NCBI GenBank assembly: GCA_963769985.1
Contig: CAVYNR010000012.1
Coordinates: forward strand, 50,766-114,765
DNA: 64,000 nucleotides
Direction of reading: 5' to 3'
DNA from: an uncultured Actinomycetes bacterium
GTDB taxonomy: Bacteria > Actinomycetota > Acidimicrobiia > Acidimicrobiales > JACCXE01
A program made the translations under genes and the position numbers. The notes under the pieces were generated by a model. The model worked only from the letters and a program-made list of their open reading frames with translations, searched no databases and was not told where the DNA came from. Of the stretch, positions 1 through 64,000 are shown one piece after another. Each line of letters opens with the position of its first letter. Within the stretch, counting starts at the first letter, position 1.

Positions 1-144
1 AAACCCGCGCCGGTGACAGCGGGCATTGCGTCATCTCGTCAGCGAGAGTTGCGCCCGGTTTTGCCACGAGGAACACGCCGGTACATACCCGCTGTTCGCG
101 GCGTCAACCACAATCCTTTGAAAGGCTTCCTGAATGTCTTCCCG

Positions 145-3100
145 CTAGAGGTTGATGATGTCGGTGTGCACAAGGCGGCGGCCGGAGGGACGGTTCAAGA
201 ACTCGGTGCCCTTGAACAACACTTCGAACTCCTCGAACACGAGACGCTTCGCCCCACCCGAACGGGGCACGTTCACCTGGCCTTGCCACGTGACGTTGTT
301 GATGTCGTTGCTCGACGGCGTGAGCAACGTCGGATCGCCAACGGGGTTCCAGCCCAAGTTGGGGTCGACGATGCCGGCTGACTTCTGTTCGACGGTGACG
401 CGCGCCTCCGCCGGTCCGGCCCGTCCGACCACCGAGGCGTAACTGCGTCCGGTCAGGCTGACCGCATACTTCAGCGGCCCGCGCGGCAACGACGCGAGGG
501 GAACGACGGACGCGGTGCGCGTCGGCGACAGTTGGATGAAGTCGGCGAGCACAACGGGCGACAGATGCGCGTTTGGGACCGAGTTGTGCTGGTACCGAGC
601 CAAGGCTAAGCGGATGAACGGCGTGTAGGACTTGCCGTGGTTGACGATGATGTCGCAGAACCACAGATCACGCGTGGCGTCGAACCCGACGTTGTGCGCG
701 GCGACATCGACGAACACGCCCGGTCGTTCCACTAAGGCACGGACGCTGTCGTGCGACGCGTCGCGCCGCGAGAAGCTGCTGAGGACCGGTCGCACACCCG
801 GCTCGTGGAACGATTTGTAGACGGGATCGATTCCCCACATCGTGACGTGCGGCGCCACCAAAGGCACTGGGTCGATCTGGCCGGCGTCGGGTCGCCACAG
901 CACGACCGCGAGCTGCTCCCCGTCGCCCGACGACCACCACGGACGGTCCATGTAGACCCGGAGACCGTCGCCGTGACGGGTGCTGGTGAGTCCGCTCGGG
1001 GACTTGTCCCAGTCGAAGGTCGGCACGACGTACAAGACCTTCGGCGCCTGGGGTCGCGCCGAGTTCGACACGATCCGCACGACGGGCGTTCCCGACGAGT
1101 GGATCTCAGGCTGCACGAAGTCGACGTCGACAAGGGTGCCCGACGGGAATGCCGTTGCCGACGCGGGTGATAGTGCCTGCGGATTCGTTGACGACGAAGT
1201 CGCCCTCCGGACCGCGTCGATAGGTCTGACCGCCGGGACCGCTCTTGCGAACGACCACCGCCGACTCCTCGAGCTGCGGCGCCACCGACACCGGTCCCGA
1301 GGTCATCGGTAATCCCGCTCGGTGTTCGGTGAAGTACTCGGTGAACGACGAGGTTGCCGTTGCTTGATACGCCACGAGCCTGTACTTGGTGTCGCCGAAC
1401 TCGTGGCGGTTGTTCAAATCGAGCACACCAGGCTGACCGTTGCGGCTCTCGATCGGCAACGTGAACGCGTGCGACCTGAAGTTGCGCGGCGGGACCGGAT
1501 TGTTCTCGACCGTCAGCGGCACCGGTGCACCGGTGGTCGGATTGCGCGGTCGTGGCCCGGTGTCGATCGGCATTTGCCAGGCGCCGTCGACGTCAATGCT
1601 CACCGTGCTCTGGCGGTGGAACGTGAGCTCGCGCTGCAGCGTGGCGAACGTGTCACCCAGGACCTTGCTCACCGACAGCTGCGGGAACTCGGGGGACGCG
1701 AGCGGTGTGCGCACCGCATGCACGAACTTCACGTCGCGGTAAGGCGTGAACATCCAGTGGCGGCCCGCCTGGACGTGGCGACGCCGACCCTCCAACGACG
1801 GGTTGGCAGCGCCAAGCCGGTTCACCAACCACTGCCACTGCCCCATCACGTCGACGTCGTCATCGGTCATGCCGCCGCAGCTGATGCGCACGTCGAACAC
1901 GTCGGACTTGACCAGGCTCACGTTGAGGAACCGGTCGGCGACTTCGAAGAACTGCCACGAGGACGCCGTTGGTGCCTTCGTTGTCGCGATACGGAACGGG
2001 CGGTACCCGGGCCAGCGCGGCCCGTCGAAAAGCGGATCGGGCTCGAACGGGACCGAAGCGGTGGTGCCGTCGTCCAACGGCGTCGGAGCCGTCGCCGGCA
2101 AGCCACGCAACACCGCTTTGCGCGCCAACACGTCGGGCATGTAATTGAGCGCGAGCGGTGACGTCGGATAAATGAACGTGGTCGGCGCCCCGTCGACTAC
2201 CGGGCCGCCGGGTTCGGGCACCGCCGCCGGGTGGCCTTCGAGTGTGCCGGCGTCGAGCGCCGCGATCTGCGCGTGCGTCAACTTGGTGATAGAGCCGTAC
2301 GCACCGTCGTCGAACAAGCCGTGGTGTTCAGCGGTGAGCTCGCTCGTGCGCGGCGGCATCACGTGGCGATCGGACTCGTCGACCACTAGCGGACCCGGAT
2401 CGTCGGCCGCGTTCTCGCTGCGAATGACGACGATCTCGGGAGACTCGCCTTCGATGCGCACGGCGCGCAACAACAGTGTCGGCTGCGCCACCGGCTCGAA
2501 GCGGGTGAACATTTCGGGCGCGGTCACGAGCTCCTCGTCGCGGGCGCCGGCGCCTTGGTCGAACGGCACGCTGTTGCCGGCGAGGTCGACGACGCGGGCG
2601 CGGACGAGATAGATGTGACCGAAGCGCAGCCGCGGCAACGAACCCGGCTTCGCCTTGGGCCGGATCTCAAGACCGAACTCGGATTCGGACGTGTTGTCCG
2701 ACGTCTCCAACTGATCGGTCGGCGAAATCGTCTTGCCTGGACGCGAGGCGACGAGACTCCACCCGTCCCACCGCATGAGTGATTCCTGCAGGTACAGGTC
2801 GGTCGACGAATGGTCGGCGGCGCCCGTCGGTGCCGCGGTGAAGGTGCCCTCGTCGTCGAAGTCGACCGTGGTCTGCCCTGGGGCATTCAAGAACTTGTAC
2901 GTTCCGATGCGCGCCATCAGCGTGCGCCAACCGAGCGGGCTCGGTTCGTCGGGCAGACCGTCGTGAACGTCGAAGCGGTAGCCGCGCACGATGTCCTCGA
3001 GATAGATGTGCGGATGTGCAGGCTGGGGCACCCCGTTGCTGTCGACCGCCGACGCGTTGAGGTCAGATCCGCTCTCCATTGCGATGACAAAGTGGGGCGC

Positions 3101-4237
3101 GATGCCCAACTGGGCTACGGAAATTCCGCTGCTGCGCAACGACGGAAGCGCGTAGTTGGTCGGGCTGGCCAGCGAGAGTTTCTTGAGCGGGTTCAGATCC
3201 GGTCGGGCGCGCTGCAGGTTGTCCGCCAGCATCATCGCCTTGAGGCCGGCGCCGTCAGGTTCGACGACCACGACATCGAACCGGTCCTCGTCGGCCAGCC
3301 ACGCGTGGCCGCGCTCGAACACACTTGAAGCCGGATCCCTTGGTGACGTCTCGAACACCGGCGGCGCGAACTTGCAGTGCGTCTGCGGCGTCACGTCGCG
3401 ACGCGTGGCGGTCTCGGTGGGCGACGAGGCGGTCCAAGGTGCGAGCACCTCGACTGTCGCGTCGAGCGGGGTGCCGCCGGGGTCGATCGGCGTGTCCACG
3501 ACCAGGTCGACGACCAGCCCGAGAAGGCGCAACAGCGGTGGGTGCTGCAACACGAACGCCAGAACGTCATGGAAGTCGGGCACGGGCCTTGGGATCGTGC
3601 CAAGGAGCACCTTGCCGCGCGGCTTGAGGAACGTCTCGAGCTGGAGGAACTGCTTGCCGATCTCGTCGGGGGTTGCTGGCGCGGCAACCGAGTACGGCAC
3701 CGCCTTGTTGGCGGTGAGTTCGCCCTCGAGATCCTCGCTGAGCCGGGCGCGCCGTTCGATTCCGATCTCGGGCACGTCGCCGCGAGCCGAGAAGCCGGCG
3801 GGACCCAGCGCATCGTCACCGGCGATCTCCTCCCACGACGGATAGTTCTCGGCCGCGATGTCGGCGAACTTGGCGTACTGCTCCTGCAGGAACCCGACGA
3901 CGTGCTTGACGTTGTAGGAACGGATCTTGGCAGTGTTAAACGCCTTGAACACGTGGGACCGAACGGTTGTCGCGGGCGGGAAGAGCGCGGCCCACAACGC
4001 GGGGTCAGGAGTACTGGTCGCAGTGGCGGGAAGCGTCCACGCGAGCGTCGGAAAGTGCACGCTCCACGAGAACGACGCGAGGGTGTTGGGCCAGTTCGCA
4101 AAGTCGTCAAACGTGGCCAGCGTCGTGGGTCCACCACCGGTGGCAACCAGACGTGGAGCCACGTGCACCGAGAGCCGCACCTGACTGCCCTCACCGCCGT
4201 TCGGCAACGCCGTCCAGAAGATCGTCTGCGTCGCCAT
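145..4237 (-). CDS. Large uncharacterised protein (about 1360 aa), split by an apparent +1 indel near 1145; partner of the upstream Tat-signal protein
   Basis: ATG at 4237 (MATQTIFWTALPNG) lies 1 nt after the upstream stop. ORF 1106..4405 joins ORF 145..1116 if one C is removed from ATTCCCGTCG, giving ...GNGIPSGTLVDVDFVQPEIHSS. The sequence is ordered and Trp/aromatic-rich, with an Ig/FN3-like YLVRARVVDLAGN motif. Confidence 0.8.
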
Positions 4238-4238
4238 C

Positions 4239-7200
4239 TCAGATTCCGATCGCAAACGCGTCGGTGTACTCGTCCCACGCGGCGGCGTCGATCTGGTCGC
4301 CGAAGGTCGGATCGTCGGGACCGTTGCCGAAGCCGCGCCGACACGTGATTTCGACCGATCCGCTGAAGACGAACACGGATATCTCGACGGTGAGCGTGGC
4401 CTCACCCACTGCCTTCTCAGGCGACGTCTGGTACGAGAGGCCCATGTAGAACTCGAGCGAGAGAGTGATAAAGCCCATCACGTCGAGCTCGCCCGCAAGG
4501 CGCACGTAGCCGGTGAGGGTGCAGTTTTCGCCGCCGCCTTCGATCGCTTCGACCTTGAAGTAGATGCCGGCCATGAGCTCGACACTTCCGCTGGCAACGC
4601 CGAGGTCGACCGCGCACGACGCGCCGAACTCAAGGCCCGCTTCCATGAGTTCGACACCGTCAGCGCCGATCTCCACCGCGAAGAACCCGCCGCCACCAAA
4701 GATCGACACGGTGAGAATGAACTGGTTTTGGCGCTCGCAGAACGCGAAGCGCACGCGCACCGGCGATCCGTCGAACGGGATGACGATGCCGACGAACACC
4801 GCGATGTTGCGCAGGCTGAAAACGCCGACCGAGATGTTGGGTAGCTCGATGCCGATGCTCGCCGAAATGCGATCGCCCAGCACGTCGATTGTCGGCCCGC
4901 TGCCGCCGCCGAACGAGCAGAACTCCGACAGCGCTTCGACAAACTTGAGGACTCCCGCGAACCCGGTGTTCGTGATGTCGACGTCGACCTTGGATTTCTG
5001 ATCCGTACCCGAGGTGAACGCCAGGCGCGCCACCTCGATGATCAGGAACTTGCTCGCCTCGTTGTCGCCGATCAGGTTCAGCGTGAAATCGCGTAGCTCG
5101 CCCCGGATGACGAACGTGGAGGTCGGCGGAGTCGTGCGCCGCGTCGTGAGTACCGCTTCGAGGTCGAGGCGCTTCGCCCCTCCAGGAACGAAGATGCCGA
5201 GCGGATCGGAGTCGAGGTCCGGATGCCAGTCGAGCTTGGTCTCGATGCGGTCGGGTAGTTCGAGCTGCTTGAGCTTCATCGCTTCCGGTGGCGAGCCGCC
5301 GAGCAGGGCGACGGTCTTGATGATGGCGAACAGATCGATGCCGCCGAGGATCTTCGCTTCGGCTCCTCCGAAGAACTCGGCGGCGTCGAAGTTGCCGCCC
5401 TTTAGCGCGCCACCAGGACCCAGGTCGCCGCCGACCGGACCGAGCGTGCGCGACAGACCGGTGATCGCCAAGTTCGGCGTGAGCACGCCACCCGACCGCT
5501 CGGTCGGAAACTGCAGGTCGGTCGCGCCGCTGACTTTGAGGAACACGCCGCTGGCGTTGGCCGCGCCGAACGCGTTCTTGAGGTAATCAGCGTCGTAGCT
5601 CACGACGCTCGGCGTCAGCGGCCCGCCCGACGCCTGTTCGGCCGCAGCCATGCGCGTGGACGCGTCGGTCATCGTCGGGTAGAAGCGGGGTTGGCCCTCG
5701 GACACCAGGTCGCCGTCGCTCTCGACTTCTCCGTACTCGGGCAGCAACGCGCCTTCGTCTGCGCCGAACCGCATCGTCTCGACTTGGATCGTCGTGTCGC
5801 CGAGCGTGCCCGGCTGGGCGACCGCGACCTTCTGACCCTTCAGCGTTGTGAGTCGCACTGCGTCGTCGGCCAAGTTGTTGTACGTGCTAACGATCGGGCC
5901 GGTGTGCAGCATCGAATACGCGCGCGTCGACGAGACGAACACCGCTGGCGCATCGAATTCCACCGTCTGGTCGGCGAAGTCCTTGGCCACGAAATGAAAC
6001 GGATGCGGCTGACCGCCGACCCGCAGCAGGAAGACCTTCGTGATGTCCTGCGAGCCGAACGGCACCTTGGGCTCGAGGTTGGGGGTAACGACGTTGGTGA
6101 TCTTGAGCGAGCGGAAGGGGAAGGCGCGCGAGTCGTACCGTCGCCCCGGCGCGTCGTCGTAGGTCTTTCGTGGTTGAGTGACCACGACGAACAGCCGCTG
6201 GCGCAGGTAGGCCCCGCGTTGGCCGTTGCCGAATGGCCGCGCGAACTTGCGCTCGGTGATCTTGATGAGGACCGCCTTGTGGCCCCACGGGAACAAGTGC
6301 CCGCGGCGCACAACCCGTACGTAGTTATCCCGCGCCATGACGCCCTGGTGTCGCCACTGAATGAGGTCGGACGTGTACGCGAGTTGCGGATTGGTCGGCG
6401 GATCCCACACACCGTCGACGTCGATCCAGCCACCGAGGCTCGACAACATCAGCCGGTCGACATCGATCGCCTCCGGCACGTAATCGGGCAGCGTAAAGTC
6501 GGCGCTCAGCCGCACGATGTCGTAGCGGTCAAGCGAGGTCAGCGACGAGCGGAATGGCTGCGGCGGCTCGGTCTCGTTGGGCTCGTTGTTGTTCGCGAGT
6601 TGGTTGGCGAAACCCGGGTCACGCGCCCAAATCCCGCGCACGGTGCGGTTGGCGGTGTCGACCTCATCGACGAAGAACCCGGCGGGGCCGGTCCGGCGAC
6701 GGGCCAGACGCGTGTGCCACAGCTCGGTCCGCATTCCGCCGTGGTCGACGGGCGCCAACGCGTGCGCCCACGCCGCGCCAACATGCGGTGACAGCACCAG
6801 GTAGCGCGGCAGTTCGATCTGCGTCTCGACGTCGCCCGGCGCGACCAGCCGTGGCTTGGCGCGGCCGGGCACGAAGTTGGGCGCGGCCGCCGCGGGAACG
6901 ACGCGCAGGGCGAACTTGGCCCATGAGAGCAGCGCGCTGGTGGTGTAGGGCAACGGCAAGGCACTGTTGGGCACCTCGAAGGCCAGCCGCGTCGGCCCTG
7001 CGAGCAGCGCGTCGATCGGTGACGGGAGCGGATTCTCCGGCCCACCTGGCGGTGCCGGCGGCGGGCTCTCACCCTCGCTTGGCGGCGGTGGAATATCCTC
7101 GGGGTCGGTCGGTTGCGCCCCCTCGGTCTCGAAGAAGGCGCGCTCGGTGATGCTCTGCGGCGGGAACTCGACGGCGAAGTACGACGGTCGGCCAGCGATG

Positions 7201-7514
7201 ACCTTTACGAGCGATCCGTTCGCAACCCGAAGGTTGTAAAAGTGGAAGCGGAGCGCCAAGAAATCCTCACGTCGCCGCAGCCAGGCGCTGAAGTTGAGGG
7301 TCGGCACGAGACCGGAGACGAAGCCAAAGAGTCCACCGAGGACTTGCTGAAGCGAAAGTGCGTCGGCGGTTCCCGGTATCTGCGACGCCGCAACCCCCGC
7401 GACACCGGCGGCGGCAATGAACTGACGACGTGACACACCGTTGGAATCGGGTTCGGGATCGGGCTCTACGGGACCGTTACCGGCCTGCAACCCGTCCTGC
7501 GGATTCGGTGCCAT
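4239..7514 (-). CDS. Large uncharacterised protein (about 1090 aa) with a twin-arginine (Tat) signal and a beta-rich C-terminus
   Basis: Intact 1093-aa ORF. SRRQFIAAAGVAGVAA...ADA fits a Tat signal. G-rich SD-like run precedes ATG 7514 (alternative GTG at 7520). C-terminal region has alternating hydrophobic beta-strands and FGGGGFF. Confidence 0.85.
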   Translation of the reverse strand: MAPNPQDGLQAGNGPVEPDPEPDSNGVSRRQFIAAAGVAGVAASQIPGTADALSLQQVLGGLFGFVSGLVPTLNFSAWLRRREDFLALRFHFYNLRVANGSLVKVIAGRPSYFAVEFPPQSITERAFFETEGAQPTDPEDIPPPPSEGESPPPAPPGGPENPLPSPIDALLAGPTRLAFEVPNSALPLPYTTSALLSWAKFALRVVPAAAAPNFVPGRAKPRLVAPGDVETQIELPRYLVLSPHVGAAWAHALAPVDHGGMRTELWHTRLARRRTGPAGFFVDEVDTANRTVRGIWARDPGFANQLANNNEPNETEPPQPFRSSLTSLDRYDIVRLSADFTLPDYVPEAIDVDRLMLSSLGGWIDVDGVWDPPTNPQLAYTSDLIQWRHQGVMARDNYVRVVRRGHLFPWGHKAVLIKITERKFARPFGNGQRGAYLRQRLFVVVTQPRKTYDDAPGRRYDSRAFPFRSLKITNVVTPNLEPKVPFGSQDITKVFLLRVGGQPHPFHFVAKDFADQTVEFDAPAVFVSSTRAYSMLHTGPIVSTYNNLADDAVRLTTLKGQKVAVAQPGTLGDTTIQVETMRFGADEGALLPEYGEVESDGDLVSEGQPRFYPTMTDASTRMAAAEQASGGPLTPSVVSYDADYLKNAFGAANASGVFLKVSGATDLQFPTERSGGVLTPNLAITGLSRTLGPVGGDLGPGGALKGGNFDAAEFFGGAEAKILGGIDLFAIIKTVALLGGSPPEAMKLKQLELPDRIETKLDWHPDLDSDPLGIFVPGGAKRLDLEAVLTTRRTTPPTSTFVIRGELRDFTLNLIGDNEASKFLIIEVARLAFTSGTDQKSKVDVDITNTGFAGVLKFVEALSEFCSFGGGSGPTIDVLGDRISASIGIELPNISVGVFSLRNIAVFVGIVIPFDGSPVRVRFAFCERQNQFILTVSIFGGGGFFAVEIGADGVELMEAGLEFGASCAVDLGVASGSVELMAGIYFKVEAIEGGGENCTLTGYVRLAGELDVMGFITLSLEFYMGLSYQTSPEKAVGEATLTVEISVFVFSGSVEITCRRGFGNGPDDPTFGDQIDAAAWDEYTDAFAIGI

Positions 7515-7567
7515 CGGCACCCCCCGATCTAGGTGTCGTCAGCAGACAGCACCTTTGTCGGACGGTA

Positions 7568-7930
7568 TCAGCTACGGCGCGGTTTGTTCCAGGGTGCGGC
7601 GGCCTCGTTGAACGGCACGAGGTCGCGGCGATATTGCTGACGCATCCGATCCAGCTCTTGGCGCAGCTGCGCGTTCTCGGCTTCGAGCGCCATGATGCGA
7701 CGCACGCCTTCGAGGTTGTGGCCGTCGGCGGTGAGTTCTTGGATGCGACGCAGCAGCGCGATGTCCTGGTCGGAGTAGCGACGGCTACCACCACCCGTGC
7801 GCGCCGGGCCCACCAGGCCGCGCCGTTCGTAGATGCGCAGTGTCTGCGGGTGCACACCCGCAAGCTCCGCCGCCACCGAGATCACATAGACGGCCCGCGT
7901 GCCGCGGTCGTCGTCGGAATCACCAAACAT
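7568..7930 (-). CDS. hspR: Heat-shock transcriptional repressor HspR (MerR family)
   Basis: VYVISVAAELAGVHPQTLRIYERRGLVGPARTGGGSRRYS motif; last gene after dnaK-grpE-dnaJ. Confidence 0.95.
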   Translation of the reverse strand: MFGDSDDDRGTRAVYVISVAAELAGVHPQTLRIYERRGLVGPARTGGGSRRYSDQDIALLRRIQELTADGHNLEGVRRIMALEAENAQLRQELDRMRQQYRRDLVPFNEAAAPWNKPRRS

Positions 7931-7940
7931 GCACTACCTC

Positions 7941-9080
7941 CTACACACCGAGATGCGCGCGCAACTGCGCGCCCGCATCGGGTTCGGCGGCGGCCACCGA
8001 TTCGACAGCCGCGCGCATTTCGTCGGACAGATTGTGAGGCACGTCGACGTGCACGGTGACCAAGAGGTCGCCGTTGGCGCGGCTCTCGCCGGGCACGCCT
8101 CGCCCGCGCACGCGCAGCACCGCACCGGCCGCGGTGCCAGCCGGGATGCGCACGGTGACGGGATCGCTCAACGTCGGCACCTTCACCGTGGTACCCAAAG
8201 TTGCCTCCGGAAACGTCACGGGCACAGTTAGCGTGAGATTGCGGTCGGAACGGCCGAACAACGGGTGCGTGCCGACGCGCACCGTGACATAAAGATCGCC
8301 CGACGGACCGCCGTTGTGGCCGGCCGCGCCGCGGCCCTTCAACCGGATCCGCTGGCCGTCGACCACGCCCGCCGGGATGCGTACCTTCACCTTGCGGGGC
8401 TTGCGCTCCACTCCGCTACCGCGGCAGTTGCTGCACGGCGTCTCGATCTTCATCCCGTGACCGCCGCAGGTCTGACACGTCTGGCTGAAGCTGAACATGC
8501 CTTGGTTGTCGCTGACCACGCCGCGACCGCCGCACGTGGGACAGATCACCGGCGACGTGCCCGGCGCGGCGCCGCTGCCGCTACAGACCGAACACGGTGC
8601 GTCGCTCTCGATGTTGACCTGGGTGGTGATGCCCTGGACGGCGTCGACGAAACTCAGGTGCAGCTCCGCCGCGAGATCGGCACCGCGTTGGGGACCGACA
8701 CCGGCGCCTGGCCCGGCGCCACCGCCGGCGCGACCGCGGCCGCGGTTGAACAGGTTGCCGAGGAGGTCGCCGAGGTCGTCGACGCGGAAGTTGCCACCGA
8801 AGCCGCCACCACCTCCGCCACCGCCGAACACATTGCCGATCGGACCGAGCCGGCGAACCTCGTCGTACTCCTTGCGCTTGTCGGCGTCGCCGAGCACGTC
8901 GTACGCGGCTGACACTTCCTTGAACCGCGTCTCGGCGGCGTCGTCACCGGGCTTGGCGTCGGGATGGTTCTCTTTCGCGAGCTTGCGATAGGCGCGCGTG
9001 ATCTCTTTGTCGGTCGCGGTGTCGGAAACACCGAGGACTTTGTAGAAGTCCGTCCCGTACCACTCGCGCTGCGGGGCCAT
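7941..9080 (-). CDS. dnaJ: Molecular chaperone DnaJ
   Basis: J-domain with HPD, G/F-rich region and four CxxCxGxG zinc-finger repeats. Confidence 0.97.
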   Translation of the reverse strand: MAPQREWYGTDFYKVLGVSDTATDKEITRAYRKLAKENHPDAKPGDDAAETRFKEVSAAYDVLGDADKRKEYDEVRRLGPIGNVFGGGGGGGGFGGNFRVDDLGDLLGNLFNRGRGRAGGGAGPGAGVGPQRGADLAAELHLSFVDAVQGITTQVNIESDAPCSVCSGSGAAPGTSPVICPTCGGRGVVSDNQGMFSFSQTCQTCGGHGMKIETPCSNCRGSGVERKPRKVKVRIPAGVVDGQRIRLKGRGAAGHNGGPSGDLYVTVRVGTHPLFGRSDRNLTLTVPVTFPEATLGTTVKVPTLSDPVTVRIPAGTAAGAVLRVRGRGVPGESRANGDLLVTVHVDVPHNLSDEMRAAVESVAAAEPDAGAQLRAHLGV

Positions 9081-9093
9081 GGGCCTATCGGTC

Positions 9094-9667
9094 CTAGCTG
9101 CCCTTGACCTTCACCATGGCGGGGCGAAGGACGCGGCCGTTCCACTTCCAACCGGCGCGCAAGACCTCGATCACTTCAGGGAGCCCGTCGCCCTCTTCGT
9201 GGAGGACGGCGTCGTGGATTTCGGGGTCGAAGGCGGCGCCAAACGCATCAATGCGTTCGAGGCCTTCCTTGCCCAGGGCTTCGACGAGCGCAGTAGCAAT
9301 TTGCGCAACTGCGTCAGAAGGATCGTGCGCCAACGCCAGGTCAACCGTGTCGAGAACGTCGATCAACTTTGCGGCCAGCGATGCCGCACCGGTGTCGCGA
9401 GCCTCGGCCATTTCGCGCTGGACGCGCTTGCGATAGTTCTCGAAATCGGCCTGCGTACGGCGCAACGCGTCGAGGTACTCGTCGCGTTCGGTGGCGAGCG
9501 CGTCGAGCGGATCGATGTCGTCGGTGACTTCGCTGCCTGGTGCGATTGCAACGGCCTCTTCGGCGAGCATCGCCTCGAGTTCCGCGTCGAGATCGACGAC
9601 CGGTTCTTGGTCGCCGATCTCTTCGCCACGCTCGGGCTCGTCGAACGCGTCGAACGCGTCTTCCGGA

Positions 9668-9675
<8 letters not shown>
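9094..9675 (-). CDS. grpE: Nucleotide exchange factor GrpE
   Basis: [19 protein letters not shown] and [11 protein letters not shown] motifs; lies between dnaK and dnaJ. Confidence 0.96.
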
Positions 9676-11497
<1,822 letters not shown>

Positions 11498-11534
11498 GTG
11501 TGACTCCTTAGTAACTACAGGACTTGGGAGGACA

Positions 11535-11564
11535 ACTATACAAAGTTGATAGTGAGACTGTCAA
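11535..11564 (-). promoter_or_regulatory. Housekeeping-sigma promoter of the dnaK operon (TTGACA-N18-TATAGT)
   Basis: Minus-strand TTGACA at 11564-11559 and TATAGT at 11540-11535, about 40 nt upstream of the dnaK ATG. Confidence 0.75.
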
Positions 11565-11568
11565 CTTT
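11542..11568. promoter_or_regulatory. HAIR-like inverted repeat (putative HspR operator)
   Basis: AAAGTTGATAG-TGAGA-CTGTCAACTTT (11-bp arms, 1 mismatch). The core GTTGATA-N7-TGTCAAC has the spacing of HAIR CTTGAGT-N7-ACTCAAG and overlaps the -35 box. Confidence 0.7.
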
Positions 11569-11947
11569 TCTGATCGCCCAAATAGCGATGCGCCCACCCG
11601 ATGACGGCCTCGATCGACAAATAGCCGTCAACCGGCCCCTGACCTGCGGTTTCGAGGTGATCGAGGAGCTTGCGTTTGATCGCCGCGAGGTGGTTGTCGA
11701 GGGTCGAAGTAGTAACACCGAGGCGTTGCGCGAGGCGGCTGCGGGTATCGGGACGATGCGCAAGCTCCGCGAGTACCCGCGATTCTGCCCCCGTAAGCGA
11801 CGCCTTGAATGCCTCGCGCTCAAGTTTCTGCGGCGGGCGTTGGACTTCCACGGTGGCGCCCTCGGGCAGGTCGAACGCGACGGTCTGGCCGTCAGGAAAC
11901 GTCACGACCACGCGATCCACGAGGCGAGTGTGGCGCGAACGCGCCAT
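11561..11947 (-). CDS. Small HTH protein with a LuxR/GerE-like C-terminal DNA-binding domain
   Basis: LTGAESRVLAELA...RSRLAQRLGVTTSTLDNHLAAIKRKL matches the LuxR-type HTH pattern; divergent from the WXG100 cassette. Confidence 0.65.
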   Translation of the reverse strand: MARSRHTRLVDRVVVTFPDGQTVAFDLPEGATVEVQRPPQKLEREAFKASLTGAESRVLAELAHRPDTRSRLAQRLGVTTSTLDNHLAAIKRKLLDHLETAGQGPVDGYLSIEAVIGWAHRYLGDQKS

Positions 11948-11981
11948 GGATTGTTCGGGCGGCGGTTCCTAGGTTCGGGCC

Positions 11982-12245
11982 ATGACAGTCGTCGGCGCTG
12001 AACTCGCCTCGCTCGCCCGCCTCGAAGCCGCCGTCGTGCGTCACGGCACCGCGTTGGAGCAGCTGCGCGCCGGGCTGGCCAACGAGATCGACGCCACCGA
12101 GTGGCAGGGCCAGGCGGCCGAACGCTTCCGCGCGGCGTGGCGCGAAGAACACGACCCGTCGTTGCGCCGGCTCGAAGGCGCGCTGCACGAAGCGGCGGCC
12201 GAAGTGGCTCGGCGGCGCGCCGCGCTCGAGGCGGCCGGCGCGTGA
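11982..12245 (+). CDS. WXG100 (ESAT-6-like) family protein
   Basis: 87 aa, helical, central WQG motif in ATEWQGQAAERFRAAW. Confidence 0.85.
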   Translation: MTVVGAELASLARLEAAVVRHGTALEQLRAGLANEIDATEWQGQAAERFRAAWREEHDPSLRRLEGALHEAAAEVARRRAALEAAGA

Positions 12246-12463
12246 ACGAGGTCGCGCTCGTCGCCGCGCTGCTCGATGACCGCGCGCAACGCGTCGAAGC
12301 GCTGGCCGACACTCTCGCCGCCCGCGCCGCGACCGCCACGTGGGCGGGGCCGGCGGCGGACCGCTTCCGATTGCTGATGCTCGAGCGCCGCAACGCCATG
12401 CGCACCGCGGCGATGGCGCTACGCGACGCGGCCCACACGTTGCAGATTGCGAGCGCGCAGTGA
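12242..12463 (+). CDS. Short WXG100-like protein
   Basis: GTG start overlaps the upstream stop (GTGA); 73 aa with TATWAGPAADRF (WxG) in a helix-turn-helix hairpin pattern. Confidence 0.75.
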   Translation: MNEVALVAALLDDRAQRVEALADTLAARAATATWAGPAADRFRLLMLERRNAMRTAAMALRDAAHTLQIASAQ

Positions 12464-12795
12464 CGCGCATCGTCATCGATCCGGCGGAGTTGGCAGCGTT
12501 GAGCGCGCTGTGCCGTAACGCGTCCTACGACGCGGCCGGCATCGCCACCGAGGCGCAATACCGCGTCGGCGCGGTAACGCCCCTTCTCGGCGCCGACGTG
12601 TCGATGACCCTGAACGCGCTCGTAGACCAGGCAGTCGCGTTGCTGCAGCGCGTCGCGACCGAACTCGACGAGGACGCGCTGTCGGTTGCGGTGCTCGGCC
12701 AACGGGGCGCGGCCGCCGACGCGCTCGGCGACATGGCGGGCCCCGAACACTCGCTGCTAACGCGCTTTGACACCACTGGGGAGACCGACGAATGA
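12460..12795 (+). CDS. Small helical protein, type VII secretion target-like (no WxG)
   Basis: GTGA-coupled start. TRIVIDPAELAALSA resembles the I-x-I/V-D-P-x-E-L-x-x-A N-terminus of T7SS substrates. 111 aa. Confidence 0.6.
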   Translation: MTRIVIDPAELAALSALCRNASYDAAGIATEAQYRVGAVTPLLGADVSMTLNALVDQAVALLQRVATELDEDALSVAVLGQRGAAADALGDMAGPEHSLLTRFDTTGETDE

Positions 12796-13496
12796 CAACC
12801 GGGTTACGCGCCACCGCGATCGAAGAGCTGTGTCACACGCTCGGGCTACGCACCCCAATCGGGGTGATCGCATCGGCGCAGAACCCGCCGGCGCGCCACG
12901 ACACGAATGCGGTCGCGAAATTCAGCGACGAGCAACTCACCGCGCTCGGCGTGCTGGCCCAGCCCGAAGCGATCGCGATCGTCACGCAGTGGCCGGTCGT
13001 GCACGTGATCGCGACCCGTGGCGCCTGGCTCGCCGAACACGTCATCGAAGGCGACACCCATCACCTCCACGCGGCCGACGTGGAGAACGCGGCGGTGTTG
13101 CTCCTCGACCGCGCCGGGCTGGTACACGACGTCGATGCGCCCGGATACGAACCCCTCGACGCCACCCTCGGTGCCTATCTGCGCATGGCCGAACTCGCGC
13201 GCGCGGGAGATCAGCCGCGCGCGGTCGCCGCGCTCGTCGGTGACGGCGCGGACGCCGTCGCGTCGGCCGCGCTGGTCGCCGCATTTGCACATCGACATAC
13301 CGAGGTCGCCGGGCTCGGCCACGACGGCCGCCGCTTCGTCGGGTGCGAGGTCGCGTTCGCCGGCCACGACGCGACCGGCCGGTGGTTGGTGCCCTCGTCG
13401 CAACACGGCTCGTCCGGGCGCCTGCGCGTGATCATCGAGCCCACCACCACCGCCGCGTTACGCGAGGAACTCGCGTTGATCTTCGGCGCGACTTAG
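12792..13496 (+). CDS. Putative EspG-like ESX secretion-associated chaperone
   Basis: ATGA-coupled, 234 aa. ALGVLAQPE, DATGRWLV and IEPTTTAALREELA segments resemble the EspG family; WXG100 context supports this. Confidence 0.5.
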   Translation: MTTGLRATAIEELCHTLGLRTPIGVIASAQNPPARHDTNAVAKFSDEQLTALGVLAQPEAIAIVTQWPVVHVIATRGAWLAEHVIEGDTHHLHAADVENAAVLLLDRAGLVHDVDAPGYEPLDATLGAYLRMAELARAGDQPRAVAALVGDGADAVASAALVAAFAHRHTEVAGLGHDGRRFVGCEVAFAGHDATGRWLVPSSQHGSSGRLRVIIEPTTTAALREELALIFGAT

Positions 13497-13696
13497 GGCT
13501 CCCACGACAGCAGGTCGCCGGGTTGGCAGTGGAGCACCTCACAAAGCGCTTCCAGCGTCGAGAATCGCACGGCGCGCGCCTTGCCGGTCTTCAGGATCGA
13601 CAGGTTGGCGAGCGTGATGCCAACCCGGTCGGCCAGTTCGGTCAGCGTCATGCCGCGCGCCGCCAACATTTCGTCGAGGTGCACGACCACCGGCAC
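13493..13696 (-). CDS. Cro/C1-type HTH transcriptional regulator (YozG/HTH_26-like)
   Basis: PVVVHLDEMLAARGMTLTELADRVGITLANLSILKTGKARAVRFSTLEALC...QPGDLL; GTG coupled to the upstream TAG. Confidence 0.92.
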   Translation of the reverse strand: MPVVVHLDEMLAARGMTLTELADRVGITLANLSILKTGKARAVRFSTLEALCEVLHCQPGDLLSWEP

Positions 13697-14386
13697 TAGA
13701 TGGTCGCCGACTCCAGCTCGCGCAGCTCGGCGCCCGCTCGGAACACTTCGGCCAGCGCGAACACGCTTAGCGCGATCACCACGATCGGCAACGCGTCGAC
13801 CCGCGCAACGCTCGGGTGCACGGCGCGCGGTTCGAAGGTTCCCTCGAGCATGCGATTGAGCAGCCAGACGACGACCGGCGCCGCGATGAGCACGCCGCCG
13901 AGCAGTCGTAGGCGCCCGACGTTGCGCTTGTCGAAGGGATCGCCGTCGCGTGCCACGCGCACGACCTTTCGCAACGCGAGGAGACCGGTCCACGCCAGGC
14001 CGATCATTGCCAACAATCCGACGACCAGCAGCACGCGAGTGTCGCGGTCGCTCTTGGCCACGTGCACGTTGACGGTGAGCTTGGATCGCTCGATCTTGAG
14101 CGGTCGACCGTTGTCCGACACGGTGCCGCCCACCTCGCCATCTGACGACACGCGGAAGCTCGGGCCGTCGGCAACGCTGGTAACGGCGAACGGCGGGTCG
14201 ACCGTGGCGTTCAGACCGATGCCCGAGCCGGTGATCGTCGCCGGTGCAGTGCCGACGGCGACCAACGTGCCGATGGCGAAGAACACGACGGCAACGTTGA
14301 GCAGTGTGTTGAGCACGCGCAGGCTGCGCGCCGCGGGTGTTGGTGAGCCGGGCGTTGGGAACGGGTCTAGGTGAAGCGGTCTCCAT
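13696..14386 (-). CDS. DUF2975 family membrane protein
   Basis: Four TM segments, GDPFDKRNVGRLR and AEVFRAGAELRELESATI; typical pairing with a YozG-like HTH. The start is uncertain: probably ATG 14386 with an early indel. Confidence 0.85.
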
Positions 14387-14392
14387 ATCGAT

Positions 14393-14423
14393 AAACGATA
14401 AGACACTATTTATCGTTTGTCAA
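14393..14423 (-). promoter_or_regulatory. Promoter TTGACA-N17-TATCGT overlapped by a perfect 9-bp inverted repeat (putative autoregulatory operator)
   Basis: AAACGATAA-GACACTAT-TTATCGTTT at 14393-14418; minus-strand -35 at 14423-14418 and -10 at 14400-14395. Confidence 0.65.
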
Positions 14424-14457
14424 TAAGACGAATCCGCCGGTGCGCTACGGTCGCTGC

Positions 14458-15261
14458 ATGCGTTCACGTCGTCATATTCCGTTCGTGCTGTTGTCATTGC
14501 TCGCGCTGGTGGCCTCCGCGTGCGGCGGCGACGACGCCGATACTCCGTCGGACACCGCGTCCGCGTCCGACGCCACCACCACGACCGCGAAGAAGGTCGG
14601 TCCGGGCGTGTCGATCACGTCGCCGCGCGACGGCACCGTCATCAAAGGCAACGTCGTCACCCTGAACCTCGCGGTAGGCGGGATAAAGGTCGTCAAGGCT
14701 GACGGCGACGTCTCCGGCGCGACCGGGCACTTCCACGTGTTTGTCGACAAGGAGCCGCCCGCGGTCGGCGCGCTCATCGACAAGGGGCCGGGCATCATCC
14801 ACTCCGCCGACAACCCGGTGCTGGTGCCGGGCCTGTCGAAGGGCGACCACACGCTGACCATCGTGCTCGGCGACGGCACGCACAAGCGGATCGACGCCAA
14901 GGCGGTCGCGGTCAAGATCAAGATCGCCGGTCCGTCGCTGAAGGCCACCGCGCCGACCACCCTCGCCGCCGGCGCGCCGCTTTCGATCGACGTCACCGTC
15001 GACGGAGTCCGCCTTACCACGGCCGACGGCGACACCTCCGGCGCTACTGGCCACCTCCACGCGTTCGTCGACAAGCCGCCGGTGTTGCCGGGCGAACTCA
15101 TCCCCACCGGCGACCCGGCGATCATTCACTCCGCGACCTCGCCGATCTCGGTAACCGGGCTCGCGGCGGGCGAGCACACCATCTGGATCGTCCTGGGCGA
15201 CGGAGCGCACGCCGCCTTCACGGACTCGGTGCGCGACAAGGTGACCGTTCTCGTCTCCTAG
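14458..15261 (+). CDS. Lipoprotein with two DUF4399-like domains
   Basis: Lipobox LVASAC-GG; internal duplication of GHFHVFVD/GHLHAFVD and GDHTLTIVLGDGTH/GEHTIWIVLGDGAH. Confidence 0.8.
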   Translation: MRSRRHIPFVLLSLLALVASACGGDDADTPSDTASASDATTTTAKKVGPGVSITSPRDGTVIKGNVVTLNLAVGGIKVVKADGDVSGATGHFHVFVDKEPPAVGALIDKGPGIIHSADNPVLVPGLSKGDHTLTIVLGDGTHKRIDAKAVAVKIKIAGPSLKATAPTTLAAGAPLSIDVTVDGVRLTTADGDTSGATGHLHAFVDKPPVLPGELIPTGDPAIIHSATSPISVTGLAAGEHTIWIVLGDGAHAAFTDSVRDKVTVLVS

Positions 15262-15320
15262 GTCCGTCTCGTAGGGCTTCGACCACGCTGGTTGTCACAC
15301 CCACGGCGTACGTTGGCAGC

Positions 15321-17159
15321 GTGCTGGAGCGCGTCCGCAAGTCGGCGGAGTACCAATTTCTGACCCTGCTCACGCGGGTGGATGCTGGTCTGGGCGCGGG
15401 CTGGTGGCTGTTGATCCTCGTGCGGGCCGTGCTGCCCGCGGCGTTCGCCCTTTCCATGGGGTCCTTGATCACCGCGGTCAACGACGGCAACGAGGTCGGC
15501 GCCTCGCTGTACGCCGTCGGCGGCCTGTTCTTTGCGATGCAGATGCTGCCGCCCATTCACGGCGCCATCTCCGCCAACCTCGCGTCCAAGACCACCACCT
15601 ACCTGCACGATCTCCTGCTTGAGGCGGCGTTGGTGCCCGCGGGCATCGCGCACCTCGAGCGCACCGAGCTAAACGACCGGTTGACCCAGGCGCGCGACTT
15701 CGACCTCGCGATCACCGGACCGCCGATGACGGCGTCGATGCCGCGCATCGCCGACGGCTTCGTCGAGGTCGGCGGCGGCGTTGGCCTCGCGTGCCTGCTG
15801 TTCGGTTACCGCTGGTGGGCGCCGTTCCTGGCGGGCTTCGGCTGGCTTTGGAGTCACCGGTTGTTGCGCAAGAGCTCGGTGTGGAAGGCGTGGGAAGACC
15901 CGACCGTCGTCGACGAGATGCGCCACGTGAACTACGCGTACAACCTCGCCGTGCGGGCGCCGGCGGCGAAGGAGATCCGCCTGTTCGGGCTCGCCGACTG
16001 GACCGTCGACCGCTACTTCACGCGCCGCAAGCGCATGGTCGAACTCACCATCAAGGCGCGGTCGCTGAAGAAGACGCCCATCACGCTGGCGGTTGCCGCG
16101 ATCGTGGGCGGCAACGTGGCGCTGTTCTGGTCGATCGCGAGCGACGCGTCGGCGGGCAATATCGCCATCGGGTCGGTCACCGTGTTCGCGCAAGCGGCGC
16201 TTGGCGCCAGCGCACTGGCGTTCGGTGAAGTCGACTGGTGGTTCCGGCAGGGTTCGCAGTCGGTCCCGGTCGTGCTCGACCTCGTCGAGGACATGCGCAA
16301 CACCGACGTCGTGCCGCTCACGGCCGGCGCGCCGGTGCAGGACGCACCGAAGAACGCGATCGCGTTCGAGAACGTCACGTTCTCCTACCGCGACGGCCCG
16401 CCGGTGTTCGACGGGCTCACGTTGTCGATCCCAGCGGGCAAGTCCATCGCGGTCGTCGGGCAGAACGGCGCCGGCAAGACCACGCTCGCCAAATTGCTGT
16501 GCCGGTTGTACGACCCGACCGACGGAGCGATCCGCGTCGACGGTACCGACCTGCGCGACCTCGACCTGCCGGAGTGGCGGTTGAACCTCGCCGCCGTGTT
16601 CCAGGACTACATCCGCTACGAGTTGCCACTGGCCGACAACGTCGCGCCTACCGGCGGTTCGGTCGAACTCGTCGCCGACGCGCTGCGCCAAGCGGGCGCC
16701 GACGAACTCGCCGATCAACAAACGGTGCTGTCGCGGGCGTACGGCGGCGGCACCGATCTGTCGGGCGGCCAGTGGCAACGCGTCGCGCTGGCGCGCGCGC
16801 TGTTCGCGGTGCAGGCGGGGGCGGGCGTGGTGCTGCTCGACGAGCCGACCGCGCAACTCGACGTGCGGGGCGAAGCCGAGATCTTCGACCGCATCCTGCA
16901 AGCCACCAAGGGTCGCACCACCATCTTGATCTCGCACCGCTTCGCCACGGTTCGCCACGCCGATCTCATCTGCGTGCTCGAACACGGCAAGGTGATCGAG
17001 CTGGGCACCCACGACGAGTTGATCGCCCGAGGCGGCCGCTACCGCACGATGTTCGACCTGCAGGCGGCGCGCTTCGAAGAAGACGGCTTTACCGGCGACC
17101 CCGAAGACGCGTCGGACGAAGCAGCTTCGATTGAAACTGGGGAGGTGCACGTCTCATGA
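15321..17159 (+). CDS. ABC exporter, fused permease/ATP-binding subunit
   Basis: N-terminal TM helices; Walker A GQNGAGKT, LSGGQWQR, LLDEPT. Confidence 0.92.
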   Translation: MLERVRKSAEYQFLTLLTRVDAGLGAGWWLLILVRAVLPAAFALSMGSLITAVNDGNEVGASLYAVGGLFFAMQMLPPIHGAISANLASKTTTYLHDLLLEAALVPAGIAHLERTELNDRLTQARDFDLAITGPPMTASMPRIADGFVEVGGGVGLACLLFGYRWWAPFLAGFGWLWSHRLLRKSSVWKAWEDPTVVDEMRHVNYAYNLAVRAPAAKEIRLFGLADWTVDRYFTRRKRMVELTIKARSLKKTPITLAVAAIVGGNVALFWSIASDASAGNIAIGSVTVFAQAALGASALAFGEVDWWFRQGSQSVPVVLDLVEDMRNTDVVPLTAGAPVQDAPKNAIAFENVTFSYRDGPPVFDGLTLSIPAGKSIAVVGQNGAGKTTLAKLLCRLYDPTDGAIRVDGTDLRDLDLPEWRLNLAAVFQDYIRYELPLADNVAPTGGSVELVADALRQAGADELADQQTVLSRAYGGGTDLSGGQWQRVALARALFAVQAGAGVVLLDEPTAQLDVRGEAEIFDRILQATKGRTTILISHRFATVRHADLICVLEHGKVIELGTHDELIARGGRYRTMFDLQAARFEEDGFTGDPEDASDEAASIETGEVHVS

Positions 17160-18965
17160 TGCGGGGCATCCCTTCGCCGACGGAGGAGAAGGACCTTCCG
17201 TCCATGCCGGCGTCGCTTCTGCACTCGCTCAAGTTCGCGTACCAGGCCCAGCCAATGCTGCTCGTGGTGTCGTTTGGGTTGACCATCGGCGGGCTCATTC
17301 CCGAGGCGCTCTCGGCGTTGTGGCTTCGCCTCCTGTTACACGGGATCAGCGCCGGCAACGACGGCGAGACGCTGCGCGCCGCGATCGGCCTCGCCCTCAC
17401 CGGCGGCACCGGGTGGTTGCTGCGCACTGTCGGGTCGCGCTACGTCGCCATCTTCGGCGACCGCATCGCCTTGGCGGTCGAGACCCACGTCGCACAGTTG
17501 CAGGCGAGTGTCTCCACAATCGAGCACCACGAGCGCGCCGACTACCTCAACCGCCTGCAAATCCTGCACGACCACTCGTTCCTGCTGAACCACATCTACC
17601 CGTCGCTCATGCAGTACATCGGCTCGGCGGCGCGCCTCGTCATCACCGTCGGGCTATTGATGTCGATCTCGCCCGTCCTCGGCCTACTGGTGTTGTTCGC
17701 GGTGCCGACGATCACCGTGTCCACGCGTCGCGCCGGGATCGAGCGACGCACCGAAGAACACGCGGCGCCGAGCGTGCGCTTGGCGCGCCATTTCTTCGAA
17801 CTCGGCACCACGCCCGGCGCGGCGAAGGAACTCCGCGTGTCGTCGGCGGAACAGACCATCGCCCGGCGTCGCCGCGAGGCGTTCTTCGAGGGCTACCAGC
17901 CCGTCGCCCGCGAACGCTGGATAACGGCGTGGCAGAACGCGGCGGCGTGGTTGTTGTTCGGCGCGGCATACGTGACCGCCGTGTCGTATGTCGCGCAGCG
18001 GGCCAACACCAACGCGGGCGACGTCGTGCTCACGCTGGCGGCGGGCGCCGCGCTGTCGCGGTATCTGGGCCAGACCGTGGGCCAGACCGAATTCCTGCGC
18101 TGGAACATCGAAGCGGCGCAACGGCTGCTGTGGCTCGAGCGCTACGTCGAGTCGCGCACCGGGGTGAACGAAGGCGACGCGCCGCTCACGATCGCGCACG
18201 ACATCACGTTCGAGAACGTGTCGTTCAAGTACCCGGCCACCGACACGATGGTGCTGCAAGACGTGAACCTCAGGTTGCCCGCTGGTTCGGTGATCGCAAT
18301 CGTGGGCGAAAACGGTGCGGGCAAGTCGACCCTCACGAAGTTGCTGTGCCGCCTGTACGACCCGACCGACGGGCGGATCACCGTCGACGGCGTCGACTTG
18401 GCAACGATCGACCCTGACTCGTGGCGCGAACGCCTCGGTGGCGCGTTCCAGGACTTCTTCCGCTTCGAGTTCCTCGCCGCCAACAGCGTCGGGCTCGGCG
18501 ACCTTCCGCGGCTCGACGAGCGGCCCGCCGTGCAGGTCGCGGTGGATCGCGGCGGCGCCACCGACGTGATCGAGAAGCTGACCGAGGGCCTCGAAACTCA
18601 GCTCGGCCCGTCATGGCTCAACGGCAAGCGATCTCAGCTTCGGTCAGTGGCAGAAGATCGCGGTCGCCCGCGGGTTCATGCGCGACCGGCCGCTGTTGTG
18701 CGTGCTCGACGAGCCCACCGCCGCGCTCGACGCCGAAACCGAACACACCCTGTTCGAGCGCTTCGCCGAGTCGTCGCGCGCGGCGGCCGCCGACGGGCGC
18801 ATCACCGTGCTCGTGTCGCACCGATTCTCCACCGTGCGCATGGCGGATCTGATCGTGGTGCTCGACGGATCACGCGTCGCCGAGTTCGGCGACCACGAAA
18901 CCCTCATGGCCAAGCGCGGCCTGTACGCCGAGCTCTACGGCATCCAAGCGGCCGGTTACCGCTAG
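17156..18965 (+). CDS. ABC exporter, fused permease/ATP-binding subunit (frameshift near 18630)
   Basis: GENGAGKS in ORF 17156; VLDEPT and SHRFSTVRMAD in ORF 18678..18965. Confidence 0.88.
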
Positions 18966-19092
18966 GCGGACAAATTGCAGGAATCGGCCGCCACAATCCC
19001 GAAGTAACCATGGCGGATGTGCCCCAGGTCACATTGCGTGAAAACGCTCTACTGGCACACTGCCGTCGACCGGGGAAAATGGGGAGAACGAA

Positions 19093-19854
19093 ATGAAGCT
19101 TCGTACGTTGCTGTCGGGTGCCATCGCGCTGGCGTTGGTGGGCGCAGGCACGCTGGCTACGTCGGCCACTGCCGATGAAGAGGTCATCAACGCCGACGTC
19201 GGTGGCGGCGCTGCCGGCATCCAGGCCTTCCTGTTGGCCGATACGCCGGTCTTGAACGTGGTGGATCAGGACTACGTCGAGGTCACCCACGTCTACCCCC
19301 GTGTCGTGCTGGGCAAGGACGGCGGCAATCCGCAGGCCAAGTTCGCCGTCAACCAGACCGTCGGTCCGGTGAAGGTCAAGAGCCTGTACCAAAAGATCAG
19401 CGGCGCCCGCAACGGCAAGCCCGCGTTCGCCACCGCCCAGAGCCTCCTTAAGGGCATCGACATCGCCGGCACCAAGATCGGCGCGTTGGACGTGGTGTGC
19501 ACGTGGGACCGCGCTGGTGCGCGCGGCACGACCACAGTCACCGACGCCGCGGGAACCGTGTACCAACCGGCCCCGAATACCGAGACGGTGATACCGGGCA
19601 TCGGCGTCCTCGTGTTGAACGAGCAGTACTTCGAAGGTGTGTACCAGCCTGACCCGACGATTCCCGACGGTCCGCCGAATTACGGCGAGCGCTATTTCCC
19701 GAGCGTGATCTACGTCGTCGGCGCCCACCTCTTCCTTTATGCAGACGTGGCCGAAACCCTCGGGGTAGTCGACATCCAACTCGGCGTCACGAGCTGCGAC
19801 CCGGTCAAGCTGCCGCCCCTCAGCGGGCTGAAGCTCGGGTCCAACGACGCCTAG
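19093..19854 (+). CDS. Secreted protein, choice-of-anchor P-like
   Basis: Sec signal peptide (…TSATA); APNTETVIPGIGVLVLNEQ motif and paired Cys. Confidence 0.6.
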   Translation: MKLRTLLSGAIALALVGAGTLATSATADEEVINADVGGGAAGIQAFLLADTPVLNVVDQDYVEVTHVYPRVVLGKDGGNPQAKFAVNQTVGPVKVKSLYQKISGARNGKPAFATAQSLLKGIDIAGTKIGALDVVCTWDRAGARGTTTVTDAAGTVYQPAPNTETVIPGIGVLVLNEQYFEGVYQPDPTIPDGPPNYGERYFPSVIYVVGAHLFLYADVAETLGVVDIQLGVTSCDPVKLPPLSGLKLGSNDA

Positions 19855-19871
19855 GCCGAGCTAAGGCGTTA

Positions 19872-22477
19872 GTGGCTGCCGACGAACGCGAGGCGCATCC
19901 GCTTCCAACGTCGGGAGCCCTGACCTTTCTCTTTACCGACATAGAGGGCTCCACGCGCAAAGCGCATGAGCTGGGCGAAAACTGGTTCGGCGTGCTCGAA
20001 GCGCACCACGCTCTGCTGCGGCCGGTGTTCGCCGCGCACGGCGGGCTGGAAGTTAGTACCGCGGGTGACTCGTTCTTCCTCGTGTTCGAAGACGCGGCGC
20101 ACGCGATCGAGGCGTCCGTCGCCATGCAGCGCGCGATCGCCGCGCACGACTGGTCACCGAGCCCGCCGGTCAAGGTCCGCATGGGCATGCACACCGGTCT
20201 GGCTCGGTTCCGGCCGCACGACAATGACTACGCCGGGCTGACCGTTCACGCTGCGTCGCGCGTGGAGTCCGCGGCGTACGGAGCGCAGGTGCTCATAACG
20301 CAAGCCACGCTGGACGCGGCCGAAGCGACCTTGCCCGACGGCCTCGGAATACTCGATCTGGGTTTTCACCGGCTGAAGGACTTGCCGTCGGAGTTGCGGA
20401 TCTATCAGATCACGGCGGACGGCCTCGAGCGCGAGTTCCCCGTGGTGCGCGGCATCGACGTCGTGCGCAACAACGTGCCGGTTCCGCCGTCGAGTTTCGT
20501 CGGGCGCACCGCCGTCCTAACCCGCCTGCATCAGATGCTCGACGAGGACCGGATCGTCACCATCGTCGGGTCGGGCGGGACCGGCAAGACCCGGGTGTCG
20601 CTTCGCCTGGCGAGCGAGCGGTTGCACCGCCACACCGACGGGGTGTGGTTCGTCGAACTCGATTCCGCTCACGACGAGATCGGCGTCGTCAATGCGGTCG
20701 CGGCTGTGCTCGGCGTGCGGGAGGAGCGCGACCGGCCCTTGTTGGACACCGTGGTCGAATTCGTGCGCGACAGCAACGTGCTTGTTCGTCATCGACAACT
20801 GCGAGCACGTCATCGATCACGTCGCCCGCGTCATCGAACAGATCCTGCGCAGCGGGCCAAACGTCCGCGTCCTGGCGACCAGCCGCGAAGCAATCGAGAT
20901 CGACGGTGAACGCACGTGGCCGTTGGCCCCGCTCGCAGTGGACGACGACGACCCCGCGTCGAGTGAAGCAGTGCAGTTGCTGGTCGAGCGCGTCGCCCGG
21001 GTGCGGCCCGACTTCGAGCTCACGGCGGACCTCGTAGCCGCCGCGGCCACGATTGCTCGACGTCTCGACGGCCTTCCGCTCGCGCTCGAACTGGCAGCGG
21101 CGAGCGCGTCGACGTTGCATCTCGACGACATTGCCGAGCAGCTCGACAACCGCTTCGACCTGCTGACCCGCGGCAGCCGCACCGCGCTCGATCGACAGAA
21201 GACGCTGTGGGGCGCAATCGACTGGAGTTACGGCCTTCTCGACGAGCGACAGGCCGTCCTGTTCCGCCGACTGGGGGTGTTCCCATCCGAGTTCGACTTC
21301 GGCGTTACGAACGCCGTATGCGGCGGAGACGGAGTCGACGTCGACGACGCTCTGCCGGTCCTGCTCCGGAAGTCACTGGTCACCGAGTCGCCCTCGACAC
21401 GGCTTCGCCTGCTCGAATCAATTCGTGCCTACGCACGCGACCGGCTCTCCGAAAACGGTGAACTCGACGAGTTCGCCGAGCGCCACGCCCGCTACTTCGT
21501 CGACAGCGTCGGCGATCGCGAAATTTCGGACACTGAATGGATCGACACCATCCAGGAGGATCTCGCGGCGGCCCTGCGATGGGGAGGCGAACACGATCCC
21601 GACGTTCAGGTACGCGCGACTCGTGGAGCTGCAACCCTTCTGGATGCGAAGGGGGCGCTGGAGCGAGAGGCCGCGAGCTGAGCAAGGAAGTGCTCGACGC
21701 CACCGCCGACCAGCGGACGACCGCACGGCGGCGCGCGCTCGGCTACGCCGGCCAACTCGCATCGAACCAAGGAGACGTCGCGACGGCGCGCGGCGTACTT
21801 CGAGCAGGCCGCCGAACTCGCCGCCGCAACTGGTGGCCCTGAGCAAGCGCAGTTGGTGCTGGGTGACCTCGGCGAGTTGGCGGCGAGCGAGGGCGACTTC
21901 GACACGGCGGAGGCGCTGTATCGCCGTGCGCTCGAGGCCGCTCGCGCGCTAGAGAAGAAGGAAGCCATTGCGCTGTGCTTGGCCCACCTCGCGCGAGTCA
22001 CGAGCCATGCGCGGCGACTTGGCTCGCGGCGTGGACCGACGGCTTGGACGCGCTCGAGGCCGCCCGCGGCTTGGGATGGGTCGACCTCGAGCTTCGCGAT
22101 GACGGCGATCGTGGGCGACGTCGCTCGTCAACGCGGCGAACTCGACGAGGCGCGACGCATCTACTCCGATGCGGTGGCCACCGCCCGCAAGGTGGAGAAC
22201 CGTCAGTCGTTGCTGTACGCGGTCTACGGGCTGGGCCTGGTGGAGCTCGACGCCGGTGACGCGTTGCGTGCCGCACCGCTACCTGCGCGAGTCGCTCGTG
22301 CTCGGCCAAGAGCTAGGCGCTGACGACGACCTCGTCGAGAGCCTCGACGCCGCTACCCGACTCGCTGGCGCGCTGGGGCGATCCGAGGCCGCCGCCGCGT
22401 GGCGCATAGACGCCGGGCTGTCGCACGAACGAAGCCGCCGAGGCCGCGGCGGTGTTCTTGCGGAGCGTTACGTCTGA
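19872..22477 (+). CDS. Adenylate/guanylate cyclase - NB-ARC-like ATPase - TPR protein (multiple frameshifts)
   Basis: FLFTDIEGST, GDSFF, VRMGMHTG (class III cyclase); GSGGTGKT, IDNCEH, RLDGLPLALELAA (STAND ATPase); TPR-like helices in later frames. Confidence 0.88.
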
Positions 22478-22508
22478 CGAATGAGCTGGGGGTTTTCGGC
22501 CCGTCCGC

Positions 22509-23467
22509 CTAGTCGGGAACGACGCCCATCTTCCCGGCATGGAAGTCCTCGAACGCCTGCGCCAGTTCGGCGCGGGTGTTCATCACGAACGGGCCTTGCC
22601 ACGCGATCGGCTCCCCGATCGGCTGGCCGCCGAGGATCAGCACGTCGAGCGCGGGGTGCGCGGCTGTCCTGCTGATGCGTCGGCGCGCACGACGACGGGC
22701 CCGGGGTGGTTCGGTTCGAGCACCGCCAGCTGACCGGTCGGAGCGGCTGACCGTCGGGCCCGACGAGCCGTCGCCGGCGAGCACGTAGACGAGCGCGTTG
22801 AAGTCGGCGCGCCACGGCAGCACGAGCTCGGCGCCGGGCGCGAGCGTCGCGTGCACGTAGTTGATCGGGCTGTGGGTCGAGCCCGGTCCGGCGATACCGC
22901 CGGCGTCGCCGGCGATGACGCGCACGCAGCGCGCCGCCGTCGGCGCTGCGCGCCAAGCTTCACGTCGTCGGCTTCGATGCCTTGGTAGGCCGCCGGCATC
23001 ATCTTGTCCTTCGCCGGCAGGTTGACCCACAGCTGCACGCCGTGGAACAGGCCGCCCGTACGCACGAGGTGTTCCGGTGGCCTCTCGATGTGCAGGATGC
23101 CGCCGCCGGCGGTCATCCACTGCGTCGAGCCGTTGGTGATGACGCCGCCGTTGACCGATCGAGTCCTGGTGTTCGAAGACGCCGTCGATCATGTAGGTGA
23201 CGGTCTCGAAACCGCGGTGCGGGTGCCACGACGTGCCGCGGGCTTCGCCCGGCGCGTACTCGACCTCGCCCATCTGGTCCATGTGGATGAACGGGTCGAG
23301 CAATTCGTGCGGCACGCCGGCGAAGGCGCGGCGCACGGGGAAGCCCTCGCCCTCGTAACCCGGTCGGCGCCGTGCTCACCCGACGCACCGGGCGAGCCGG
23401 TACGTCGGGAGGCGCGGGCGCGATCGGGATCGAGCGTGAGTACGTCGTCAACAGTTACTGCTGGCAT
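22509..23467 (-). CDS. Pirin family protein (frameshifted)
   Basis: [47 protein letters not shown]. Confidence 0.9.
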
Positions 23468-23477
23468 GAGTGCCTTC

Positions 23478-24064
23478 TTACTGCCTGACCGCTTCGACTT
23501 CGAGGTCGATGACGACGTCCTTGCCGACGAGCACGCCGCCGGTCTCGAGCGCCTGGTTCCAGATGAGGCCGAAGTCCTCGCGGTTGATCTTGGTCGACGC
23601 GTTGAACACGGCGCGCACGCCGCCCCACGGGTCGATGACGACGCCGTGCGTACTCGACGTCGAGCGTCACCGGCTTGGTGACGCCGGCGATCGTGAGGTC
23701 ACCGTCGACGACGAAGTTCTCGCCCTTGACGTGGCGCACCGACGGTGCTCTTGTAGGTCAGCGTCGGGAACTTGCGCGACGTCGAGGAAGTCGGCGCTGC
23801 GCAGGTGCGTCGTCACGCGTGTCGTCGCCGGTCGTGATCGACGCGGCCTCGATGGTGACGTCGACCGAGCTTTCGAGCGGGTCGTCGGCGATGGTGATCG
23901 CCCCGGACACGTCGGTGAAGCGGCCGCGGGTCTTGGCGACCACGAGGTGGCGGACGGTGAAGGCGGCGGCGCTGTGCGAACGCGTCGATGGCGAAGGTGC
24001 CGGCCTCGGGAATGTCGAGGCCTTCGAAGCTGCGGGTGTTGGTCTGGGGGGCGGTGGTGGTCAT
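23478..24064 (-). CDS. YceI family protein (frameshifted)
   Basis: GTFAID, KTRGRFTDVSG, SITTGD..RD, HLRSADF, GDLTIAGVTKPVTL. Confidence 0.88.
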
Positions 24065-24091
24065 GGGATGCGGTCTCCTTGGTCGTAGTAG

Positions 24092-24135
24092 TTGCGTGTG
24101 CAAAGCAACTATACTCCAAGTCGTTGCGTGCGCAA
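24092..24135. promoter_or_regulatory. Two near-palindromic sites (putative MarR operators) between divergent yceI and marR
   Basis: TTGCGTGTGCAA at 24092-24103 and TTGCGTGCGCAA at 24124-24135. Confidence 0.6.
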
Positions 24136-24158
24136 GTAATTCCTGTACACTTCGCTTC

Positions 24159-24656
24159 GTGGATCCCGTCCTGCACGACGAACGCATCACTTCTTTCGGC
24201 CTGCTCCTCGAGGCGACGAACGCCGTGCGCGGCGCGCTCGAGTGCGCAGGCGCGCAATGGGGCGGCATGCCGCCGAACTACGAAGCTGCTGTTGCGCCTC
24301 GCCCGCTCCGAGGGCCAACGCCTCCGCATGACGCGACCTGGCGGCGCAGTGCGGCCTGTACCCCGAGCGGCGTGTCGCGTGCCGTCGACCGGCTCGCGGC
24401 CGACGGCCTCGTGCAGCCGCGTGCAGCTGCCCGAGGACCGACCGCGCGGTTCGCACGCCGAGATGACGCCGAAGGGCAACAAGACTGATCGTCGCCGCGC
24501 TCAAGCAGCACGTCGAGGACATCCAGCGTGAGTTCGTCGACGTGCTGTCAGCCGAACGAGCGCGAGCAACTCGAGGCGATCTGCCGCAAGCTGCGCGACC
24601 ACCACAACCCCGCGCTACGGCCGGGGCTTACGTCGTCCTTCCAGCCGTCCCAGTAG
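24159..24656 (+). CDS. MarR family transcriptional regulator (frameshifted; end approximate)
   Basis: LLLRLARSEGQRLRM and TPSGVSRAVDRLAADGLV segments in different frames. Confidence 0.8.
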
Positions 24657-25213
24657 GTGACCTCTTCGACGGGACGGCGCTTGGCCTCGCCCCACTTGCC
24701 CGTCGGGTAGCCGACCGGCACCATCGCCCACGTCTTGACGTCGGCCGGGATGTCGAGCACGGCGCGCACTTCGTCTTCGGCGAACTGGTGCACGGTCGTC
24801 AGCGTCGTGCCGAGACCGAGGGCGCGCGCCGCGAGGAACAGGTTCTGCAGCGCGCCGTACACCGAGCCGGGGTCGCCGCCTTTGGACGCCGGGATGATGA
24901 TCGCCGGCGCGTCGCCCATGTGATCGCCGAGGTAGTCGGCGGAGCCGAACACGCGCACCATCTGCTTGTCGTTCTGGTCGATGTTGCCGCTGTACATCTC
25001 CGAGACCGGCTCCCAGCACTTCTTGTAGATCGCGCCGAGCTTGGCCCGTTTGTCGGCGTCGGTGACCACGATCCACCGCACCGGCTGCGCGTTCGAACCC
25101 GACGGGCCTTTGGTCGCGGCTTCGCAGATCTTCCAGAGGTCCTCGTCGCGGACGGGCTTGGTGTCGAGACGGCGCATCGCGCGCGTCGTGTGGATCGCTT
25201 CCCAGATGTCCAT
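24548..25213 (-). CDS. Nitroreductase family protein
   Basis: IHTTRAMRRL, PSGSNAQP, QNLFLAARALGLGT, VPVGYP. The true stop may be at 24628. Confidence 0.9.
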   Translation of the reverse strand: MDIWEAIHTTRAMRRLDTKPVRDEDLWKICEAATKGPSGSNAQPVRWIVVTDADKRAKLGAIYKKCWEPVSEMYSGNIDQNDKQMVRVFGSADYLGDHMGDAPAIIIPASKGGDPGSVYGALQNLFLAARALGLGTTLTTVHQFAEDEVRAVLDIPADVKTWAMVPVGYPTGKWGEAKRRPVEEVTYWDGWKDDVSPGRSAGLWWSRSLRQIASSCSRSFG

Positions 25214-25215
25214 CA

Positions 25216-25519
25216 CTACATCAGCTTCGATTTGTCCTCGACCTCGTACTTGTTCACTTCGGCCTCGGTCACGCCGACCGTGCCCATCGCGCCCATGAAC
25301 TCGGCCATGTGCGGCGTGGCGAAGTGGCTGTTGAGCGCGGCCTCGTCGGCGTACTCCTCGAACACGCGGAACACGCCCGGCTCTTGCGGGTCGGCATAGA
25401 ACCCGTAGGCAAGCACGCCCTCTTCGGCATTCGACGCCGCGGCCATCTTGGCGCCGACTTCCGCGAACTCGTCGTGGTTCGCCGGGATCCATCTTCAACA
25501 CACCGGAGACAACGATCAT
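25216..25519 (-). CDS. Antibiotic biosynthesis monooxygenase (ABM/putative quinol monooxygenase) family
   Basis: EEGVLAYGFYADP..FRVFEEYADEAALNSHFATPHM; N-terminus MIVVSG in another frame. Confidence 0.85.
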
Positions 25520-25571
25520 GCGTAGCTCCTTAGAGATCGAACGCTGAAGCTAGGATCGCTAGATTCGCTGC

Positions 25572-26310
25572 ATGACTCCTGAAGAAGCAGCCGTCGCCAG
25601 CGCCGAAGCCGTCAGCGGCCTCACCGCCCGATTCATGCTCGACCCCGCGACGTACAAGTACGGCGCACGATCGGTTTTCCGGGCATGTCCTTTTACTTCG
25701 GCGGGCGCGGCGGCGTACTCGGCGACGTGGACGCCGACGCCGTGTACCGACGCCTTCGTGTTCTTCCACCCCGAACTGAGTCGCAGCAACTGGGAGAGCA
25801 GCCGGCGACGTGATGTCGCGCGAAAGCCGCCGCGACCGAGTTCCAGAAGTCGTGCGCCGACTGGGCCGAGGACCACATGCCCGACGACCTCGACGCCGCG
25901 ACGCTCGGCGGCGCTCGCGCAGAAGGTCGCCGCCGCCGCCGACGGCCAGCGACGCCCCGGTGTTCGAGGGGTGGCGCAAGCTGCGACGCCGCCGACCAGC
26001 CCGAAGGCGGCGGCGGTGCACCACATGAATTCGCTGCGCGAGCTGCGCTTCGCGCTGCACGCCAACGCCGTTGCTCGCTGAGGGCATCGACCCCGAAGAC
26101 GCGCTGTCGCCATCGCCAGCCGTACATGGTCGCGATTTTCGGGTGGGGCGAGCCGTCGGAGATCCCAAGACGCCGATCGCGGGTGACTGGGACAAGGCGG
26201 AAGCCGAAACCGACGCCCGCGATGGCCGAGGCGCTCTCGCGTGCTCTCAGCCGACGAGCTCGACACCTTCGTCGCGCTCGCCAACGCCGCGCTCGCCGCG
26301 ATCCGCGTAG
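25572..26310 (+). CDS. SCO6745/EvbL-like hypothetical protein (frameshifted)
   Basis: FYFGGRGGVLGDV (reconstructed), AFVFF, LRELRFALH and AEAETD motifs. Confidence 0.65.
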
Positions 26311-26946
26311 TTGCGCGTCTCGCCGACGCGCTCTTCCGCGCTCGCGCAGTGGGTCGAGCGATCCGGCACGGTCGGGCCCACGAGTGCGGCGGCCCGACGC
26401 TTCGGCTCCTTCGGGGAAGGCAGCGCGCTCGGTCTTTCCACCCGGGCGCACTCTTCGGTGAGCAGTTCATCGAGATCGGCGCGCACACGCTGATCGGCCC
26501 GCACGTGACGATGTCGGCGGGCCTGTTGGGCGAGGACCTGCGCACGAAGCTCGCGCACGGTTGGTCGCTGCGCTTCGGCGACAACTGCAGCATCGGGCGC
26601 AACTCGTTCTTCGTGTCGCGCGTCGGCATCGACGTCGGCGACGACATGACGATGGCGCCGAACGTGTACATCACCGACCACAACCACCGCTTCGACGACG
26701 TGTCGCTGCCGATCAAGCAGCAGTGGATGACCGAAGCGCCAGTCGACGATCGGTCGCCGGCAGCTGGCTCGGCGCCGGTGCGGTGATCCTGCCGGGCGCG
26801 CAGCTGGGCCAAGAACACGGTCGTCGCCGCCGGCTCGGTCGTGCGCGCCGGCGAGTATCGCCGACTTCTCCGTGCTGGCCGGCGTGCCCGCCAAAGTTGT
26901 TCGGTCGCACGATGGAACGGGTTGGGATCCGCCTATTCCCAGCTAA
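26311..26946 (+). CDS. Hexapeptide-repeat (LbetaH) acyltransferase (frameshifted)
   Basis: IEIGAHTLIGPHV, GDNCSIG, NVYITDHNHRF, WLGAGAVILPG. Confidence 0.82.
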
Positions 26947-26998
26947 GTCGCTTCCTGGCTATCGCTCGCTCGCACGAGTAACGGGGCAGAATCAGCCG

Positions 26999-27448
26999 GT
27001 GCACATAACGGCGAAGGCGGAGTACGCCATGCGGGCGTTGCTCACGCTCGCAGCGCAGGACGGCGGACCGCTGACCGCCGATCGCCTGGCCGAGTCACAA
27101 AAGCTGCCGGTGAAGTTCCTCGAGAACATTCTCGTCGACCTGCGACGCGGTGGGCTGGTGCGCAGCCAGCGCGGCCCCGAAGGTGGCTATCGCCTCGCGC
27201 GACCGGCCGACAAGATCACCGCCGCGGATGTGCTGCGATTGGTGGACGGACCGCTCGCCGACGTGCGGGGCGTGCGCCCGGAGGCGGCGGCGTACGAGGG
27301 CCCGGCCGAACATTTGCAAGAGGTGTGGGTGGCGGCGCGCGGAAGCCTGCGCTCGGTGCTCGACAACGTGACCTTGGCCGAGATCGCGTCGGGCAAGTTG
27401 CCCAAGGTGGTCGCAAAACTCACCGACAATCCGGCCGCCTGGGAGTGA
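26999..27448 (+). CDS. Rrf2 family transcriptional regulator
   Basis: HITAKAEYAMRAL, FLENIL..LRRGGLVRSQRGPEGGYRLARP; no Cys triad (CymR-like). Confidence 0.92.
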   Translation: MHITAKAEYAMRALLTLAAQDGGPLTADRLAESQKLPVKFLENILVDLRRGGLVRSQRGPEGGYRLARPADKITAADVLRLVDGPLADVRGVRPEAAAYEGPAEHLQEVWVAARGSLRSVLDNVTLAEIASGKLPKVVAKLTDNPAAWE

Positions 27449-27449
27449 C

Positions 27450-27890
27450 GTGATCACGACAAACGCGCGCCCCGTCACGATGGTGTTGCGCAGCCTGCTC
27501 GTGCGATGCCCCCGCTGCGGCGGTGGCAAGTTGTTCTCCTCGTATTTCAGGCTCAAGCCGCGCTGCCCGACCTGCGGCTACAAGTTCATACGCGAGGAGG
27601 GGTTCTGGCTGGGGGGCTATGTGATGAACGTGGTGATCGGCGAAGGGTTGCTTGCCATCCACCTGCTCGTGTTCGCGACGGTGATCCTCAACAACCCCGA
27701 TACGTCGCTCGCGCCTTGGCTCATCGGCGCGATCGCGTTCGCGATCATCCCGCCCATCCTGTTCTTTCCGATGTCGCGCACGACCTGGGCAGCGGTCGAC
27801 CTGCTCATGCATCCACTAGAACCATGGGAAGTGGCCGACGCTGACCTTGCGGTGAGCGAAGCCGAGAAGAACCAGGGGGACCACAGGTGA
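27450..27890 (+). CDS. DUF983 family membrane protein
   Basis: RCPRCGGGKLF..CPTCG zinc ribbon followed by two TM helices. Confidence 0.85.
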   Translation: MITTNARPVTMVLRSLLVRCPRCGGGKLFSSYFRLKPRCPTCGYKFIREEGFWLGGYVMNVVIGEGLLAIHLLVFATVILNNPDTSLAPWLIGAIAFAIIPPILFFPMSRTTWAAVDLLMHPLEPWEVADADLAVSEAEKNQGDHR

Positions 27891-29074
27891 AGTTCGGCAT
27901 CTTCTACGAACACCAGCTACCTCGGCCATGGGAGGTCGACAGCGAGTACCGGCTGCTACACGAGTCGCTCGACCAGATCGAGCTGGCCGACGGGCTGGGC
28001 TATGACTACGCGTGGGAGGTCGAACACCACTTCCTCGAGGAGTACTCGCACTCCTCCGCGCCCGAGGTGTTCCTCGCCGCCGCGAGCCAGCGCACGAAGC
28101 GGATCCGCCTCGGCCACGGCATCATCCAGCTCACGACCAACCATCCGGCGCGCGTGGCCGAACGCGTGTCGACGCTCGACCTCCTAAGCGGCGGCCGCGT
28201 CGAGCTCGGCATCGGCGAAGGCTCGACCACCACCGAATTGCACCCGTTCGGCCGGCGCTTCCGCGACAAGCGCGAGATCTGGGAAGAGGCGGTGCAAGCG
28301 CTGATTCCCATGTTCGGGGACGCGCCGACCGAACATCACGGGAAGTACTTCGACCTCCCGTCGCGCAACGTCATTCCCAAGCCGCGCCAAAAACCCCACC
28401 CGCCGCTGTGGGTCGCGTGTTCCCAGCGCGACACGATCGAGTACTGCGGGCGCCGCGGGATGGGCGCGCTCGGCTTCCAGTTCGTGAGCGCCGACGAAGC
28501 CCACGCGTGGGTCAGCACCTACTACAACGCGTTCAACCACCGGCTCGACAAGCTGGCCGACTACGCGACCAACCCGAACATCGCGGTCGTGTGCGGCTTC
28601 ATGTGTTGTGAAACCGACGAAGAGGCGCACGACAAGGCCGACGGCTGGACCTTCTTCGCGTTCGCGTTGCGGTACTACGGCACCCACGTGCCTGGGGCGG
28701 AAGGCACGGCGGACAATTTGTGGGAGGAGTACCAGTCGTTCCGGCGGACCCCGCAGTTCGAGAAGATGCACGCGGGCGGACTCATTGGTTCACCGGAGAC
28801 GATCCGCGCGAAGTTGCGCAAGTTCGAGTCGTCACATGTCGACCAGGTGATCCTGTTGAATCAGGCGGGCAAGAACACCCACAAGGACATCTGCGCCAGT
28901 CTCGAGTTATTCGCCGCCGAGGTCATGCCGGAGTTCGCGCAGCGTCACGGCGACCACGAGGCGTGGAAGCAGCAGGTGTTGGCCGGCGAGATCGTGCTCG
29001 ACGAAGTCGACATCTCGCCAGAGGCGCTGCCCCGACCGCGGCGGGTGCTCGCGGTCGACAACACGCCTGACTAA
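27887..29074 (+). CDS. LLM class flavin-dependent oxidoreductase
   Basis: MKFGIFYE, EHHFLEEYSHSSAPE, LSGGRVELGIG, PKPRQKPHPPLW. Confidence 0.93.
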   Translation: MKFGIFYEHQLPRPWEVDSEYRLLHESLDQIELADGLGYDYAWEVEHHFLEEYSHSSAPEVFLAAASQRTKRIRLGHGIIQLTTNHPARVAERVSTLDLLSGGRVELGIGEGSTTTELHPFGRRFRDKREIWEEAVQALIPMFGDAPTEHHGKYFDLPSRNVIPKPRQKPHPPLWVACSQRDTIEYCGRRGMGALGFQFVSADEAHAWVSTYYNAFNHRLDKLADYATNPNIAVVCGFMCCETDEEAHDKADGWTFFAFALRYYGTHVPGAEGTADNLWEEYQSFRRTPQFEKMHAGGLIGSPETIRAKLRKFESSHVDQVILLNQAGKNTHKDICASLELFAAEVMPEFAQRHGDHEAWKQQVLAGEIVLDEVDISPEALPRPRRVLAVDNTPD

Positions 29075-29086
29075 GCGACCGCGCCC

Positions 29087-30421
29087 TTAGGCGTTCTTCG
29101 GCAGCTGCGAGAACGGCGTCGCGGAGTCGGGCCCCGGCTCCTTGGGCAGACCGAGGGCGCGCTCGCCGATGATGTTGCGCTGGATCTGGTCGGTGCCGCC
29201 GTAGATCGGCGGGGCCTGCGCGTACAGCGCGCTCATGGTGATCATGCCGAGGAACGGGTTGCCGGTGGCCTTGTCGTTCACGGCGCGCTCCTCGTCCTTG
29301 TACGCGTGCAGCATGCCGGCGGCGCCGACGATGGCGAGGCCGAGGTCGCGCTGCGTGCGCACGATCTCGGACTGGCCGAGCTTGGAGATGTTGGCCATGC
29401 CGGGGATGTCGCCGCCCCGGGCGTGCACGCCCTTGAGGCGCTCGCCGTTGAGGCGGCCGATCTCGCCGAGCGTGTGCAGCTTGGCGAGACCCTGACGGAT
29501 GGTCGGGTCGGTCGACTTGCCGTTGCCCTTGGCCATGCCGATGAGCAGCTGCGCCGTCGACTGGCGCGCCTTCTGGCGCCTTCGGACGCCCGCCGCGCGC
29601 TCGGCGCGCTCTGCCGGCGAAGTCGCCGGCGCGCATGTCGAGCTGCTTGGCGACCGTGCCGGGCGACGCACCCACGCCGCCGGCGCCGCCGCCGCCGGCA
29701 CCGAGACCGGCGCGCTCGTTGGCCAGCGTGGTGTTGGCCGCGGCCCAGCCGTTGTTGAGGTCGCCGATGACCCACTTGTCGGGCACGCGGGCGTCGCGAG
29801 AGGAACACCTCGTTGAACATGGCGTGGCCGGTCATCTCGTTGAGCGGGCGCACGCTCGACACCGGGCTGGTGCATGTCGATGGCCATCCAGCTGATGCCC
29901 TGGTGCTTCGGGGCGTCGGGGTTGGTGCGCGCGAGCAGCATGCCCATGTCGGCGGTCTGGCCCATCGACGTCCACACCTTCTGGCCGTTGATGATCCACT
30001 CCTCGCCGTCCTTGATCGCCTTGGTCGTGAGACCGGCGAGGTCGGAACCGGCGCCGGGCTCGGAGAAGAGCTGACACCACGCCTTCTGGCCGGTGACGAT
30101 GTCGCGCACGAGCGTGTCGATCTGCTCCTGGCTGCCGTGGGTGGCGATGGTCGGCGCCGCCAGCAGCAAGCCGAGGCCCGCGGGTGCGCCGAGGGCGCCG
30201 AACGCCGCCGATCTCGTTGGCGACGGCGACGGCGTCGGCGCGGGAGAGGCCCTTGCCGTACGCGTTGTTCGGCAGCGTGGGTGCCGCCCAGCCGGCGGTG
30301 CCGAGCTTCTCCCACCACTGGGCCACGGTGAGATCCGGATCCCAGTTCTCCTCGAGCCAGACGCGCAGCTCGTCGAGGATTTCGCTGCCCGTGCGGGTGT
30401 CCAGTGTTCGGTAACGGCCAT
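29087..30421 (-). CDS. Acyl-CoA dehydrogenase (frameshifted)
   Basis: [49 protein letters not shown]. Confidence 0.9.
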
Positions 30422-30424
30422 GGT

Positions 30425-31404
30425 GCCAACCTCTCGCAATCTTGACCGACCGGTCAAGTTTCTCAGAGTCGAGCCTCGGAAGCACATCAAGGGCGCCGAA
30501 GTTGTCGACCACCTGTTCGGGGCGGCTGGCGCCGGTGATGACGGTCGACACGTGCGGGTTCGACCGCGCACCACGCGATCGAGAGCTGGGCGAGCGTGCA
30601 GCCGAGCTCGTCGGCCACGTCGCGCATCTGCTTGACCTTCTCGTTGCGAGGTCGGGTCCTTCAACATCCCCTGCAGCCACTCGTAGCCCGGCAGCGCGCC
30701 GCGGCTGTCGTCGGGAATCTGGCCGTCGATGTACTTGCCGGTGAGCAGGCCGCGACGCCAGCGGCGACCACGTGGTGAGACCGAGGCCGATGTCGTCGTA
30801 GAGACGGGCGTACTCGCGCTCGACGCGCTTGCGCTCGAACAGGTTGTACTGCGGCTGCTCCATCACCGGCTTGTGCAGGTTGCGCTTGTCGGCGATGTCC
30901 CACGCGGCGCGGATTTCGTCGGCCGTCCACTCCGACGTGCCCCAGTAGAGCGCCTTGCCCGAGTCGATGATGTCGGACATCGCCCACACCGTCTCCTCGA
31001 TCGGCGTGTTCGGGTCGGCGCGGTGGCAGAAGATGAGGTCGAGGAAGTCGAGGCCGAACCGCGCGAGCGAACCGTCGACCGCGTGGATGAGGTACTTGCG
31101 GTTCAGCGTGTTGCGACGGTTCGGTCCTTCGTTGAGGCCCCAGAAGAACTTCGACGACACGACGTAGGAGTCGCGGTCCCAGCCGAGCTTGGCCGAAGGC
31201 CTTGCCCATGATCGTTTCCGACTCACCGCCCGGCGTACGCCTCGGCGTTGTCGTAGAAGTTGCAGCCGGCGTCGTGGGCCGCGGCGAGGCAGTCGACCGC
31301 CTTCCCACGTCGATCTGGGGCCCGAAGCTCACCCACGATCCGAACGACAACACGCATACCTGCAATCCAGACCGGCCCAGCCGGCGATAGGTCATCTCAG
31401 CCAT
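30425..31404 (-). CDS. Aldo/keto reductase (Kv-beta-like; frameshifted, end approximate)
   Basis: [43 protein letters not shown]. Confidence 0.88.
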
Positions 31405-31436
31405 GCAGAGTGTCTACCCGACTAAACAATGCCGCC

Positions 31437-32906
31437 GTGGCGACGATCTCGTACCCCCGGCGGCTGCTCGACTTGGTCGACGAGGCGCCTGAGCGACTCG
31501 CAGTGACCTGCGGCGACGTCACGTGGACCCGCGCGCAACTCGAAGAGCGCGCCGACACGTTCGCGCGCCACCTCCGCTCGATCGGCGTGCAGGAGGGCGA
31601 CCTGGTCACGATGGCGTTGCCGAACACCGCCGGAGTGGTTCATCGCCGCCATCGCGTGCTGGAAGCTGGGCGCGATCCCGCAACCGGTCAGCCCGCGGCT
31701 GCCGGCGCGCGAGCTGAACGCGATCATCGAACTGGCCGACCCGCCGGTCGTGCTCGGCACCGCCGCCGATGCCGAGCAGCGCCGGTCACCGGCCGCTGCT
31801 CAACGTCGCCGAGTGGCTCGCCGCCCATCCCGAGCCGTCGGCCGAAACCGATCCGCTGCCCGACGTGATGAGCCCGGCGTGGAAGGCGCCGACGTCGGGC
31901 GGCTCGACCGGGCGACCGAAGCTGATCGTGTCGGGTGATCCCGCGGCCATGCGACGACGAGATCGGTCCGCTGCTCGGCCACACCCGCGACGGCGTGCTC
32001 GTGATGCCCGGCCCGCTGTACCACAACGGTCCGTTGATCTGGTCGTGTCACGGGCTGCTGCACGGCAACCACGTCGTGGTGCTGCCGAAGTTCGACGCCG
32101 AGGCCACGCTCGACGCGATCGACCGGTACAAGGCCGACATCATCTACCTGGTCCCCACGATGATGAAGCGCATCTCGCGGCTTGCCGACCGAGGAGCGCG
32201 AGTCCTACGACATGTCGTCGCTGCGCGTCGTGTGGCACCTCGCCGAGCCGTGCCCCGCGTGGGTGAAGCAGGCGTGGATCGACTGGCTCGGCCCCGAGAA
32301 GATCATCGAGCTGTACGGCGGCACCGAAGGCCAGCTCGCCTGCGTCGATCAACGGCGTCGAGTGGCTCGAGCACCGCGGCTCGGTCGGCAAGCCGATGAC
32401 TCGGCGAGATCATGATCTGCGACGAGACGGCAACGAGGTCCCGGTCGGCGAGGACGGCGAGGTGTGGCTGCGGTCGGGCCGCGACACGCCGACGTACTCG
32501 CTACATCGGCGCCGAGGCGCGGCAACGCGACGGCGGTTGGGAGTCGCTCGGCGACAACGGCCACGTCGACGCCGACGGCTACCTGTATCTCGGCGACCGC
32601 GTCGGCGACATGATCCTGAGCGGCGGCGCCAACATCTATCCCGCCGAAGTCGAAGCCGCGCTGCAAGAGCACCCGTCGATCGAGAGCTGCGCGGTTATCG
32701 GCCTGCCCGACGAGGATCTTGGCAACACGGTGCACGCCATCGTGCAAGCGAACACCGAGGCGTTCGACCAGGACGACGTGCTGGCGTTCCTGGCCGAACG
32801 TCTCGTGCGTTACAAGATGCCGCGCTCGTTCGAAGTCGTCGACGAGCCGCTGCGCGACGACGCCGGCAAAGTGCGTCGCAGCGATCTGCGAGCCCAACGT
32901 CTGTAG
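31437..32906 (+). CDS. AMP-binding acyl-CoA synthetase (frameshifted)
   Basis: TSGGSTGRPK, YGGTEG, GD.G..DADGYLY..DR, SGGANIYPAEVE, GKV. Confidence 0.9.
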
Positions 32907-32916
32907 ATACTGAGGG

Positions 32917-34614
32917 TTACTTCGTAAAGCCGATGTCTTGGTAAATCGTGGTGGCGAAGCCGAAGGCGCCGTAGTTGGCCAGCGTGTCCTTGGTCGCGTA
33001 CAACTCGGGCCGCTGGTAGTCGGTCAGCGAGTGGACCTCGTCCCAGATCAGCTTGTCGATCTGGTTGGCGATGTCGATGGCCTTGTCGGGGTCGAGCTCC
33101 GACGTCGCGTCGTCGAACAGCTTGTCGATCTCGTCTGAGCCGACGCGGGAGTAGTTCTGCTGAATGTCATCGCCGGCGGGCTTGGCGTAGATCGACTTCG
33201 ACGAGCTAATCGGGAACGGCGTGCCGAGCCACGAGAACACCGTCATGTCGAAGTCGCCAGGCGTGATGTATTTGTCGAAGAAGTCGTCGCTGGCCACCGT
33301 GTCGATCTGGAGCTTGGCGCCGACGGCAGTGAACATCCCGGCGATCAGCGTCGCTTCCTTTTCGCTGGTGGCCACCTGTGACGGGATCACCATGCGGATC
33401 ACGAGTTGCTTGCCTGCCTTCGTGCGAACGGTGTCGGATCCGTTGAGCGTCCACCCGGCGGCGTCGAGCTCGGCCTTCGCTTTCTCGGGGTTCACGGTGG
33501 CGAGGTCGCCGGCGTTGTTCTTGTAGCCCTTCTGGTTGGCCATGAAGATGTGGTTGTTCAGCGCGTCGGCGTTGCCGCCGAGCGGGCCGAGCATCGCCTT
33601 CGCGATCGTCTTGCGGTCGATCGCCAGCGCCAGCGCGTGACGGACCTTGACGTCCTTGAGGATTTCGCCGGTGCCGTTAATGGTGATGTGACGGAAGTTG
33701 GGCCCGCCGGCGCGATGAATGCTGACGCCGGCTAGCGACTTGGCGCGTTGGTACTTGTCGACGTCGGGGCCGATGTCGATGAAGTCGATCTCACCGTTGG
33801 CCAACGAGTCGATCTGCGCATCGACGTCGATCGAGATGAACACGATCTTGTCGAGCAGCGGCTTGTCGCCCCACCATTTCTCGTTCGGCACGACGCTGAT
33901 CGTCTTCGCGGTCGAATCGGTGTTCTCGAGCTTGAACGGACCGGCGGTGGTGAGCGGCTTGTCGACCCACCCTTCGTTGAAGATCTTCGGGTCCTTGCTC
34001 GTGGAAGCCGGGAGCAACGTGCTGAACAATGCCTGCCAGTCGGCGTAGGGCTTGCTGAACGTGACGACGACCTCGTGGTCGTCCTTGCCCGCCTTGACCG
34101 AAGAGATCTGGTCGTAGCCGTTCGACGAAACAATCTGATAGTCGGTGCCCTCGGCCGTCTTCATCGCGTTCCACAGCGCTTCATAATCCGCCACCGTGAT
34201 CTTGGTGCCGTCGTACCAAATCGCTTTCGGATTGAGCTCGTAGGTGACGACCTGCGGATCGGTCGACGTGAGTTCAGCCGACGACACGTAGTTCTTGTCG
34301 AGAATGGGCTCGGCCTTGCCGTTGAAGATGAACGGCGACGGCAATAAGGCGCCTACAACATCGTTGTTGTCGCGATCGCCGCCGTCGAGTTCGTTCGGGT
34401 TGAAGTTGGCGGGATAGCCAGTGAGCGGCCATTTCAGCGTGCCGCCTTGCTTCAGGTCCTCGCGCGGCGTGGCGTTGATGTCAACGGCGCTGGAGTCGAC
34501 CGACTCCTGTGATGTCGCCGACGTGTTGTTGTCGTCGTCGCTGCCGCAGGCGCCGGCGATCAAGCTAAACGCAAGTACGGCGCCGATGACTCGGGATGAA
34601 CGCTTGAAAAACAA
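32917..34614 (-). CDS. Peptide/nickel ABC transporter substrate-binding lipoprotein (family 5)
   Basis: Lipobox IAGAC-G; AGPFKL, DVKVRHALALAIDR motifs. Confidence 0.92.
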   Translation of the reverse strand: MFFKRSSRVIGAVLAFSLIAGACGSDDDNNTSATSQESVDSSAVDINATPREDLKQGGTLKWPLTGYPANFNPNELDGGDRDNNDVVGALLPSPFIFNGKAEPILDKNYVSSAELTSTDPQVVTYELNPKAIWYDGTKITVADYEALWNAMKTAEGTDYQIVSSNGYDQISSVKAGKDDHEVVVTFSKPYADWQALFSTLLPASTSKDPKIFNEGWVDKPLTTAGPFKLENTDSTAKTISVVPNEKWWGDKPLLDKIVFISIDVDAQIDSLANGEIDFIDIGPDVDKYQRAKSLAGVSIHRAGGPNFRHITINGTGEILKDVKVRHALALAIDRKTIAKAMLGPLGGNADALNNHIFMANQKGYKNNAGDLATVNPEKAKAELDAAGWTLNGSDTVRTKAGKQLVIRMVIPSQVATSEKEATLIAGMFTAVGAKLQIDTVASDDFFDKYITPGDFDMTVFSWLGTPFPISSSKSIYAKPAGDDIQQNYSRVGSDEIDKLFDDATSELDPDKAIDIANQIDKLIWDEVHSLTDYQRPELYATKDTLANYGAFGFATTIYQDIGFTK

Positions 34615-34675
34615 TGCAGCCTCCTGGTTTGGGCCCAGCCCAATCGGAGGTAGGCCTACCCGTTTCTATCCTGCG

Positions 34676-36753
34676 CTAGAAAACGTCGGCTTCTCGGGGG
34701 TAGTGGCAGGCCGCAGTGTGATCCGGGCCTTGCGGCGTCAGCGCCGGGTCGATCTCGACGCACGCTTGACGCCGCGGCTCGTCCAGACGGGCGAACGTTG
34801 GGCACCGAGCCCGGAACCGGCACCCGACGCGCTCCTCTTTCGTACTGGGGAGATCGCCTTGCAGGATGATGCGCTTGCGGGCGCGTTCGCGCTGCGGATC
34901 GGGCAGCGGCACCGCCGGAAAGCAACGCTTGCGTGTAGGGGTGCGCGGGTTGGCTGAACACCGCGGCGACCGGACCGAGCTCCACGATGCGCCCGAGGTA
35001 CATCACCGCGACGCGGTCGGCGCTGTGGCGCACCACCGACAAGTCGTGGGCCACGAAGAGATACGACAGGCGCAGCGTGGCGCGTAGCTGCTCGAGCAAG
35101 TTGATGATGCCGGCACGGATGGAAACGTCGAGCGCAGACACCGGTTCGTCGAGAACAACGAGCTTCGGTTGCAGGGCCAGCGCACGGGCGATGCCGACGC
35201 GTTGGCGTTGTCCCCCTGAGAACTCGTGCGGATACCGACTCGCGTGGGTCGGCGAGAGCCCGACGAGTTGGAGCAGTTCGCGGACGCGCTCGCTGCGGTC
35301 GGCCTTGTCAACGCCATAGGTCGACAGGCCTTCGCTGAGAATGTCGCTGACGGGAAGCTTCGGGTCGAGCGACGCCATGGGATCTTGGAACACCACCGAC
35401 ACGTTGCGGCGCAGATCGTGGCGCTCTTTGGTCGACAGCGTTGCCGTGTCCTGGCCGAGCACGCTGATCGACCCCTTTGTCGGCTTGGCCAACGCGAGGA
35501 TCTCGTTGATGGTCGTCGTCTTGCCGCAGCCTGATTCGCCGACGAGCCCGAACGTCTCGCCCTCGCGGATGTCGAACGTGATCCCGTCGACGGCCGCGAC
35601 TTCTCCGACCTGGCGGCGGAACACAAGCCCGCGGGTAAGCGGAAACGTGCGCACCAGATCGGTCACTTGGAGCACGACGGGCCGGCCTTCACGCATCGTC
35701 TCGGTTACGACAGGTGGCGGCGTGGGCGCGGCGAACACGTCGGTCGCCTTCAAGTCGTTCTCGGCGACGAACGCCGTTCGATGACACGCGCTCGCATGCC
35801 AGGGGTCGTCGGTCGGGAGTAACGGCGGTTCGGTCACCTCGCACACGTCGATCTTCAACGGACACCGCGGTGCAAACGGACAGCCGGAGGGCAATGCGAC
35901 CAACGAGGGCGGGTTGCCTTCGACTGGCGTCAGCGGATCGCGTCCCGTGGCATCGGCACGCGGCAACGAGCCGAGCAAACCGAGCGTGTAAGGCATACGT
36001 GGCCGGTAGAACACGTCGTCGACACTGCCCGTTTCCACGGGCTTGCCCGCGTACATCACCATGACGCGATCGGCGAAGCCCGCGATCACACCTAAGTCGT
36101 GGGTGATCATCACGATGGCGGCGCCCGTGGCTTCCTGCGCTCGCTCGAGCACCTCGAGCACCTGCGCTTGGATCGTCACGTCCAGAGCGGTCGTCGGCTC
36201 GTCGGCGATTATCACGTCGGGGTTGTTGGCGATGGCCATGGCGATCATCACGCGCTGGCGCATCCCGCCGGAGAATTCGTGCGGGAAGCTGCGGGCGCGT
36301 TCGCCCGGGTTCGGGATGCCGACAAGGTCGAGCAACTCCACGGCCTTTTTCTCCGCGTCGTCGCGACTGACGTCGTTGTGAACCCGCACCGCTTCGACGA
36401 TCTGTTGACCGACGGTGTAGACGGGGGTCAGCGCCGAAAGTGGATCCTGGAACACCATGGCCACATTGCGGCCCCGGATCTTCGACATCTCCGCGTCGCC
36501 GAGACCCAGCAACTCCCGCCCGCGGTACTGGACCGAACCGGACACACGTGCGGTCCGCGGCAACAGGCCGAGCACCGCCAGGGCCGAGACCGACTTGCCC
36601 GACCCCGACTCGCCGACCACACCGAACACCTCGCCCGGCGCGACCTCGTAGGACACGCCGCGCACCGCGTTGACGGTGCCGGCCTCGCTCGGGAAGTCGA
36701 CGACGAGGTTGCTGACGCGCAGAACCGGCTCGATCGGGGCGGCGGGCTGTCAT
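34676..36753 (-). CDS. Peptide/nickel ABC transporter, double ATP-binding subunit (frameshifts near both ends)
   Basis: Two NBDs ([16 protein letters not shown]; [16 protein letters not shown]) and oligopeptide-type C-terminal Cys motifs. Confidence 0.92.
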
Positions 36754-37676
36754 GTCTTGTTCGACGAAGCCGAGTTGGGATCGAGCGCGTCGCGCATCCC
36801 GTCGCCGATAACGCTGACCGCGAGCACGGTGATGACCAGCGCGCCGCCCGAGAACAAGAACAACCAGGGGAACGTGATGGCTGACCGCGTGCCGTCGGCG
36901 ATCAAGGTGCCGAGCGACACGTCGGGCGGCTGCACGCCGAAACCGAAATAGCTCAGGCCAGTCTCGGCCAGGATCGCGCCGCCGACGTTGAGCGTCGCGT
37001 CGATGATCAACAGTGACGACATGTTCGGCAGCAGGTGTCTGAAGATGATCTTCCGCGATGGCACCCCCATGAAACGCGCCGCCTTCACGAATTCCTGCTC
37101 CTTGAGACTCAACGCCAGGCCGCGCACGACGCGGGCCGTGATCATCCAACTGAACGCGGCAAGCAGGAAGACGAATATCAGCCACGTCTTGCCGCGGAAG
37201 CTCGGGCTCAGGATGGCGATTATGAGGAACGCGGGCAGTACGAGCAGCAAGTCGACGAACCACATCAAGACCCGATCGGCCCATCCGCCGAAGTAGCCCG
37301 CTGTTGCGCCGACGACCGCGGCCAAGCCCGTCGACACGAACGCCGTGAGCAAGCCGATCACCAGCGACTTCTGCAGCCCGCGCAACGTCTGCGCGTAAAC
37401 GTCCTGGCCGATCTGGGTCGTGCCAAACCAGTGCTTGGTCGACGGACCCTGCAAGAACGAGTTGTAGTCCGTCGACTTGTAATCCCATTGTGAGAAGTAC
37501 GGGCCGATGAATGCGAACGCGATCAGCGCTAGCAACACGACGAGACCACTGACCGCGACCTTCTTGCGTAGGAAGCGCCGCAAGACCAGCCGACCGCGGG
37601 TGACGTGGTCCTCTACGGCGAGCTCGGCCGCTGCCTCGATGGCGAGGCCGGCCCCGGGTTGGATTTCGGCCGGCAC
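36750..37676 (-). CDS. Peptide/nickel ABC transporter permease (OppC-like)
   Basis: HWFGTTQIGQD, EFVKAARFMG, RHLLPN, ETGLSYFGFG. Confidence 0.92.
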   Translation of the reverse strand: MPAEIQPGAGLAIEAAAELAVEDHVTRGRLVLRRFLRKKVAVSGLVVLLALIAFAFIGPYFSQWDYKSTDYNSFLQGPSTKHWFGTTQIGQDVYAQTLRGLQKSLVIGLLTAFVSTGLAAVVGATAGYFGGWADRVLMWFVDLLLVLPAFLIIAILSPSFRGKTWLIFVFLLAAFSWMITARVVRGLALSLKEQEFVKAARFMGVPSRKIIFRHLLPNMSSLLIIDATLNVGGAILAETGLSYFGFGVQPPDVSLGTLIADGTRSAITFPWLFLFSGGALVITVLAVSVIGDGMRDALDPNSASSNKT

Positions 37677-38659
37677 TAGGAGATCCGTACCCGGGGGTCG
37701 AGGGCCGAGTACGCGAGGTCGGCGAGCATGCCGGCGATGAGCACCAACACCGCGGAGAACGCGGTGACGGCCGCCACCGCGTTGACGTCGTTGGCGATGA
37801 CGGAGTCGATGAACCATTCGCCCATGCCGTGCCAGCCGAAGATCTTCTCGGTGAACGTGGCGCCGGTCAGCAGCAGCCCGAACTGGTACGCAAAGAACGT
37901 CGCCATCGGAATCAGCGCGGTGCGCAGCCCATGCTTCACGAGGGCTTCACGCCGACGCAGGCCCTTCGCTTGCGCGGTGCGCAGGAAGTCGCTGCCCAAC
38001 ACGTCGAGCATGGCGCTGCGTTGGTATCGGCTGTAGAACGCAACCTGTCCGAGCACGAGGCTGAGCGTCGGCAGCACGAAGTGCTGGAACCGATCGGTGG
38101 CGTGGGTCCAGAAGCTGCCGGACAGGCCGGGCGTTTTCTCGCCCGTGTAATAGAGCAATGTCGTGCCGACCTGGTCGTTGAGATTCAACGCGCCGACCTT
38201 GAGCAAGACCGCGAGCAGGAACACTGGGATCGACAGGATCACGAACGACACGACCGTCGCCGAGTAGTCGGTGAGCTTGTACTGCTTCACGGCGCTAATG
38301 ACGCCGACGGCCACGCCGAGCAGCCCGCCGAGAATCGAGCCGATCAAGAGCAGCCGCAGCGTGACACCCATGCGGCGCCACATCTCAGAACTCACCGGCT
38401 GGCCGTAGATGGTCTTGCCGAGGTCGCCCTGTACCGCCGGGACCGCCCAGTCCTTGAAGCGCGTGAGGACCGGGACCTCGTCGTTGAGGTTCAACTCGTT
38501 CAGCTTGGCGTCGACCGACGCCTTGGGCGGCGGCGGGTTGCGACCCTCGAAGTTCGACCGGGGATTCAGGCTCGTGGCGGCCACGATGTAACCGAGCGAC
38601 GTGGCGAGGATGACGAGTACGAGGTAGTTGGCAAACCGGCGCAGGAGGAACTTCGCCAC
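37676..38659 (-). CDS. Peptide/nickel ABC transporter permease (OppB-like)
   Basis: GDLG, HFVLP, DFLRTAQAKGL, TEKIFGWHGMG. Confidence 0.92.
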   Translation of the reverse strand: MAKFLLRRFANYLVLVILATSLGYIVAATSLNPRSNFEGRNPPPPKASVDAKLNELNLNDEVPVLTRFKDWAVPAVQGDLGKTIYGQPVSSEMWRRMGVTLRLLLIGSILGGLLGVAVGVISAVKQYKLTDYSATVVSFVILSIPVFLLAVLLKVGALNLNDQVGTTLLYYTGEKTPGLSGSFWTHATDRFQHFVLPTLSLVLGQVAFYSRYQRSAMLDVLGSDFLRTAQAKGLRRREALVKHGLRTALIPMATFFAYQFGLLLTGATFTEKIFGWHGMGEWFIDSVIANDVNAVAAVTAFSAVLVLIAGMLADLAYSALDPRVRIS

Positions 38660-38662
38660 GAC

Positions 38663-39499
38663 TCAGGCGAGCAGTCCGGGCAAGGCTCCCGCGTGACCGG
38701 TGACGAAGAGCACGCCGATAACGGCGCTCATGATGCAAGTAACAGCGGTCAACACGACAAAGGCGCGGTTACCCCGCGACATAACCTTCCAACCGAACGC
38801 GGCGCCGACGGCGAGCAAGCCGGTAGTGGCAACGATGCCGCACACAAACGCCGCCAACACGGCGATCGCCGCCGCCGTCGAAGCCACGTGGCTGGCGCTC
38901 ACCAGCACGACTGCCTGGGTGCCCGTCTCCGCTCCCACGCCGTGGAGCAGACCAATCGCAATCGCGCCAGCGGTGGTGTAGCTGCTCACGTCGACCGCGT
39001 GCACGTGGCGATGGCGGTGCGAGGTGATCACGTTGGGCGCTGACGATTCGTCGGCTGCGGGCTCGTTGTGGTTGTGGGTGTGTGACCGGTCGTGGGCGTG
39101 GTCGTGGTGATGTTCGACTTCGACGCGTTGCGTGCGGCGCACGCGCTCACGCAGTCGGGCCAGGCCGCGGAACAGGAGGACGCCGCGGCTAACGGGTGTT
39201 GCGTTCCCGTTCCGCAAACTGGCGAGAAGATAGACGGCGAGCACGAGCAGCGTCACACCTACAAGCCGCTCCATGAACGGGTCGATCCAATCCGGCAGCC
39301 GCTCACCGGCGGTAATCGCAAGTACGCCGAGCGTCATGACGGCCACGCCGTGGCCGAGCGCGTAGAGCATCGCGAGCATGGCGGAGCGCCGCCGATCGGC
39401 TTCGGCTCCGGTGATGTCGGTGATCGCCGCCAGATGGTCCCAGTCGAGCCCGTGCCGCAGTCCCAACCCGAAGGTCGACAGCAACAGGATCAAACTCAC
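38663..39499 (-). CDS. NiCoT/HoxN-related nickel/cobalt transporter with a His-rich loop
   Basis: GLRHGLDWDHLAAI (NiCoT-type HxxDxDH), EHHHDHAHDRSHTHNH loop, GLLHGVG. Confidence 0.8.
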   Translation of the reverse strand: MSLILLLSTFGLGLRHGLDWDHLAAITDITGAEADRRRSAMLAMLYALGHGVAVMTLGVLAITAGERLPDWIDPFMERLVGVTLLVLAVYLLASLRNGNATPVSRGVLLFRGLARLRERVRRTQRVEVEHHHDHAHDRSHTHNHNEPAADESSAPNVITSHRHRHVHAVDVSSYTTAGAIAIGLLHGVGAETGTQAVVLVSASHVASTAAAIAVLAAFVCGIVATTGLLAVGAAFGWKVMSRGNRAFVVLTAVTCIMSAVIGVLFVTGHAGALPGLLA

Positions 39500-39514
39500 G
39501 GACCGACGTTAGGT

Positions 39515-40175
39515 CTAGCGGGGTGGATGCTTCGCGAAGTACTCCTCTTCGCGCGCCGCCATCGCGCGGCAGCGTCTCCCAATCCGGCTCGGCCCGTGAG
39601 ATGTCGTCGGGCCAAGTCGCCACAGTCGCGCTCGCCCACTCTTGCCAGCGCTCGACCGCGCCATAGAGGTCGTCGAGGAACCGGCCGCACAGGATGAGCC
39701 AGGCCAAGCGATCAGGGAACCCCCCTTGACCCTCGAGATAGGCGCGCGAGATGCCGGCGGCGGAGCGGAAGCGCTCGTCGATCCAGTCGCGTGTGCTCTC
39801 GATGGTTGCGACCAGGTCTTGCTTCGTGCCGTGTTCGGCGAAGAACACCTTCACGAGCTGCTCGAACTCCAGGACCGGACCTTCGCCCGGCGTCGGCACC
39901 CACGCCGCCATCGCGCGGCGTCCCTTCGCCGTGATCGAGTACACGGTGCGGGGCCGCTTGCCGACCTTCTCCGACGTCGCTTTGGCCAGGCCCTGCGCGA
40001 CGAGCTTCTTCGGCTCCTCGTAAAGCTTGCTCTGCGCGCGCGGCCAGAACTCGCCGAGCGCGCGCTGCATCTGTTGAGCCAATTCGTAAGTCGTCCACGG
40101 CTTGAGCGCCAGCAACCCGAGGATCGCGTACGAGGTGGTGGTCAGCGAAGACCGCGCCGACAAAGACTGCGCCAT
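39515..40175 (-). CDS. PadR family transcriptional regulator (frameshift near 3' end)
   Basis: AILGLL..TTYEL..FW..AQSKLYEEPKKL..GL..RTVYSITAKG. Confidence 0.9.
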
Positions 40176-40180
40176 TGACT

Positions 40181-40221
40181 TACTCCCTTTGGGACTGTAA
40201 TAATACTCTCTTCGGGAGTAT
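40181..40221. promoter_or_regulatory. Imperfect palindromes between divergent padR and methyltransferase (putative PadR operators)
   Basis: TACTCCCTTTGGGACTGTA and ATACTCTCTTCGGGAGTAT in an AT-rich gap. Confidence 0.45.
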
Positions 40222-40244
40222 ATTGCGAGAGCGGGAGATCAGAT

Positions 40245-41105
40245 ATGACGACGACGGAGGGCACCGTGGAGATTGCGAACGTCGAAATGGCCAAGGCGTG
40301 GGACGGCCACGACGGCGACCACTGGACCGACTACGCCGATCAGTACGAACGGGCGGGTCGGCTCACCTGGAAGCAGTTCGAGTCCGCCAATCTCGTCCGC
40401 CCGACCGACGACGTGCTCGACGTCGGCTGCGGCTCCGGAGCCGGCGCGTTGTATGCCGCCGGCGTCACCAGTGGCTCCGTGCTCGGCGTCGACCTGTCGT
40501 CGCGCATGCTCGGCCTGGCACGCGAGCGCGCCGCCGAGAAGGGCCTCACCAACGTGACCTTCGAGCAGGGCGACGCTCAGGTGTACCCGTTCGCGCCGGA
40601 CTCGTTTGATCTCGCGCTGTCGAGCTACGGCGCCATGTTCTTCAACGACCCGGTCGCAGCGTTTACCAACATCGGTCGCGGCGTCCGAGCGGGTGGACGC
40701 TTGGTGTTGCTGGCGTGGCGTGACTTGTCGAGCAACGCCTGGCTCATGGCCCTGCGCGACGCGCTGGCGATGGGCCGCGACCTGCCCGTCCCACCGCCGG
40801 ATGCGCCGTCGCCGTTCGCGCTCGCCGATCCCGACCGCGTGCGTGTACGGCTCGCGGCCGCCGGATTCGAGTCGGCCGAGTTCACACCGATTGACGAGCC
40901 GATGGATCTCGGTGCCAACCTCGAGGACGCGTTCGCCTTCGTCCGTGAGTTCGGCATCGTCGAAGGCTTGAGTAACGACCTCGACGACACGCAAAAGGCT
41001 CAGGCGCTCGACAACATCCGCGCGTTGCTGGCGAAGGCCGAGACCCCCGACGGCGTCCTGCTCGACAGCGGGTCGTGGTTGATCACGGCGGTGCGCACGG
41101 CTTAG
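40245..41105 (+). CDS. Class I SAM-dependent methyltransferase
   Basis: VLDVGCGSG, GVDLS, GDAQ, SYGAMFFNDP. Confidence 0.92.
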   Translation: MTTTEGTVEIANVEMAKAWDGHDGDHWTDYADQYERAGRLTWKQFESANLVRPTDDVLDVGCGSGAGALYAAGVTSGSVLGVDLSSRMLGLARERAAEKGLTNVTFEQGDAQVYPFAPDSFDLALSSYGAMFFNDPVAAFTNIGRGVRAGGRLVLLAWRDLSSNAWLMALRDALAMGRDLPVPPPDAPSPFALADPDRVRVRLAAAGFESAEFTPIDEPMDLGANLEDAFAFVREFGIVEGLSNDLDDTQKAQALDNIRALLAKAETPDGVLLDSGSWLITAVRTA

Positions 41106-41994
41106 AGCGCCGCCGCGCCAGGGACTCATGTCGAGTCCCTGGTGGCGACGCTCCATTGCGTCGACGGTCGCCGCCGTCCAGTACGCGTGGCCCGGCCGGG
41201 GGATACCGAAGAGCGCGAGATCGTCGGGGCACTTGCCGGCGAGGAACTTCGAGAAGTCACTGCTGAGGCCGAGGCGCGGGAACGCGTCGTAGCCGAACCA
41301 CTCCTGGCCGCCGAGCTTGAAGCTGATCACCATCACGAACCGCGACGCGCCGGCACGACCGAAGTCGCTCCCCCGGTGCCACACGTCGGACCGGTACGCG
41401 AGGAACGTGCCGCGCTTGCCGGTGGCTACGACTTCGTGCTCGTACAGATCCTCGTAGGGCGTGTCGTCGCTGACCTGCGATCGCGGCACGAGACGCGGCG
41501 GCGCGCAATCCTCGTCGACGTCGGACAGATACAAGAAGCCTTCGAGGTGCCAGAAGCCGGGCTCCATCCGCGGCGGCACAAGCGAGTGGTTGCCGTCCTG
41601 ATGCAGCGGTTGTTCGTAGTTGACTGCGCCGGCCCACTTGCCCCACACGGCGGCCTGATAGATGCGCAGGTCGTCGCTCTGCATCGCCGCGCTCGCGAAC
41701 GCGCGCACGTTCGGGTGTACGAACAGGTCGTTCAACGCCCCGGATCCACTGACGGGAAACCCGCGCATGCCCTGAAACTGCGACGCGCGGAACGACTTGC
41801 CTTCAGGCTGCGCCGTCGCCGAAGCCTTCGGCCTGGTTGTAGTTGTCGTATGTGTCGGCGCCGTAGAGCCGCGCCAGATCGTCGGCGGCGGCGTCGATGT
41901 CGGCTTCGGGGACGAGCCCTTCCACGAATGCCCACCCGTCGTGTTGCCATTGGCGCGCCTTCGTACCGAGCTCGTCAGCCACGGTGGGCATCAT
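41102..41994 (-). CDS. Phytanoyl-CoA dioxygenase (PhyH) family protein (frameshifted)
   Basis: WQHDGWAFVEG, LHQD, YLSDV, VWHRGS..R. Confidence 0.8.
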
Positions 41995-42000
41995 GCCGCG

Positions 42001-43372
42001 GTGGACGTCGCCGCGATCGCATCGCGACTGCTCGACGGCGACACGACGCTGTGGCCGTCACCAAGCGTTGCGTCGACGCGCCTGGGTTGGCTCACACTTC
42101 CCCGCGACCTCGTCGATGACGCCGGCGAACTTCGGGCGTGGGCCGATCAACTCGAGCGGTCGCACGTCGTGTTGCTCGGAATGGGCGGCTCGTCGCTGGG
42201 ACCGGAGGTGTTGCGCGCCGCGGTCGGGTTCGGGCGCGCTCACCGTGCTCGACACCACCGAGCCGGCGACCGTGGCCGCGGTGACCGACGATCTGCGCGA
42301 CGCACTGATCGTCGTGTCGTCGAAGTCGGGCGGAACGCTCGAAATCCAGGCGTTGCTGGCGCGGTGCTGGGAGGTGCAGCCCGACCCGGCGCGCTACGTC
42401 GCCATCACCGACCCGGGCACCGGCCTCGACGACTTGGCGACAGAACGCGAACTTCGGCCGCGTCTTCCGCAACGACCCCGACATCGGCGGTCGCTATTCG
42501 GTGCTGTCGTACTTCGGGCTGGTGCCGGCGGCGTTGCTCGGCTACGACGTCGTCGAGCTGCTCGCCGGCGCGCGGTGACGTGGACACGGTCACCGCCGGT
42601 GCGCGCCGGTCTTGAGATGGGCGAGGCCGCGCTGACGGGCCAAGACAAGGCGACGATCCGCGTGCCCGATGCGTTCGCCGAGTTCGGCTTGTGGGTCGAG
42701 CAACTGGTCGCGGAGAGCTTGGGCAAGCAGGGCAAGGGTGTCGTGCCGGTCCCCACCACCGAACCCGAGAAGGGCGACGACCGTCACCACATGACCGTGG
42801 ACACTGGCCTCGCCGCGACGATCTCGGCCGCGCGTTCATGTGGTGGGAGCTCGCCACCGCCGCCGCCGGCCACGCCCTCGACCGTCGATCCGTTCGACGA
42901 ACCGAACGTGGCCGAGAGCAAGGCCAACACCAAGCGGGTCCTCGACGAGCTTGCCGCTGCCCGTCGATCGAGCGCCGCCGACCCCGACGCGGTCACGGCG
43001 TGGCTGCTCGCGCAGGTGCGGCCGGGCGACTACGTGTCGCTGCAGGCGTACACGCCCTACGGCGACGCCTTCGGGCTCGAGCAGACGCGGCGCCGCGTGC
43101 GCGACGCGCTCGGCGGCATGGCGGTGACCGCCGGCTACGGGCCGCGCTTCCTGCACTCGACGGGCCAGCTGCACAAGGGCGGGCCGAACAGGGTCGGTGG
43201 CGGTGCAGATCGTGCCGCGCTCGCCACGCGCCGCCGCTGGCCATTCCCGGGCTTCGCGTACGACTTCGGCACGCTGATCGACGCGCAGGCGATCGGCGAC
43301 CACCAAAGCCTCGTGCAGCACGGCCGCCGCGTCCTACGCGTCGCCGCCGACGACTTCGCCGAGATCAACTAG
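42001..43372 (+). CDS. pgi: Glucose-6-phosphate isomerase-like protein (frameshifted)
   Basis: RLGWL, GMGGSSLGPE, SSKSGGT.E, QLVAESLGKQGKG, DPFDEPNV, GPRFLHSTGQLHKGGP. Confidence 0.78.
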
Positions 43373-43382
43373 GGAGACACGT

Positions 43383-44331
43383 ATGCGACTGGCGATGGTT
43401 GGGCTCGGACGGATGGGCGCCGGCATGTCGCGGCGGCTCATGCAGGCCGGCCACGAGGTCGTCGGCTTCGACGTCGACCCCAAGGCGCGCGCCGACCTCG
43501 CGGCCGACGGCGCGATCGACGCGGCGTCACCCGAGGACGTCGTCGCAGCAGCTCGAACGCGCCACGGGTGGTGTGGCTGATGCTGCCCGCCGGGCCGATC
43601 ACGCAAGACAGCATCGATCACGTCGCCGCCGCGCTCGTCGCCGCGGCGACGTCATCGTCGACGGCGGCAACTCGCGTTTCACCGACGCCGTCGCGCCGCG
43701 CCGGCGACGCTGCAGGCGAGCGGCATCGCGTTCGTCGACGCCGGCGTGAGCGGCGGCATCTGGGGACTCGAGAACGGCTTCTGCCTGATGGTCGGCGGCA
43801 CGCGACGAAGCGGTGGCCGTCGTGCAGCCGGCGTTCGACGCGCTCGCGCCCGAACGACGGCTTCGCCCACGTCGGGCCGGCGGGCGCCGGGTCACTTCGT
43901 GAAGATGGTGCACAACGGCATCGAGTACGGGCTGATGCAGGCCTACGCCGAAGGCTTCGAGCTGATGGGCGCGGCCGACGAGTTCGAGCCTCGACCTGCA
44001 TCAGATCGCCGACGTGTGGCGCCACGGTTCGGTCGTGCGCTCGTGGCTGCTCGACCTCGACCGAGCGCGCGCTCGCCGACGGCAGCCGGCCTCGCCGAGA
44101 TCGAGGGCGTCGTCGCCGACTCGGGCGAAGGGCGCTGGACGGTGCGAGGACGCGGTCGAACCGCGCCGTTCCGCTGCCGGTCATCACCGCGTCGCTCGTA
44201 CGCCCGGTTCGCGACCCGCGACGTCGACGCGTTCGGCGCCGCGTCTGCTGGCGGCGTTGCGCAACCAGTTCGGCGGCCACGCCGTGTTCATCGAAGACGG
44301 CGACGCCGAACAGCCGAACCCCAAGTCGTGA
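43383..44331 (+). CDS. gnd: 6-phosphogluconate dehydrogenase, decarboxylating (short type; frameshifted)
   Basis: GLGRMG, VDGGNS, SGGIWG, GHFVKMVHNGIEYG, LRNQFGGH. Confidence 0.9.
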
Positions 44332-45827
44332 GCGCGCGTCGCGCCGCCGGCGGCGCTGGTCGTGATGGGCGCGTCGGGCGACCTCACGGCGCGCAAACTC
44401 ATCCCGGCGATCGCGCGAGCTGCACGCCGGCGGGTTCCTGCCGCACGGCTTCACCTTCGTCGGCACGGCGCGCACCGAGATGACCGACGAGCGAGTTCCA
44501 GGCGAAGGTGCTGCAGAGCGGCGCCCGACGGGCGGCGACGGCTGGCGCGACGTGCGTCAAGCGGTTCCGCTACGTCACCGGCGAGTACCACTCGCCCGCG
44601 ACCTACATCGCGCTCGGCGAGGTGCTGCGCGAAGTCGACGCAGCGTGCGGCACCGGCGGCAACCGCATCTTCTATCTGGCCACGCTGCCGGCGGTGTTCC
44701 CGACGATCGTCGAACACCTCGGCGGCGCGGGCCTCAACCGCCCGTCGGGCGAGCGGCAAGTTCGCGCGCGTCGTGATCGAGAAGCCCTACGGCCGCGACC
44801 TCAAGAGCGCCGAGCGAACTCGACCGGACCGTGCACCAGTCCTTCGACGAGTCGCAGCGTGTACCGCATCGACCACTACCTCGGGAAGGAGACGGTGCAG
44901 AACGTGTTGGCGTTGCGGTTCGCCAACGCGATCTTCGAACCGATCTGGAACCGCCGCTACATCGACAACGTGCAGATCACCGTCGCCGAGACGCTCGGCG
45001 TCGGCCACCGCGCCGGCTTCTACGAGACCGCCGGCGCGCTGCGCGACATCGTGCAGAACCACGTCCTCCAGGTGCTGACGCTGGTGGCGATGGAGCCGCC
45101 GGCGCGCGTCCAGCCCGAGGAGATCCGCGACGAGAAGGTGAAGGTGCTGCAAGGCCATCGACGTGATGACGCCCGACGACGTCGAACGACTACACCGTGC
45201 GCGGCCAGTACAAGGCCGGCACGGTCGACGGCGACAAGGTCGTCGGCTACTGCACGGAAGACGGCGTGGCCAAGGACAGCCACACCGAGACCTACGTCGC
45301 CGCCAAGTTCATGATCGACAACTGGCGCTGGGCGGGCGTGCCGTTCTACTTGCGCACCGGCAAGCGGTTGAAGGCGCACGCCACCGAGATCGCGCTGGAG
45401 TTCAAGGGCGTGCCCGCACCTGCCGTTCATGGCCACCGACGCGACGCGAACTCGGGCCGAACCTGCTCGTCGTGCGCGTGCAACCCGACGAGGGCATCAC
45501 GCTGCGGTTCGGCGCCAAGGTGCCCGGGCCAGGAGTTCAACGTGCGCTCCGTCGACATGGACTTCACCTACGCCGAGACGTTCACCGAAGCCGTCGCCCG
45601 ACGCCTACGAGCGGCTGCTGCTCGACGCGCTCGTCGGCGACCCGACGCTGTTCATCCGCGCCGACGAAGTGCGCAAGGCGTGGCGCATCTGCGACCCGAT
45701 CCTCGACGGGTGGGACGAACGGACGACCCGCCGCTCGCGCCACTACAAGGCCGGGCACGTGGGGTCCGAAGGAGGCCGACGAGTTGCTCGGCGCGCGACG
45801 GCGACGCACTGGCACCGGCCGTCATAG
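44328..45827 (+). CDS. zwf: Glucose-6-phosphate 1-dehydrogenase (frameshifted)
   Basis: [44 protein letters not shown]. Confidence 0.93.
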
Positions 45828-45832
45828 GTGAC

Positions 45833-46508
45833 GTGTACGGCGAGCTGATCGTCGTCGACGACGTCCCGGGCGCGTTCGCGGCGCGCGTCGATCGAGGCGT
45901 GGCGCGCACCGGCCGCGGCACGTACTTCAGCCTCGTGGTGTCGGGCGGCGACCTGGCGCGGCGCTGCTACGAGCAGCTCGCGGCGGACGGCGCGCGACGT
46001 CATCGACTGGTCGACGGTCGACATCTACTGGGGTGACGAGCGGCTCGTGCCGCGACGCCACCCCGACTCGAACGAGTTGCTGGTGCGCGCAGGCGTTGAT
46101 CAACCGCGTGCCGCCGGTGCGCGGCGTGTTCCCGATGCGGGTCGAGTCGAACGCCGGCGCACTACGACGCGCTGGTGCGCGGCGGCGGCGCCGTTCGACT
46201 TGATGCACCTCGGCCTCGGCCCCGACGCGCACACCGCGTCGCTGTTCCCCGACTCCGACGCGCTCGACGCGCCGATCGACCCGCTACGTCGTCGACAACG
46301 TCGACCCGACGGGCGACAACTTCCACGCACGCCGCACGCTGACCTTCGCCGGCATCGCGCATGGGCGACCTCGTCGTCGTCACCGTCGACGGCGACGAGA
46401 AGCGCGACGCGATGCAGCGGGTGCGCGACGGCGACCCGACGTGCCCGCCGCGCACATCCGCGCGCCGCGCGTGGAATGGTTGGTGGAGAAACGCGATGCC
46501 GTGAATGA
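45833..46508 (+). CDS. pgl: 6-phosphogluconolactonase (frameshifted)
   Basis: [33 protein letters not shown]; follows zwf. Confidence 0.85.
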
Positions 46509-47245
46509 GCACCCGCGCTTTGAGGGCACGACCGCGGTCGTAACCGGAGCGGCGTCGGGCATCGGATCGGAGATCACCCGGCTGCTGATGGAAGAAGGCG
46601 CCCGCGTGCTCGGCGCCGACCTCGATCCGACCAACGTGCCCGCGCGGCGCGTCGCCGTTCGAGGCCGACGTGTCGAGCGAGTCCGACGTCAACTCGATGA
46701 TCGCCGCCGCCATCGAGGAGTTCGGCCACATCGACATCCTGTGCAACAACGCCGGCATCGGTTCGGTGCACGACGTGCTCGGTTGCTCGCTCGACGAATG
46801 GGAGCGGCTGTTCAGCGTCAACGTCCGCGGCGTGTTCCTCGGCACCAAGGCGGCGTTGCCGTCGATGCTCGAGCGCGGTCACGGCGTGATCGTGAACACC
46901 GCGTCGGTCGCCGGGATGATGGGACTGCGCGATCGCGCGGCGTACTGCGCGACCAAGGGCGCGGTCATCTCGCTCACGCAACAGGTCGCGGTGCAGTACG
47001 CCGGCACCGGCGTGCGCTGCAACTGCGTGTGCCCGGGCACCGTCGACTCGCCGTGGGTCGGTCGCCTGCTCGACCAGGCCGACGATCCGGCCGTGGCCCG
47101 CGAGCGACTCGTCGCGCGCCAACCTCTCGGTCGTCTCGGTCAGCCGACCGAAGTCGCCAAGGCGATCCTGTACTTGGCGTCGGACGACGCGTCGTTCATG
47201 ACCGGCAGCTCGCTGGTCATCGACGGCGGCATGACCGTCGCTTAG
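46505..47245 (+). CDS. SDR oxidoreductase, putative 2-keto-3-deoxy-L-fuconate dehydrogenase (frameshifted)
   Basis: [44 protein letters not shown]; fuconate context. Confidence 0.8.
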
Positions 47246-47246
47246 G

Positions 47247-48097
47247 TCAGTCGACGACGACTGGGTTGGTGAGCACGCCGATCTCCTTCGATCTCGATCT
47301 CGCACACGTCGCCGTCGAGCAGGAAGATCGGTGGTGTGCGGGCGAAGCCGACGCCCGACGGCGTGCCGGTGGCGATGATGTCGCCGGGTTCGAGCGTCAT
47401 GAACCGCGAGCAGTAGCTGATGAGTTGCGGCGACGCCGAAGATCATGTCGGCGGTGTTGGCGTCCTGCAGCGTCTCGCCGTTGACGCGGCACGTGATGCG
47501 CAAGCGCCTGCGGATCAGGGATCTCGTCGGCGGTGACGATGCACGGGCCGAGCGGGCAGAACGTGTCGAACGACTTGCCCCGCACCCACTGCTTGTCGCC
47601 GAACTGCGCGTCGCGCGCCGACACGTCGTTGCAGCACGTGTAGCCGAAGACGTAGCTGAGCGCGTCGGCCTCGGACACGCGGCGCGCCTGCCGGCCGATG
47701 ACCACGGCGAGTTCGGCCTCGTAGTCGACCTGGGAGGAGTCGGCGACGGCGTAACGGATGGCGTCGCCGGGGCCGCAGATGCTGTTGTTGGTCTTCACGA
47801 AGATGAGCGGGTTGTCGGGGGAGTCACCCCGCCTTCTTTGGCGTGGTCGGCGTAGTTGAGGCCGATGGCCAAGACTTTGGACGGCGCCGTCAGCGGGCTC
47901 AGCAGTTGCACCGCTTCGAGAGGCAAGGAGATGGCGACCGGGTCGTGCGTCGACAGGTCGTCGCCCGCCACGAGCGCGTCACGCAGCGCGTCGGCGCCAA
48001 TACTTTGCGGAGCGGAACGAATAGGGATGACCTCGTCGCCCTCGATGCGAGCGAGCCAGGTCGAGTCGTCCGCCGTGCGGACGCGAGCGATGCGCAT
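47247..48097 (-). CDS. Fumarylacetoacetate hydrolase family protein (frameshifted)
   Basis: [34 protein letters not shown]. Confidence 0.9.
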
Positions 48098-49818
48098 TCA
48101 GGCAGTCTGCTTGCGTGAGACGTCGACATACAGCGCCGAACGACGACCGGTCGGCCCGCCGTCGGCCCACGCCTCCACGATCGTCTCGCCCTTCGGGATG
48201 ACGGCGTCGAACTCGTAACGGGTGCACTGCAGCACCCATGGCTGCACGAGTTCGTAGTCGCCGACCTTCAGGTTGACCGTCGCGTGGATGTCGGGATGCG
48301 ACCAGCTGAACGGGTCGAGCCGCACGTCGACGCGCGCCGCGGTCTCGCGGCGGAACTCGACTTCCCACCACCCGCGGTGGTGCCCATCCATCCGGCGAGC
48401 TCGCCCATGTCGGCGAGGCCGTCGTCGATGCGCCAGTCCTGACGGGTCAGCACGACCGGATCAGCGGCGTCGCGCCGATGACGATGCGGGGCGCGGCGAA
48501 GCTGTCCGGACGGGTCGCGGCCATGTCGTCGAACCAGGCGTCGTAGCCGGCGCGCAGGTCGTGCGACCACGTCGGCGTGATCGGCGGCCACGTCGGTGGT
48601 CTCGACGGGTCGGCGACGAGGTCGTAGAGCTCGTCGGGCTTGGCTGGGTCAGGCCGGTGCAGCTTGACTGCTGGGTGATCACGGCGTAGTTGCGGTAGCG
48701 CTCGGGCGTGTTGCCGCGGTGCCACTGCATGTAGATGTTGCGCTCCGGCCAGGCACCTTCGTCACCGGGAGCAAAGGGACAGGTCGACGCCGTCGAGGCG
48801 CACGTCGTCCGGCAAGCGGCGCGCCGACGCGGCGGCGATCGTCGGCAGGACGTCGATGGGCGACGAGATGCGGTCGACGTCGCTGCCGCCGGCGCACGCC
48901 GCCGGCCACCGCCAGAAGCTCGGCACCTTCACCGCGCCGTCGTACAGCGATCCCTTCTCGCCGCGCAGGCCGGCGTTCCACCGCACCTGCTTGTCGGCCG
49001 GCAGCGTGAAGTCGCGCGCCGACGGGCACGGGCCGTGATCGCTCGTGTACACGACGATCGTGTTGTCGGTCAGACCAGCGCGTCGAGCGCCGCGAGCACG
49101 CGGCCGACGTTCCAGTCGATGTTGGTGACCATCCCGTAGAGGCGAGCGTGAATCTCGCCGAGCGCATCGACTTCCCGATACGGCGCGACCCAGTGCTCCG
49201 GAACTTCCAGCGGCGTGTGCGGCGCGTTGGTGGCGAAGTAGGCGAAGAACGGCTCGCCTCGTGGTGGGCGTCGATGAACGCGATGGCCTCGTCGGCGAAC
49301 ACGTCGGTGCAGTAGCCGCGGGTGCGCTCGGGCACGCCGTCGCGGTGCAGCACCGGGTCGAAGTACGCCTCGCCCTCGCGCCAGTGGTTCTCGCGGTGGT
49401 CGCCGGGCTGGCCGATGCCGCCGGCGTTGTGCATGAGCGTCTCGTCGAAGCCGAGGTCGCAGGCGCGCATCGGGTAGGCGTCGCCGAGGTGCCACTTGCC
49501 GAACGCGCCGGTGCGATAGCCGGCGCGTTGCAACACGTGGCCGAGCGTGACCTCGCCGGGATCGATCATCGAGCGGCCGCAGAACGTGTCGATGGCGCGG
49601 GTGCGCAAGTGGTAGCGGCCCGTCATCAGGCGGCGCGCGCCGGCGTGCACATCGGGCCCGGACGAGTAGCGCGTGAACCGCACGCTCTCGGCGTAAAGCG
49701 CGTCGAGGACCGGCGTCTTGACGTACGGGTTGCCGTGACACGCGAGGTCGCCGTAGCCGAGGTCGTCCATCATGATCACGACGACGTTGGGTCGGTTCGC
49801 CGAAGGCATCGCTGGCAT
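48098..49818 (-). CDS. Arylsulfatase (Cys-type formylglycine; frameshifted)
   Basis: RPNVVVIMMDDLGYGD, reconstructed MCTPAR (CxPxR), GKWHLG, YTSDHG, GEKGSLYDG, ELYDL. Confidence 0.88.
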
Positions 49819-49829
49819 GATGCTCCGCC

Positions 49830-51159
49830 GTGAGTGGCGCCCGCATTACCGGCATGTCGGTGTACGACCTGCGCTTCCCGACGTCGGACCTGCTCGACGG
49901 GTCCGACGCGATGAACCCCGACCCCGACTACTCGGCGGCCTACGTCGTGTTGCGAGACCGACGATCCGGGCGCTGACCGGTCACGGGCATGACATTCACG
50001 ATCGGGCGCGGCACACGAAGTGTGCTGCGCGGCGATCGAGGCGATGCGGCATTACGTGGTCGGCCGCGACCTCGACGAACTCGAGGCCGATACCGGCGCG
50101 TTCTGGCGCTCGATCGCCGGCGACAGCCAGCTGCGCTGGCTCGGCCCCGAGAAGGGCGTCATCCACCTCGCCACCGCCGCGGTGGTCGAACGCGGTGTGG
50201 GATCTGTTCGCGCGCCGCGCCGGCAAGCCGCTGTGGAAGTACCTCGCCGATCTGCCGGCCGAGCAGATCGTCGCCGCCGTCGACTTCCGCCACATCACCG
50301 ACGCGCTCACGCCCGACGAGGCGCTGGCGATGTTGCAGGGCGACCGCAGGCTGGCGTCGCCGACGCGCGAGGCCGCGCTGCGCGCCGACGGGTACCCCGC
50401 TTACATCACGTCGGCCGGCTGGCTCGGTTACCCCGACGACCTGATGCGTTCGAAGACGCGCGAGGCGCTGGCCGACGGGTGGACGGCGTTGAAGATCAAG
50501 GTCGGCCGCGACCGCGACGACGACATGCGTCGCACGCGTATCCTGCGCGAAGAACTCGGCCCCGATCGCCGGCTGCTCATCGACGCCAACCAGGTGTGGG
50601 ACGTCGACGAAGCGATCGACTGGACGCTCGCGCTGGCCGACGCCGACCCGTGGTGGATCGAGGAGCCGACGAGCCCCGACGACATCCTCGGGCACGCCCG
50701 CATCGCGCAAGCCGTGCACCCGATCCGCGTGGCGACCGGCGAGCACTGCCACAACCGCATCATGTTCAAGCAGTTCTTCCAGTCCGGCGGCATGGACATC
50801 GCGCAGATCGACGGCTGCCGCCTTGGCGGGCGTGAACGAGGTGATCGCCGTGCTGCTGCTGGCGGCGAAGTTCGGCGTGCCGGTGTGCCCGCACGCCGGC
50901 GGCATCGGGCTGTGCCAGCACGTGCAGCACTTCTCGATGTTCGACTTCTTGCGCGTGTCGGGCCGCAACGACGACCGCATGATCGAGTACGCCGGGCACC
51001 TGCACGAGCACTTCGTCACCGAGTTGCGCGTCGCAGAGCGGCCGCTACATCGCGCCGACCGACGCGCGGCTTCGGCCTCGAGATGAAAGCCGGAGTCGGT
51101 GCGCGGCGTACGCGTTCCCCGACGGCGTCGTGTGGACCGAGCGCGCCGCGCGTGGCTGA
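49830..51159 (+). CDS. fucD: L-fuconate dehydratase (enolase superfamily; frameshifted)
   Basis: [67 protein letters not shown]. Confidence 0.87.
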
Positions 51160-52214
51160 CCGGCTCCGGGTCGCGCTCGTCGGCGGCCCGATGTACGACT
51201 CGCTGTACGAGCCGTTCCTCGACGACGTCGACGTCGTCGTCCACGCCGACCACCCGACGCTCAACCGCGCGGTCGCCGAGATGCTCGCGGCGGGCGAACG
51301 CATCGACGTGCTGTCGACGCACGGCAAGTACGCGCCGAGCCAGGCGCAGTGGCTGCGCCCGCTCGAACGATCTCGTCGACACGTCGCGCGCTGGCGCCGA
51401 AGGCGGTCGACCTGTGCCGCTTCAACGGCGACGCTGCTGTGCGCGCCGCGCAACATCGACGTGCGCATCCTGTGGTGGCGCACCGACCGCATGGACGCGG
51501 CGCCGGCGACGCTGGGCCGACTTCTGGCCGGGCGACGCGGTGTTCGGGTTCACCGGCCGCGAGTCGGGGCTGTTCGGCCTGTTCTTCGAGCTCGTCGTCG
51601 GCGCACGGCGGCGCGCTGTTCGACGACGACCGGCGGCCGACGATGACCGGCGCCGTCGCCGGAGACGCGCGATCGCGACGCGTTGTGCCAGCTGGCGGCG
51701 CGGGCGCCGGACGACCTGCCCGACTGGCACTACGACCAGGTCGACGCCGCGCTGCTCGACGGTCGGGTCGACTGCGCCGCCGCGTGGCCCGGCGGCTACG
51801 ACGCCATCCGCCGCGTCGGCGCTCTACGAGCACCGCCGGCGCCGCGATGTATCCCGGCGGCGTGTCGTACTCCGGCTGTCACGCGTGGGCGATCCCGACG
51901 ACCTGTGGCGACTGCGACGCGGCCGTCGCGTTCGTGCACCGGCTCTGTGCGTTCGAGACCCACGCAGGGACGCGAGCCGGGCATCCCGGCGCACGGTCGA
52001 CGCGCTCGCCGCGGTCACGCCGCGCGACGCCGTCGACGCCGCTCGGCTCGCGCGTCACGCAGGAGACGATCGCCACCGCGATGATCACTTACCCGCACCT
52101 CGAGCGCTTCGACGAAATCGAGGACGCCGGGCTGGCGGCGCGATCAACGCCGCCCTCCGCGGCGAGCTCGAGCGCCGGAAGCCGCGACGCATGCAGGATC
52201 GACCAGGCGGCTGA
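51152..52214 (+). CDS. Sugar-type solute-binding protein lacking an evident signal peptide (frameshifted)
   Basis: RVALVGGPMYD, DVLSTHGKYAPSQ, PRNIDVRILWWRTD, FTGRESGLFG, GCHAWAIP. Confidence 0.65.
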
Positions 52215-52221
52215 GGCCGTC

Positions 52222-53188
52222 GTGATCCGCGACCTCGAGGTCAGCCGTCTGAGTCTCGGCTGCGCGCCCGTCGGCAACCTCTATCACGCCGTCGACCGCA
52301 CGAGGTCGCCGCAGCGACGCTGCGCGCCGCGCTCGACGCCGGCATCACGCTGTTCGACACCGCGCCGCTCTACGGCGACGGGCTTTCCGAGACGCCGGCT
52401 CGGTCGCGGTGCTGTCGACCGTCGACCGCGCGATCGTTCCGCATCGCCACCAAGGTCGGCCGGCTGCTCGTCCCGAACGAGCCCGGCGCGGCGCACGAAG
52501 CGTCGATCTTCGAGGACACGCCCGACGTGCACCCGGTGTTCGACTTCTCCGCCGACGGCGTGCACCGCTCGCTCGAGGCAGCCTCGAGCGGCTCGGTCTC
52601 GACCGCGTCGACATCGTCCACGTCCACGATCCCGACAACCACATGGACCAGGCGATCAACGAGGCGTATCCCGCGCTGCGGCGCTGGCGCGACGAAGGCG
52701 TCGTCGGCGCGATCGGCGCCGGGCATGAACTTCTCCGCGCCGCTCGCCCGGATCGTCCGCGAGGCCGACGTCGACTGCGTGCTGCTCGCCGGCCAGTACA
52801 CGCTGCTCGACCAGACCGGACTCGACGAGCTGCTGCCCCTGTGCGCCGAGCGACGGCGTGTCGGTGATCGCCGCCGCGGTGTTCAACACCGGCGTGCTCG
52901 CCGACCCGTCCGACGGCGCGACGTTCTTCTACTCGCCGGCGTCGCCGGAGGTCCTCGACCGCGGCGCGCCGCATGCAGTCGGTGTGCGAGCGCCACGGCG
53001 TGTCGCTCGCGGCCGCCGCCATCCAGTTCGCCCTCGGCCACCCCGCGGTCGAAACCGTCCTCGTCGGCATGCGGTCCCCCGAAGAAGTCGCCGCCAACAC
53101 CGCCGCGTTCAACACCCCCATCCCCCCCGACGTCTGGACCGAACTCAAGTCGGAAGGCCTGTTGGAGGACCACGTCCCAACTCCCTAG
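52222..53188 (+). CDS. Aldo/keto reductase, L-fucose (D-threo-aldose) dehydrogenase-like (frameshifted)
   Basis: LGCAPVGNLY, FDTAPLYG, TKVGRLL, FDFSADG, VHDPD, LLAGQYTLLDQ. Confidence 0.82.
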
Positions 53189-53248
53189 CTGCCCCTCTTG
53201 CGTCGTTGAGCGTCGAAGACCGCCGCTAAACGACGCAGGAACGTCGGG

Positions 53249-54053
53249 TTAGGTGAAGGTGGCCGGGCTGACGAAGGTGGGGACGGCGCCGAAGTTGGCG
53301 CGGCGGGCGGCGCGGCGCAGCGTCACTAGAAGTGCGGGGCCGACGAGGATGATGGCTACGACATTGGTGATGGCGCGCCCGGTGTCCCAGCCGATGGCCG
53401 ACGTGGTGAAGGTGAAGACCACGAACCGGTGGAGGTTCGACAGGACGGCGGCGCCGGGCACGAAGCTGAGTTCGCTGGCGCTGCCGGTGGCAAAGGGCCA
53501 GAACCACAGATTGAGCAGAAAGCCGAACGCGTACGCAGCCACCACGCCGTAAGCCGACAGCAACGCGATCTCGGCCCGGCCCTTCACCGACGGCAACAGG
53601 CCGGCGCCGAGGCCGACCCATGACGCAGCCAGCATCTGGAACGGGAGCCATGGTCCGACGCCGCCGGTGAGTAGGGCGGACGCGAACATCGCGGTGGATC
53701 CGAGCACGAACCCGAAGCCGGCGCCGTACACGCGCCCGGCGACGATGAGTAGGAACAGCATCGTCTCGATGCCCGCGGTGCCGGCGCCGATCGGGCGAAG
53801 CGCGGCGCCGAGCGCGGAGAGCACGCCCAGCATCGCGAGGGCTTTGGTGTCGATGCGTCCGGCGGTCATCTCGGCCAGCACCACGCCGATGAGGCACGGG
53901 AGCAACAAGACGAAGATGAGCGGTGCATCCTGACTGTGGGCCGGGCCGACTGGCGCGTGCACCACCAGCGGCCACGCGAACATGGCGAGGCCCGCGATCG
54001 ATACGAGCGCCGAGCGCGACGCGGGCGCGCACGCCGACGGCGAGTGCGTTCAC
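53249..54053 (-). CDS. ECF transporter S component (cobalamin-regulated)
   Basis: LAMLGVLSALGAALR, GFGFVLG, GPWLPFQM, WDTGRA; highly hydrophobic. Confidence 0.85.
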
Positions 54054-55667
54054 CGTTCGATGCCCAACGCGTCGGCCACCTCGGCCACGGTCAACCACGG
54101 CGACGGGAACAGGATCTTGGCCACCTGCGGCGCGAACGCCGTCGACGAACACACGATGTCGGCCGCCGGTCCGTCGGCCACGATCTCGCCTTCGGCCATC
54201 ACCACGACGCGGTCGGCTGCTTCGGCCACAAACTCGACGTCGTGCGTCGCGATCACGACGGCGCGTCCTTCGCCCGCCAGCGAGCGAACGATCTCGGTGA
54301 AGCGCTCCTTGGCCGCGGGGTCAAGCCCGCGGGTTGGCTCGTCGAGCAGCATCACCGCGGGCGCCGCCGCCAGCTGGATGGCGAGCACGAGACCGAGGCG
54401 TTGCCCTTCTGACAGATCGCGCGGTGCATCGCCGGATCGAGGTCGCCGACCAAGCGGGTGAGCAGCGCGGCAGTGCTGCCACGGTCGACTGTCAGCGTCG
54501 CGGTCGCCTTGCGCACACTCGTCGGCGACCGACGTGAGGTAGAGGAGATCGCCGGGCGAGTGCGGCACCAGACCGACCATCCGGCGGGCCTCGGCTGGCG
54601 ACAAGTCCGACGGGTCGTGTCCGCTCACGTCGACCGAACCGGCGGCGCGCGGCCCCGAGCCCTGTACCGCCCACAGCAGCGACGACTTGCCCGAGCCGTT
54701 GCGTCCCATAAGCGCGACGACCTCACCGATCCGCAGGTCAATGTCCACGCCCCGCACCGCGAACACACCCGGGTATTGCACGACGACGCCACGCGCCGAT
54801 AGACCAACCGGCGCCGTCGCGTCGATGAACCGGCCGCGCGTCGGCTCGGGCCGCGCCGCGAGTTCGCTGCGCAACGGTTCGGCGAAGCGGCGGGCGTCGC
54901 GCACCGATAGCGGTACCGGCTCCCAGCCACACAGGTGGCCGAGTGCGACAACCGGCGGAGCAAGTGCCGACGACGCGAATACGTCGCGGGGTGAGCCGAT
55001 GACAGCGCCGCCGTCGCCGTCGAGGCGAATGCACGCGGTCGGCGTGATGCACCACCCGTTCGAGCCGGTGCTCGGCGAGCACCACCGTGATGCCGATGTC
55101 GTGCACGAGCCGCGCCACCGCGGCCAACACGTCTTCGGCCGCGGTCGGATCGAGCGCGGAGGTGGGCTCGTCGAGAACGAGGACGCGTGGTTGCGACGTC
55201 AGCACCGATCCGATAGCCACGCGTTGCTGCTGACCCGCCGACAGCGTCGCCAAGGACCGGCCCCGCAACTCGGCGATCCCGAGCAGGTCGAGCGTTTCTT
55301 CCACCCGCTTGCGCATGGTCGACGGCGACACGCCGAGTTGCTCCATCACGTACGCCAGCTCGTCCTCGACCGTGTCGGTGACGAATGCACCACCGGGGTC
55401 CTGACCCACGTAGCCCACGGTGTCGGCTAAGTCCCGCGGCTTGAGTAGCCGCGTTTTGCGGTTGTCGACCACGACATCGCCGGCGAACTCGCCACCGGTG
55501 AAGTGCGGCACGAGGCCGTTGATGGCGCCGAGCAACGTCGACTTGCCCACGCCGGTGGCGCCGACGACCACGACCAACTCACCCTCGGCCACGTCGAAGG
55601 TGAGGTCGCGCAACACCGGGCGCGACGCACCCGGGTGCGTGAACGAGACCGACTCGAACCGAATCAC
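54050..55667 (-). CDS. ECF transporter duplicated ATPase (frameshifted)
   Basis: GATGVGKS, LSAGQQQR, LDEPT and GRNGSGKS, LSEGQR, LDEPTRGLD. Confidence 0.9.
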
Positions 55668-56725
55668 GCGCGCACCGGGGTAAGGAACGCGGGCAGCGCG
55701 GCCACCAGCACGACGAGCGCGGCCAGCGCGGGCAATGCGGGCCAGTGCAACGGTTGGGTCGACGGGTTGAGGGTGCTCGCCTCGACCTGCGCCGACACGA
55801 ATAGTCCGATGGCCACGACCACCCCCGAGGCGGCCACCAACCACTCCGGTTGCCGCCACGGATCGGGGCGGTAGACGGTCGTCTTCACGCGCCGGCCTCC
55901 GAACGCGACACCAAGCCCGCTCAACCCGACGCCCAACACCATCGCCGGTGCGCCTAGCCAACGCGAGACGGAACCGTCGAGCAAGCCGTACGTGCCGACG
56001 CACACGCCGCACAATCCAATGAGCACAAGCGCACCGCTCAGCCGCCGCGCCCGGTCAGGCAGGTCGGTCGTACGACCGTGGCCGCGGGTGTCCATCGCGG
56101 CCGCGAGCAGCAGCGAGCGGTCGAGCGCGTCGGTCAACACCGGAATGAGGACCTGTCGAATGAGGTGCACGCCTTTGCCCGATCCGCTGCGCAACCGGCG
56201 GGCGCGGCGAACGCGGCGAGCGCTGTCGATGAGTTGCGGCGCCACCGTCACGGCCACGGTCACGGCGACGCCGACCTCGTGCAACGCGGCAGGCGCGGCC
56301 TTGATCAACCGTTTGGGATTGGCGAGCACGTTGGCGGCGCCCAAGCAGACGAGCAGCGTGGCCAACCGCAACCCGTCGTACACGGCGCCGAGCAGTCCTT
56401 CCAGCGACACGGCGCCACCGAGGCGAATGCCGGATGACGCGGGCAGCGGAATCTCTGGCAACCGGAACAAGACGTGTTCGCCGGTGTTGGCGTCGAGCAG
56501 CATGCGGAAGCCGACGCGAATCGCGATCACCACCAGCGCGATTATCAGGTAGCCCCGCAACGCCTCGCGGATTCGATCGGCGTTGCCCCGCGCGCTGGTG
56601 ACCGTGAACACGACGACCAACACCAGTGCGAGCAGCAGCGGGTTGGTGGTGCGGCTCACCGCGACGGCCAAGCCCAAGGCCCACAACCACCAAGCCCCGG
56701 GGTGTAGTTCACGGGGCAGGTTCAC
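55664..56725 (-). CDS. ECF transporter T component (CbiQ-like)
   Basis: LHPGAWWLWAL..TTNP.LL, ARRLR and AMDTRG conserved Arg motifs. Confidence 0.88.
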   Translation of the reverse strand: MNLPRELHPGAWWLWALGLAVAVSRTTNPLLLALVLVVVFTVTSARGNADRIREALRGYLIIALVVIAIRVGFRMLLDANTGEHVLFRLPEIPLPASSGIRLGGAVSLEGLLGAVYDGLRLATLLVCLGAANVLANPKRLIKAAPAALHEVGVAVTVAVTVAPQLIDSARRVRRARRLRSGSGKGVHLIRQVLIPVLTDALDRSLLLAAAMDTRGHGRTTDLPDRARRLSGALVLIGLCGVCVGTYGLLDGSVSRWLGAPAMVLGVGLSGLGVAFGGRRVKTTVYRPDPWRQPEWLVAASGVVVAIGLFVSAQVEASTLNPSTQPLHWPALPALAALVVLVAALPAFLTPVRA

Positions 56726-57571
56726 GCGCGCGCGCCGCCGCGTCATCGCCATCGCCACGCCAGCAGCGCCGACGAGCACGACCGCGCCGACGCCGAGCAC
56801 GAACGCGAGCGGCGAGCCGTCGTCAGATTGATCCACACTGAGATCGACGTTGCCGAGCGGGATCGACGTCGAAGACGCGACGGTGAACACCGCGTCCACC
56901 AGCGTGGTCGCAGTGGTCGTTGTCGTGCTTGCGGCCGGCGCGGTCGACGACGTGGACCGTGACGCGCGCGTGGTGACAGCCGGAGTCGGCGTTGGCGACG
57001 TTGCTCCTGGCGCGGGCGCCGGCGTTGCCGCGGTGGTCGGCGTCGCCGATGGAATCGGCTTTGGCACGGGATAGCGCGGCGGCGGCAGCTGCCCGGCTGT
57101 GCGGTTCTTGGCGAACGACCAACCCTCGATCGAGCCGGGCGGCGGCGTGCGGGTTGCCGCGCCCTCATCGCTGTAGGTCCATTGGCCGCCGCGTTCCGCG
57201 TACCAGTAGACCCAATAGGCACTGGCCGGTGGGTAGCGATTGCACGGCTCGTCGTCGGCGGTCGGAAGGCCCGCGATCCGACAGACAAACGCGCCGCCGC
57301 CCTGGGGCGGAACCGCGATCGTGTAGCTGATGTTCGCGCGCTTGAGCGCGTCTAGTCCGCTGTCGACCGGCTGCGGCGCGCAGCGCACGTTGACGTCGTC
57401 GTTGTTGCCGTCGATCAATTCCTGGAAGTCGACCACGACGGTGATGTCCTGGTTGTTACCGCACTCCTCATTCGCCGAGTCAGCGCGCGCCGCGGTGTGC
57501 ACCACAAGCAGGCTCATGGTCGCGGCGGCACCAGCTAGTCCAACGGCCCGTAACCGGCGACAAGCGGACAC
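56722..57571 (-). CDS. Secreted, membrane-anchored protein with a DUF4430/SCO2322-like beta domain
   Basis: Signal peptide; VVVDF, CA, FVCRIAG.P, YWVYW, WTYSDEGA, GSIEGWSF; Thr/Pro linker, C-terminal TM and RRR. Confidence 0.72.
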
Positions 57572-57577
57572 GGCGCG

Positions 57578-59126
57578 TTACCGCTTGAACGGGTAGACGA
57601 TGCGTCGCTTGCGTGCGGCCACCACAAGCGCGCCGCCCATCAGAATCAACGCCGCCGCGATCAACAATTGCGCGTCGGTGCTCGCACCGCCACGCGCGAT
57701 CGTCCGTGGTGTCGCCGTGGCGATCGGGGCTGCAGTGGTGGTGGTGGTCGTCGTCGCGACCGCGGCCGCCGTAATCGTGATCGGCGCGGAGACGGTGGCG
57801 CCCGACGAGGCGCCCGTGAGTGTGAGCGTGTGCGCGCCCGCACCGGCCGCCCCGGGGACGGTGAAGGTGAGCGACACGAGGTTGTTGACGTCGGCGCTGA
57901 TGGTGCCGACCGTGATCGGGTCGGACTGCAGCACGAAGTTGACGGGCTCGCCGACCAGGAAGCCGCCACCGGTGGCGGTGACCGAGGACCCGATCGCGGC
58001 GGTCGACGTCGACAGGCTCAACGTGGTCGCAGGCTCGACGGGTTCCTCGCGGCCGATCAACACGTAGGCCGGGAGCCCCAGCGCCAGCACCGCCTGGGGC
58101 GTTGCCCGATCGAAGGTCTCGGCACGTCGCCGGAGTCAGACCAGTGTTCTTCGCCGTCGTGGCGCTCGCCTTGTTCAATGCGATCGCGCCGGCATCGGCG
58201 CCGGTGGTGAGCTGCAGGTTCGACGTGACGAACGCCGCCGCCTTGTTCGCGCGCGGCGCGTCGCCCACGGCGCGCAGCAGCGACGCCGCGATACCGGTCG
58301 AGTTGCCGTTGTCGCCGAAGCCGCCATCGGCGGCCTGCTTCGACTTCACGAAGGCCAGCCCGTCGGTAAAGGCGGCCACGGTCGCGGGCGAGTCGTCGTC
58401 GGCCACGATCAACGCCTGCAGCGCGAACACCGTCGCGTCGAGGTCGGCTTCGTCGTTCGACGCGCAGGCCGTGCTCTTCACGTGTGTCTCGGGATCTTCG
58501 GTGTAGGCGATGCGGAACCCGCCGTTGTCGCACTGCTGTGCGAGCAGCCACGCGATGGCGGGGGCGGGCACACCGTTGGTCGTGGCCGACAGGGCAATCA
58601 TGTCGAGCGCCTGGCCAACCCCGTTGGAGAAGTCGTCGCCGAACGTGGTGTCAGACAAGTGGTCCGAGAACCGACCGGTCAGCGGTCCCGTCGTGTGCAT
58701 CCGGTTGCGGACCTCGGTCTCGAGGTTGAATCCGGCCACCGTCGTGCTCAAGTCCCGCGCCAGCGCCATCACCATGAGCTTGCCGAGCGCGCCCGCGTAC
58801 CGGTCCTCGGGCACACCACCGGTGACGTAGTTGGCCGCGTTCGCGACAACGAAGTCGCTCGTGGCCTTCGCCTCGGCGCCGTCGCTGCGCCCGCCCGCAG
58901 CTAGCGCGAGCAACGCGTCGATGGTCAGCCCGATGTCGTCGAAGGTGAAGTCGCCCGCGGTTGCCTGGAAGCGGTGACCTTGCGCCGTCAACTCCTTCTC
59001 GATCCAAGCGAGTGCGCTCGAGGCCGACGACGCCAGCGCCGGTGCAGGCGTCGGCGCTACGACCACAGCGCAGAGAGTGATTCCGAGGGCGAGAGCGGCC
59101 CCACGCGTAACCCAGTTGGTCTTCAT
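57578..59126 (-). CDS. Surface protein with prenyltransferase/squalene-cyclase-like alpha/alpha repeats and a C-terminal anchor (frameshift near 58110)
   Basis: Signal peptide; AIAWLLAQQCDNGGF, DLDATVFALQAL, FVKSKQAADGGF repeats; Ig-like domain, then IARGG-TM-RKRR tail. Confidence 0.8.
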
Positions 59127-59171
59127 TAGCTGGCCTTCTCCGTAGTCTCGACGGGTCGATTAGCGCCAAAT

Positions 59172-59260
59172 CCGTCGACTAGGCGATCCGACTTCCACGC
59201 GAACGTGGTCACGGCTGCGGCTCAGTGCCGGAATTTCACCGGCTTCTCCCAGTACGGCGG
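59172..59260 (-). ncRNA. Cobalamin riboswitch (compact form)
   Basis: Minus strand GGGAGAAGCCGGTGAAATTCCGGCACTGAGCCGCAGCCGTGA...AAGTCGGATCGCC (T-loop and B12 box), closed by CCGTACTGGG/CCTAGTCGACGG; lies upstream of the ECF operon. Confidence 0.88.
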
Positions 59261-60130
59261 TTATGTGGTGGGCAAGCCTACGGCATTCGCTACTGCGGCC
59301 AAGTAATCGACGTGCTGTTCAACCTCGGTGAAGCCGTGCCCCATCGTGTTGATCGACGCGTGCGTCCCGTGCGCGACGCGCCATTCCTCGATGCGTTCGG
59401 CCACGGCGTCGGGCCCACGCGTCGAGAAGATCACCGTCTCGCCGCCGAATGCGTCGACCGACCGGCCGGCGGCCGCGACGAGGTCGCGCACGACGTTCCA
59501 CTGCGCGACCACGTGGTCGGTCCGCCCGCCGAAGATGAACCCGTCGCCCACGTGCGCGGCGCGTTCGATCGCGGCGTCGCCCCATCCGCCCAACCAAATC
59601 GGAATGGACGCCGCCGGCATGGGCAGAGTGCTGGCTCGCGCAACGCGATCGAACCGTCCGTCGAAGTCGACGACCGGCTCAGTCCACAGTCGGCGTAGCA
59701 ACCCGATTTGTTCCTCTTCACGCGCGCCGCGCGTCTTGAAGTCCTGGCCGAGCGCCTCGTACTCGACGTAGTTCCAGCCGATGCCCACACCAAGACGGAG
59801 ACGCCCACCCGACAGCACGTCGACATCCGCAGCCTGACGGGCCACGAGCGCCGTCTGTCGTTGCGGCAGGATCAACACGCCGGTCACGAACTCGAGGCGC
59901 GTCGTGAGCCCGGCGGCGTAGGCGAACAGAACCAACGGATCGTGGAATGGGTCGCGCTCGGTGTACGGGCCCGTCAGCGCGGGCTCGCGTCCCGCATGCA
60001 CCGCGCCGAGCACGTGGTCATACGCGAGAAGGTGGTCGAAGCCGAGCCCCTCGGCCGCCAACACGATGCGGCGTACGGCGTCGGGGCTACCACCGAGTTC
60101 GATTTGTGGGTATACAACGCCAATGCGCAT
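59261..60130 (-). CDS. LLM class (probably F420-dependent) oxidoreductase
   Basis: MRIGVVYPQ, AYDHV, GVLILPQRQ, SGGRLRLGVGIGWN. Confidence 0.9.
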   Translation of the reverse strand: MRIGVVYPQIELGGSPDAVRRIVLAAEGLGFDHLLAYDHVLGAVHAGREPALTGPYTERDPFHDPLVLFAYAAGLTTRLEFVTGVLILPQRQTALVARQAADVDVLSGGRLRLGVGIGWNYVEYEALGQDFKTRGAREEEQIGLLRRLWTEPVVDFDGRFDRVARASTLPMPAASIPIWLGGWGDAAIERAAHVGDGFIFGGRTDHVVAQWNVVRDLVAAAGRSVDAFGGETVIFSTRGPDAVAERIEEWRVAHGTHASINTMGHGFTEVEQHVDYLAAVANAVGLPTT

Positions 60131-60545
60131 ACGAAGAGTTTTCTCCATTGCGGCCGTACTCGTACTTTCGGGTGGCGTTTTCGCTGCCTGCGGAGACGAC
60201 GACGACAACGGCGATTCAACCGACGACGACACCACCGTTACGACGGCGGGTTCGTCGGCCACGACTGCGGCATCGGGCGCGGGCTCGACGCTCACGTTGA
60301 TCGCTGCCGACTTCGCGTTCGACAAGGCCACCCTGGCCGCCACCGCGGGGCAAGAAGTCAGCTTCTCGATTCAGAACAACGGTGCGGTCACGCACAACCT
60401 CACGATCGACGACCTCGACATCGACAAGGACGCCGAGTCGGGCAAGACCGAGGACGCCGGCAAGGCCACGCCCGACGCCGGCACCTACGAGTACCACTGC
60501 GAGTACCACCCTTCGGCCATGAAGGGCACCCTTACCGTCAGCTAG
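60123..60545 (+). CDS. Cupredoxin-domain lipoprotein
   Basis: Lipobox VFAAC-G; type-1 Cu ligands HN...YHCEYHPSAM. Confidence 0.88.
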   Translation: MRIRRVFSIAAVLVLSGGVFAACGDDDDNGDSTDDDTTVTTAGSSATTAASGAGSTLTLIAADFAFDKATLAATAGQEVSFSIQNNGAVTHNLTIDDLDIDKDAESGKTEDAGKATPDAGTYEYHCEYHPSAMKGTLTVS

Positions 60546-62053
60546 CTAGTCGGCGCCACCATCGGCCACGGCCGTTCCCGCTCAACCGCCAACGCCACGT
60601 CGAAGAGCAACGCGTCTTCGTGGTGACGGCCCAATACCTGCATGCCGATGGGTAGACCGTCGAGGGTGCCGGCGGGTATCGACACTGCCGGGTTGCCGTA
60701 GATGTTGGAGATGATCGTCAGCGCGCCCATGTTCACAAGATCCGGGAAGTAGCGACTCGCCAACCCGAGGATGTTCGAGGGCATCTGCGGGCGCACGGTG
60801 GCCGCGAGACGTACGAGGCCGAGCAGGCCGCGCACCGCGTACTTGCCGGCGTCGCTCGCCAAGGCTTTGTCGATCACGCTCGCCTGCGCGGCGCTCGTGG
60901 ATGCCTCGGCCCCGAAGGCGGGGCCGGGATTGGTCGAGGCGATGATGAAGTCGACCTCTTCGAAGGCACGCGCCATCGTCTCGTTGGCTTGAATCCGCTG
61001 CTCTTCGGCGCTGGCAGCGGTGTGCAGGTTGTACATCGTCTGAGACAGGAACATGCCGAACGCGACTTCGTCGGTCAGGTCGCCGGCGCACTTGGGCCAC
61101 TTGTCGCCCATGTCGGCGAGCAGCGTCGCCAGATTGCCCATCGCCCACTGCGCGGCGAGGTTCGGCGGGTCGACCTTCACGTCGACTTCGACCATGCCGG
61201 TGTCGGCGATCAACTGCTTCGCCTCGGCCCGGATGCGGTCTTCGACGCCGGGCTCGAGTGTCACGCCACCGAGGCTGGGCACGATCGCAACGCGCTTGCC
61301 CTTTAGCTCGTGGGAGCCGAGCCCCGCTTCCCATCCACCGGCGGACGGAAGCGTCGTGCCGTCGAAGGGGTCGAGCCCCGCGCACACGTCGTAGTAACGC
61401 GCCGAGTCGCGCACGGACCGGGACAGGTTGCCGAGTACCACGGTGTGCGGGCGCATGTACGCGTGCGGGCCGCGCGTGATGCGGCCGAACGTTCCCTTGA
61501 ACCCGAGCAGCCCGGTGTAGCCCGCGGGTATGCGAATCGAACCGCCGCCGTCGCCACCAGTGGCCAGCGACACGAGACCGCCCGCCACCGCCGCCGCCGA
61601 ACCGCTCGACGATCCGCCGACGGTGCGTCCGTGGCGCCACGGGTTGTGGGTGATGCCGTTGATCTTCGTGACGCTGATGTTGAGCCCGCCGAACTCGCTG
61701 GCGGTGGTTTGGCCGACGGGCACGACGCCGCCGCGATCGAACAGGCGCTGCGCGTGATGCGACGTGTAGGTGGCCACGCGATCCTTGAACACCAGCGAGG
61801 CCTCGGTCCAGGGCCAACCGGCCACGGGGTCGAGTTCCTTGACCGCCGTCGGCACACCCCCGAAGGGCATCGACACATCGGCGTTGGCCGCCGCCGCGTG
61901 CGCGCCGGCCTCGTCGACATGTGCGAATGCGTTGAGGTCCGACGCCTTGATCGCGGCGAGCGTGGCGGCGGTTTCTTCAACCGGCGAGCGTTCGCCCGCG
62001 CGGAATGCGTCCACCAATGAACATGCGTCGCCCTGCCAAGGAGTATCAGTCAC
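60542..62053 (-). CDS. Amidase (amidase signature family)
   Basis: GVPTAVKE, GGSSSGSAAAVA, DGGGSIRIPA, GLPIGMQ. Confidence 0.93.
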   Translation of the reverse strand: MTDTPWQGDACSLVDAFRAGERSPVEETAATLAAIKASDLNAFAHVDEAGAHAAAANADVSMPFGGVPTAVKELDPVAGWPWTEASLVFKDRVATYTSHHAQRLFDRGGVVPVGQTTASEFGGLNISVTKINGITHNPWRHGRTVGGSSSGSAAAVAGGLVSLATGGDGGGSIRIPAGYTGLLGFKGTFGRITRGPHAYMRPHTVVLGNLSRSVRDSARYYDVCAGLDPFDGTTLPSAGGWEAGLGSHELKGKRVAIVPSLGGVTLEPGVEDRIRAEAKQLIADTGMVEVDVKVDPPNLAAQWAMGNLATLLADMGDKWPKCAGDLTDEVAFGMFLSQTMYNLHTAASAEEQRIQANETMARAFEEVDFIIASTNPGPAFGAEASTSAAQASVIDKALASDAGKYAVRGLLGLVRLAATVRPQMPSNILGLASRYFPDLVNMGALTIISNIYGNPAVSIPAGTLDGLPIGMQVLGRHHEDALLFDVALAVERERPWPMVAPTS

Positions 62054-62153
62054 CCCCCGAAAGTAGACGTTCGACGAAGGCGTCGACCGTGGGCTGCACC
62101 TTCCGGTCCGTTCGGGTGAACGCGCCGCTCAGGAGGTCCTGGAGGTCTGATTT

Positions 62154-62172
62154 CAGATACTGTCGGTATCTG
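62154..62172. promoter_or_regulatory. Perfect 7-bp inverted repeat immediately before the PhyH start
   Basis: CAGATAC-TGTCG-GTATCTG. Confidence 0.35.
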
Positions 62173-63000
62173 TGAGCCTCCGTGACACCGATTGGGATCC
62201 CGGGCTGCCGCCCGAGAGCGATTTCTCCGTGCGCCTCACGGAAGCGCAGCTCGAGTCCTTCCATCGCGACGGCTTCACGTCGATCCCGCGCATCACCACC
62301 GACGAGGAGATCGAGTGGCTCAAGCCGATCTACGACCACCTCTTCGACACGAAGGGTTCGTTCAAGGGTGGCTACTTCGACCTGGCCCGCAAGTACGACG
62401 CGGAGGGCGACGACCTCGTGCCGCAGGTACTCGCGCCCGACCGTGCGGTGGCCGCAGCTACGGAAGACCACGCTCGTGCGCAACGCGCGCGCGATCGCGC
62501 AGCAGTTGATGGACTTGCCGCCGGAAGCGATCAAGCAGTGGGGCCACATGATCCTCAAGCCCGCCCGGATCGGCGGTGAGTTGCCGTGGCACCAAGACGA
62601 GGCGTACTGGGATCCCGACTTTCAGTACCGCGCGCTGGGTGTGTGGGTGCCGCTCGACGCGGCCACCGTCGACAGCGGTTGCATGCACTTCCAACCGGGT
62701 TCGCACACCGGTCCCGTGCTCCCGCATCAGCACGTCAACGACGACCCCGAAGTGCACGGACTTCTAGCGCCGTCGGTCACCAACGACGGTGAGGTGGCGA
62801 TCGAGCTAGAGCCGGGCGGCGCGACGTTCCATCACTGCCGCACGCTGCACCGCACGCCCCCGAACGTGAGCGACCACGTGCGGCGTGCGTGGGCCAACGA
62901 GTTCCAGATCGAGCCGGTCAAAAACGACGGCTCCGAACCCGACCGACCGTGGGTGCGCGCCGGCAACGCCGCGTGGGAACGCCGCGCGATATTCAACTAA
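62172..63000 (+). CDS. Phytanoyl-CoA dioxygenase (PhyH) family protein (frameshift near 62440)
   Basis: FHRDGF, WHQDEAYW, GCMHFQPGSH, FHHCRTLH, RRA. Confidence 0.88.
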
Positions 63001-63007
63001 CCCGTAG

Positions 63008-63838
63008 TTAAACCGTCACCATTTTCCCGTTGGCGATGACGACGGGCGGGCCGAGGTCGCCGCCGATGGCGTGGCGATACGTCTCGATCCAGGGCCAGTC
63101 GACGGGGGACTCGCGCCGCCACGGCATCACCTGGAACTCCATCGGCGCGGCCAGTCGATCGAGGTCGGTCGTGTTCGGTGCCGTGTAGTGCAACGTCAGG
63201 TGATGGTGGAACGTGGCACCGCCGGCGGGCAGCGGGCAGGCGACGGCCGGCGAGTCGTCGACACCGTCGACGATGAGCAGGTTGCCGGCTGGGTCGCCTG
63301 AGAACCCGTGCTGATGCAACGGGCCCTTGTGCGAGCCAGGGATGAACTGCATGCAGCCGCGCTCGACGGTGACCTCGTGCAGCGGCAACCAACTGCCGAT
63401 GGCGTGGTAGTCGAGCTCCGGTCGCCAGTACGCCTGGTCTTGGTGCCACGGCGCCGGCCGATTGCTGCGCGCGGGCTTGCGCAGCATGTGACCCCACGAC
63501 GTCAGGTCGTCCTCGGGCACCTTCAGCAGGGCCGCCGCGAAGTGCCTCGCGTTGCGACGGAACGTCGTCTCGAGCAGCTCGGGTATCCGTAGTTCGGGGG
63601 CGATGGACTGCTGGATCTGCGGTGGCGCAACCTGGCCGACCTCGCGCCCTGGTTCGAACACGCCGGTGCCGGCGTTGTCGTCGAGCACCGCGAGGAACAC
63701 TTCGGTCAACCACTCGAGCTCCTCTTGCGTGGTGATCTGAGGCACCACGAGGAAACCGTTCTCCTCGAAGAAGTCAATGTCGTCCTGCGTCGGTCGTACG
63801 TCGAGGTCCGACGGCGGCGGCGATCCAAAACGACTCAT
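63008..63838 (-). CDS. Phytanoyl-CoA dioxygenase (PhyH) family protein
   Basis: FEENGFL, WHQDQAYW, GCMQFIPGSH, FHHHLTLH. Confidence 0.92.
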   Translation of the reverse strand: MSRFGSPPPSDLDVRPTQDDIDFFEENGFLVVPQITTQEELEWLTEVFLAVLDDNAGTGVFEPGREVGQVAPPQIQQSIAPELRIPELLETTFRRNARHFAAALLKVPEDDLTSWGHMLRKPARSNRPAPWHQDQAYWRPELDYHAIGSWLPLHEVTVERGCMQFIPGSHKGPLHQHGFSGDPAGNLLIVDGVDDSPAVACPLPAGGATFHHHLTLHYTAPNTTDLDRLAAPMEFQVMPWRRESPVDWPWIETYRHAIGGDLGPPVVIANGKMVTV

Positions 63839-63851
63839 GAATCCATCTCTC

Positions 63852-64000
63852 CTAGCGCCGGGTTTGGCCGAGATCTTCGGGTACGTAGGTTTTGCCGCTG
63901 CGCTGGTCGACCCAGATCTTCCACGGGTAATGGTCGCCCTCGCCGCCGGCGTCAGGGGTCTGCATGTGTTGGGTGACGGCTTTGCGATACGCGTTGCCGG
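63852..64000 (-). CDS. 3' end of a CDS truncated by the window edge, possibly another PhyH-like protein
   Basis: Open frame GNAYRKAVTQHMQTP...QTRR* ends at 63852, just upstream of the next PhyH RBS. Confidence 0.5.
   Translation of the reverse strand, partial: GNAYRKAVTQHMQTPDAGGEGDHYPWKIWVDQRSGKTYVPEDLGQTRR

Follow-up and report, generated by a model that had tools for sequence, protein, structure and literature searches.

Two very long genes, here called A and B, lie end to end on the minus strand of the window, the 64,000-nucleotide stretch of DNA that was analysed, and neither has a described relative. The question raised by this locus is whether the two products form one exported complex, and what such a complex might do. 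The initial annotation had reported two giant genes 1 nt apart, quoted motifs from each, and proposed that their products form a hetero-complex exported by the twin-arginine (Tat) pathway.

Gene layout and the frame change in gene B

The open reading frame list and the coordinates bear out the layout first described. The stop codon of A lies at 4241-4239 and the ATG of B at 4237-4235, leaving an intergenic gap of 1 nt (4238). The features of the locus are as follows:

4239..7514, minus strand: gene A, 1091 aa from the ATG at 7514, stop codon at 4239-4241 (open reading frame list and translation)
7359..7514, minus strand: predicted twin-arginine signal peptide of A: SRRQF (7419-7433), then an Ala/Gly-rich h-region, with A-D-A at residues 52-54
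5286..7307, minus strand: N-module of A (residues ~72-745), beta-rich, the best-modelled part, pLDDT mostly 85-97
4242..5285, minus strand: C-module of A (residues 746-1093), predicted long up-and-down amphipathic beta-strands with a conserved C-terminal helix at the end
145-4237, minus strand: gene B, whole, ~1366 aa when read through the frame change
1106..4237, minus strand: gene B, first frame, 1043 aa from the ATG at 4237-4235, stop codon at 1106-1108, beyond the frame change
145..1164, minus strand: gene B, second frame, the C-terminal ~323-340 aa, stop codon at 145-147 (translation)
1134..1164, minus strand: frame change within gene B, at short G/C runs, where five intact homologues switch frame (tblastn)

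When started from the GTG at 7520 (4239..7520), gene A encodes 1093 aa; the assembly's own call is 1091 aa (P0004). Residue numbers of A refer to the GTG form (P0001), in which SRRQF occupies residues 30-34. All of the motifs quoted previously are present in the translations: ELWHTRL, LFPWGHKA and FGGGGFF in A, and RWDGWSL, HEFGDTKYR, RPWWSSGDGEQL and RLALARYQ in B. The calculated masses are 116.9 kDa for A and 113.2 + 35.4 kDa (~148.6 kDa) for B, ~260 kDa for the pair.

An indel "near 1145" had been suspected in gene B. Five intact B homologues align in one frame down to ~1139-1163 and in the other from ~1143-1170 (tblastn), and these alignments place the frame change ~10 nt from the suspected position. 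In intact homologues, the part encoded in the second frame directly continues the first; it is the most conserved stretch of B (VLYVVPTF, RPWWSSGDGE, RLALARYQ). The median length of B homologues is 1371 aa, compared with ~1366 aa for B when read through.

The frame change is real in the assembled sequence of B, and the other two A-B copies of this genome are each broken into several frames, as would be expected if the copy were a decaying pseudogene and nothing functional were made here. However, zwf, a housekeeping gene of the same window, is likewise split by a frame break, which points to assembly indels, and both frames of B keep a high GC3 (0.82-0.84) and full-length homology with no further stops (tblastn against intact homologues). 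Decay is highly improbable on this evidence and, since zwf is also split, an assembly error is the probable cause of the frame change in B.

Conservation, pairing and spread of the two genes

At E <= 1e-3, 435 homologues of A and 141 of B were found, and the A family comprises 6482 clusters at 50% identity; A and B are therefore real genes rather than chance open reading frames. B is as conserved as A (mean identity 40% and 41%, respectively), and both proteins have many invariant Trp, Arg, Asp, Glu and His residues.

Pairing was counted at loci with at least 600 nt beyond the A match. In 72 of these 73 loci B comes immediately after A, in the same orientation, the sole exception being a locus that ends inside A. 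The median gap between the two genes is 14 nt, and 59 of 70 gaps fall within -20 to +30 nt. In a sample of 401 genomes of the phylum, A was found in 11, one of which (G187) is unpublished. A single-protein B query matched nine of these 11 and none of the 390 A-negative genomes; one of the remaining two encodes a divergent B downstream of A (wider queries), and the contig of the other stops 78 nt past A. Distances between A proteins and between B proteins are strongly correlated (r 0.959 over 58 loci), a value reached in none of 999 Mantel permutations. Co-occurrence and gene order, which the initial annotation had singled out for checking together with a possible third partner, are thus strict, and no conserved third partner was found beside the A-B loci by neighbourhood analysis. 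No A-B fusion, which would have favoured a complex, was seen among 14 longer proteins or 125 further representatives.

The A family spans at least eight phyla. Its members are encoded in 425 stretches among 185,579 species genomes and in 5 of 41 relatives, and some clades mix phyla. The window's genome holds three divergent copies of A, each with B downstream. A and B belong to an undescribed family that may have spread horizontally. Carrier hosts include many free-living lineages from soil, sediment and digesters. Some other carriers belong to diderm phyla.

Twin-arginine signal, predicted structure and predicted contact

A Tat signal had been noted on the first protein only, and both its position and its restriction to A hold. 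The N-terminus of A, SRRQFIAAAGVAGVAASQIPGTADA, fits a [ST]-R-R-x-F-L type motif with a weakly hydrophobic h-region and an A-x-A site. TIGR01409 (NCBIfam) matched A at 18.3 bits (cut-off 16.7), and Pfam TAT_signal (PF10518) scored 12.8, under its cut-off of 22.7. All 41 aligned A homologues keep R31 and R32 and have an h-region after the two arginines; a second hydrophobic stretch occurs in five only, and the other 36 lack a conserved membrane anchor in addition to the Tat signal. The strict Tat motif is present in 85 of the 120 A homologues listed, several of the misses being PRRxFL or proteins whose start lies inside the protein, and [ST]RR is kept in 19 of 25 long-form A relatives among those listed. 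No signal was found on B, in which the conserved fold starts at about residue 4; a twin-arginine match occurs in 1 of 120 B homologues, by chance. One signal-bearing subunit next to a signal-less partner is the arrangement of a Tat hitchhiker. TatC scored above its cut-off in all five near-complete carrier genomes, one of them of the same genus as the window's genome; none was found in the window's own genome (61.5% complete).

The AF2 model of A has a pLDDT of 78.5 and a pTM of 0.66. The N-module carries the invariant motifs ELWHTRL and LFPWGH, and E266, W268, H269, R271, R397, D398 and R424 are among the invariant columns of A. In the C-module, residues 868-1076 (nt 4293-4919) form a porin-like barrel or a curved sheet in the model, with a lower pLDDT (66-88), the resemblance being to a generic fold. 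The C-terminal part of A is thus predicted to be a porin-like amphipathic beta-barrel or sheet, and its modelled strands have short turns at both ends. Longer A relatives have 300-1100 aa inserted between the two modules. Among 38 odd-length relatives scanned, one has a CBM_4_9 domain at the module junction (38.7 bits, cut-off 25.9) and one an Rv2525c-like, glycoside-hydrolase-like domain (32 bits, cut-off 27.2); a cohesin match in one A relative was below threshold (20.6 bits, cut-off 24.1). Structure comparison showed the modelled part of B, ahead of its second frame, to be built of FN3-like sandwiches. As a general tendency only, such sandwiches are commoner in extracellular proteins.

Family searches with A and B gave no match in Pfam or NCBIfam except for the TAT signal of A, no match in PHROGs or PADLOC, and nothing better than E 0.12 against PDB sequence profiles. 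The observation in the initial annotation that neither protein has a recognisable catalytic signature agrees with these searches, all of which were free of enzyme matches, and neither A nor B maps to a characterised enzyme family.

Complex prediction was run on A 684-1093 and B 1-585, less than half of either protein. The three runs scored 0.17, 0.46 and 0.48, and the median of 0.46 is weak support, compared with 0.00 for the best of three controls. In calibration, 116 of 157 solved complexes and 2 of 215 mismatches attained the mark; only 18 of the 157 solved complexes and both mismatches did so at values of <=0.60. Contacts agree by at least 15% between runs and the partner has a pLDDT of at least 77, while chain A is poorly folded (pLDDT 47-54). 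The predicted contact falls on the C-module of A. The model gives weak support to binding of B by A, and the earlier proposal of a hetero-complex stands to that extent, for the parts of the two proteins covered.

Candidate roles of the A-B pair

The conserved signal on A, the lack of one on B, the strict pairing and the lack of a described family indicate that the pair is probably a new exported two-part complex. The fuller explanation that we tentatively prefer, at a little under an even chance, is that A and B are two subunits of a new Tat-targeted extracytoplasmic complex, with B co-exported and the barrel or sheet of A engaging a membrane or ligand. Having a twin-arginine signal, A would be delivered folded across the cytoplasmic membrane by Tat. 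B, encoded a few bases further along the same message, would bind A in the cytoplasm and be carried out with it as a hitchhiker. Once exported, the C-terminal amphipathic beta-barrel or sheet of A would engage a membrane or another hydrophobic surface or ligand, while the conserved N-module of A and the compact, FN3-rich body of B may provide a binding, perhaps also a catalytic, function, with a glycan or cell-envelope polymer as a possible target. We infer the binding of A to B, their co-export and every functional step from the genes, alignments and models described above.

The largest known Tat substrates are ~142 kDa and 6.4 nm (FdnGH; PMC13186574), and A + B, at ~260 kDa, would be nearly twice that mass and exceed the size range known to pass Tat. 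Known Tat hitchhikers (for example hydrogenase small/large subunits, DmsAB, PaoABC, FdnGH) likewise have a signal on one subunit and a partner without one, encoded by adjacent, tightly coupled genes as in A-B. However, these hitchhikers are cofactor-containing redox enzymes of up to ~142 kDa, whereas the A-B pair, a candidate for co-export, is ~260 kDa; no cofactor-binding family or motif was detected in A or B (Pfam, NCBIfam). We know of no hard size limit established for Tat cargo. A bolder version, in which a pre-assembled ~260-kDa heterodimer passes through Tat and A inserts a porin-like barrel by itself, without BAM, in monoderms, making a pore or conduit with its FN3-rich partner, is rather improbable.

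Export of A alone, with B remaining in the cytoplasm as a holdase or shield, an assembly factor or a cytoplasmic-side partner, would account for the lack of any signal on B and for a pair far above any known Tat cargo size. The very large amphipathic beta-surface of A would need cytoplasmic shielding, and the weak predicted contact sits exactly on the C-module. Yet Tat-specific chaperones are, to our knowledge, small proteins, whereas B is ~148 kDa and conserved like A; its FN3-like sandwiches tend to be extracellular; and Tat rather than Sec is used invariably across phyla, for which the simplest reason would be export of a pre-assembled folded complex. Retention of B is somewhat unlikely for these reasons. 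It is also unlikely that A and B act outside the cell as an enzyme or binding complex on a glycan or cell-wall polymer, with a C-terminal barrel that is soluble and not membrane-active. The CBM_4_9 and Rv2525c-like domains, the sub-threshold cohesin match, the invariant residues of both proteins and the FN3-like modules of B are in keeping with such a role, as are the large AAA_16 + GerE regulators that adjoin the pair in ~7 actinobacterial loci and the sugar/exopolysaccharide porins (CymA, OmpG, PgaA, PelB, BcsC) among the top structure matches of the barrel. Those barrel matches are generic, however, and the accessory domains occur in only 2 of the 38 relatives scanned; no glycoside hydrolase, lyase or esterase family was matched in A, B or 20 + 38 relatives, and neither a sugar transporter nor a catabolic gene has been conserved near the A-B loci.

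A secreted two-component pore-forming toxin or translocator, in which the barrel of A would insert itself into a target membrane and B would bind the target, is very unlikely. A porin-like barrel in hosts without BAM, the patchy distribution given above, the phylum-mixing clades, the three divergent copies in this genome and the lack of any need for conserved neighbours are in its favour. However, toxin, MACPF, Tc and Rhs families were not matched (Rhs/Tc shells, Foldseek probability <=0.09, TM ~0.06), no immunity-like small gene is conserved near the A-B loci, and many hosts are free-living in soil, sediment and digesters. In addition, we know of no monomeric 12-14-strand barrel that inserts by itself.

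Direct support was found for none of the guesses first attached to the proposed complex (binary toxin, appendage, lipid bridge). In the lipid-transfer comparison, an amphipathic sheet is present in A, AsmA/DUF490-type families were not matched (Pfam, NCBIfam), and Foldseek gave a probability of 0.30 (TM 0.04) for microsomal triglyceride transfer protein and 0.18 for P47. A BAM-assembled outer-membrane protein would not fit these hosts: the signal of A is Tat-type, and Omp85 (BamA) was found in none of the five near-complete carrier genomes, nor in the window's own genome. Outer-membrane beta-barrels (CymA, OmpG, PgaA, PelB, FhaC, autotransporter beta-domains) differ from A in these two respects, Sec signal and Omp85, and the barrel of A is the C-terminal fifth of a soluble-looking 117-kDa protein with short turns at both strand ends and no sequence-family match (Pfam, PDB profiles). 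Unlike two-partner secretion (TpsB barrel and TpsA exoprotein), the large partner in A-B lacks a Sec signal, the gene order is different, and the hosts are monoderm-type with no BAM. Pfam detected no POTRA, TPS or haemagglutinin-repeat family in A, in B or in any of 20 B homologues, and structure searches with the N-module were swamped by the barrel. Multi-FN3/Ig proteins (alpha-2-macroglobulin, complement-like proteins, lambda gpJ tail-tip) gave TM ~0.1 and no whole-protein match to B. For alpha-2-macroglobulin/thioester proteins, the Foldseek probability was 0.04-0.15 (TM 0.05-0.08), the A2M Pfam family was not matched in A, B or 20 B homologues, and the first 1043 aa of B contain only three Cys and no visible thioester-type Cys motif. 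For phage tail, baseplate or contractile injection system proteins, PHROGs gave no match, the conserved neighbours include no phage genes, whether for tails or otherwise, and BFVD Foldseek gave TM <=~0.1; one B homologue (P0216) bears the UniRef name "Baseplate protein J-like", yet has no Pfam match.

None of the 6482 A clusters, from at least eight phyla, is named or has a described domain, which leaves a large gap in protein annotation. If B rides out with A, the known Tat size limit would be roughly doubled, and the pair would be a natural giant cargo for testing translocation-pore models. Membrane insertion of the A barrel in hosts without BAM would amount to a new route to beta-barrel membrane proteins, and even a mere surface enzyme or binding complex would bring two new protein folds or families in a fixed partnership. 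The pair is easy to test because carriers are in culture, among them strains of Micromonospora, Dactylosporangium, Streptomyces, Kitasatospora, Saccharothrix and Bradyrhizobium.

Gene layout and the frame change in B

Within the first 7.5 kb of the window, two long adjacent genes are encoded on the minus strand, as the initial annotation had described, with 1 nt between the stop codon of gene A and the ATG of gene B at 4237. The motifs quoted in that annotation were all present, including SRRQF at 7419-7433. Residue numbers of A refer to its GTG form (P0001).

ATG 7514 (or GTG 7520) to stop 4239-4241, minus strand: gene A, 1091 aa (1093 aa from the GTG), 116.9 kDa
ATG 4237 to stop 1106-1108, minus strand: gene B, first frame, 1043 aa open
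Down to 145, minus strand: gene B, second frame, a further 323 aa that form one protein with the first frame in all intact relatives

An indel had been suspected near position 1145, and alignment with five intact homologues placed the frame switch close by, between approximately 1139 and 1164. Third-position GC was high in both halves of B (0.82-0.84), and both halves showed full homology to relatives, without other stops. The assembly of the genome to which the window belongs comprises 3.02 Mb in 14 contigs and is 61.5% complete, and both of the other A-B copies in this genome are cut into several frames each. A glucose-6-phosphate dehydrogenase gene in the window (44484-46036) was found divided between two overlapping frames:

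44484-45314, plus strand: one frame of the split gene
45170-46036, plus strand: the overlapping next frame

Positions 1-86 of the G6PD_C model matched in one ORF and positions 92-227 in the next, and the N-terminal domain was only partly covered; this split points to indel errors in the assembly. Because the assembly is fragmentary and incomplete, the dehydrogenase gene is split and the other A-B copies are broken too, the frame break in B is read as an assembly indel, which it probably is. That this particular copy is a dead gene, with the break taken at face value, is improbable.

Families and genomic pairing of A and B

A search of a 90%-clustered protein collection returned 435 homologues of A at E<=1e-3, all unnamed and without Pfam domains, and 141 homologues of B. 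A profile built from 41 A sequences matched 6482 clusters at 50% identity (E<=1e-3), 3472 of which reached E<=1e-30. When A and B were searched against Pfam and NCBIfam, the sole match was the Tat signal in A; B had none, and Pfam gave zero matches among 20 B homologues. PHROGs and PADLOC gave zero matches for A and B, PDB sequence profiles gave best E values of 0.12 and 0.14, and the ESM Atlas returned unnamed clusters only. Full-text searching of open-access PMC and bioRxiv turned up no account of a comparable pair. Numerous Trp, Arg, Asp, Glu and His positions are invariant in both proteins, and no known catalytic arrangement was recognisable in either, in agreement with the initial observation that no catalytic signature could be recognised. 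The A-B module is real, widespread, strictly paired and undescribed, and neither the proteins nor their architecture match anything described. Compared with two-partner secretion, Tc/Rhs, phage-tail, alpha-2-macroglobulin and AsmA/TamB-type systems, A-B was not recognisable as any of these in the tests run, most of which were not outright negative.

Distant paralogy of A and B was rejected, as hhalign of A 249-511 with B 304-549 gave a probability of 0.73% and an E value of 0.077, which is not significant. In this line-up of the conserved cores, 'AYLRQR.F..V..P.K' stands against 'LYL.ESLF.WDGWSL..PRPGK' and 'G.PF.FH..G.D.AG' against 'G..YR.RARAVDLAGNS'; judged from sequence, an ancient relationship between the cores is possible.

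A scan of one genome per species across 185,579 species identified 425 stretches encoding an A relative, and 80 loci were kept. These came from Actinomycetota, Chloroflexota, Acidobacteriota (including Aminicenantes), Symbiobacteriaceae, Pseudomonadota, Ignavibacteria, Armatimonadota and two archaeal bins; the pair lies on contigs binned as a Nitrososphaerales MAG and a Methanothrix MAG (L024 and L050). Cultured carriers include strains of Micromonospora, Streptomyces and Bradyrhizobium. Of the 73 loci in which 600 nt or more remained beyond the A match, 72 encode B downstream of A in the same orientation and one ends inside A; the remaining 7 of the 80 ended at contig edges. The gap from the A stop to the B start had a median of 14 nt, with 59 of 70 gaps within -20 to +30 nt. 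No conserved third gene emerged when all ORFs of the 80 loci were clustered, which, apart from the AAA_16 proteins described below, yielded only neighbours common to close relatives, e.g. photolyase and carbamoyl-phosphate synthase. The strict co-occurrence and conserved order on which the initial claim depended were thus borne out, with no conserved third partner. Fusions of A and B were absent from 14 longer proteins and 125 further representatives.

Among 401 genomes sampled evenly across the phylum, A was detected in 11, one of them unpublished (G187). With a single-protein query, 9 of the A-positive genomes gave a B match, in each case immediately downstream of A, and the 390 A-negative genomes gave none. 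Of the two A-positive genomes without B by this query, one has a divergent B downstream, detected with several B queries, and the contig of the other ends 78 nt past A. Mean identity was 41% for A and 40% for B, indicating the same evolutionary rate. Pairwise distances of A and B over 58 loci were correlated (r 0.959; 0 of 999 permutations as high), with r 0.63 for distant pairs. At the sequence level this correlation shows co-inheritance, not binding, since adjacent genes would have a common history regardless.

Three divergent A-B pairs are present in the window's own genome, on contigs C12, C1 and C11. The two further copies, whose neighbours are unrelated metabolic genes, are:

C1:237571-244537: A-B copy, A identity 45%
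C11:620039-627700: A-B copy, A identity 33-47%

In a 61-sequence A tree, the window's copy grouped within a clade of actinomycetes (support 98), the C1 copy had another actinomycete sequence as its sister (support 100) and the C11 copy lay far off on a long branch; the C1 and C11 copies are therefore not recent duplicates of the window's copy. Occurrence was patchy (3 of 9 further genomes in the genus, 5 of 41 relatives including the own genome, and 11 of 401 in the phylum), and several well-supported clades of the tree mix phyla. This is consistent with an accessory module that is passed from lineage to lineage and has old, divergent subtypes; part of the mixing of phyla may reflect mis-binned contigs.

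A complete heat-shock operon lies just upstream of A:

9668-11497, minus strand: dnaK
9094-9675, minus strand: grpE
7941-9080, minus strand: dnaJ
7568-7930, minus strand: hspR-like MerR gene

The hspR stop is 53 nt from the ATG of A, and the intervening sequence showed no terminator-like site. A scan of positions 1-8200 found 0 promoter-like sites against 0.7 expected and 4 terminator-like sites against 5.7 expected. A functional link between this operon and the pair was rejected, as the arrangement is conserved neither in the 80 loci nor at the two other copies, and the proximity is regarded as coincidence. Large AAA_16 proteins with a GerE regulator domain adjoin the pair in about 7 actinobacterial loci. 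AAA_16 (+GerE/LuxR) regulators of approximately 950-1035 aa were seen near the pair, in varying orientation, at L014, L020, L022, L023, L035 and L059 and in the own genome at C11:631823-634930. Such proteins could be regulators of the pair.

Signal and structure of A

In an alignment of 41 A sequences, R31 and R32 are invariant and precede some 15 Ala/Gly-rich residues, a typical Tat h-region, after which the window's A has A-D-A at residues 52-54. A scored above the cut-off of TIGR01409 (18.3 vs 16.7) and below that of the short Pfam TAT model (12.8 vs 22.7). The strict Tat motif was matched by 85 of the 120 A homologues listed, and several of the misses were PRRxFL variants or N-terminally truncated calls. 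Among 120 B homologues only one had an RR match, by chance, and conserved sequence starts at about residue 4 of B. The initial assignment of a Tat signal to A only was therefore upheld, with RR invariant in 41 of 41. A search for TatC gave no match in the own genome (61.5% complete), whereas all five near-complete carrier genomes examined have it, one of them in the same genus. A membrane hairpin, in which a second transmembrane helix after the Tat signal would retain A in the cytoplasm, was rejected, as a second hydrophobic stretch occurs in only 5 of 41 sequences and is not conserved.

A second architecture of A, with an N-terminal extension of 400-540 aa, was found in 50 of the 125 further representatives, and [ST]RR was seen in 19 of 25 N-termini of this extended form inspected. 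In the A relatives of this architecture (P0266-P0321, 1350-1790 aa) the extension has no Pfam match, and a recurring 'M..RLNL.ALR' stretch (40-60 residues) was observed before the twin-arginine motif.

The AlphaFold2 model of A (pLDDT 78.5, pTM 0.66) consists of a disordered signal region, a beta-rich N-module at approximately 72-745, with pLDDT mostly 85-97, and a C-module (746-1093) of long up-and-down strands. The longer relatives of A carry inserts of 300-1100 residues exactly between these modules, so A comprises two separable units. The inserts of these very long relatives (P0244-P0257, 1939-3131 aa) gave only sub-threshold coiled-coil, prominin or apolipoprotein-like matches.

Foldseek searches of the whole A and B models against PDB and BFVD were uninformative (TM about 0.1). 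VIA-align, whose match lists for A were filled by the barrel of the C-module, superposed residues 868-1076 on outer-membrane barrels.

VIA-align matches of A to outer-membrane barrels (columns unlabelled)
CymA: 13.3-13.6; 4.8-8.0; 192-201
OmpG: 12.6-13.2
PgaA: 12.4; 3.7; 179
FhaC: 12.2
EspP: 12.2

Across the 41 sequences, the strands between residues 877 and 1065 strictly alternate: mean hydropathy is 1.9-3.7 on one face, where no more than 14% of residues are charged, and about 0 to -2.3 on the other, which is 10-60% charged for 11 of 13 strands. Turns of 2-5 residues occur at both ends. The C-module is thus predicted to be a very large amphipathic beta-surface, whose hydrophobic face in this model may point outward, as in a membrane barrel, or inward, towards a lipid or hydrophobic cavity or as a surface under B. 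The C-module resembles outer-membrane barrels, but its context differs: BAM is missing and the signal is of the Tat, not the Sec, type. Omp85/BamA was found in none of five near-complete carrier genomes, nor in the own genome; in these hosts at least, A is therefore no ordinary outer-membrane protein assembled by BAM.

Proposed export and alternative readings

The Tat signal on A in every lineage, together with B that never has one, finds its simplest reason in folding or assembly before export, and the spacing of the two genes at translational-coupling distances also suggests a hitchhiker. A and B would assemble in the cytoplasm, leave through Tat on the signal of A and act outside, where the amphipathic barrel or sheet of A would meet a membrane or a hydrophobic ligand and the N-module of A with B would form a binding or catalytic body. 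We tentatively favour this pre-assembled, Tat-exported complex, at somewhat short of even chances. The layout is like that of Tat hitchhiker pairs, although A-B is far larger and matches no cofactor enzyme family. Size is the chief argument against this reading: A and B total approximately 260 kDa, nearly twice the 142 kDa of FdnGH (6.4 nm), which PMC13186574 places among the largest known Tat substrates. Strict pairing and a Tat signal on A only speak for the exported hetero-complex of the initial annotation; its size speaks against it, and its function is one that we still infer.

For the interface between the proteins, the two segments that flank the gene junction (A 684-1093 and B 1-585) were submitted to complex prediction. 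Three runs gave 0.17, 0.46 and 0.48 (median 0.46; best of 3 controls 0.00), a verdict of 'weak support'; of 157 solved complexes, 116 attain the mark used, as do 2 of 215 mismatched pairs, with only 18 of the 157 and both mismatches at 0.60 or below. The runs agreed in at least 15% of contacts, and the partner had a pLDDT of at least 77, with chain A poorly folded (pLDDT 47-54). The predicted contact on partial chains raises the odds of A-B binding only a little.

Alternatively, B could remain cytoplasmic, where it would shield A or act as its assembly partner. This would accord with B having no signal of its own, and is unlikely. A self-inserting binary pore or toxin, which would call on the barrel-like C-module, is decidedly improbable. 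The pair might also act at the surface, as an enzyme or binding complex for glycan or wall whose barrel is soluble, a rather unlikely reading on which the accessory domains of A relatives bear. Among 38 long or odd relatives searched with Pfam, one carries CBM_4_9 at the inter-module junction (38.7 bits, cut-off 25.9) and one, at its C-terminus, an Rv2525c-like domain of glycoside-hydrolase-like type (32 bits, cut-off 27.2), the other matches being only coiled-coil or apolipoprotein-like noise below cut-off. The domains in these 2 of 38 relatives would fit an extracytoplasmic role, possibly associated with glycan or wall.
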